From assembly GCA_021432655.1 (NCBI GenBank), contig MU271268.1:62001-112527 (forward strand): a stretch of 50,527 nucleotides of DNA, in the 5' to 3' direction. Every line of letters begins with the position of its first letter. Within the stretch, counting starts at the first letter, position 1. The position numbers were made by a program, and so were the translations under genes. The notes beneath the pieces are model-generated. The model was not told where the DNA came from. It searched no databases and saw only the letters and a program-made list of their open reading frames with translations. Below are positions 1 through 50,527 of the stretch, piece by piece. This DNA is from Atractiella rhizophila. Its lineage: Eukaryota.

Positions 1-2447
1 TCTGAGGCTCTTCACGGCTGTCTTCTCAGAGAGGATCTGAGCATCCACAACTGGGAACCGCTGCTTTACTGTGCCAAAGGTGGAATCTGCAAGCATGTTA
101 GCGCTGATGTTGATTCAAAGGTGGGAAGAGTGAATCGCACGTTCTTCGAGCAAATTCGACGATGGTTCCTCCTGAGATATCTTCCGTGCCAGCTCCGTCT
201 CATCCCTGAACCCTAATTTAGCCATCTGTACCTGAGAGCGAAAGTCACAACCCACAATACTTCGTAGTTCTTCATGACAAGGCAAAGATCGGCGACGTCC
301 ATATAATCCCCACAACCTCCAATGACAAGAACGCAGCTCACTCCATGCTCCTTGAACAATGCTCGGACCTTTCACAACGAAGCGTCATAACTCTGATCCA
401 GAACAGAGAAGCTAGCAGAACATACCTTGAAAATGAGCGCCACGATGGGTTCTACAATTCGATAAACGGAGTGAGGGAACAGATGTAGGGAAAGATACCA
501 GCATCTGAAGATATTAATTTCTGCATTCGACGATCACCTATCCATCAGAATAAAGTCAAATTATCTTTCAGGTCTAAGGAGGTGGGACGAACGAATCAAA
601 AAGTTAGTAGCCGCCGTGTCCTCATCCAAGCAAATACACGTTGCACCAACCTCGATACCTGCATTTCCTCGTCGCATCAGCTCCCTCCTGGATCCTGCAA
701 CGAATGCCCACACCTTCGATCACAGAGGCGCTCATAGAAGTCGAGCCTGAAGCATCCTCGGTCGAGAAGTTTTCGGTGACCGTTCCGCCAGGTAGGTGGC
801 GTATGAAAGGGGATATGTCAACCGTATGAATCATCCTCCCGTCTTCCACCTTGACGTGTACAGTGTTTGGATCGGTGACCACCAGCTCCCTTCCGTCCCC
901 TGGTATATGGTTGTAGATTCCCGTGCTGATGGCTGACAGCAAAGTCGACTTCCCCTATAGGCGCCAATCACATCGAATCCATCGAACTGATGATGGAAAG
1001 CAAAGAGTGCCTACGTGGAATCCACCACCTGCAATCATCGTGACACCTTTCTTGATGCCCATCCCTTGGACTGTCCCGCGGTGGGGAAGAACGAGCGTGA
1101 GCTGGAGAGAAGGGGGGGATTTGAAGGGCATGAGGGATGGGGAGGACATGGGTTGGTCTGAATTGCCCGCTTTGCGAGGGAGGATGGAACCATTGGCTAT
1201 GAAGCACACTAAACCTGCAACCGATAGTCAAAACACAAAGGGGGGGTATGTATATTAGGAAGGAGGGCACGGACCTTGTCGCACGGTTTCAGAACGTAGG
1301 ACTTCTTGGTCCTCTATGGCGTCAACAAATGCTTCCACGCTTCTTTGGTCTTGATTCTCCCAAGCGATGGCCGCCACGAGGCTGGGGACTCTATCCTTGA
1401 AGAGTGCCGCTTCAAGCAGGCAAAGACTATGTTAGCCATTCGACGGAGAAGATGCCCAGAAGTAGAACGGAGCGTACCTGCTTCCCTTCCCAAAATGCTC
1501 CGTCCTGCGGCAGGTAGGTTGATTGTGCACCTGATCACTACGTGTCCTCTTTCTAGGTCGATCGTGCACGCCGTCCTCTCCAGCACCTGTTGACCGGGAA
1601 CGTCGACACCTACGTCACCTCCTTTCTTGCCTCCCCATCCTCCGCCGCCGTGAGAAGAAGATTGATGGCTCTGATTCCACCCCTCTGAAGTACAGGTGCC
1701 ATGAAAAACGCGGAGGATGTAGTCCTGTAAAGCGATGCGTCGCACCCGGACTTGGTAGAGCGAAGCGGGGTAAGCGTTCGGTATTAAGATTGTGAATTTT
1801 GATGGCGGAGCATAAGGGTCTTCAGAGCTCCGCTGTCAGCAAGGAATTATCGAATATTTGGTGCCAACACACCCGACTGTGCCCGAACGAAGGAAAGGAT
1901 GTAGTTTGGGTCAGCGAATGCCCAGTCCCCTAGAGAATCCTGGAGTTTAAGGCCAGTCGAAGGCGAGAGAGAGCAGCGGACCGTGCAAATCCTTATATGA
2001 GCCGTACGGCCTCCCATCCTTTTCCTGTAACTGCCTCACAAAATCACTATCCACGGTCATCATCAACTCCGTCGCCTCTACCGTAAATTGAAACGTACCT
2101 CCCCGTCCCTCTCTGTTGGACCACAATATCCCCTAAATATCATTCCAGTAATACAATAAGCAGACCTTCATATCATTTTCACAAAATTAAAAAGGGAAAC
2201 AAGGACACACCTATACGAGCGCGCTTTGGTATTGGTCCTCCACTCTCCTGCCCTCGATCTTCATGGTGACTTCGATTTTGATTTCGATCTTGACCTTGAA
2301 AGTGGTTGCCATGCCCTTCTCCTACTCCGCCTCTATCTCTACCTCTACCTCGTCCGCCACCGCCATAAAGAGCTCTGTAGTATGCTCCTCTACCTGTTGC
2401 GGAATTATAAATATTCAGCGTAGCAAGCGGAAGGACCTGCCTGACAT
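1..2447 (-). CDS. Predicted ABC-class ATPase (COG3044 / Pfam ABC_ATPase family), multi-exon, 3' end outside the window
   Basis: Spliced motifs read on the minus strand: KDGRPYGSYKDLHG (~1981-2023), DPYAPPS (~1801-1820), PGQQVLERTA, LPAAGRSILG, NGSILPRKAG and GMGIKKGVTMIAGGGFH|GKSTLLSAISTGIYNHIPGDGRE. The Walker A motif is split by a 60-nt GT-AG intron at 955-1014, and EDASGSTS follows. The N-terminus is Gly/Arg-rich. The start is uncertain (ATG 2447 or 2611). Confidence 0.85.
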
Positions 2448-2677
2448 GCAAAGCGTTGCTGTTAGTAGATGATCGCAGTCCAATGTAGAACTATGTGATG
2501 ACAACCCTCCTGCTAGACAGTAACGGATGATCAACTGCAGTGCTGCTTCTGCTTCAGAATACTCAGTGGAAGACTGGGGGACTTACCACCAGAATCACGT
2601 GCGAACATCATGGGAGAAACCCGAATCCAGAATCCACTTAAAATTTGGGAGAAACATCACGGAAAAACATAGCAACG

Positions 2678-4021
2678 ATGTCGCACTCCATTACCTCATC
2701 TGACCTCAGATCCATCCACGACTTTGCCATCTCCCTTGCCAGGCAAGCAGGTGCCATCATCAAATCAGCATCCGATAGTCGACTACGATCGGGTGGAGAG
2801 GGAGAGGGCAGCGCATTCGAGGATAAGAAGAACAGAGTGGACTTGGTCACTGAGACGGACCAGGCCGTTGAGAGGTTCGTGCTGGAGAAGATTGGGGAGA
2901 AGTATCCGGATCACAAGTGTGTTTCTCAGTTGTTGTTGGTCGCTTTTTGACTTATGGATATCTTACTTTTATTTACTACAAGGAGGATGCTGAATCTATA
3001 AAATTAATGCAGGTTCATAGGAGAAGAATCCTACGCTTCCGGTTCACGCCCGTCGTTCACAGATGACCCGACGTGGATCGTCGATCCAATCGGTCTGTAT
3101 CTCCTCTCTTCCTTCCCGCTCAACTGATGATTTCTGGTGAGGAAGACGGGACGACTAACTTCATTCATGGTTTCGACTTCGTCTGCATCTCCATCGGATT
3201 CACCCTCAACCGGGTCCCAACGATCGGGTTCGTGCCCCATCACAACTTGAGCCGATTATGTTTCTAAGATGCGTGACGGAACAGTGTGATATACAACCCC
3301 TTCCAAGACAAGCTCTACTCCGCCCTCAAGGGTCACGGAGCCTTCCTCCATCGTGGCACTGCAAGTGAACTGAAAAACCAACCCCCGCCACGCCGTCTTC
3401 CACTGTCTCACCCTTCGCCTCCTCCCATCTTAAACGGCTTAAAGGACGGTCTCGTCGCCGTGGAATGGGGTAGCGATCGAACAAAAGATGTGAGCCCTTC
3501 CTCCCACTCCTCTGTCCTCCTCCATTCCTTCGTTAGAGTGGGCGAGCAAGATTACAAAGCAGTTGGACTTACCATCGAACTTATAACAGGTGATGGACAA
3601 AAAATCACTTTCATTTGTTCGACTCGCCGGAGACCCCGATGACATCCCTAAAGGCGTCATGGCACACTCCCTCCGATCTGTGGGCAGCGCAGCCATAAAC
3701 TATTCCTACGTAGCGTGAGTCTGCACCGTGCCAGCCCAAGAACAAGAGCCGATGATACTCAATTTTTGGGATAGTGAGGGAACACTCGATTGTTATTGGG
3801 AAATCGGCTGTTTCAGCTGGGACGTCTGCGCGGGCATCCTCATCGCTCGTGAGGCTGGAGGATCGGTTTATGGAAGGGGCGGGAAGAGGTGGGAAGAGGA
3901 TGATCTGATGGGGAGACACTTCTTTGTAGTCCGGGGCATGGGAGAGGGCGAAGAAGGCGAGAAGGCGAAAGACAAGATTGCCCAGGAGTGGTTCGCGACC
4001 GTCGAGGAGTGGGAGGCTTAG
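2678..4021 (+). CDS. Inositol monophosphatase (IMPase family), multi-exon
   Basis: [58 protein letters not shown] and WDVCAG motifs occur in order across GT-AG introns. Stop TAG ends at 4021. Confidence 0.93.
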
Positions 4022-4618
4022 ATTATTCCTAAGCGCTAAAATTTGTCGATTCGTGTACACTTGTAGAGTTGATGTGATGATAAACATGTTCCATATCCAG
4101 ACTATATTCATATCCATGATACTACAACTTTGAGGGAACCTTCGAAGATTTTAGGGAAAGGAAGTAGCAAAACAAAGGATGATGTTAGTTGTCAATAACA
4201 CAGTGCTTCGTCGAGGCATCAGAAGACTCAGAGGTCGATCGATCAGTCTGAAAGTCGAAACCAGCAAACATTTGAGAAAGGAGAAGGGATAAGCAAGGAC
4301 TGACGTTTAAATTGTTGTATCTGGGAGAAAAAAAACAAAATAAAGGATATAAGTTCGAAATTAAGGGTTGACTTGAATTGTTCATAAAGGGCAGGCACCG
4401 ACTTGGATTACGGATTGTGGGAGTCGACGATAGTTAGATGTCTTGATTGCATGCAACAATACACTGAAAACTTGGCATGGCGCGGCATGGCTGATTGTTT
4501 CGACAAGCTGGATGATCAAGATGAAGAGAAATAATAAAGAGAAATGGATGTCGCCGAAGAGGGATATCGTTTCCGTGTTTATGTTCGTAGAGACTGAGAC
4601 TTTCGGTGAACATCCAAT

Positions 4619-7600
4619 CTACATCTCCAGACTTTCGCCTTTCTCAAGTTGAAATCCATGGACCCTCAGTCGATAGAGGCAGGTGACGTCCTTATTGCCA
4701 TGATTGCTCATAACCTTCAGCACGACGACTCCGACGGGAATCTGCAACCTTTCGGCCAACGAGTTGGCAGGGAAGGTTTGAATGTGGTTCTTCGCATCAA
4801 CGTCGTAACTTCCCGAAGCGAGGAGAATGTGATTCGGACTCTGAGGAACAGATCCTTCTGGCTCCTCAAACTCTGTGCCATCCTCGCCTCTCGCCAGCGC
4901 TTCCGCCCTCTTCTTATTCCTCTCAATCCGATCTTGTCGCAAACGTTCCACATCTTTCTTGTCCTCAATCACACCCCAAACTTCAAAGTTTCGAGGTGCG
5001 AGGCTCATGTCGTAGTTGACCTCTTTCGCCGCATGCTCAATTGTCACATCCGTGACCACGATCCGGCGGCTGAGAAGGACACCGAGATTGCCCTTCGATC
5101 CCTTGAAGGGCCAGCATGAACCAGGGGTGAGTTGGGGAGAGAGCGCGTGGACAGGTGAGAGACCGTAGATAATGCCACGACCGGTAGCTGATGCAATGAT
5201 ACGACGGAAGAAACCTTTAGGTCGAACAGAATATATTTCGGAAGTGAGCTCGGGTATGACTCTCCCTCCTGCGGAATAGAGCGCGTAGTCTGGCCGCGCA
5301 AGGGTATCCTTGGAGTATCGAAGGAGGGCTTCGTCGATGAGGGATTCGACCAGAGAGGCGATGTCGTCTCCTGTCTTCGTTGTATACCTGCTTTTTGGAG
5401 AAGCGGAGTCCTTGATGATTTGCTGAGTCTGAACTCGTGTTTTGTCCAAAATCTCCTGTCCTAGTTTGTTGAGGTTTTCATTGAACTTTTTGTCTGAATC
5501 CGTCTTCAAAGTCTGAATCTCCCTCTTCAAGATGTCCAAGAACGTCGCTCTCGAAACTACTACACCTGACCCAACCTTCTGCTGAACGTCGGCATCGATC
5601 CAAGTCTTCAGAGACGCCTCATTTGCCACCAGGAACTCTTGCCAAGTAGGCTGACGAACAGTGACGGTCGTCGTGGTGTCGCCTCCAGCACCAGCTGGGC
5701 GTTTGGCTAATTCAAGCTCCAAAGTGGTTTTGTCTACGAATGCGTCCCGAAGATGCATCCAGAAAGCAGGATTAATGTCAAGTCTTCCAGTCTTGGGATC
5801 CATTTGGACGGCGAGGCGAGCGGGAAGCTTCGACTCGATTGCGTCGATTGCGATTTGTGCGACCTTATCTGGAGAGTGTGAAGCAACTTCCTTCTTGAGG
5901 TCTTCAAGCTTTCCTTCTAAACCACTGAAATGCCTCTGATTCGTGGACTCGTGCGCATCAACCTTAGTTGCTAGACGATCCAATCCACGTTCGAGGGTCT
6001 TTAAGCGTGCAATGTCGTCTGCGTGAGCATCATTGAGCTGCTTGATTGATCCGAGAGTGCGCGGCCATTCTCCACTGATCGTATCGACGGTTTTAGCAGT
6101 AAGTCGTAGACTAGCAATGATATCTGCCTCCTCGTCCATCCTCTTCTTCCTCTCGTTAGCCATGTCCCGCTCGAGAGCCTTGAACTTGGAATCCACTTTG
6201 ACATGTTCGGTCTCCGTTCGCCGGGAGAGATCACCAAGTGCGCGCTCGAGATGTGTTAATCGTTCGATACTCTCTGGCGGGAGGTTAGGTGGAGTGTACC
6301 CACGATGCTTTTGGAACATAGGTGGAAGCCAAACGCCAGAGCTACCAGTGTCATCGTCTCCACTTTACAACACTGTCAATTAAGCTTTGTCACAGTAGCT
6401 CAACAACTTACCTTAGAAGGGACGCAAACAAGACTAAAGAGAGCAGAGACAAGATGATGAAGGCAGACGTCCTTTCTCTGAACAATCTGACCAACCAATC
6501 CTTGATGCCGCCCAACTGACTGAAGATAGCAGATAGCACCCCGATGGTGTTCCTGATAGCGCCACCGAGAGCAACAGAGATCCGACTCGGTTCCTGTGGT
6601 TCCACCACATCCGAAGTTTCTGCAGTAGGTGGTGGGGGACGGGGAGCCTTCTGTTGTGTTGCTCGAACCTCTTCGGTCGTGACGGGTGTCACGGTCGCGA
6701 CTTTAGCAGGTCCAAACTTGCGCTTCTTGAGTTCGTTCGACTCCCTTGCCACTCGTTGAGCTTCGGCAATCTTCTTTTGTTTCGCAACCTCCGCCTTCCT
6801 CTCCATCTCTTTCACCATCCTTTCCTCCTCCGCAAAATCATAGCTGCTCGAAGCTACACCGGAGAGAGACTGTTGACTCGCGTTCGTTAGATCCCGGATA
6901 CGACCATTAGAGACGCTAGCTAGACTGGTATGGGCCTGTGGAGCTTTGATGCCTCTAAGGCTACTCGGTAGGATATTGCCCGACGAGGTAGACGTGAGGT
7001 TCTGCTGAGACAGGGATCTAGATTGCTCAGCCGAAGGCTCCACAGAGGCGGTAGTCGTAGAAGGTGAGCCAGGACGGAGGTAGAATGTGGCGGTCGAGTC
7101 CGCGTCCATCATGGTGACATCTTCCAGTTCATCCCCTTGTCCGGGAGCCCCTGACTTCCTCCTCCTTCTCCTCACGACTCTTCTCCCACTCTCATCGTAT
7201 TCCTCCGATTCTTCAGTCTCCCCAGGTACATACGCCCCATCCTTGTCCTTCGTTCGACGAGTAGTCTTGCGCTTCTTGGCTACGAAACCATGAGATAGGT
7301 ATACAAGCAACAAAAATGAGAAGATAAACGTACGTCCAATCTCCAATGACGCGTCAGGGCTCTCATCACCGATCCCGCCTAGATTCCTTCTCCCCCTTGT
7401 CAAAGCAATCCCGTCACCGCCTTCCTCATCACTTGCGGTTTCTTCCTCATCTCCAGCATTTTTCCTGCTCTTTCTTGTCTTCTTCACCACCGTGACTTGC
7501 TCCACTGTCGTCTCTCCCGGAACCCTGATGGTCCGTCTAGATCTGCTGAGAGCAATCCCTTCTCCTCCCTCTTCATCACTGCCAGTCTCCTCCTCTTCGC

Positions 7601-8862
7601 CTCCTCCATCATTCTTCTTCTTCAAGCTCCTCCTCTTCTTCGCAGGTTGCGACACCTCCAGACTGTCCTCAGGTCTCCTAATCTCCCTGCGCCCACGAGT
7701 GAGAGCGATGCCTTCTCCGCCTTCTTCGTCCGAGTCAGAAGTAGCAGTCTCCTCTTCCTGGCCCTTCTTATTCGACTTTCGTCGCTGTTTCTTCTTAGGA
7801 GGTGGAGCCGTTCCGTCATCGACGAATTCGACAGACTTCTTAGGCCGCTTTCCACGAGTGGCACCGATACCTTCCCCTGCCGACGAATCGTCAGAGTTGG
7901 TTTCTCCTGGAACATGCCTATTATCACCCAATTCAGCTTGAACTGAAAGCCTAAAAATGAATTGAGGAGATTGACTAACTTGTAAGTAGGATCTAATTGG
8001 CTCTTTCTCTTCTTCCTCTTCCTCTTTCCCAACACATCAACAGGACTGCTGTCTTCCCCCTCAAAATGCGTCTCCTTCTGTCCCTCCGCCGCTGCCGCCT
8101 GTCCCCCTCCAACCGCAAACTGCCTCGCCTGCGCCTCCCTGAAGGCGGTTGCGATATTGATGCTCGTGTCTTTACTGGCTCCTTCCACCACCGGCGGCCT
8201 TGCAGCGAACTGCCGCGCTCCACCAGAATGAGGGGGAGCGGTTGCGACGCCGGTTGAGTTCACACGCTCCTTCAATCTCGCATACCTCACAGCTGCAGCT
8301 TCCGTCGCGCCACTGCGGAGCAGTCCACCTCCAGCACCGACCGACGATACGCTGGCGTCGTCTTGAAGATGGGCTTCCCCTTCTTTCTGCAAGGACGCTC
8401 TCGCCCTCTTCCTTCCTGAGCTCCCGCCCCCTATGCTATCACGATCTCCCATATCTCCTCCACCTCCACCGGAGGAGCGCGGTTTGGCGTTATTCGCTGC
8501 TCCGTACGCGTAGGATATGGGGATGCTATGCGTTTGAACACTCCTCCGCTCTCTCCCTTGAGATGTAGATAGGACTTCAGAGGCCGGACGAGGAGGAGAT
8601 GGGGGTGGTAAAATCTGAGAGCGGCTTGAAGTGGGTTTTGACGGTGCCGTCTGTTCCATAGTCATACATGGTAAACTCAGACACGTGACACTAGAAGGTA
8701 AATAGAGAGAGAAGGACGCACGGGTGCAAGCGATTGTTGACCACCTTGTTGTTGAGATTGTTGTTGATTCGAATTCGATGTGTCTTTTTCTTTCGGGAGA
8801 CCCTTGGAGAATGTGTTCAGTTGTCTCCTAGAGCCTTTGTTTGGACTTCCAGACGTGAACAT
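4619..8862 (-). CDS. SUN-domain (Sad1/UNC-84-like) inner nuclear membrane / spindle pole body protein
   Basis: C-terminal SUN motifs (PDYALYSAGGRVI, PGSCWPFKGSKG, VTDVTIEH, APRNFEVWG, SNHGNKDVTCLYRLRVHG) follow a coiled coil and a TM segment (AFIILSLLSLVLFASLL). The long N-terminus is basic/acidic and low-complexity. Exon 1 (ATG 8862) splices in phase 0 (gtgcgt...gaacag) into the ORF at ~8650. Confidence 0.9.
7378..7890 (-). repeat. Four imperfect coding repeats of (D)EEGGEGIAL(T/S)R(G/S)RR within the SUN protein N-terminus
   Basis: SSAGEGIGATRGKR, DEEGGEGIALTRGRR, DEEGGEGIALSRSRR and DEEGGDGIALTRGRR are spaced ~48-52 aa apart, each followed by a Lys/Arg-rich stretch. Confidence 0.85.
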
Positions 8863-9702
8863 GGTGTCTAAACAAGGTAAATCAGAAAGAGGTCAACAGT
8901 CCCTTGTTGGACACGAAGCGGCGTTGAAATGTTGAGAACAGCGCAAACTTCCATAACAAAGGAGGTGAAAGGTGCGCCATGCCATAAATGCAACCCAAAT
9001 ACCATTTAAAACAAGAAAAAAGGATCAAAAGACAAACCTCTGACACGAGAGACTGTGCAATGTTATTGTGATGTCCTTCACTCCAATCTCTTGGTTACTT
9101 CCTTCGCCTTCGCTCCTAAACGTGACAATCCTTTCCACACCAAAGCGCGAGGGTCACGCTAATTCGTTGTTTCTGTTGTGTTTCTCGCGAGTCGTGAGCT
9201 GGAGGATGAGTTGGTGATCGTCGTGTTTGAGAGTTGAAAAGCCCTTGTTGTCAACTTTCGGTTCCTTCAGGGCCGGCCGCGACAACAACACAGGAGTTGG
9301 GCACAGATGGAGAGCTTGTCATTTGGAGGGGACTGAAGTTGCTGGAGCCTTATGGTTGTTTATGGCGAGGAATTAATGTTCTGGCAAGTTAAGAGTGAGC
9401 AAATTAGGCTGAACCTGGGTACCATTTCCATCAAACTCCCTCGTACGGTGACATCAGCTGAACACCATTGGGCTTCTCGAGCTAGAGCATCTAGATCCCT
9501 CTTGAGTAGAAACATGAGAGATTTTTATTCTTTGCTTCGCTTGATATCTGAAAGCGATGGAGGGGACCTTTTTATTAGTCTCCCCCTAAAACAACCTGCT
9601 ACTTCCCGCTTCCCACCGCTGAGAAGTTTGCGCGAGATAAAAGGGTTTATACCTCTTTCATTCCAAAGTACTAGAAAGTATAACATATCCAACACGTCAA
9701 AA

Positions 9703-12389
9703 ATGTCTTCCTCAACACCTTTACCTGCGATTCCTATTGTTGTTTTGTGTATAATCATGATAGGAGAGTTCCTCTCAGCTTCCATCGCTCCGTTCCTCTA
9801 CTTCATGATCGAATCTTTCTTTCCCCCTGATTACCCGAATCGTGAAGGCAAGGCTGGTCTCTGGACAGGAATCGTAGGTTTGTATTCGTCTTCCTCTCCG
9901 ATCAAATCCAGTAAAGGTTCCTGAGCAAATTGCTTGTGGCAGCCTCCTCTTTCTTCCTAGGTCAATTTCTCACTTCTCTCCTCTGGTCGAGCGTTGCCAC
10001 TACATATGGGAAGAAGACTGTTCTTATCCTGTCACTTCTCGGTAATACCATCACGCTCGTCCTATTTGGATTCTCGACATCTCTAACCCAAGCTTATTTC
10101 GTTCGTCTTGCCCAAGGAATGTTCAACGGTGCTATTGGAGTGGCCAGAGACGTTTTGACCGACATTACGGATTCTACGAACCAAGGTAAAGCTTATGCTG
10201 TAGTGGGATTCTGCTGGGGAATGGGTGGCATCTTGGGACCTATCATCGGAGGCCTGACGGAGCACCCTGTACGTTCCTTATTCTTTTCTTGTGAATCGCG
10301 TGATTGCATAATCAGTTACATGGATGTAGGCAAAGAGGTTCCCACTGTTCCATTCACACGTTCTGGTCCTCTTCACGATATATCCTTATTTACTACCCTG
10401 CCTCCTCGCCGCCCTTATAACTGGTGCAGGCTGCATTCTCTCCCTATTCCTCCCTTCCTCGCCCCGACTTCCTTCCCCGCCTAACTACGAATACGACGAA
10501 TATGGTCACATCAAGATCTCAGAAACCGCGCAAATCCCATCTGCTCCACCTCATTCCATTGTACGGACCCTGTCCCTCTCTTCGTCGTCGACTCCTAGGA
10601 CCACTTATTACGGTTCCATCCATCAAATCGCTAGTACTTCTTCGCCGCAGAAGCCCGGATTCAGCTTCGAGCGATTTCCCACAAGAGACAGTGGAAGACA
10701 AATTGTTTTCGATACCCCTAGAACGAAGGATCACACTTCCAGAGCTTCTTCCTTGGGAAGATATGAAACTATGGAGTCGGGAGGAGGTTCTGTGCTTTCT
10801 AGAGCCTCGAGAGACATATCTTCGCAGAGGAAGAAAACGAGGGATTCCAGTCGGTCCGTCAAGAGGCATAGGACTAGGGATACTGTTGCCAGCGTCGTGA
10901 CTGAGGGCTCGGGACTAGCGGAAAGGTCCTTCCATTTCTCTCTCCATATTTATTGTTTCGAATAAATGATTTGATCTCAGGTATATACTTGCGAATGATA
11001 TGAAGCTCTTCTCGATTACGGATTTGTTCGTCGCTGTCCAACAGCTCGACCTGGAAGGGACGGATGATGAGTCCCTTGCTTCAGGTGACGACGAATACGG
11101 TATAGCAGAGGACAATCTCTACGTCGATGGGTTTGGTGATGAATACGATGATGAAGGAAGGAGCTGGAGAGACTCGATCCTGTCTTACCCGTTTATCACA
11201 TTCTCATCAGCGGCAACGGCTACAGCGGCTCAAAACAGACACTCAGGAAGCATGAGCCCCCCAGTTCGTAGGACGGGCGCGTTCAGGATTCCGAAAAGGC
11301 TCGGAACGGGGGAAGTATCCGATGTTGAGACATCTGTACAAGAGTCGAGGCGGCCTCTCCTAGCACCAGTCGAGAAAGAGTCCGTATGGAGGTCCATACC
11401 TTGGTATTTGGTTGGAAACTATGCGTTAGTCGCATTGCATGCTACGATTTTTGATCAGCTCTTCATGTAAGTATCCTTTGCAGTCCTGTGGCAGTTGCTC
11501 ATAGGACGTCGGCTGAGGTCCTTGCTCCTGACACCAATCGCCGCCAATGGACTAGGAATAAACGCTGTTACCTTCGCACAATTGATTGCCTGTGTAGGCA
11601 CTTCGTCTTCTTCCATCACTCAGTGGTACAGCTAAGGGGAAAATGCAGCTCTGTTTCTTGCAGATGGTATTCCAATTTGTTGTGGTATGCACCTCGTTGC
11701 TTCAATAGCACGAAGCAAAATAATTACGCTACCAGTATCCTGCTCTTGGACCTCCAACTGGACCACTCTCCTACACGTCGATGTTCCTCCTAGGTCTTAC
11801 ATTTTACCTACCGACCTACATTCTGGTGCCCTCTCTGCGTCATCTCCTGCAACCTACGGACAACCCATCTGAGTTTTTGCTTATCAGTTTGTTCTGTCTC
11901 ATGGGTACATTTCTTTTCAACTCCTCAAGTTATTGGTTTTAACTCTCTCCAGCGAGTCGCAGTTTCGGAGGCATCTGCGCGTACACTTCGATCTCCATTC
12001 TTCTGAACGAGAGCACCGCGCCGAAGTATATCCCCTATGCAAATGGTCTCGCCCAATCATTCGTTAGCCTAGCCAGATTTGCTGGGCCAATGCTAGGAGG
12101 ATTCGTGTGTTTCCCATTAGATTTCGTGGCATGATTGTACTGATATTTCGAATCACCGCAGCTTTGGTCTCTTTCGATGAAAAGCGAGAGCGAAAGCACT
12201 AGAAATTTGCCTTTCTTGCTTGTCGCCAGCATGGCTGTCTTCCCCATCGTGTTACCATGGGCGATGCTAATCTCAAGCCTCATCCTAGATGGCATTTTTG
12301 CTCTCTTGTGCTGTTTCTTTCGCCCTTGCACTACTTTCTGGTACATATTTTGTCTTGCTCACCGGGAGGACAGGCCGATGAGATATTAA
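9703..12389 (+). CDS. Major facilitator superfamily transporter (ZIFL/DHA1-like) with a large central cytoplasmic loop
   Basis: Multiple TM exons: SSFFLGQFLTSLLWSSVATTYGKKTVL (motif A-like), RLAQGMFNGAIGV, GMGGILGPIIGG and ANGLAQSFVSLARFAGPMLGG. The 3' end is approximate. Confidence 0.85.
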
Positions 12390-12978
12390 AAGATGCAGGA
12401 TGGAATGTAGACCGCTGATTTGAAGTTCATCAACAGGTTGTCTGTCATCGTTCTTCTAAGTTAGTATTGCGTTCAGACAATGATGATAATGACACTTTTG
12501 CAACAAAGCGAGCGGTAACGGGGAAGAAAAGACGAAAACATCGTGTAAAGGGATTTGAATGTGATTTGATGAGAAAGAGTTATAGGGAATGTATACTGAA
12601 TAATTCTGCACTCTCCAGGATAACGAAAAGGAGGGAAAGACGAAGCAGACTCCAAACAACCAATAAATGTGGGATTTTGAGGGGGAACGAAATAATGACA
12701 ACATTGTACATATAAGGAGTGCCTGACCAAGAACCCTCAGCTTGAAGAACTAAGAAACATGACCCTAAATTATACTGACGGCGAAGGCAGGAGATAAAAA
12801 ATGAAATGACGTAGATTGCTGGTCTAATATGCAAAGTCGATGTGCAGAGTGTGTGCTGTTGGGTCCATAGGCGGCTTGTTGACTGTGACAGACGAAAGAG
12901 ACGAATATTGGCCAACTCCGGAAGACGGTATGCATGCAAAGCCAGAACATGAGGAATGGAACGAGGATGTCACAACGT

Positions 12979-15587
12979 TTACTCGTCGTACCATAGTCGA
13001 CGCCATTCCAGTAGCATTCTATCAGATGCGTTAGAGAGCCCCGCTGATGACGAAGTGGAAGACAAACCTATAGGTATAGGCTTCCATCGACCCCTTGCTA
13101 CCTACGCTGTTGCTCCACTCCCTCCCATTCATCGCAATCTTCTTGAGACTCTCTCGATCTCCTTGATACCTCTTCTTTTTCCGCAGACGATTTAACAGCT
13201 TCCTCGACGTGGATGTACCATCCTTTTGCATTTCTTCCATCAATTTCTCCTCTTCTTGATCTGGGAGACCAAGGAAATAATTGAAGATGTTGTAGATCTC
13301 CTTGTACTCCATGGAAATGGGAATGACGTGATACCTTTTAGCAATGTCAAGGTTGGCTCTTTCGACATGAGTAAGGACTAACCAAGGGATCAAGTAATCG
13401 CTGAAGAATTCTTCATACAGCGTACTCTTCATTACTGCGCTTCCCATCTTCAACAAGCTCAAAAAACGACCTGAATACGCCTGGCCATCGATATCTAGAA
13501 GAACCTTCCACTTTGCAGACTCCGAAAAAGGCACCGTATCAGCAAAACGGTAGAGAGGGAGCAGGAGTGTGACGTTGCAAGTGTACTGGTCTCCGCAACC
13601 TTGGAGATGGGTGAAAGCAACGTCGAAAATTCGAGAATTGAGGTATTTTTGAGGGACCAGAGAATGGGTGACTCCGTTGCCAGAACGGGAGGGAGAGAAA
13701 ACATCTACATCGGTTGGATGGATTTCAGGTGAAATGTGTCGCATGAGCCGATGTCTCTGGAAGGAATGTTGATGGCGAGGCGGATTATTTCCTCCACCTA
13801 TTTCATGGTTTGAACGGAAGAAGTATGGAAGTGTAAGACATACCAGTTGTACTACCTCTCCAGAAAATCTGATCGACACGATCCTCAAATTCGACTTGCG
13901 CCATACTAGCATTGAATAGATAATGCTTGGGTGGGTTATAATACCAGTTACTGGGGAAGTTGATATCGAGAAACCCATCAAATTTTGAATGGCTGAAGAC
14001 AGGATAGAGCCCAGTAACCGTCCGCCAATCCGAGTAGAACGCTCCATGGTTTCTCCTAACTGACAGATCGTTGCATAACCCTAGACTCTTTGATCCTAAC
14101 GAGTTGGAGAATTCGAAAGCCTCTGAATGAGCAGCCTCTTCTGGAGACTTCCGAGACATCAGACTGTCAGACATGGATAGAGCCGAGCTGTCAAACTTGA
14201 TGCGAAACTCTCGTTTGTCGAGGCCATCCTCCTCCTCTTGCTTGTCCTGAGGTGACGGCTTGACGATGACTCTCCGTTTCGATTGTTTCTTTGTCAAAGC
14301 TTCTGGAGCAATAGGTTTGCGAGTCCAGGAGTCTTGAAGTGGGATGACCTGTGCCATTGTCTGCGAAAATTGCATCTCCGGTTGCTCGTTCCTCTCTAAG
14401 CCCACCAAGAGTCTTCTCGCAGCACTCCCTGGCGCACAGGCTCCGACAAACGAGTCCCATACTCCACCTCTACCCCTCCAGTCCGCGTACGGGAAAACGG
14501 AAGAAAGATTCGTAGACGGCGGCACGATTCCCTCGCTCATTCCCTGTCGATGCTTATAATCCAACAACACCCTCGGTTCAGCCAATTCGTTAATGGCGAA
14601 AGCGAGACCTTCGAAGTCCTTAAGAATTTCCTCTCCCAGATTCATCAAAACATCACGAAATCCCTTCGCTCGCTTCGTGGCTCCCAAAAGCTTCATAGTG
14701 TCTAAACTATCACGCCCCCCAGGTGTGACGAGGACGCGACCTCCAGCAGCGATCTGGACGAGAGTGAATGTGGGAAGATTCGCGATCTCGTACGTCCGCT
14801 TGCGAAGTTCAGACGCTGGTAAACCTCGGAAGACGGCCAGAGTTTCAGTAAGCGTGTCGTACAGAGCTGGGAATGGAACTTCTTTCTCTACCCGCAGCCC
14901 CGAACGTTCGTCAGTGACACAATACTTTCAAAATCATGGAGAAAACACGCAAACCCGCAATTTCCATTTCTGCGAAATGAAAAATGACGGAGAACATTGT
15001 ACCGCACGAGAAACGCCTCTTTCTGCAGATTGAGGTATTGACCACACAACCACCGGGCAAATATCATATCATGAAAATAAGGAAATCTCACCCTCAGCAA
15101 ACTTCCACCATGCTTCCCATCCTTGCGGTGGTTCATGCCAATTGCCATAGTCACTTCTCACTCCCTGACTGAGGCGGCTATACCTCTTTTTGTAATCCTC
15201 TCTGCTCCACCTCAAGTCTTTCCCCTTCCCACCCCTCTTAACTAGATCCTTCCACTTCTCCTCCGCATCTTTCATCAGCTTTGGTATTGGGTGCTCAATA
15301 TCCAATTTCGTCTCCTTTCTCTGCGAAGTTGAAGAGAAGACGCTGAGAGACGGACGGAGGTGAAGTTTTGTGAGGAGAAAATTGAGGACGATGAAAAAGA
15401 AACCAAAAAGGACCAAACGCCTAAGAAAATGGCGAGGTCTAAACCTCCTAGGCGTAAATTTTGATGGATTACCGTATCGAGACCTTGGAGGGGTGCCTGG
15501 AGGCTGGGGACGTGTAAGAGCTCGAGGCGTTGGCGGTCCCGAGCGCTGGGTCTGCGTGATGAAGGAGGAAAAGAACGACCTCGCCAT
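12979..15587 (-). CDS. Glycosyltransferase family 90 (CAP10/CXT1-like), type II membrane protein
   Basis: An N-terminal TM precedes HPIPKLMKDAEEKW, YKKRY..PPQGWEAWWKFA, INELAEPRV, FWRGSTTG, LDIDGQAYSGRF and STLYEEFFSDYLIPW. The last exon reads RMLLEWRRLWYDE* with stop at 12979-12981. Confidence 0.9.
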
Positions 15588-17234
15588 TTGGCTATTATCC
15601 CTTCACAGTTGTGCTGGAGCTGGTGTTGTGCGAACGGTGAAAATTTTGATGGTCGTTCGCAGGAAAGGAATCGAAGCTGTGGAAGCTGGCGGATGTGGAA
15701 TCAAGCAACGGGAAATGCAGAACACTGGAACTGTACGAACCTTATCGCCGCACCATCTTATCGTGTGTCGATCAAGTTCCGGATTTGTGGAACTGTCTCT
15801 GGCGACGGCTTCTGGACGAAGTCGAAATCGTCTAGAAATTGTATTTGACGTGGTAGAAGTTGTGATGTAAATTTCCTAAATATACCAACAGTCCATATCA
15901 ACCATGTTTTTAGAAAGTACCTTCTATCTTCTATGTGGGACTCCAAGGTTGACGACCCTACCACCTCTACCCCTCCAGTCCGCGTATGGGAAAACGGAAG
16001 AAAGATTCGTAGACGGCGGCACGATTCCCTCGCTCATTCCCTGTCGATGCTTATAATCCAACAACACCCTCGGTTCCGCCAATTCGTTGATGGCAAAAGC
16101 GACACCTTCGAAGTCCTTCAGGATTTCCTCTCCCAGATTCATCAAAACATCGCGGAATCCCTTCGCTCGCTTCGTGGCTCCCAAAAGCTTCATAGTGTCT
16201 AAACTATCACGCCCCCCAGGTGTGACAAGGACGCGTCCTCCAGCAGCGATTTGGACGAGAGTGAATGTGGGAAGATTCGCGATCTCATATGTCCGCTTGC
16301 GAAGTTCAGACGCTGGTAAACCTCGGAAGACGGCCAGAGTTTCAGTAAGCGTGTCGTACAGAGCTGGGAATGGAACTTCTTTCTCTACCCGCAGCCCCGA
16401 ACGTTCGTCAGTGACACAATACTTTCAAAATCATGGAGAAAACACGCAAACCCGCAATTTCCATTTCTGCGAAATGAAAAATGACGGAGAACATTGTACC
16501 GCACGAGAAACGCCTCTTTCTGCAGATTGAGGTATTGACCACACAACCACCGGGCAAATATCATATCATGAAAATAAGGAAATCTCACCCTCAGCAAACT
16601 TCCACCATGCTTCCCATCCTTGCGGTGGTTCATGCCAATTGCCATAGTCACTTCTCACTCCCTGACTGAGGCGGCTATACCTCTTTTTGTAATCCTCTCT
16701 GCTCCACCTCAAGTCTTTCCCCTTCCCACCCCTCTTAACTAGATCCTTCCACTTCTCCTCCGCATCTTTCATCAGCTTTGGTATTGGGTGCTCAATATCC
16801 AATTTCGTCTCCTTTCTCTGCGAAGTTGAAGAGAAGACGCTGAGAGACGGACGGAGGTGAAGTTTTGTGAGGAGAAAATTGAGGACGATGAAAAAGAGAC
16901 CAAAAAGGACCAAACGCCTGAGAAAATGGCGAGGTCTAAACCTCCTCGGCGTAAATTTTGATGGATTACCGTATCGAGACCTTGGAGGGGTGCCTGGAGG
17001 CTGGGGACGTGTAAGAGCTCGAGGCGTTGGCGGTCCCGAGCGCTGGGTCTGCGTGATGAAGGAGGAAAAGAACGACCTCGCCATTTGGCTATTATCCCTT
17101 CACAGTTGTGCTGGAGCTGGTGTTGTGCGAACGATGAAAATTTTGATGGTCGTTCGCAGGAAAGGAATCGAAGCTGTGGAAGCTGGCGGATGTGGAATCA
17201 AGCAACGGGAAATGCAGAACATTGGAACTGTACG
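14464..17234 (+). repeat. Direct repeat pair of ~1274 bp (14464-15737 and 15961-17234) with a 223-bp unique spacer
   Basis: Direct alignment by eye, supported by duplicated ORFs in the ORF track at a constant 1497 offset. Confidence 0.95.
15924..17084 (-). pseudogene. 3'-truncated duplicate of the GT90 gene, lacking the catalytic C-terminal half
   Basis: 15961-17234 matches 14464-15737 at offset 1497. Homology ends after ...YADWRGRGG, and the frame stops at 15924. Confidence 0.85.
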
Positions 17235-17945
17235 TGTTAAACGACTTTTCGTTCGCGCCACATCTGGTTTTCGTTAGAGTTTAAACCGGCCTTCCTACCG
17301 TCTGCCCGTTTCCCTCCTTTCTGCTGGTATTCTGTCTCAAGTAGAACCACCACCATCCTCTGTCTCATATACTCTCGTACTATACCTCTCTGCAAGCGAT
17401 TCAGTTTCAAACTCGTTAATAGACGTTCGATTGGAGTCGACACCCGATAGCGAAATCAAGCTAAGGAGTAGGAAATCAGGTACACAATTCGGCGCGTTTA
17501 CGAAGCCCCCGGGCAGGAGAGGAGGGAAGGTTTTCGCGGTGCGTTGTTTTTGGCGTTCAGAGAGAGGAGTTTCACTACGTTCACCTTCGTTGCACGAGTG
17601 ATTGGGCTTTTCCTCATGTTGCAGTCGCCGTTAATGCTCGTTTGAGTGGCGACTAACAACCCCGTTGATCACCTTTCCCTTTCTCTCGACGAGACCATAC
17701 GACTTGGCTGATTTCGCCCAAAGAGTTTCATGAGTTGCAGGAGCACTTGTGCTGGTTCTACTCAGGGATTGCAGTTTGTTTGCACTCGCATTTGCATCGT
17801 TTTCTTGCCCTCAGGTCTAGAATATTCATCGACCGTTATTTTCTCTTTCTGATTCCGTTCTGATTTCGTTTTTTTTCTGTCTCACTCACCTACCTCTTCC
17901 CCTCTTAAAATCCAACCTCCCATGAATGCCTAGCTTCCCTCCATA

Positions 17946-19163
17946 TTGCTTTCGCCTTCCAGCCTTTTCTTTTACCATTATCCTTTCTCCAACGGCGCGT
18001 TTTCTGTCATTATGAAGATTGGGACAGCTTCTTTGTGTGTCAGTGGTGGCGGGTTCTTAGGACATGACTTTTCGGTCGAGGAGTCGCAACGGGAACCTCA
18101 AAGGATTTCGACAATCAACGCACCAACGAACAGGGCGGAACTGGCGGTGTTCCTTGGCCAGGTGGCCTATCATCGCCATCGCATCGCAGATTTCGCGAAC
18201 ATCGTCTATCCCCTTACTTCCCTTCTTGCTGTCAGCATGGAAACTCAGAAGGATGTGAAGAAGGACTCAGAGCAGTGGCGATGGCAGAAGGAGGAACAAC
18301 TCGCGTTCGAGGCGCTCAGTTACTATGTCGTGGCGCGGGTCCAACACCGGCCATCATCACCTTCCTTTCCCAAATCCGACTCTCTCTCCTCCTTTCCTCT
18401 TTACTTCGACGATCCTCTCCTCTCCCTGGAACTCTCACAAGCATACGAACTCAGTGACGATAGAGGTGTGGGGTTGGGGATGCTCGACGAGATAACAGAC
18501 CGAAATACCGCTTTCAACCGAAGGAACGAACTCTACTACCCCACTCCCCGCTCGCGACCTCCCATCTCCAACTACTCCGATATGACCACTCCTCCGGCAG
18601 AACCCCAACAAAGAAGACCCCCACTCTCCTCCCCGTTCTCTCCTAGGATAAGCAACCCGTTTCCAGACTCAGTCTCTCCACACCCATCTTCTTTCAATCC
18701 CCGTTCCTGTCCCAATTTCGCCCCTTCCATTCAACCCATGACTCCTGCGTCACCTTATCCTTCTCGTGGTCCCACCAATACTCCAGCAACCCCAACAAAC
18801 AACCTTCCACTAGGAAGACCGCCTGGCCCTCTGATGCATCCTGAAAGGGAGTTGAGGGCAAGGAATGAAGCTGGACGAGCCATCACCGCCGGGAATACAC
18901 AAAGAAGAAACGTTGGGGCATTCGCTTATGGTGGAGGAAAGGACGGGGAAGAATGGGAAGGGGAGGAATTCGCCTGGGAGTTTGAGATGATGGGAAGGAG
19001 TGAGGATAACAGGGGGGAAGGTATTGGTTATGGGTATTATGTTGGAAATGAGTGGAGGAACCGTCCCATGGATGAGCTTTCGTTGGCGGGGGAAGCCAAC
19101 ACCCGACAGGAGGAGGAGCCTGCTCAAGAAGCAAAACTTTATAATCCCTACTCCCCTCCTTAA
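17946..19163 (+). mobile_element. Chimeric ORF: Ty3/Gypsy RT-thumb/connection fragment fused to Pro-rich low-complexity sequence
   Basis: FLGH...APTNRAELAVFLGQVAYHRHRIADFANIVYPLTSLL...WRWQKEEQLAFEAL matches the Gypsy RT-RNaseH linker pattern. No YxDD motif or RNase H core is visible. Confidence 0.7.
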
Positions 19164-20165
19164 TTCGCACTAACAACCCACTCGGCGACGGAAGAGGAGG
19201 AGGATTGCTATTTCATGGCAAAATCTCCTTCTCTGATACTTCCAACAACTTCGAAACGAGACACTATCCTTCTCACCAATCCTCTCTTGTGTGGCAACAT
19301 TTCTCACACTGTCAAACCACCACACAATCTCTTAGATCCACTCCGGTCCCTTACCACCAATTCTCCCTCGACTCCAATTGCCTCTCCGCTTTCTCCTTCT
19401 ACTTCGACAACCCCTCCTCTTCTCCGAACTGTCGCAGGCCTACAAACTTCACGGCGGCATGGAGAAGAAACCCTGGTGGTGGAAGTAACTCGCTCGAGGA
19501 CGCGCGGTCTTTCTGGTGGGGGGACCCGTCAGAGCTTCAACGTTTCGATCGACCCCACTGATCTCACAACCCCTCCAATCTCTCCCTTATCAACACCCAA
19601 TCCATACCTCCTTAGCATCACCTACTCTCCTCCTATGCTCTCATTTCTCGACCACTTCTCGTCTCTTCAAAACAAAGCACCAACTTATCGACTTGATGTT
19701 TAGTTTCATACTCAGATCATATTATCCATCAGCTTCTCCTTTCGAAAATACAAGCCCAACTCTTTATAATCAATTCCTTTCCTCTTTTCGACATCACTAA
19801 CCCTTTATCAACATCACTTCAACATTTCACCTCAGTAACATCCTCCACCATTCTTCTTGTCGTTCGACTGCTCTTTCCTTCTGGACTGTGTAAAGGGGAC
19901 GGCGCGTGTATGAAGACGAACGGGGAGCTGGCGATGGGCCTAACCTGAATTCAGTAGGGTGCTCGTTGGCTAGGACTGGGGGTTGACGGAGTCGAGCCGT
20001 GAGTGCTTGACTGACCGCGAACGGCGCCCAGGGTGTTGTCTCGGGGACGTAGCGATGACGATGACTATGTTTCGGTTTTGTTTCTCTCTCTCATTCTTCA
20101 GTTTCTTATAAGATGATTCACATGTACTGAACTTGCATTTCTATGGAGTAGGCTCGCCCTCGAAG

Positions 20166-21590
20166 ATGGACCCGGTGCTCTACGAACGAATCTACAACTT
20201 CCTCTCTACTGGCTCAGTCCCTAGCCCCGCGTCGAGGAAGAACAACATCGCATTACGAAGGAAGTCGAGAAACTTCATCGTCCACAACCAAGCCCTGTGG
20301 TTCGTAGCGAAGGCGAAGGAAGGAGATGAAGATAGGCTACTGAAGTCGGTATTAAAGGCCGGAGAGCTGGAAGAGAAGGTTCGTTACATCCACGAGAAGG
20401 TCACGGCACACGGTGGGGAGAAGGCGACTCAGATTTCAGCCTCACACCTCTACTACACCGACTCCGCTCTCACCGCTACCGTCAAACGCGTCGTGCGATC
20501 TTGCGCCGCTTGCCAACGACGGCACGAATCCATGCTCCAAAAACGACCTCTCCATCCCATTTACGTTTCGCGACCTCATGAAAGGCTGGGGATAGATCTG
20601 GTCGGACCGTTCACTGAGACCGTACGTGGCAACTCATACATCATTACGGCGACGGACCACTGCACGAAGTTTGCATGGGCGGAGGCGATCCCGGATAAGA
20701 GGATGGAGACCGTAGCGGAGTGGTTAGGGAACCTGTTTATGAACGAAGGAGCGTGGGAGGTAGTGAACATGGATAATGGGAAGGAGTTCGTGAATTCGGC
20801 GGTGGAGAGTGTGTTAGAAGGGATCCAGAAGGCGAGGACAGCTCCCAATCACCCTCAGGCGAATGGCTGCGCGGAACGGTTCAATCAGACGCTCACGAAC
20901 AAGCTTACCCTTGCCTCGCAATCTACCACGACTACGGGCGAATGGGACCTCAACGTTCGTTCGGTCCGTTTTCAGTACCTTTGTTCTCATCACTCCTCCA
21001 TCGGCATGACGCCTTATCGAGCTCGTTTCGGACGCGACCCTTTCATTCCTCAACTTCCCCATCCTCCTCGCCTTTCTACGACTTCTCCTGCCATTCACTA
21101 TAACGAACTCTCAGACCTACAACGTTGGCAAGACCACCTCACGAAGACACAGCAGCTAGCAGTCGAAAGAAACCAGGAAGCACAGCGGAAGGCGAAGGTG
21201 AGAAAGGACCAAAGTATCCGGAGGAGGGTGGACGAACGCATCTTTGAGATAGGGGATAAGGTGGACGTGAGGGAGGGGACCAGTAAGAAAGCTATGGAGT
21301 ATGGTTTCGATAACATTGCAGGGGGGCACACCATCGTCAGCATTACGCGCCACCGTCTCTACGTTATCGACAAGAAGGGATCTCGTGCTCGACGAGGGGA
21401 TCAACTCCGACCTCATCATTCCCCTACTCCTTTTGCAGTTCCTCCACTTCGACCCACAGCTCCCCCTCCCCTTCCATCTCTCCCACCCATCGTCTACCCT
21501 GCGTTTGACCGGAATCCTGGAGCATTACAACCGTTCCTGGAGGAGTGGAATGTCGAGAAGAAAGAAGCGGAGATGGAAGATAGGGTATGA
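20166..21590 (+). mobile_element. Gypsy-type DDE integrase as a stand-alone open ORF (Ginger/GIN-like candidate)
   Basis: H2C2 zinc finger (HEKVTAH...CAAC), rve core LGIDLVGP / MDNGKEF / HPQANGCAERFNQTL, then HSSIGMTPY..RFGR and FEIGDKV. Confidence 0.88.
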
Positions 21591-22106
21591 AATTTGTCCT
21601 GAGTGGTCCTGCTCCCTCGCCTAGGGTGTCCACCAGGAGGTCGCAGTTGTCGCTTTTTAGCTGAATAAACGTGCACCTGGTTGGGCGAGCGAGAGGGGGC
21701 ACCATTTCGGCGTGAGTCGTTCTTCTCATGCTTCACGGCATACTCTCATTTGCCTTCAGGCAGCCGCCAGGTGCAAGTTCCAGGATGGAATACCAGTATC
21801 GTGGAGTTTGAAAGTAGTCGTGTAGTTTCACTGAGTGGAAAAGGAACACCAGTGTCAGTACTCCTGGTCAGAGGGGGAAGCAGCAAAATGAGAAAACAGA
21901 GCAAAAAGACACTGAGTATGACGATTGTCGTAGCAGCAGGCAGGTAAAGCCCTTCCAAGCATGATGTCCTTCTTCCGCCATTTATCAGCATGTAATACTT
22001 CGATTTATTTCAAGAGGCGTCATCATGCTCTTAACCGAGCGTGCTTTCATCACAAATAAAGTGCATGGATGAAAGGGGAGGGGAGGAGGAGGGAGAGATG
22101 GAAACC

Positions 22107-22330
22107 CACCAATATTGGGATGATTGATTTCTCTCAAAACCTCCATAATCTTCCTATGTGTGTCCAAATCCGACATGCCCTTCCGTATGTTGATAACTTT
22201 CAGCGCCACCTTCTGGTTAACCATCTTCTTCCACCTCACACGTCTCACCACGGAGAAAGAGCCGTATCCTAGCTTCGACCCAGGTAGCGTGAATTCCTTC
22301 TTTCGTGTGTGGCCTATCGTGTGGCAGGGC
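22107..22330 (-). pseudogene. Protein kinase N-lobe fragment (CAMK-like)
   Basis: Reads KLGYGSFSVVRRVRWKKMVNQKVALKVI...MEVLREINHPNI, then a gtgggt donor. No C-lobe (HRD/DFG) exon was found downstream. Confidence 0.7.
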
Positions 22331-24012
22331 TAGGGAGAGTTTAGACTTGGAGTAAGGTCATTGATAGAGGGCTTACGAAGAAGTCGCCTATGAAAACCGT
22401 GGGAGAGGGCATCGTGACGCAGAACTTTGCATTCCAATTGGAGCACAAGTTGGTTGCTTCCAAATCTTCCTGTCACTTCTTACACCCAGCCTTCGTTCTG
22501 TGCAGCGTTGTCTGATGCTGAATACTTGCCTGCAACGGCAGCAGCCAGCGTTCGTGGAGAGGGTTCGAGTTACGAGGGCATTGGGCAGTTGTTTGGGTAG
22601 AGGGGAAAGTAAAAGCTGCGACGCTCAGCAGCTTTGTGGACTGTCTTTCGCAGCACCAATTTGAGATCTGCTGAGATTTCGAAAAGGGAACAAGAGATTG
22701 AGCCGCTGAGTAATTAGCCCGTACTGCGAGACAGCTCTCCCTCGTTTGCACGAGTATTCACACGCTCTTGAATGGTCGATAGGCAAGAAGACCTCAACAA
22801 CACCCGCATGCGACAACTTATCATGGTGGATAGGCTGACGATCATCAAACATCCTGCTAAAAGTGCTCATTAGGAGTCCTCGAACGCTCGACAACTACGT
22901 TTCAGGAGCTGTTATCAACCTTGAAGTGACTAAAAGCGACTAAATAATAAAGAACAATGTTAATATAACCTGACTCTTTCAGGACTCGAAATTCAGCAAC
23001 AAAGCAATTGGGAAATTCAAAGTTCTTGATACCTGTTCAGTAAATTACGGGAAACAGCGCGAAGGATAAGCGAATTAGAGTAATAGTGAGAATGTTTGGC
23101 GGTTCTTGACGCTGAAACAACCCTGAATGACCGTGGGTCGGGTCAGGCTGCTGGGCGATATCATTTTTGTTTGAGGAGCGGTCGGAAAAAAGATTTACAT
23201 TTGAAATTGAGAAACTGCCCAGTCAGTCCACGACATCTCAGATTTCTTAAATTGAGTAGATTTGACATAAAGGCACTGTAACCACAGCCAGTAGTGAAGA
23301 GCATCCTTAAAAGATCCAACTTATTTTGGCGACTTGAAGCGCCGATCACGGTGAGTAACCTCATCCTTGATCGAAGGCGAAGATTCGGGAGAGTGGTTTG
23401 GTGCAGAGGACTGCACCTGCAGATTTGTATTCAAAGTTGGACACAACCAGTTTCATTCAATTGGTCCAAGCGCCAAAGATTCCTTCTGTATTGCTGTCGT
23501 AAACATTAGCTCTGACTGTGTACAAAAACCGGCAGCTTTCGAAAACTGTGTGCTACGTTGTGCGACTATAGAAGCTTTACAGAGCTTACATTTACATTTT
23601 CACAACATATTGATTTGATCAGCTTGGAGAAGATTGCGTGTCTTTGTAGGTCCAATTCGTTGATGGTAACATGACATTTGCTCTGAAGTTGTGCCGTTGT
23701 CTGAGTTGCTCAGTTTTAGCATCAACACTTACCTAGTTTGTTTAGTTTGGTTTCCGAGATTGGTCGTGAGATGCAAGCAGAACACTGATTTCGGCTGAGG
23801 CGATAGCAAGCCTGTTATCCAAACTTGTCAAAAGGTTTGGATTCTTTACATGTTGTTCATTGCAAGAGGCGAACAATGATGAGATAAAAAGAGCTAGTTC
23901 TCTGGGAGGTATGAAAAATACTATCTGGACTATAGCCTGTCATAAAAATAGGGAATGGAAGGAATACTAACAGTTCGCTGTTTTAGACTTCAATCTGTGC
24001 GCATCTGATACA

Positions 24013-27000
24013 ATGTCTCTAACTGAAGAAGAGCGTCTGTCTCGTCTCGTACCATCCCTCCTCTCTTCGCCGACGCTTACGCTCCCAACCGATTATCCGC
24101 GACCACCACGAGGACACGAACGCTCCATTGAAGCGTTACAGTCTTTTACCTTCTCCCCTCGCTTGTTATCCTCCCTCATCCGTCTATCATACCATCAAGA
24201 AGAGGATGAAGAAGATGCCTCACCACCAACCGTCTTTCAACTTGTCCTCGCTGGCCTTCTGGTTCTCCTTGCTCGTTACACCGCCGAGAGTGAAATCGTT
24301 GTCGCGACTAGTTCACCCATTGCGAGGGATCCCTTACTTGTCAAGGTCGGCTTGGAGCCAGGAGACGGGTTTTGGAACCTTGTGAGGCGGGTTGTATGGC
24401 AGGAAAAGGAAGCGGAGGAGCTCAATGTGCCTTTTGAGATGATTGAAGAGGCAGTGAAGAAAGCCAGAGGAGAGGAAGGGGACACAGAACCGTTGTTTCG
24501 TGTGAGGTTTTTGGATGAGATGGATCGAGGACCAAGCATGCCGTTCCTTTCTTCGACATCACTAACTACAGATCTTGTCTTCTCTCTCTCTTCGTCATCG
24601 CCGCCTTCAACCCCTCCTTCTCAGATGTCGACGCACGCGCTGCCTTCCCTCCCACCCACCACACTGACGATCACCTATAATTCCCTCCTTTTCTCCCCAC
24701 GACGCATTCAACACATCTTTTCTCAGCTCGAATGTCTCCTCACTAAGACGTCGCACAACCCTGATCTCGAAATTTTCAAGATTCCAATCCACGAGCCGGT
24801 TTTCTCATCCCCTGCCGAATGGAAAGAGCTACAGGGCCAAACTCAAGCGGGAGAAGTGATTCCCAATCCTCGCGCCAATTTGCATTGGACATCTTGGCCA
24901 GGCCCTATAACTCATATCTTTGCTCGTCATGCTGAAACATCACCGGAGCGGTTATGTGTAGTAGAAGAGAGAGACGATGAGCAGAGACGGTTCTCCTATG
25001 CTCAAATCCATCGAGCAGCATTGAGAGTCGCGAAGGTGTTGTTGAAGAATGGTTTGAAAAGAGAGGAGGTAGTCACTATTTTCAGTACGAGAGGCGTCGA
25101 ACTACTGGTGGCTGTTGTGGGGACCTTGATGGCAGGAGGCACTTTCAGTGTCATTGGTGTGCCATGCCATAATTTTGAGAATAAAAGCGCTAACGCCACG
25201 CTAACCCAGATCCGGCATATCCACCCACTAGACAGCAAATATACCTCTCAGTCGCCCGTCCGAAGGCTCTAATCACCCTCTCTCGTGCTGGTACATTACC
25301 ACCATCAGTGCGCCAGTACGTCGCTGAACAGCTCTCATTACGAATTGAAATTCCTTCTTTGGAGCTCCTTTCTTCTGGTTCCTTAAGCATTCCTCCCAAC
25401 CTTGATGCGGATGATCTCGAGATTCCAGCGAGTGGTGTGGGGCTAGGTCCAGATAGCATTGGGACGCTCAGTTTCACGAGCGGGAGTACTGGAATCCCAA
25501 AAGGAGTGAGAGGCAGGCATTATTCTCTCACTCACTTCTTCAGTTGGATGAGCGAGCGATTCGTGATGGGAGAGAACGAGAGGTTTACGATGCTCAGTGG
25601 AATTGCCCATGATCCGATTCAGAGAGATAGTGCGCTTTTTCCTTCCCTCACCCAGTGGTCATAGGTTCTGACGCTATGACAGTGTTCACACCTCTCTTCC
25701 TCGGCGCAAGCCTTTGGATTCCCACCGCTGAGGACATTGGAACTCCCGGTAGATTGGCCCAATGGATGGCCGATAAGGAGGTGACAGTTACTCACCTCAC
25801 CCCAGGTCAGCAAATACCTTCAACGTTTTGTTTCAGGATTAGGGCTTACCAGCTCTCTAGCTATGGGACAGTTACTCTCAGCACAAGCGAAAACTCAAAT
25901 TCCTTCTTTACGGAATGCTTTCTTTGTAGGAGACATCCTTACGAAGCGAGACTGCACGCGTCTGCAGCAGTTAGCGTCCAACTGTCAGATCATCAACATG
26001 TTTGGAACCACGGAAACTCAACGAGCCGTCTCGTATTTTCCCATCCCTCCTCTGTCTGTCGATCCTACCTTCCTCAAGACGAGAAAAGACATTGTTCCTG
26101 CCGGAAGCGGAATGGTTGACGTCCAGCTTCTTGTCGTCAATCGGCAGGACAAGACACAACTTTGTGCGGTTGGAGAAATTGGCGAGATTTACGTTCGTAG
26201 CGGTGGTCTTGCCGAGGGATATCTCGACCTGGAAGAGGATAACAGGGTTAAATTTGTCGAGAACTGGTTCGCGAGCTCAAATCTCGGGAAGAGAAAGAGG
26301 AAGGGTTCTCCAGAGCAGGATGTTGTTGAGTGGGAGGATACTCTGCATGGTGCAGAACACTGGAAAGGAGTTAGAGACCGGATGTACCGCTCTGGGGACT
26401 TGGGTCGGTATCTCCCGAACGGTGTCGTAGAGTGCACAGGGAGAGCGGACGATCAAATCAAGATTCGAGGCTTCCGAATCGAGTTAGGAGAGATCGATAC
26501 GCACCTCAGCCGACATCCTTTGGTGCGAGAGAACGTCACGCTAGTCCGAAGGGACAAATACGAGGAAAAAGTGCTAGTGAGCTACTTTGTTCCATTAGGA
26601 GGAGAAGAGACGGACAAAATGGTGAGTGAGAGCGAAGGAGAAGTCGAGAGGAAGCAGGGGAAAGAGGAGGAGGCAATGAGGGGTCTGAGGCGCTACAGGA
26701 AACTAATCAAAGATATGAGGGAGTACCTCAAGACCAAGCTGCCAAGTTACAGCATTCCATCTGGTTCGTCCATCTTTTCTGCCAAGTCGTCATTTACTGA
26801 AGGGATTTCAGTTTTTGTTCCTCTTTCACGCATGCCGCTCAACCCGAACGGCAAGATTGACAAGCCTGCACTTCCATTTCCAGATACAATTCCAGACATT
26901 GTCCCTTCCACTTCGAAGACTGGAAAGGACGTGAAGCGCACCGCAACAGAAGCGGCACTGGAGTCAATCTGGACTCGAATTCTGACAAACATCCCCTCTC

Positions 27001-28602
27001 CTGTTCCACTCGACGAATCCTTCTTCGATTTGGGTGGTCATTCCATCCTAGCTACTCGAATGATATTCGAAATCCGGAAGGCATTTTCGCCAGATGCACC
27101 CCTGGGTCTCATCTTTGAGTACCCAACCTTAAGAAGCATGGCGAGACAGATCGATGAGCTCCGAAATCAGGACATGGGTTTTGTTGAGGAGGAGAGCAAA
27201 GACGCAGCTGCAAAGGTCTCAACAGATGTTAGCTCACGCCAATACGCCGAAGACGAGGTCCAGCTACTGAAGAAGCTCAAGCCGTCTTACGATCCTCCAC
27301 TCTACCATTCGGATGGCAAGCGCGTCATTTTTCTTACCGGAGCCACAGGGTTTCTGGGCTCGTTTATTCTTAAAGATTTGTTGCAGCGGGATAACGTCGC
27401 CAAGGTTATCTGTCTCGTTCGAGCTAAGGATGATGCAACAGCCAGGTCGCGTCTGAAGGAGAACTCGGAGGGACGAGGTGTATGGAATGAGAGTTGGGTC
27501 GAGCAAGGGCGGCTCGAGGTCGTAGCTGGAAATCTGGAAACTGACAAGTTTGGATTGGACAAGCGGTCTTACGAGCAGTTGGCTAAGGATGTAGATGTTA
27601 TTGTGCATAACGGGGCCTTGGTATAGAATCCTCCATCGTCCATAGTCGCTGCTCCTTAACGTCTCTTTTGGTGGACAGGTGCACTGGGTCTATCCGTATT
27701 CCAAGCTGCGCTCTGCCAACGTCCTTTCTACCCTGGCAATCATCGACTTCGCCTCCGCCGGTCGTCCCAAGGCTCTCTCCTTCGTCTCATCCACAGCCTC
27801 TATCGAGAATTCACACTACCTCCATCTCTCCGACTCCGTCCTTCAAAAGGGAGGCTCAGGTATTTCCGAAGGGGACAATCTTGACGGAGCGCGCGCTGGG
27901 CTCAAAGTCGGTTACGGACAGACGAAGTGGGTTTCTGAGCGTCTCATCATGGAAGCCGGTCGTCGAGGTTTACGAGGAGGAATTGTTCGGCCGTCCTACG
28001 TCGTTGGAGACTCACTCACGGCGGTAACCAATACCGACGACTTTCTCTGGCGACTCGTCAAAGGCTGTTTACAAATCGGACTCGTGCCTGACATCAATAA
28101 TGCCATCAACATGGTCCCGGTGGATCACGTCGCACGCATAATCTCCCTCTCTGCAATCCAAGCCCCCGCCGACAGGCTGCCTGTTTACCACGTTACGGCA
28201 AAGCCGACGATCAGGTTCAACGACTTCCTTTCCGTCCTACCGACTTATGGCTACCCCGTCGAAAGGTTGGAGTACCTGCAATGGCGGACTAAGCTGGAGC
28301 AGCATGTCCTGTCCTCGCAAGACAACGCGCTCTTCCCTCTCCTCCATTTCGTTCTTGACGACTTGCCCTCGAATACGAAGGCAGCGGCTTTGGATGATAG
28401 GAATACCGTCGGATTGTTGCGAGGGGGGAAGGAGACGGAGGAGATGACGGTCTCTCAGGATCTCAACGGATTGTATCTCGCTTGGCTCGTCAAGACCGGT
28501 TTCTTGGAGAGTCCTCCGTTGGCTGGAAAGGAGGGAAAGAAGTTGCCCACGCTTGAAAATGTGGGAGAAAAGGTTAAGGCTTTGGGGAGGAGCGGAAAGT
28601 AG
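24013..28602 (+). CDS. LYS2: L-2-aminoadipate reductase (A-T-R domains)
   Basis: A domain ([66 protein letters not shown]), T domain (FFDLGGHSI) and reductase ([17 protein letters not shown]). Five short introns lie near 25157, 25631, 25806, 26764 and 27622. Confidence 0.97.
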
Positions 28603-29083
28603 GTCTCAAACGTTAGTGTGTCGTACAATAGAACCACAAAATTGTATACAAAGAATGCCTTTAGAAGACTACTTCCTGTGACCTCGCATTTATGTGGTGA
28701 GCATGAACGAAATTAATTGCCTGCGATCGTGTTTCTTTGCAGTACTGAGACAAATTGATTCGACGGACACAAGAAGCTTTGTTTTATTTTCCCAATGGTC
28801 CATAGTCCTTGGAGGAAACCTGAGGAAAGGGCCTTGCCCAAGCTTGAATGAAGAAAACACCCAAATCCCAAATGGTTACTGAATTGATCACTAAACAACG
28901 ACCCCTTTCATCGCCCAGCCAGTGACTTAACAAAAATGGACCTTCAGATCTACTGAAAAAGGAACCACTGTCAAACGAGAAAAGTTGATTGAGCCTGTCT
29001 GCGCAGACAACACAGCATTAGGCGTCACAGTTTCTCAATTCGAATTCGAAGAGGGGAGCTTACCAACTTTGAGAACAAAGTGT

Positions 29084-29822
29084 TCAATCCTTCAACCACG
29101 CCTTCCCCATCCCCCAGTTACAGTTTGTCCCTTCCGTGCAACCCGCCGCACCACCGTTCCCATCCGTCGTCGTCGTCGTCGTCCGAGTTGGATTTGCTAT
29201 CAGATGAAGAGGAGTTGGGGTTGAGCAAGGAGTCGAGGACCGAAGAGCGCTTCATCGTCCTGATCCAACCACGGTACATCTGACGCCACCAATTGCAGTT
29301 CGTGTCTTGAGCGCAGACAGCATCTCCATCGTCTCCACTTTCCGTAGTCGAACTAGTGGAAGGAGGGTTTGCGTTTGCGGAGGAGGAGGAGGAAGTGGTG
29401 GTGGTAGTGGTGGGAGAAGAACTGGAGGAAGGTTTCGGGTTCACGAGTTGGTCGAGGAGAGATCGTTTCCAACCTCTGTACAATGGACGCCACCAGTTGC
29501 AGTTCGTGCCTTCGGCGCATTCGCCTTCATCTTGACCAGTCGCATCCGCCGTTGACGAGGAAGAGGAGGGAGGAGCGCTGGAGCGCTTGACGGCCCATCC
29601 TTTGTACATCAGTCCCCCCCAGTTGCAATTCGTCCCTTCAGCGCATGCTGTCGTTTCAACGTCGCGTTTAACTGTTCCATGTGTCCGTCAACGTTACATT
29701 TGATGAACGAAGGAGAAAGAAAGGAGCTTACTTGCTATATTGCTAGGATTCGAGTTCAGAGTGGCGAGTGGCAGGGAAGCGGCCAGGTGGATCAGGAGAA
29801 GGAGGACAAAGAGTTTCAACAT
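29084..29822 (-). CDS. Secreted KEX2-type repeat precursor with four C-x5-CNW peptide cores; repeat 4 lies beyond a 1-nt frameshift (as written the frame stops at 29118)
   Basis: ATG 29822 starts MLKLFVLLLLIHLAASLPL (signal-peptide-like). A 60-nt intron spans 29731-29672 (gtaagc...gaacag). KR-delimited repeats follow: CAEGTNCNWGGLMYKGWAV, CAEGTNCNWWRPLYRGW, CAQDTNCNWWRQMYRGWIRTM and, in the shifted frame, CTEGTNCNWGMGKAWLKD*. Confidence 0.85.
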
Positions 29823-30578
29823 CTTGAGGGAGTCGAACTTAAAGGAAGAAAGGCCGAGCGATTTAGAAAAAGAAAAGAAAGAAAGTGCGAATAACCAAAT
29901 GGGAGATCGACAGCTATTACCCAGTCCAAAGCCTTAGAGCTTTTATAGAGAGGTCGTTAGAGCAGCCGGTTCAAACGGGAACTTGAGTGTGAGAAAGGCA
30001 AGTGATAACGAGAACCTGGTGAGTGAAGCACCGATGTCCCTGGGAAAACAGCCTGAGAACGAGGACGGGAAGGGAACAAACATCTTCGGATCGAGAAACA
30101 GAAGACTGGAGCTTCGAACTTCTGGCCAGTGTGGGCATTGATCGCCAGTGGTATTCCTAGATGCTGCAACGCGTGTGAGCTTGACAGCAGGAAGATTCGA
30201 AAGCCAGAGCTTGCTTGGAAGAGCTTTCCATTGGCCCTTTGAGGCGTTTTAGTGGCGCTCAATTCACTATTGGTGACGTCGGGGCAAATGACTCCCATTT
30301 GTCGGGATCAGAATAACCGTCGCACAACAATAAAATATTTATTTTCGACGTCTGTCTTCGTTTCTCCATTCAACTCCATCCTTTCTTTTACTTTTACTGC
30401 CCCTTTGAGATGAGTCGTCTGCTTAGCACCTTCAAAGTTAATCTTCAAAGTTAATTGGCGCGGATGCTATCGATCAAGAACTGCCCCTCCTCTTTATGCG
30501 CTATGTGAAGAAGTTGAAGAACCTTTAGGGGAGACGAGAGGCGTTCAAGTTGTAGGAGGTCAACTAGTAGTACTAGAG

Positions 30579-30760
30579 ATGAATTTGGAAAATCTCGATC
30601 AGAAGGTGGACAAATTCAAGACTGAATTCTTGGTATAACGCAGACACTCGATGGCAAGATGCAGACCTTCGATGATAAGACGAACGCTCTTGATCAGAGG
30701 TCCAGGCCCTCGAAGGCAACATGAAGACCTTCGATGAACAGATCAGACACTCGAAAGAGC
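30579..30760 (+). repeat. Degenerate 21-bp tandem repeat encoding broken heptad (coiled-coil) units
   Basis: Units from 30641: cagacactcgatggcaagatg / cagaccttcgatgataagacg / aacgctcttgatcagaggtc / caggccctcgaaggcaacatg / aagaccttcgatgaacagat / cagacactcgaaag. Confidence 0.65.
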
Positions 30761-31364
30761 TTGCAGCTCAATAGTCCCACAACCAAACGCAACGCGAGCT
30801 CGTACATCTATCTCTCCCGTCCTTCCAGGCTTCGATTTCGGTGGACTGCCAGAGTTGTCCTCGGCCCAGGCCATTCGTCAACTAACGTCCAGCATTGCCA
30901 ATAGATAGTTGGAGGCATGGGATTTGTCAGGTAATGGCTCTTTAGCAGAGAAGAAGAAACACATTGCCGATATGTTGGCAGCCCAGCCTTCGACGAATAA
31001 AGTGTCATATTGTTCTTATCCACATCTAAAGAAGAAATGAAACAAATATTATTACCTGTTTTATACGAATTTATATTCGATCGAGCGAGTCCTCAAAAGC
31101 GAAGTGAATGAAGGGTCAACTATCTGATATCTTCAGATTCGGTCATCTTCCCCGTCACAATCGCAATAATTCGACAGGTTTCACATCATCCAAAGCTGCC
31201 TAGCTTGTTATTCGAGGTTTTGGAGGTCGACCGGCTCAGCTTGCTTCGAGGCACACAATTCGGTGAATTGTCATCTGTCGTGCGTACACAAGATTGGGAG
31301 TCATAGATAGCTGGTCTAATTCCCACTCCTATTAAAGTTTCTACAATCGATGTAAGCTGAGCGG

Positions 31365-32366
31365 TCAGGCGTATTCGCTCAGCGTCTTCCTCATCTCCCT
31401 TGCCGGTATCAAAGTTGCCAACTTGGGCTGGACAAAGAGAGCCCTTTCCCACCCAACAAACGCATTCAACATCCCTTCCTTTTCAACGAACAAACGAAAA
31501 GAGAAGACTCACTTGGCCTCGACAAGCGTTTCACCCTCCAAACTCTCCAGGGTACTCTTAGCATAAGCCTTCCTTCCCTCCTTCCTCTCCAACTTTGACC
31601 GTATCAAATACCACCCGTCCGCTTTCACCATCTTCCTGTAATCGACCTCCAACCTAGCCGTGACCCCAACCTTTGCGTCCAAAGCCTCGCACGCCACCCT
31701 CGCCGTCGCTTCATCCATCAAAGTGGCGGCGAGGCCACCGTGGACGAGCCCATCGTGGCCACACACGCTCCGTCCCAAGTGGAGAACGATCACGAGCTCG
31801 GTGCGGTCGGGGGTGAAGAAGAGGAGTGGGACGGGAGTTATGCGTCCCGGGCCGAAGAGAGCGGTCGCGGTAAGGGAGTGTTGCCTCTTTTCCGGTGGGA
31901 GGTTTCGGTATGGACGGGAGAGGAAATATTTCTTCACTGCTCCGGAGGGAAGGACGTAACGGTCGTCGAGCGTTTGCCAGTCTGGATTCCACCCTGTGGC
32001 GGGAATGGGATGTTCCCATACCTCCTCTTGCAGCTTCTTGACGACGTCGAGATCCCACAACTCCTTCTCCCTGCTCTCTAGCAGTGCCTTCCACTCCGCA
32101 CTCTCCGGCTCAGGCGCCGGACCTAGTACTGCGCTCGGCGGAGGAGAGAGGAGGGATAGGAAGGAAGGGGGATAGTACAGCGCTGTGCCATAGCTGCCCA
32201 ATGCGACAGCTGCGAATCCAAGGGCTAGACCAATTCGCGATGCTGGTGCTGGTGAGCGAGGCGGAGGCGGTGAGTTGGAGGTGGATTGGAACCGCCGTGG
32301 AGCGTGATTGGGACGGCGCAGGAGGCCATAGAGGCTGGCAGAGGGTCTAGTGCTTGGTGGCTTCAT
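31365..32366 (-). CDS. Hotdog-fold thioesterase (PaaI/THEM4/FMP10-like), probably mitochondrial
   Basis: HLGRSVCGHDGLVHGGLAATLMDE and GVTARLEVDYRK, with an Arg/Ser-rich presequence plus TM. The second exon reads (K)ALFVQPKLATLIPAREMRKTLSEYA* with stop at 31365-31367. Confidence 0.88.
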
Positions 32367-33170
32367 AACTTCCCGATAAATTTCGTCCCTCAGTCCCTAA
32401 CCCTACTGGCAAGAAAGCTTGAAGCTTGCATCGCGACGTCAACCCAGGAGAACTGAGGTGAACTTAACGCAGAAATTACGAGAGTAGAGACGGGCTGAAA
32501 GGGTCATAAAGAGAGGAGGCACATTATCTTTATTAGCTTTACAGGCAACTTCAATTGTGAGTATTTCGCGTTGGGAATGAGTTCTGGCTGGGCAGCTTAT
32601 CCACCTGTGTTCCTGAGAGTTCCCTGAAGTCACAAATGGATTTTGAGCACTTGTCTATGCTGATTCTGCTGAGAACTGCTGGGTGACGATGATACGAATG
32701 TACTCCGAGGGTTGGGAGAGGAGATTTATCACCTCAGTCTCGGCATGACTGCTTGAGCTGGAGTTACGACTGTATGGCTGTCAAACTCGAGATAGCTCAT
32801 TGCGTCCTTTAATGTCTCTCTCGATACTTTCAGCTGCTCAGTGCAGATTCATGTCACTTTCGAAGAGGCTATCGTTGGAGTTGAGAATGACTTGCATGGT
32901 TTCCGGCAGTTCCTTCTAGTGATTAGGGGAAACTAAGTGAAGTAACGCTGGGATAACGTACCTTTTGATCGGAGGTTGATAGACGACTATTCCAAGTCGT
33001 AGAATTAGGCGAAGCAGCAAGTCTGAAACTTACAGTTGGGTTCTTGCACTACTCTGTAACTGCCAGAACCAAACAAGCTTAATCATTCTTACGTTCCTAA
33101 GAATATAATGCTGATTAGATTATTCGAGACAGGCAGGGTCCAGTGGACTCACATTTCTTCCTCTATATCG

Positions 33171-34916
33171 ATGACTATCAACCTCCTCTCCGCCATCCCT
33201 TTCTCTCTCCTCTACATTCTCCTCTCCGCCTTACCAGCGCGATCGCAGGATGTTACATCCATCGCTCTCAATCCACCACAGGTTTTCTCATTCAACACAT
33301 CCGCCTCCCCATCCACCGCCTTTTTCTCTCTCCCACCATCTTCCTCCCAAACCTTCATCTCCCTATCCCTCTGTTCCGCCTCCGCCCCTCCCGGTCGTCG
33401 AACGACTCTCTACCTCTCCAACTCGACCTCTGTCCAGTTCCCGACCTCCGATTCCCACCTCCCACCCGCCCAAAGCATCCGAATAAATGATGGAGCAGCC
33501 TCTTTTCGCTTCGACAAATCGGACGACGGCATCTTCATCGGCGTTACGACTACGGATGCTGGAGAATGGGAACTGGGTGTCTCAGGCGAAGACGCCGGCT
33601 TCTTCCACGATGTCCAGCCTCCGGTGTTCATATGGGAGGACAGCGATTCAACCCACTCCCTCCTCCGTCGAGCGACGAATTTCACATCTGACACTCCACC
33701 GCAGGACGACATGCTCCGACCTCTCGTCTTGAAGACTGGTGTCGTACCTGACTTCTTGAGCGGGAGCGTGTGTGCAGTCAGACGAGCGAATGTCGCTACT
33801 AGTGGAGGACAGGGAGAGGGCAATTGGACCATGTTCGTTGGTGCGGGGAATCGGACGGTCTTGGGGGCGGGAAGGAGGGTAGAGTGGTTTGGGGACCAGT
33901 TGCAGGGTGGGACGAATTATACGTTTTGGGAGTTTGAACAAACTGGCACCGATGGAAGTGCGATATTGAGCGGACCGAGCTATTTCGTCACTAAACAAAG
34001 TGAGTTTGTTCAGGGTTTTCAAACTCTTTGAGATGTTGAAGGATGGTTAACAGGTTCCAATTGCTTCCTCCCACCTCCAAATCATCCCCTTCTCGAGATC
34101 TGCCCATCTCTCACATATTCCATTCCCGCTCCCTCAAACCTCCCAACTGGAGTAACCCTCGAATCCTTCTTCGTTCCCATCCTCCAAAAGTCCCTCACCA
34201 ACTTCAACCTAACCCTCTCCACCTTCCCCTGCAACAACCGTTCCATATCCGAAGGCACCTACTCCTTCATCTCCACCTGCTCCGACTGTTTCGCCGCCTA
34301 CCGACTCTGGCTATGCTCCATCGTTCTTCCTCGCTGCACCGATCTCCCAGGGTCCTTCTCCCCGCCATTCAATTCCTCCGGATTCATACCCAACGACACA
34401 CTCAGTGTTTTCCCACGAACCGACCCTCCCTCCTCTCGTACGCCTTTCTTCGCTCCCGACGCCCTCCCACAAGGAGCCACATCCCCATTTCCCTACGGGG
34501 AAATCCTTCCATGTGACGCAAATTGTCAGCGAGTCGGAGCGACGTGTCCTCCGTTTATGGGATGGCAGTGTCCGCTGAAAGACGTGACGAGAGAAGCGGG
34601 GTACGCTCCATTTCAGAAGGTGTTCAGCTTGGAGGCAGACGGGACGAAGGGAGTGGAGGAAGGTGTGAGAGGACCTGAAGGACTGGGTGAGAGGGGGAGC
34701 GACAGGTGGGGAAACGTCTTGTGAGTTCCCTGTCTCTTTCTCTTTTGTTTTTTTGCGTTGGACATTCCCACTCATGTTCCAACTCGTGATAGCTGTAATG
34801 CGGTCGGATCAGACATTATCCTAGCGATGCAGATTGGCGCGGCGGCACGGACATTGGTGCCATCATTTCTCGTCCTCCTGGTGTCCCTGGCAGTGGGGGC
34901 CCTCTACGATCTCTAA
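33171..34916 (+). CDS. MID1: Mid1-like Ca2+ channel regulatory subunit (partner of Cch1)
   Basis: Signal peptide, FISLSLC, EDSDSTHSLL, SVCAV and LQGGTNYT. The Cys-rich exon 2 has CPSLTYSIP, TFPC, YSFISTCSDCFAAYRLWLCSIVLPRC and YGEILPCDANCQRVGATCPPFMGWQCP. The last exon starts CN and ends in a hydrophobic tail. Confidence 0.88.
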
Positions 34917-35253
34917 CTTGCGTCGTTCGAGATGTTGTATACCCGCCTTTCGAGTTTCTACCTTCGAGTTCCTCCTTTTGCTATCTCAGTTTAGATTTTG
35001 GGTGCGCAATGACCAGAATTTTTTATCATCCTGTCATTATGATCGTTTGCTGTTTGCAGGATGTTGCATTATCACTTGGAATCTGATTCTACAATACCCC
35101 ATGTTTCATCATAACATAGCTAGAATACATTTCAGTTCTAAGAAGTTTATTACGCAAACCAGAAAGACACAAGACCATGAGAATACTTTTTAATACAACA
35201 ACAGGCAATAAAATAACTGGCATTTAAGTTTTGAGCTTCAAATCAAAAACAAA

Positions 35254-36383
35254 TCACCCTCGCTTTAACCTGAACAACCTCCTCTTTCCAGATACACCTG
35301 ATTGGTTGCTCGCAGAGGACGCCACCGTCGTATCTGTTGGGGTTAGTGGGGGAGAGAAGGAGGTCGTCGGCGGGTTCACACTCGAAGGGCTAGAGTAGGA
35401 GGTAGGAGGAGGCGCCACCGATGAAAGGCTGATAAAAGACGTCGTCGTAGGCGTCACGGTAGAGAGCGAGGTCGTCGTAGAGTTGTGTGCAGCAGAGCTA
35501 GTGGAAGAACTCGTGGAGTGGCTAGAAGTGAACGTGGACGTGGAAGAAGCTCTCGTCGTCCCATTTGTTCCTCCTCCGTGACTTGCTGAGGTCGACGTGG
35601 AGGAAGTGGACCATCTGCTCAACGTCGAAGTAGAGAAGCATGTCGCACCCTCGACCCCAGACCCTGAAGGCTGCAGGGAAGCCATGTTGATCGTCGTGTT
35701 TCCAGAAGCTTCAGCGCGGCTGAGGAACTCCTGCATTAGGCGTTAACAGCGGGTTCGAATGGAACAAAGATGTGCACACTGCAAAGGTGTTGCCCTTTTT
35801 GGGGGCATTCACTAATTAGAGAAGGTGAGTAGGTCGGTTATGGAGCGAACGAGTGTAATTATTTACCCGCGAAGACCATCTGCAGACAGCTGATTAGAAA
35901 GAACCGGTAAATACGGTAAATACGCGGGAAATGCTTACTCCTTTAGAGCAGTGGTTTCCAATGGGTTGCTGCAGAATAAGTTAAGGAAGGCTTAGTCGTG
36001 GATAATTTGCGCACCTTGCAGAAAAACCAAAGCGGCGTGTCGGTCTCTACCGTTACGTTCCAGGTAGGGATTTGAGTCGCATTGATAGCTACAGGGACAA
36101 ATCCGGAATCGAGACCAGTTTGGTTGAGCGCGACGCAAGGTTCATCGAAAGTGCTTTGAACGACCGAATGATTCTTGAAGCTAAATTCAAAGATGATACT
36201 GTCATTTATTTTCGCTTCGATTTGTTGAGGGCTAAACAAGAGGCCGGGAGTACCTCCCACAACGACAGTGTGCTATTATGTCTCAATGAGAGTTGTCAGG
36301 TGTTGTGAAATAAAACATGTTCTTACCGTCCATGAGAAGGCGAGAAGAGGGAAAGCGAGAAGAGCAACCGATTTGAACAGCAT
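35254..36383 (-). CDS. Secreted cupredoxin-domain protein with Ser/Thr-rich tail
   Basis: Signal peptide MLFKSVALLAFPLLAFSWT. The spliced domain reads HTVVVGG...NHSVVQSTFDEPC...PLWFFCK|QPIGNHCSKG|MVFA|VN, giving type-1 copper ligands His/Cys/His/Met. The C-terminus is S/T-rich. Confidence 0.85.
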
Positions 36384-37234
36384 TTTGAACAAGAGACGGC
36401 CTCGTCGTTTTCAGAAGTGGGCAGAAACATCTCGTCAGTTTATATTGCGTTTGCAACAATGAACCTGTCTCCTATACTCCTGTGACGTCCGTTATCGATA
36501 CTTGCCGGAAAAGGAAGACAGTGTTGCTTTTCTGGGAGACACGTCGTCACCAATTTACCACAAGTACCATAATAATTTGGGAACTTTCATTTCGCTGTGC
36601 CAACAAAGAACGTGGCATCGAAGAGAAAGGGACCCTATTCCGGCTAGGGCCTCAGACCTCCTTGCTGCTCTAGAAGCTCTGATGGACGCAATGCGACATT
36701 TTGCTGATATTGTATAGTACACCCTAATACTTACTGCTCTAATTTGTTATTTATCGTCAGTGAGCCCACCTCCCACCGCAATAGCTTGCCTATGCCAGGC
36801 CGCAGCATCCCTTCTGCTTCAAACTCCTTCCCTGAAGACAACATGAATGATCTGTTCCAGCAAGCTCACTCACGACGAGAAACCGGAATCCTCCATACAT
36901 ACATATCTCATCGATCCTATGAATGTCAAGTCCACTTCATGGCGACGACAGCAAACACCTTACAGCCCGTGCAGTCTGCGTCTGAGCCGGAAATTTCGAC
37001 GGATGGGACTGGGCACCGTCGTTCAAAAGAGACGAAAGGAACGCAATTGACCGTACCTTCGCAGCCATTCATTGGTTTGCACATTGAATTAATAACTGGA
37101 ACCCTGGAGCTGAACCAGTTAAAAGGCCGTTTCAGTCTCCATTTGAGCAAAGATTTCCTGACATCCCCATTCCTATATCTCTTCGCCACCTCCGCTTGTT
37201 CCTTCGACTGGAGAACATCAAGTACAAATGTACT

Positions 37235-40200
37235 ATGGAGCCTCTTCAGACGGACGTTGATATCCCGAGTCAATCTCCATCGTCAGATGGCCCGGATCCC
37301 AAGCTCAGTGCAACAACAGCTAGCTCGACCGCAGAGGCCTCATCTCTAGCTGACCCGAAGCTAGACGGCTGTACATCCGACCCCGATCACTGTTCTCCTA
37401 TTTGCCTCGCGAAACCCACAGAGCCTTGGACAATTTTCGCATTTGGCGGCGCCGTTCTCCCTTTAGTTTTGGGGCTCATCTACGTGTCCTTCTGCACCTT
37501 TGTATCCTACCTCCCTTTCCCTTTCGTCGTTTCTCATTCGATGAAATACGCAAACGAGATTCAAGGCGCAATGACGGTTTTGGCCAATATTTGGGTTGCT
37601 TTTTCCTTACAATCGGTTGAAGATCTCGTGGACTGCATCCAGGCGGAAGAGTGGTATCGTCGTCTCTCGTTAACTCTTTGCCCCAAGAGAAGGAGTGGAG
37701 GCAGAGAAATTGCTTTCAAACATGTCAACCAGGTGTCATGTAACATCGGCGGAATCGGCAAACAAGCCGAGAACTTGTTCACCTTCTTTTCGGGAAGTTC
37801 GAGTGTTTTTAAAGCTGCTTTTATTTCTTCCCTTCTCAGCGTTGGATTAAACCATCTGGGACCCGCACTCCCACAATTATTTCCAGGTCTGCTTTGATGC
37901 CTGTCAAGCTGGCTGATGTTCACGGTTTGCTGCAGGATGGTACTCGATAGGAACGCAAAACATTTCAATTCCATCACTCCCTCCTCTTTCGTTGCACTCA
38001 AACCTTTCTGCCCCTTTCAACCGCAGCAGCTCTCCTTCTTCCAAGTTGTCCAACGTGTATATCCTTGTCGGCCTCAACGAGGGCTACATACAGAAGGATA
38101 ATTCTTTTCCAAATACTGTGGCACCTCTCCCCTATCTCTCGGCTATTGGTGATGGCGAATTTTACGACACGGACGTTGCATACTTAGACTATACATGTCA
38201 TTGGCTTGCGCCGAAAATAGGAGAGCCTGAGTGGGACATAATTGCTGCAACTGAACAATCCAGACACAGGACAGCGTATTCAGCTGGTGGATATAAAGGC
38301 TCGGGAAAGGCACCTTTCTTTCCGGGGAGTGAGTCCTTGTTTCTTCAAGCCGCTTGTATACAACTTACTGACGCTAGTATGTAACAGCGGTCACCCTCCT
38401 GGACACAGTTTATAAAGCTGACTCTTCCGGCAACGCTCTCGTTCCTTCCTACGATGGAGCCATGCTGGTAGTCGTACAAAGCGCTCCATTCAATGCTAAT
38501 ATTCAATATACTGATGTCGAAGATTGGTGGATTGATCTTGCATCCGTTCCAACCTCTCCCATTCCACCTGTCTGGTCTACATTTCAGGACGAATGGGCAA
38601 ATCTGCACAACAGGCCGATTACAACTGACATTTCCATGCTTCTTTGCCTTCCTCAGGTTGATGTTCAATCTTATCATGTCCATGCTTACCAAGGAGCGTT
38701 CGAGACGTTGGACGAATCGTTGCCTTATAGAGTTGGAAACATTGATCAGACCCAGCTCAAAATTGCGCTCTCAGACTCTCTTCTGAGCTTTGCCACTTCC
38801 TCTTCAACCATGTTCAGAGGCACGCCTTTCATGCTGGACAACAGGCGTAATTTTACCCATTATACACCTGCAAATGAATCGGATCTTGAGTCCTTCTACG
38901 CCCGTCTAGCTCAAGTAGGTTTATCAGCATACCTAGATGGTGGACCATTCGGGATGAGACAAACTCAGAGCATCGGAGAAAGATTAGGCCTGGTACTCAA
39001 AGCTGACAGGAAATACTTAGCGATCGTCGCCATTCTCTACATCCTCATATCGTTCCCTGGAATATTCATCATCTCGCTCCGAAGAACGGAGGAAAAGAAG
39101 GAAAAACACCTTTCTGTTTCGAACGTTTTGCAGCTCGTCCACATGGCAGAGGGAATGCAACTGGAGGAGAGAACTGGGCGGGAGATCACACAACTTGCCA
39201 AAGAAATAGGAGGGAAAGAGGCACAACTAGCTGAAGGGGAAGACATGGTCTCACATGCTTTCCGAAATGCTAAAGTCTGGATGTACGAGACTACCGCATC
39301 AGATGGGAAAGACATTATGAGGCTCAGCTTCTATCCTGGAACTTGGAAACCAAGAGGTCGCTGGGGCAAAATACTCAGGAGAGCTCGCAATCGTCTAGGT
39401 ATCCTTACTCCTGTACTTGGAGGATGCCTCGTTGCTTTCGGTGTATACACCTATGTAAACAAGGTTATCATCCCTGTGGAGGTGATGGACAGCCGTCACG
39501 CGATGATAGCGACATTGTTCACGACGACTCTGGGGCTTTGGAGGACACTCGCCCTTTGGGGTGTACGCAAGGTGATTAAGGAAGTTCGATCAGAGGTGTG
39601 TTGTCATCCATATATATTGGAATGACTTATTGAATAAATGCAGGAATGGACACGGATGATTACATTGCATGGCGTGGAAATACCACATGAGAAAAACCTA
39701 ACCACTGCTTTTGAAGACGTTTCTAGCGACAACCTCTCAACCATCGATGTGGCATGGTATACCATACTGTTCAAGCCTCGTTCTTTCATCTCAAGTTACT
39801 ATCGGCTTGCTTTTTTCTCCTTGCTCAGTGCAACGCTCTGCTCTACCATCTCTCAAGGAGCCATTCAGATTCAACTTCGTCCCGGCGTCATTCAAGATCA
39901 CGTACCATCTAATATTCGATCTTACTCGCACTCTGTCCAATCACTCTATTCTTATGTAGGGGACCAGCCATGGGCCACGGAGCGTACTCTAATGCCGCAG
40001 GCGCCAGATTCCGTGATCGCGGCCTTCGAAAGTTTGAATGAGATTGGAAACTCATTTACATACCTCGAACAAATAGGTGGTGGTACTATTGGGATCAGGC
40101 TTCCTGTCACGAATGAAGCCAGCGAGGGATACTTCTTAATGCAGCCACAGGAGACCATTTTTGATTCAGAAGCCAACGTCAAGTTTCTGACTGATCTCGG

Positions 40201-41140
40201 CACTTGGAAAATGTCTTGTGGGTGGACCATACCGACTCTGCAAACGTGGACCCGTTCACTGAACCATTCCTCTTTCCTCTCCATCGAGATCCCAGAAAGA
40301 AGCCTTCGAGGACTAATGTTACCTCCTTCAGGACATCCAAACTTTGTTCCACTACAGCAACCGCAGATCATAGATAGCCAGGATCAATATATCTTCACTG
40401 GCCTTTTCGCTTGGACACTTTTCGGTTCTTCCTCTGGTGCTAAGGTCAACCTTGACAACGTCCCGCATGCCAATCTCTCTTCAGAATGGCAAGACTGGAT
40501 TCGAGACAGTCTCATTCCGACATACGACCCTACATTCACACGAGACTTTGTGGAAGTGCCCACCAAATTGACGACTCTTGTCTGTGAACCAAATGTCGAA
40601 GTTCTTTACCGTTCATCTGCCATGATCTATGAGGGCACTGTTTCCCTCGACAAAAGAAATGAGGTGGAGAAGAAGATTGGGAATGTGGACCTCGAACAGC
40701 TCTCCCATCTCGTTTATTACATGGGTTCCTTGTTCGGGTCATCTGATCTGGGAACGTTCCTCCCGTTTCTTCCGATTGGCGCTCTCCCCGGGCTCATGGC
40801 CCTTTCGCCGGCCCTGAAAGAAGGCAATTCGACAATTCCTCGTTCCGGAAAAGATATTTCACAATCCCTCAATAAAATGATGACTTCGCAACTCAAGGCC
40901 ATCTCATTAGTTGCCCTGCCAGATGTGCCCTCATTTTCTGCGGAAATTGGCCAAAGATACGTGCTGGATGTCTCTCTTCCTCTACTCATTCCAACAAGCT
41001 TGATGTTCATCCTGCTCTCGATAATTGTCATCATTTTCGAGCTTAGGATAAAGCTGAGGAGATTTAGTCTCGCTGGGATCTTGCTAGCAGGAGGAACAAA
41101 CTTGCAAGACTGGGATGATCAAAATAAGGGTCAAAGTTGA
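37235..41140 (+). CDS. Uncharacterised multi-pass membrane protein built from two homologous halves
   Basis: Long ORFs are joined by GT-AG introns (~37887, ~38328, ~39596). Paired motifs: IQAEEWYRRL / VRSE|EWTRMI; FKAAFISSLLS / YRLAFFSLLS; CLPQVDV..GNIDQTQL / CEPNVEV..GNVDLEQL. Confidence 0.75.
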
Positions 41141-42479
41141 ACGGACACAACAATTTCAGTCTCTATCAAGTGCTTGCACAAGCAATTTTATTAGTGCTTG
41201 TTTCTAGTCTCAATCAACCCAAACAGAACTGACAGTCCTTTGGTGACTTTCAAGTAACTTAGTCACATTTGCTTTACTTCATCGAGATGATTTTATGTAA
41301 ATTCCATAGAGAACAAGAATAAAATAAACAAACATGCTATGGGATTTATAAGAAAGGAGAAGGAGAATATATCTAGCACTTATGTGTGAACGTTGTATGA
41401 AACAAACTATTGAGCAAGATTATCTTTTATTTATAGTAGTAGTCTCAAATGTTATCATTGTTGTAAGACTGCGAATACTGATGCAAGGTTGAAGTTGGGG
41501 AGGAAACAAGAATAAGTATTACTCATTTCTCCCAGACTTTAGCACAGTTCATATATCTGAGAAAAGTTGTGACAAACAAATTCTACAAAGTACACAGATG
41601 CGTAAGAAATCAGTAAGTAAGAAGAAGCGAGGAGAAAATAGAATCCCCTCCAATATGTGGTGTCCTGTCGTTCTTAGTAAGGCGTGAAAGGTGGTGGCGG
41701 GCTGAACTTCAACAATCATGAAGTGTCGTTTCTCTGTTCAGTGACTGCTGAATATGGAACCTACCAGGAATAGTGATTCAGTGTATCAAATGCAACTGAT
41801 ATCAACCAATATTTCGGTCCAATGGTTCGCTTCTATAGCATGAGTCATGTTCTGGAATATACAGTGAATAGTCTAAAAGGCTCTGGAAGATATGGCAACT
41901 TTGTGTATAAACGACCTAGAGAACCCTATCCAGAGTTCTCTTATGATATCCAAGCTTATCTGGCAGCCCTTACCTTAGATATTGTCAGTCATAACAAATA
42001 TGTCATTTTCTGAGTCTAGAGCGCTGGGTTACAATTCATTTCTAAATAATACAAAATTCCAAGCTCTGACGCCGGCAAATTGCATGCTGTGAGTTGATGA
42101 TGCTTCAGGTTTAACAGCATCTAGAGCTGTAGTCGGATGTGAGCTGTATTTCATGTCATCCTTAGGCAACTGAACATCACATGGCAGAGCTAGGTCCCCT
42201 ATGACTTTTGGGCACATGCTCTGCATTTGCTTCATATACCTTCACTTATTCATGTCTGCCCTTCGACGATATCCACTTCCTATTGTGTGCTACAAGTCTA
42301 GATCTCAACTTTGTGCTATTGGTGACATGACATCAATCCCATTGCTGCCAAATCCAGATTTTTCACTTCACTTGCACTGTCTATAGGCTTCCAATTTTAT
42401 ATTGTTTAGAATTCGTCCATTATTATTTTGCCACTTCTTAACTCTTCTGGACTCTCTTTCCATGCCACAATGTCTCTGT

Positions 42480-43490
42480 GACCAGTAGAACATTTATCTC
42501 AACAAGTACGTCTACAAGATTCTAAATATTCTGCTGTTCAAAGCAGTCCAGCTGCACTTGCTAGAAAGCTCTATGCCCAACATCATACTCATGGTTCCAT
42601 CACACCATGAAAGAATGTTGTACAGAGAGCAACACATTGGTGGGATTTCTTTCACTAAGGTATAGTGCACTTCGAAATACCTTGTAATTACCAACTGACA
42701 GCAACCATTCCGCAAAGCAAGAGGTAATTCTAGAGTCTCACCATGTCATTTCAGCTTGATGACGATGAAGGTACATATTCACAGCATGAGGAAGGACTTG
42801 AACTGCTGGCCAAAAAGACTATTGACAAAGCATGTGCTGACAATCTGTGCCCGCAAAGTTGTGGGAATCACTGATAGGCATTGTCACATATCACCTGAAA
42901 AATTATTAGAGCTAAACCCTTTGACTTGATTTTACTCATCCCCTAGCACCAAAATAACTCTGCCAAAAGATGTATCTATATTGCTTACGTCTCTAAGCAT
43001 CCGGTTGACTGCTTCAAAGCACCATCAATGGCTCATTCCTACTTTATCTGAGTTTATCAATTTTGCCTTATGGCAAAGTCGCCCATGATCATTGCAAGTA
43101 GTAATACCACAGACAGAGTCAGTGCCAATGTCCAACGGACAAGGCTTGAATGTCAAGGAGACAAGACGGATAATCTGCTCCTATGTCAGATCATATGTGC
43201 CATACTTTGTTCGTAGGAGATGTTTTTAATCATTGCTGAGCTGCACCAGCAACACCGAATAATAGAATGTAGACGAAGAGAGATCACATTGCAAAGCCGT
43301 TCTTTACTGCACAGGCTTCATCAAGGCAGTAATCCAATTCTTGTTCACTTTCTAACAACCCAAGAGCTGCACATGCAGCCTTGAAAGTCTCATAGATGGT
43401 CCCATCTACTGTAGGGATACCTTCAAAAGATTTCAGGCTGACAACTTTATGGAGGTGCCTTGTGAAGGTACTGCGTGATAGATACGTCCA
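42480..43490 (-). mobile_element. Decayed Helitron Rep/PIF1-helicase remnant
   Basis: KSFEGIPTVDGTIYETFKAACAALGLLESE; GMSH*WCFEAVNRMLRDV...FGRVILVLG; GDM*QCLSVIP; LYNILSWCDGT. These are Helitron PIF1-type motifs interrupted by stops and deletions. Confidence 0.8.
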
Positions 43491-44507
43491 TGTTAGGGCT
43501 GATACCATGTGCGGTCGCCGACGGGCAATGTGTCTGTAGTGGAGATAAACCTAAGAGAATGATATGACATAAGAAGACTAACCTGTAGTGGAGATAAACC
43601 TAAGAGAATACTGTAAGGTCACCTCCACTACTCTTCGATCTATATACAAGCGGAATAATACTGCCACAAAGTGTAGAGGAGAACAGATGAAACGTGTAAG
43701 AGAACTAAAAGGGGAAAATGACAGTGGGATTATGTGGGGTGAATAAGAGGAGAATAGACACAATTGTGCTAAGTGTTGATGTGAGCACAAATGGGCGAAC
43801 AGGTGACCCAGCGCCGATTTGCACGCAACGAGGTGCAGAGTGGTGATGGGGCGCAGATTCCCGTAGAATGCGAACAGGCAATGATTCGTGGGAATGCAAA
43901 TAGGCAATGGGAGACGCAATCGAGCGAACAGGTGCCAATTTGCATAAGATGCAAATCTGACAGTCCAATAGCTTCTTGCCGCTCTGGAATGTTCCAAGAG
44001 TGTGTGGCTGAATCCCAAGTAAGGAATTGGGGCGCTGTCAGGTTTGCGTCTTACGCAAATCGGCGCCCGTTTGCCGGATTACGTCTCTCATCGCCCATTT
44101 GGGTCCCCACGAATCGGCGCGTTTTCGCCCGTTTGCATTCTACACAAATCCCTCTCCTGTCACCTATTTGCCCACAGTGCAAATCGGCGCCCAGTCACCC
44201 GTTCACCCATTTGCGCCTGCATCACCACTTAGCCCAATTATGTCCATTCTCCTCTTATTGGCTCCACATAATCCCACTGTCACTTTCCCCTTTTAGTTCT
44301 CTTACCCGTTTCATCTGTTCTCCTCTACACTTTGTGACAGTATTATTCCGCTTGTATATAGATCGAAGAGTAGTGGAGGTGACCTTACAGTATTCTATTA
44401 GGTTTATCTCCACTACAGGTTAGTCTTCATGTCATATCATGCTCTTAGGTTTATCTCCACTACAGACGCATTGCCTGTCAGCGGCCGCACATAGTATCAG
44501 CCCTAAC
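43491..44507. repeat. ~1.0-kb imperfect palindrome (foldback/MITE-like): ~473-bp arms around a 71-bp spacer
   Basis: The left arm 43491-43963 (tgttagggctgatac...ctgacag) is the diverged reverse complement of the right arm 44035-44507 (ctgtcag...gtatcagccctaac). Each arm has two copies of ctgtagtggagataaaccta. Confidence 0.9.
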
Positions 44508-46417
44508 GGGTGCTCTCAGATAGTCTTCAATAATATTGGGGGTTTCCCTACAGTAGGTGAAGAACCCAGTCAACGTTGTTTTGGTGAAATTATTCCTGTT
44601 GAGAACGTCACCTTCAATGCGCTGATGGCATGCCTACGCTCATCTGTTAGCTTCCACCTTGGGGTAATTCGCCCTAGAGCCTGCTCAATAGCCCCTGGCT
44701 TGTTCTTTCCATCGGGACGCTTGTCTATAGGAGTGAGAGGGGCTGTGAGTGCTAGCGGTCGTAGACAGTGGGTGAGTTTTGCAAAGTCATGAATGAGGTT
44801 TTAGAAACCTCCCATGCTAGCTGTGCTGAGGAACCAGAGCATTTCTGCAGGGTCGGTGGGTTCCGGCATGTTCATGATCACATCAATTTTGCTGGCATCT
44901 GCGTTTACCCCTTCTTCAGCCACTACCACGCCGCTCGTACCTGTGAGGCAAAGAACTGTTCTTTCAATGGGCCGCTCTGCAACGTTGTAAGAAACATCTT
45001 AGGAGTTTGAAAGTTCCTTTGAAGGTTCTCTCCCCTCCAATAACGTCGTCTACCCACCATCCTAGGTGTCCTCTTTCTTTTTGCCGAAGGCTCCCAAAAA
45101 AGGCACGATCCATCATCTCTCCCGGTAGGTCCCTGGAGATCCTGCAAGTCCGAGTACCATTACTTTGAACACAAAAAGTCCTCGCCCAGGAGCACAGAAG
45201 GCCATCTTTTCAATGACTTCTTCCCGCATGAATATGGCATAGAACCCCCTGCAGATGTCCATGCAGAAGTAGAACTTGTTTCCTGCCATTTCGGCTGCCG
45301 TTTGGTTCGAGCCAGATGTGGGGAATAGTGTTGACTCCGTGGCTGCATTCAGTCCCAGGAAGGCGATTACCTTTCTCCATTTCGCTTTGGGCCACAACGT
45401 GAGTGTCAGGGTTCAAGCCCCTGATATACCTTAAGTACAGACCAAGATGGGTGTAAACACCCATCATTAGCTCTTTTAGTTCAGTCACTTAGCTGTTGGT
45501 CTGTAGCCATCCTGACAGTGAGCTCCGGTATCTCATCTTTCTGTTCTGGAGTACTGTCTACTGGCCTTCCTTCCAGTTTAGCTAATGTGTTGGTGACTTT
45601 GGAGCACAGGATGCCAAGAGACATGTCAAAAGGCTTGTCGTCTGTATTGGGTTTGGGACTATCTTGAGGTGAGCAATGTGGGGATCGGGTGTGGGGAGTT
45701 GAACGATGACATCGTCCTGTAGCATAGTGGTCGATTTCATTGTCCATGAACTCACGTTGTGGCAGGGTGAGAGCTTGTTGGAAGGACGTACAATCCCAGT
45801 TTCAACTTGATGAGTGTTATGATATCGGTTCGTGTCATGTCCCCAATGGAAGTCGCAAACATGTCCACATGGTAGGTCCAATCTCCTCCACTAATCTTGA
45901 CTCCCTCCCAGTTACGTGCCTTCCATTGTTATCGTTCAATTGATTGCTGCTTCTAGGTTCCAAGTCAAGAGTGGTGTTAAGGTGTCAGAAGTATGTTCGG
46001 AGGATGTTGAAGATCATATGTGTGGCAGTGGGGCTTGACAGAATTCGGCTGTGGGTGAGAGACAGTGGGAGGGTGGTACGGGGGGAACGGTGGTGCATTG
46101 TTGAGAAGGTAGGATTCGATGGCGGCGGGCATGGACGGAGGCATGCGATGCAGGTAAGGTTTTCTGGTAAGACTTATGGTGCTAACATTCAAGTGCAGGC
46201 TAGCCACCTGTAGCGATTCTGTGTGTGCTAGAGGAGCGAGAGTGAGAGGTGGTAAATGTCTGTGTTCTCAGTCTCTAAATTTGTACATGTTCGTGGCTGC
46301 CACACTGGACCATCACTTACGAAGCTTCTCTAGGTGTCACAGAAACTTAACCGTCCCATATTGTATTCTGCCACACAGGTTGCTGCCAGAGGATAGCCCT
46401 GGATGGTTCTAGCTACT
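44508..46417 (-). mobile_element. Decayed, internally deleted Ty3/Gypsy retrotransposon (possible LTR ~46209-46417, gag-like region, RT, connection)
   Basis: RT motif MDICRGFYAIFMREEVIEKMAFCAPGRGLFVFKVMVLGLAGSP; thumb GVVVAEEGVNADASKIDVIMNMPEP; connection WKLTDERRHAISALK. Many stops and frameshifts. The LTR call rests only on gtagc...gctaca ends. Confidence 0.75.
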
Positions 46418-47131
46418 GAACTCCTGGCAGTGTACCTGTGGAGTATTTACGCCTGAGATTATGATGAAATCACATTTATTGAGTATTACATGACTCATGG
46501 GCCTACGCAGCAGGAACCTGATAATGAAGTGATGGAACCTTCTCCCCCTCCTGCCCTTCCTCTTTCCTTCCATCAACCCCCCAAGGATAAATGTCAAGCC
46601 AATATAATTCTCACATGCACGCAAATTTATGCTCCAGAAGCTTTTGAGTGAAGCTCCAATTAATGGAAACTGATGTTTTAACAAGTCCAGCGAAGTTTCA
46701 TAATGAGGAAACAAGGAATAACTTTCAAGGCAGGGATACAACATCCGTATCCCAATGTATAGAGTTAGGTCATAATGGGAGTAGAGCCATATGGTATCAC
46801 CTGTTGTCAAAGTGGTCAAAGTCAAAGTCTAGGATGCCTAAATATGAAAGCATATAGCGGACCCATACAGCACAAATTTCCGATCTGATAGCCATCCCTA
46901 TGTCAAGGCGGATGCAAAGAGGTATCTGAATGGGATATGCCAAGTCACATACTGCGAAGACAATGCCAAGCGGAAATCCTGAGCATACATTTCATGTACC
47001 TGCAAGGACAATGCTAGGTGGAGATCCTGAGAGAACAAACTAGGTCTCAGGGGCATTGTTCTTGCTTATATACATAAAAAGGCTGCACAGCTACAAACAA
47101 TGTCTCTAACCCTATCTAAGGTAGAGCGTAG

Positions 47132-47760
47132 TGTTAGGGCTGACACTATGTGCGGTCGCCGATAGGCGATGCGTCTGTAGTGGAGGTAAACCTAAGAGAA
47201 TGATATGACATGAAGACTAACCTGTAGTGGAGATAAACCTAATAGAATACTGTAAGGTCACCTCCACTACTCTTCGATCTATATACAAGCGGAATAATAC
47301 TGTCACAAAGTGTAGAGGAGAACAGATGAAACGGGTAAGAGAACTAAAAGGGGAAAGTGACAGTGGGATTATGTGGAGCCAATAAGAGGAGAATGGACAT
47401 AATTGGGCTAAGTGGTGATGCAGGCGCAAATGGGTGAACGGGTGACTGGGCGCCGATTTGCACTGTGGGCAAATAGGCGACAGGAGAGGGATTTGTGTAG
47501 AATGCAAACGGGCGAAAACGCGCCGATTCGTGGGGACCCAAATGGGCGATGAGAGACGTAATCCGGCAAACGGGCGCCGATTTGCATAAGACACAAACCT
47601 GACAGCGCCCCAATTCCTTACTTAGGATTCAGCCACACACTCTTGGAACATTCCAGAGCGGCAAGAAGCTATTGGACTGTCAGATTTGCATCTTATGCAA
47701 ATTGGCACCTGTTCGCTCGATTGCGTCTCCCATTGCCTATTTGCATTCCCACGAATCATT
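47132..47760. repeat. Third, truncated copy of the palindromic element (reverse complement of 43880-44507)
   Basis: Near-identical to the reverse complement of 43880-44507, including the 71-bp spacer. It ends abruptly at cacgaatcatt. Confidence 0.92.
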
Positions 47761-48171
47761 AAACATGTAAGATAGCTAGATCAGGAAAGTAATAAAGGGA
47801 ATACTCGGAAATAAGATATACTGGGCAGTACTAGTGAGAAAGGACAATAAGGCGAAAATGGAGACGATGCAGACCGGCGAAATGTATAAGGTTTGCTGAG
47901 CAGCGATTCGTGTGAGGAATGGAAAGCGGCGAACAGCGCAGAACTGTGCAGAGCAGCGATGGGTAGGTACGTGATCACATGACACGGTAAGGTGGGTCAC
48001 GTGACCTCGGATGGTGCATTTTGGTATGCGTGGGGCAAGCCTGACAACACCCCCCAAATTCCTGACTGGTGTGCTTGAGTCACGGAATTTTTAGGTTAAG
48101 GTTTGCGGTTAGTTGGGGCGAAAATTTTTCCCAGTTCTTCCACCATCTCCCACTCTTCTTTTCGTGCAAAA

Positions 48172-49241
48172 ATGTCAACCGACACACAACTCTTCGACTT
48201 CGTTCTGGCAAACAAAGATAGGAGGGAGAGCACCGTTTATTGGGACGTGGAAAAGGCGAAAGAGGTGAACTTTGGGCGATTCGCCGATGTGCTAGAGTGG
48301 AGGAAAAGGTGTTATCCTCTGTATGTCAAATTTTGTGATGAGGTGCAAGAAGAGGTGAGATTTTCGTGTCTCGTATATTGTGGTTGTGTAACCCGTCGCC
48401 GGTGGGAAGGTGCGAACGGCTTATGAGGCCACAAAAGGGTTTGGTGATGGCCGGGTTCTGTCGTTTCCGCTGCGGATGCCTGTGGAAGCCTTGCAGGCAT
48501 TGCGGGATGAACTCCGGCTTTGGGTCGGACAAGTGGCGCCATTGAGGAGGAAGCATTGAAACTCGGGTTTCAGCCCTCTGAATCGGCGAACGGGACCCCA
48601 TTTTGCGAAGGAAAGAACGAGAACTTTTCTTGTTCGACACGAAAAAGCGTCTGGCGAAAGAGGAGGAGGAACGAAAATGGGCGGCGCTCAAAAATAAGCA
48701 TCGAGCGGCTGAGGAAAATTTACGCGCTCAAAAATCGATCTCAGCGGTGAAGGGGTCTGAGGTTGGGGTTGTGAGGGCACTGTCTGACCATCTGGTGACT
48801 GCTACTACTTTTGTTTTGCCTGCTGCATTGGGGGACCGAAATCCGTTCACCGGTGCGCCAGTCGCCGAATTTGTAGTGCGCGACGGGAAAGTTCAAATCA
48901 GCGACAAGGAATTGGACACATCGAAATACAGATACTTTTGGCCAGGTACTCGCGATGCCTATTCTCATGCTGCGGCGAACATCAACCTGGGCGAGTTGGA
49001 TCTTGAATTGGTTATCACAACTCCTCAGGCGAATGCGCGCATTCTTCCCACGTTGGCAAGCATCGGGACGCAGCGCTGTAGCAATTGTACTGGAAAGGTT
49101 CGAGCGGCACCTGTCAAAGCGGCGAAAAAGAAGGCCAAGGGTGACAACGACTCGCAGGTGTGCGATTTCTCTGCTGGGTATGTCAGCAATCTGGGAGAGT
49201 CTGAGCAGCGTTCAAAGTATCCTGAGATAGACTATGCTTAG
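48172..49241 (+). pseudogene. Hypothetical intron-containing gene, apparently disrupted
   Basis: Coding-like segments (MSTDTQLFDF..., RRKERELFLFDTKKRLAKEEEERKW..., CSNC) with gtgaga and gtatgt donors. A stop/frameshift near 48555-48580 prevents a simple join. No family recognised. Confidence 0.35.
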
Positions 49242-49775
49242 AGCGCGTACACTGATGAGCGTGCTTTTTCAAGGCACCAACCGTGAGTGGATCTCGGTGA
49301 TATGCGTCACTCTCATCGGTATTGTGAAAGAGAGATATGTCGCTCTAATTGGGGGATCTACGCGGTACTCGCTAATAATGGGAATGGGCGAGATCATCCC
49401 TCCAATTGATTGTCATTACTGTCGATGCATCAATGCATTTCAGCTCATATCTGCTGTGAAGCTGCTTCGGGTAGGATCACACCCTCATCTTTCTTCCCAG
49501 TACCCAAACCAGGCCTAAAAGGTGTCGTATTGTCAGATAGAAGAGACGAACCCATAAATATTACAAATCAGTTCTGGGCTACATAGCTATTCCTTCACTC
49601 TTCCTTCCTTGCAATCACCTCCAAGTTGCAATCAGGACCTTGCAGTAAACTCTACAGCTCCTCACTCTCAGGCTGAATTGTGACAGCGGCCTGCTAAGCT
49701 AAGAGATGCAGATGAGTACCGCTTCTTTTACGCGTATCTCCTCCCGCGATCGAAAGGAAAAAAGTACTTCACCAG

Positions 49776-50527
49776 ATGAGGACCTCTCGCTTCGCTCCGC
49801 ACGTCGAGAACTCCGCGACGCTCCTGCTGCCCGCCTCCAGCAGCGGCAAGCCACTCGTCTTCCTCAACCCCGTGCAAGAGTACAACCGGGACCTCTCCGT
49901 CGCCTGTCTCACCACTTACCGTCACATAAGGCAGAGGGAGCTCCAGAAGTCCACTAAGAGGGACGACTTTTGTTGGAGACCTTATGTCCTCGACGCGCTC
50001 TCTGCTAGCGGGCTGAGGGCCATCAGGTATGCGAGGGAGATCAAGGAGTGTAGGTTGGTGGTCGCCAACGATCTGTCGAGGGAGGCAATGGAGGTCATCG
50101 AGCGAAATATCTCGCACAATCGCGTCGCTAATCCAAATGACAATGGAAATGGCGATACAATCGCAGAAGGGGCGGAGGGAGAAGAAAAGAAGAAGGCGTT
50201 TTATTCGCCTCAAGAGCGACCAGCCTACGTCGTGCCCTCTCTCTCAGACGCCCTCGTCCTCCTCTCCCTCTCCAGAATCAAACCCAGTCCCTCCTCCTCA
50301 TTCCCTTACACCGGTCCTACATCCGGAAAAGCCTTCGATGCCATCGACCTCGATCCCTACGGCACCTGCGCACCTTTCGTCGACGCAGCGGTGCAGAATG
50401 TCGCTGATGAAGGGCTCCTGATGGTCACCGCAACAGATATGGCTGTTGCAGCGAGCACAAATCATCACGAGAAATGCTATGGGAACTACGGGGGTTTGCC
50501 AACGAGGAAGGAGTGGTGTCACGAAGC
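49776..50527 (+). CDS. TRM1: tRNA (guanine26-N2,N2)-dimethyltransferase, 5' part; runs off the window
   Basis: Open frame from ATG 49776: VFLNPVQEYNRDLS, VLDALSASGLRAIRYARE, VVANDLS, FDAIDLDPYGTCAPFVDAAV, GLLMVTATDMAV. It is absent from the ORF track because there is no stop inside the window. Confidence 0.93.
   Translation, partial: MRTSRFAPHVENSATLLLPASSSGKPLVFLNPVQEYNRDLSVACLTTYRHIRQRELQKSTKRDDFCWRPYVLDALSASGLRAIRYAREIKECRLVVANDLSREAMEVIERNISHNRVANPNDNGNGDTIAEGAEGEEKKKAFYSPQERPAYVVPSLSDALVLLSLSRIKPSPSSSFPYTGPTSGKAFDAIDLDPYGTCAPFVDAAVQNVADEGLLMVTATDMAVAASTNHHEKCYGNYGGLPTRKEWCHE

Follow-up and report, generated by a model that had tools for sequence, protein, structure and literature searches.

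A candidate lineage-restricted KEX2-processed repeat protein with C-x5-C-N-W units in the root endophyte Atractiella rhizophila

Introduction

In the basidiomycete Ustilago maydis the secreted protein Rep1 is cut at Lys-Arg (KR) sites into many related peptides that are hydrophobic and bound to the wall, and the precursors of the dikaritins (ustiloxin, asperipin and phomopsin), which are of the KEX2-processed repeat protein (KEP) type, carry KR-flanked repeated cores that are much shorter than those described here. Operational criteria for KEPs were given by Le Marquer et al. 2019 (PMC6339444), namely a signal peptide, no transmembrane segment, cleavage at KR or RR into four or more fragments that are each two or more residues long, and repeated motifs; a subsequent catalogue contains 838 types of KEP, of which most occur in one genus only (Umemura 2020, PMC7329392). 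The processing model adopted here is that of Saccharomyces cerevisiae MF(alpha)1, in which the signal peptide, pro-region and repeats with KR sites are handled by Kex2 and Kex1 (PMC6339444). Two-Cys alpha pheromones of Sordariomycetes, Leotiomycetes and some Dothideomycetes, as well as a KEP of Trichosporon oleaginosus, have two nearby Cys residues with a Trp beside the second (PMC6339444). Very few KEP peptides have a known structure or function despite the large number of KEPs, and mass spectrometry has detected KEP-derived peptides in other basidiomycetes; the basidiomycete knockouts reported in the same source, a study of KEPs in Agaricomycetes, gave no phenotype in pure culture, and a role in biotic interactions was suggested (Vogt et al. 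2022, PMC9769878).

Here we describe a gene located within a 50,527-nucleotide window – the whole stretch of DNA analysed – of Atractiella rhizophila. This fungus is a Populus root endophyte, a basidiomycete that belongs to the early-diverging lineage Pucciniomycotina. The predicted product resembles KEPs in its signal-peptide-like N-terminus, its short pro-region, its three or more near-identical motifs separated by KR and its restriction to one genus (PMC6339444, PMC7329392, PMC9769878). It differs from the catalogued KEPs in a core that matches no catalogued repeat, in coming from a genus absent from the supplements of both catalogues, in variable Ser/Thr-rich linkers of 21-48 amino acids that contain no second cleavage site, and in the Cys pair within each core. 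Unlike MF(alpha)1, it comes from a basidiomycete, has neither a match to MF_alpha nor EA or DA spacers for STE13, and would give rise to Cys-containing peptides. The likeness to the two-Cys alpha pheromones and the Trichosporon KEP is one of pattern only, as the spacing and flanks are different and no relationship is detectable, whereas the dikaritins differ in that no DUF3328/UstYa gene lies near the A. rhizophila locus. The units are polar and acidic, in contrast to Rep1, similarity to which did not surface in any of our searches. We consider it probable, with odds of roughly two in three, that the gene encodes a lineage-restricted KEP of A. rhizophila.

Results and Discussion

Gene model and repeat units

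The feature of interest (29084-29822) extends from the stop codon of the fourth repeat unit to the A of the ATG of a minus-strand gene, the parts of which are listed with the neighbouring genes in Table 1. Among 5.8 billion protein clusters searched there was a single match, 99% identical, to hypothetical protein BT69DRAFT_1348629 [Atractiella rhizophila] of 214 aa, and the deposited sequence is identical to the splice model derived here. Public sequencing runs were compared with the window over positions 28900-30000, and one of them, X8, includes the window's own haplotype, with three contigs showing 0 differences. The gene is transcribed and both of its introns are spliced. An X8 contig joins 29671 to 29732 (with a side of 70 nt), depth is zero in the bin 29677-29713 inside intron 1, and because this contig spans the spliced intron, run X8 includes cDNA. 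The original prediction of a single intron holds for the 60-nt intron within the coding region, but a second intron is present in the 3' UTR. We note that the intron-1-bridging contig extends upstream of the ATG by 283 nt or more (29823-30105, minus strand), a candidate leader in which one upstream ATG (30083) opens a uORF of 46 codons.

Exon 2 begins with I-K-R and continues through three units in one frame to a TAA stop codon. When the 50.5-kb window is translated in six frames, the pattern C.{5}CNW is met four times, always between 29114 and 29645 and within 560 bases, compared with 0.048 occurrences expected from residue frequencies and a mean of 0.045 (maximum 2) in 200 shuffles. A DNA repeat finder identifies the same four copies (family D1), which are 62-72% identical to the reference copy. 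The four units have the sequences first reported for them, and their alignment agrees with the claim of an invariant C....NCNW and distal Trp, since the first Cys, T-N-C-N-W and the distal W are the same in all four. The description of four units each preceded by KR does not survive closer reading, however: only unit 1 follows a KR directly (with six intervening residues), and units 2, 3 and 4 follow KR plus linkers of 21, 48 and about 35 residues, with no dibasic site at the border of linker and core.

Table 1. Positions of the peptide gene, its repeat units and the neighbouring genes in the 50,527-nt window.
Feature	Position	Strand	Basis or remark
Start codon ATG	29820..29822	-	First Met of deposited protein
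Exon 1, 91 nt: signal-peptide-like N-terminus and start of short pro-region	29732..29822	-	Hydropathy; -3/-1 rule by eye
Intron 1, 60 nt, GTAAGC...CAG	29672..29731	-	Spliced X8 contig and depth
KR site 1, end of pro-region, residues 32-33	29664..29669	-	Translation
Unit 1: DVETTA, core CAEGTNCNW (29645-29619), tail GGLMYKGWAV, KR (29588-29583)	29583..29663	-
Unit 2: 21-residue Ser/Thr/acidic linker, core CAEGTNCNW (29519-29493), tail WRPLYRGW, KR (29468-29463)	29463..29582	-
Unit 3: 48-residue Ser/Thr-rich linker, core CAQDTNCNW (29315-29289), tail WRQMYRGWIRTM, KR (29252-29247)	29247..29462	-
(GAC)6 run, site of the frame difference	29166..29183	-	Window one base longer than second X8 haplotype and X2
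Unit 4: core CTEGTNCNW (to 29087 with its tail), tail GMGKAWLKD, stop TGA (29086-29084)	29084..29140	-	Out of frame in window; in frame in other X8 haplotype and X2
Stop codon TAA of window allele (three-unit protein, 214 aa)	29118..29120	-
Intron 2, 65 nt, GTAAGC...GCAG, in 3' UTR	28999..29063	-	X2 joint and matching X8 loose ends
LYS2, L-aminoadipate-semialdehyde dehydrogenase, A-T-R architecture	23971-28599	+	Downstream, convergent with peptide gene
4HBT thioesterase-fold ORF	31512-32396		Upstream of peptide gene
Mid1 channel component	33060-34721	+	Upstream of peptide gene
Retrotransposon remnant: ORF carrying integrase zinc-binding and rve core domains	20112-21587	+
TRM1 tRNA methyltransferase	49716-50525	+
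Sad1/UNC domain protein	4622-6364	-
ABC-class ATPase N-terminal domain	1317-1835	-

Two expressed haplotypes that differ in the number of units

In the window, unit 4 lies in a different reading frame from units 1-3, and the annotated protein therefore carries three units; a precursor with all four, as initially proposed, is not encoded by this allele, in which the frame of units 1-3 ends at the TAA. The difference resides in the (GAC)6 run, across which run X8 has two contigs of near-equal depth, 95.1 and 94.8 (total 189.9). The first is identical to the window, and the other (X8-alt) has one base absent at 29179 along with six substitutions. Run X2, from a relative showing 16 differences over 327 bases (~95% identity), has one base absent at 29180. 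With the listed differences applied by script, the frame of unit 3 in both X8-alt and X2 continues across a Thr-rich linker to unit 4 and its stop codon, giving a precursor of about 225 aa, and because both read unit 4 in frame the four-unit form is probably ancestral. The window carries a genuine, expressed frameshift allele, and two haplotypes are expressed. Assembly error was ruled out as a cause of the frameshift by a 138-nt X8 contig that matches the window exactly across the site, and a coding intron restoring the frame of unit 4 was rejected, the sole GT..AG pair seen by eye being 44 nt long and in the wrong frame.

The existence of two X8 forms points to either a heterozygous (dikaryotic or diploid) strain or a collapsed recent duplicate; alleles are favoured over paralogues because clustering at 90% identity leaves one member only, on one contig, and it is an assumption that the remaining X8 contigs belong together as one haplotype. 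The window allele has seven Cys residues, the odd one in its frameshifted tail, and since this allele has lost unit 4 and gained a seventh Cys, the unit count appears not to be strictly constrained.

Several further observations concern these alleles. Between 29107 and 29631 the two X8 forms differ by ~4% (six differences and one indel in 138 nt; five differences in 124 nt). A second relative, X1, has a loose end that by eye is also one base shorter across (GAC)6, although the contig ends there and this is a hint only. Intron 2 begins 20 nt past the unit-4 stop and 54 nt past that of the frameshift allele, so that the two stop codons lie at these distances upstream of an exon junction, yet the depths of the haplotype contigs are similar.

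Predicted processing of the precursor

The precursor begins with M-L-K, a hydrophobic stretch (mean Kyte-Doolittle value of 2.99 over an 11-residue window) and A-A-S, and by hydropathy and the -3/-1 rule applied by eye this N-terminus is signal-peptide-like, as had been claimed for it. The 19-residue Kyte-Doolittle mean peaks at 2.36 (residue 4) and rises no higher than -0.05 beyond residue 20; the N-terminus is the only hydrophobic segment, and by this measure the protein is otherwise free of transmembrane segments. No hydrophobic C-terminus of the GPI-anchor type is seen in the precursor by hydropathy. Although there are 9 Lys and 11 Arg in the protein, these form four dibasic pairs only, all of which are KR, located at residues 32, 59, 99 and 171; the first closes the pro-region, and each of the others immediately follows the tail of unit 1, 2 or 3. 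Cleavage at these sites in silico yields five fragments; the window allele has three repeats in frame, and the other X8 haplotype and X2 have four. The combination of a signal-like N-terminus, five KR-bounded fragments and at least three repeats separated by KR agrees with the KEP architecture put forward in the original prediction and with the operational criteria of Le Marquer et al. 2019 (PMC6339444).

The unit fragments, minus their KR, are 25, 38 and 70 residues long, and each has two Cys, two or three Trp and a pI of 4.1-4.5. Counted from the first Cys, the peptides of units 1-3 are 19, 17 and 21 residues long with charges of -0.3, +0.7 and +1.7. The proposal of an aromatic and cationic tail is therefore correct in part, in that units 2 and 3 are cationic from the first Cys onwards, but the full Kex2/Kex1 products would be acidic and would have Ser/Thr-rich extensions, and this acidity makes a cationic antimicrobial peptide of the classical type less probable. 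The residues that follow the four KR sites are DV, SS, SL and SS, and at none of these sites is there a STE13 dipeptide (XA or XP). The precursor sequence contains no site at which the acidic Ser/Thr-rich linkers could be cut from the cores. As far as the translation indicates, then, units 2-4 are without a site between linker and core, unlike classical KEPs, which have KR on both sides of the core, and this counts against the KEP reading, as do the lack of STE13 dipeptides and the acidity of the complete fragments.

If the KEP reading is correct, the predicted signal peptide would direct the precursor into the ER, where the two Cys residues of each unit would most likely close a seven-residue disulfide ring and the Ser/Thr-rich linkers would probably be O-mannosylated. 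In the Golgi, Kex2 would cut after each of the four KR sites and Kex1 would take off the C-terminal KR; unit 1 would give a peptide of 25 residues and units 2-4 would give longer ones, such that three or four related peptides may be secreted. Each would consist of the ring and a Trp/Tyr-rich tail (N-W-x3-Y-[KR]-G-W), and those of units 2-4 would keep an acidic N-terminal linker unless trimmed by another protease.

A different view of the same protein is that it is a secreted Ser/Thr-rich glycoprotein or a wall-associated protein of the 'repellent' type, in which the disulfide loops are structural and the product, either uncleaved or as Kex2 fragments retained on the wall like the Rep1 peptides of Ustilago, stays at the hyphal surface rather than diffusing. 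Such a protein would account for the content of Ser and Thr, which make up 25% of the residues and as many as 26 of 70 in one fragment, as well as for fragments that are long and acidic. It would also fit the low-confidence structures: the ESM Atlas model has a pLDDT of 0.47, and an AF2 model of one unit (from a four-row alignment) has a mean pLDDT of 58.4 with a helix at residues 15-27, a weak prediction. Nonetheless we regard it as unlikely, as KR pairs are found at unit borders and nowhere else (4/4), the protein lacks a hydrophobic C-terminus suited to a GPI anchor, and the linkers are the least conserved part of the protein, tolerating a deletion of 18 codons, whereas the short cores are conserved.

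Genomic neighbourhood

The original prediction also raised the possibility that the gene encodes the precursor of a ribosomally synthesized and modified peptide (RiPP). On such a reading the cores would be cross-linked or otherwise modified, either as in the dikaritins or by a new Cys/Trp/Tyr chemistry. The precursor does have the architecture of ustiloxin-type precursors (PMC7329392), and Cys, Trp and Tyr are abundant in its cores. Against this, matches in Pfam to DUF3328/UstYa, tyrosinase, P450, methyltransferase or peptidase families are lacking among 38 long ORFs window-wide, and the same tailoring families are absent from the 63 ORFs of at least 60 aa between 21.3 and 37 kb, a scan that is local in scope and through which exon-split genes may slip. 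The flanking genes are LYS2, the 4HBT-fold gene and Mid1. Three exon ORFs of LYS2, which is split over at least three, match TIGR03443 across profile positions 7-1381 of 1390 (213.7, 802.1 and 415.5 bits), and although this gene is mistakable for an NRPS-like one, its profile match identifies it as a housekeeping gene and not a secondary-metabolite NRPS. With no tailoring gene found nearby, the RiPP claim has no local footing, and a RiPP precursor would have to depend on tailoring enzymes encoded elsewhere, which we think distinctly improbable.

Among the other genes of Table 1, Mid1, TRM1, the Sad1/UNC domain protein and the ABC-class ATPase are ordinary housekeeping neighbours. Elsewhere in the window there is a tandem duplication of ~1.5 kb. 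The direct repeats 14464-14763 and 15961-16260 are 96% identical over 300 nt at a spacing of 1497 nt, and pairs of ORFs of 177 and 141 aa are present at 15072/16569 and 15278/16775, none with a Pfam match.

Conservation of cores and variation of linkers

Comparison of the four cores with one another (six pairs of nine codons) gives a pS of 0.74 and a pN of 0.074. With synonymous sites close to saturation and the amino acids kept, the repeats must be old and the peptide sequence constrained. Between the window and the other X8 contigs, X1 and X2, 33 of 36 differences are listed, and few sites stand behind the evidence for selection. In the cores, tails and KR sites, five of the six listed differences are synonymous, and the remaining one replaces the unit-4 Thr with the consensus Ala; among linker differences outside the indel, 6/17 are synonymous. 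Of the remainder, three belong to the indel and seven to exon 1 (five synonymous). The synonymous share of listed differences in core and linker gives a Fisher p of 0.07, which is suggestive only of tighter constraint on the cores in this comparison of haplotypes and relatives.

The linkers were described at the outset as variable, Ser/Thr-rich and acidic, and their lengths of 21-48 residues, together with the toleration of an 18-codon deletion, bear this out. X2 is without these 18 codons of the unit-3 linker (29403-29456), which include S-L-L-D-Q-L-V-N-P, a stretch that looks repeated after two KR sites and that is presumably dispensable because it is deleted in X2. In the two variant forms, X8-alt and X2, all KR sites and all cores are kept (with the unit-4 change to Ala as the one listed amino-acid difference); loss of KR sites in homologues, which had been named as grounds for abandoning the KEP interpretation, is therefore not seen as far as close relatives go. 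Cores, tails and KR sites therefore appear conserved and the linkers variable.

These patterns bear on a further alternative, that of a young orphan gene that is decaying or has no selected function, being transcribed into a dispensable product. Homologues were not found outside the close relatives, and one expressed allele has a frameshift that removes unit 4, both of which could be expected of such a gene. However, the near-saturation of synonymous sites between repeats that retain their amino acids, the maintenance of cores and KR sites across three haplotypes or lineages, and coverage of the gene at ~95% identity in the relative X2 and by one contig of a soil metatranscriptome run (X3) all argue the other way, and we judge decay to be very improbable.

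Searches for relatives of the core peptide

A four-unit profile searched with HMMER against 1.84 billion representative proteins recovered only the protein itself (E 3.5e-53, three stretches), with the proviso that a distant relative with a single unit would score below detection. Word-based searches for proteins of near, shorter and longer lengths returned the protein itself or nothing at E values up to 10. When JGI metagenome contigs were searched with the unit profile there were 65 pattern matches, 0 of which were confirmed by tblastn, and a profile search of the PDB gave 0 matches at E up to 10. Pfam matches at E up to 10 are low-complexity noise only (New_glue, 14.4 bits; DUF3446, 8.4 bits). 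Matches in the ESM Atlas are leads only, the feature matches (≤0.81) falling below the 0.9 bar and the structure matches having TM values of ≤0.29. The terms 'Atractiella' and 'NCNW' are absent from the supplements of the two KEP catalogues, comprising four files of PMC6339444 and three of PMC7329392 (strain and KEP tables included), and in the literature searched we found no publication combining Atractiella with Kex2, or with secretome and effector.

Consistent with the original view that the core is not recognisable from any described family, there is no detectable relative in the sequence libraries or in the supplements of the two catalogues, and the recommended profile and catalogue checks found no homologue beyond the other X8 haplotype and the close relatives X1 and X2. 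Within the libraries and catalogues searched, the core peptide sequence thus appears undescribed. Because most of the 838 KEP types are restricted to a single genus, a new genus-restricted type is to be expected and is not surprising.

An alpha-factor-type mating pheromone precursor with two-Cys peptides like those of Sordariomycetes can hardly be what is encoded here: the architecture is shared, two conserved Cys followed by Trp recall the Trichosporon oleaginosus KEP (PMC6339444) and the nearest Atlas feature clusters, both under the bar, are 'Pheromone 1' (0.81) and MF_alpha (0.77), but the precursor matches neither MF_alpha nor MF_alpha_N in Pfam, has no STE13 signature, differs in motif spacing and flanks (C-x5-C-N-W here), and comes from a basidiomycete, a group described as having a-type pheromones only (PMC6339444).

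Conclusions

Our preferred reading remains that of a lineage-restricted KEP, the released peptides of which would have an extracellular part in biotic interactions, signalling to or affecting plant roots or other microbes. An extracellular role towards plants or microbes is the most likely one, and is favoured because of the analogy with other basidiomycete KEPs. More tentatively, and we would call this a possibility rather than an expectation, the gene may represent a family restricted to Atractiellomycetes, encoding disulfide-ringed, Trp/Tyr-rich peptides (C-x5-C-N-W...Y-[KR]-G-W) that serve as diffusible signals or weapons towards the host plant or competing microbes, with the number of units varying between alleles through frameshifts in a trinucleotide run.

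The peptide gene opens no new class of system, as its architecture is ordinary in fungi; it is the peptide sequence that is new so far. What it would add is a KEP from a plant-root endophyte of the Pucciniomycotina, in a genus that lies outside both large KEP surveys. Because the cores are clearly constrained in sequence and Cys-paired, they are well-defined candidates for synthesis and bioassay, and the natural pair of expressed alleles, one with three units and one with four, constitutes a small ready-made experiment on the evolution of repeat number.
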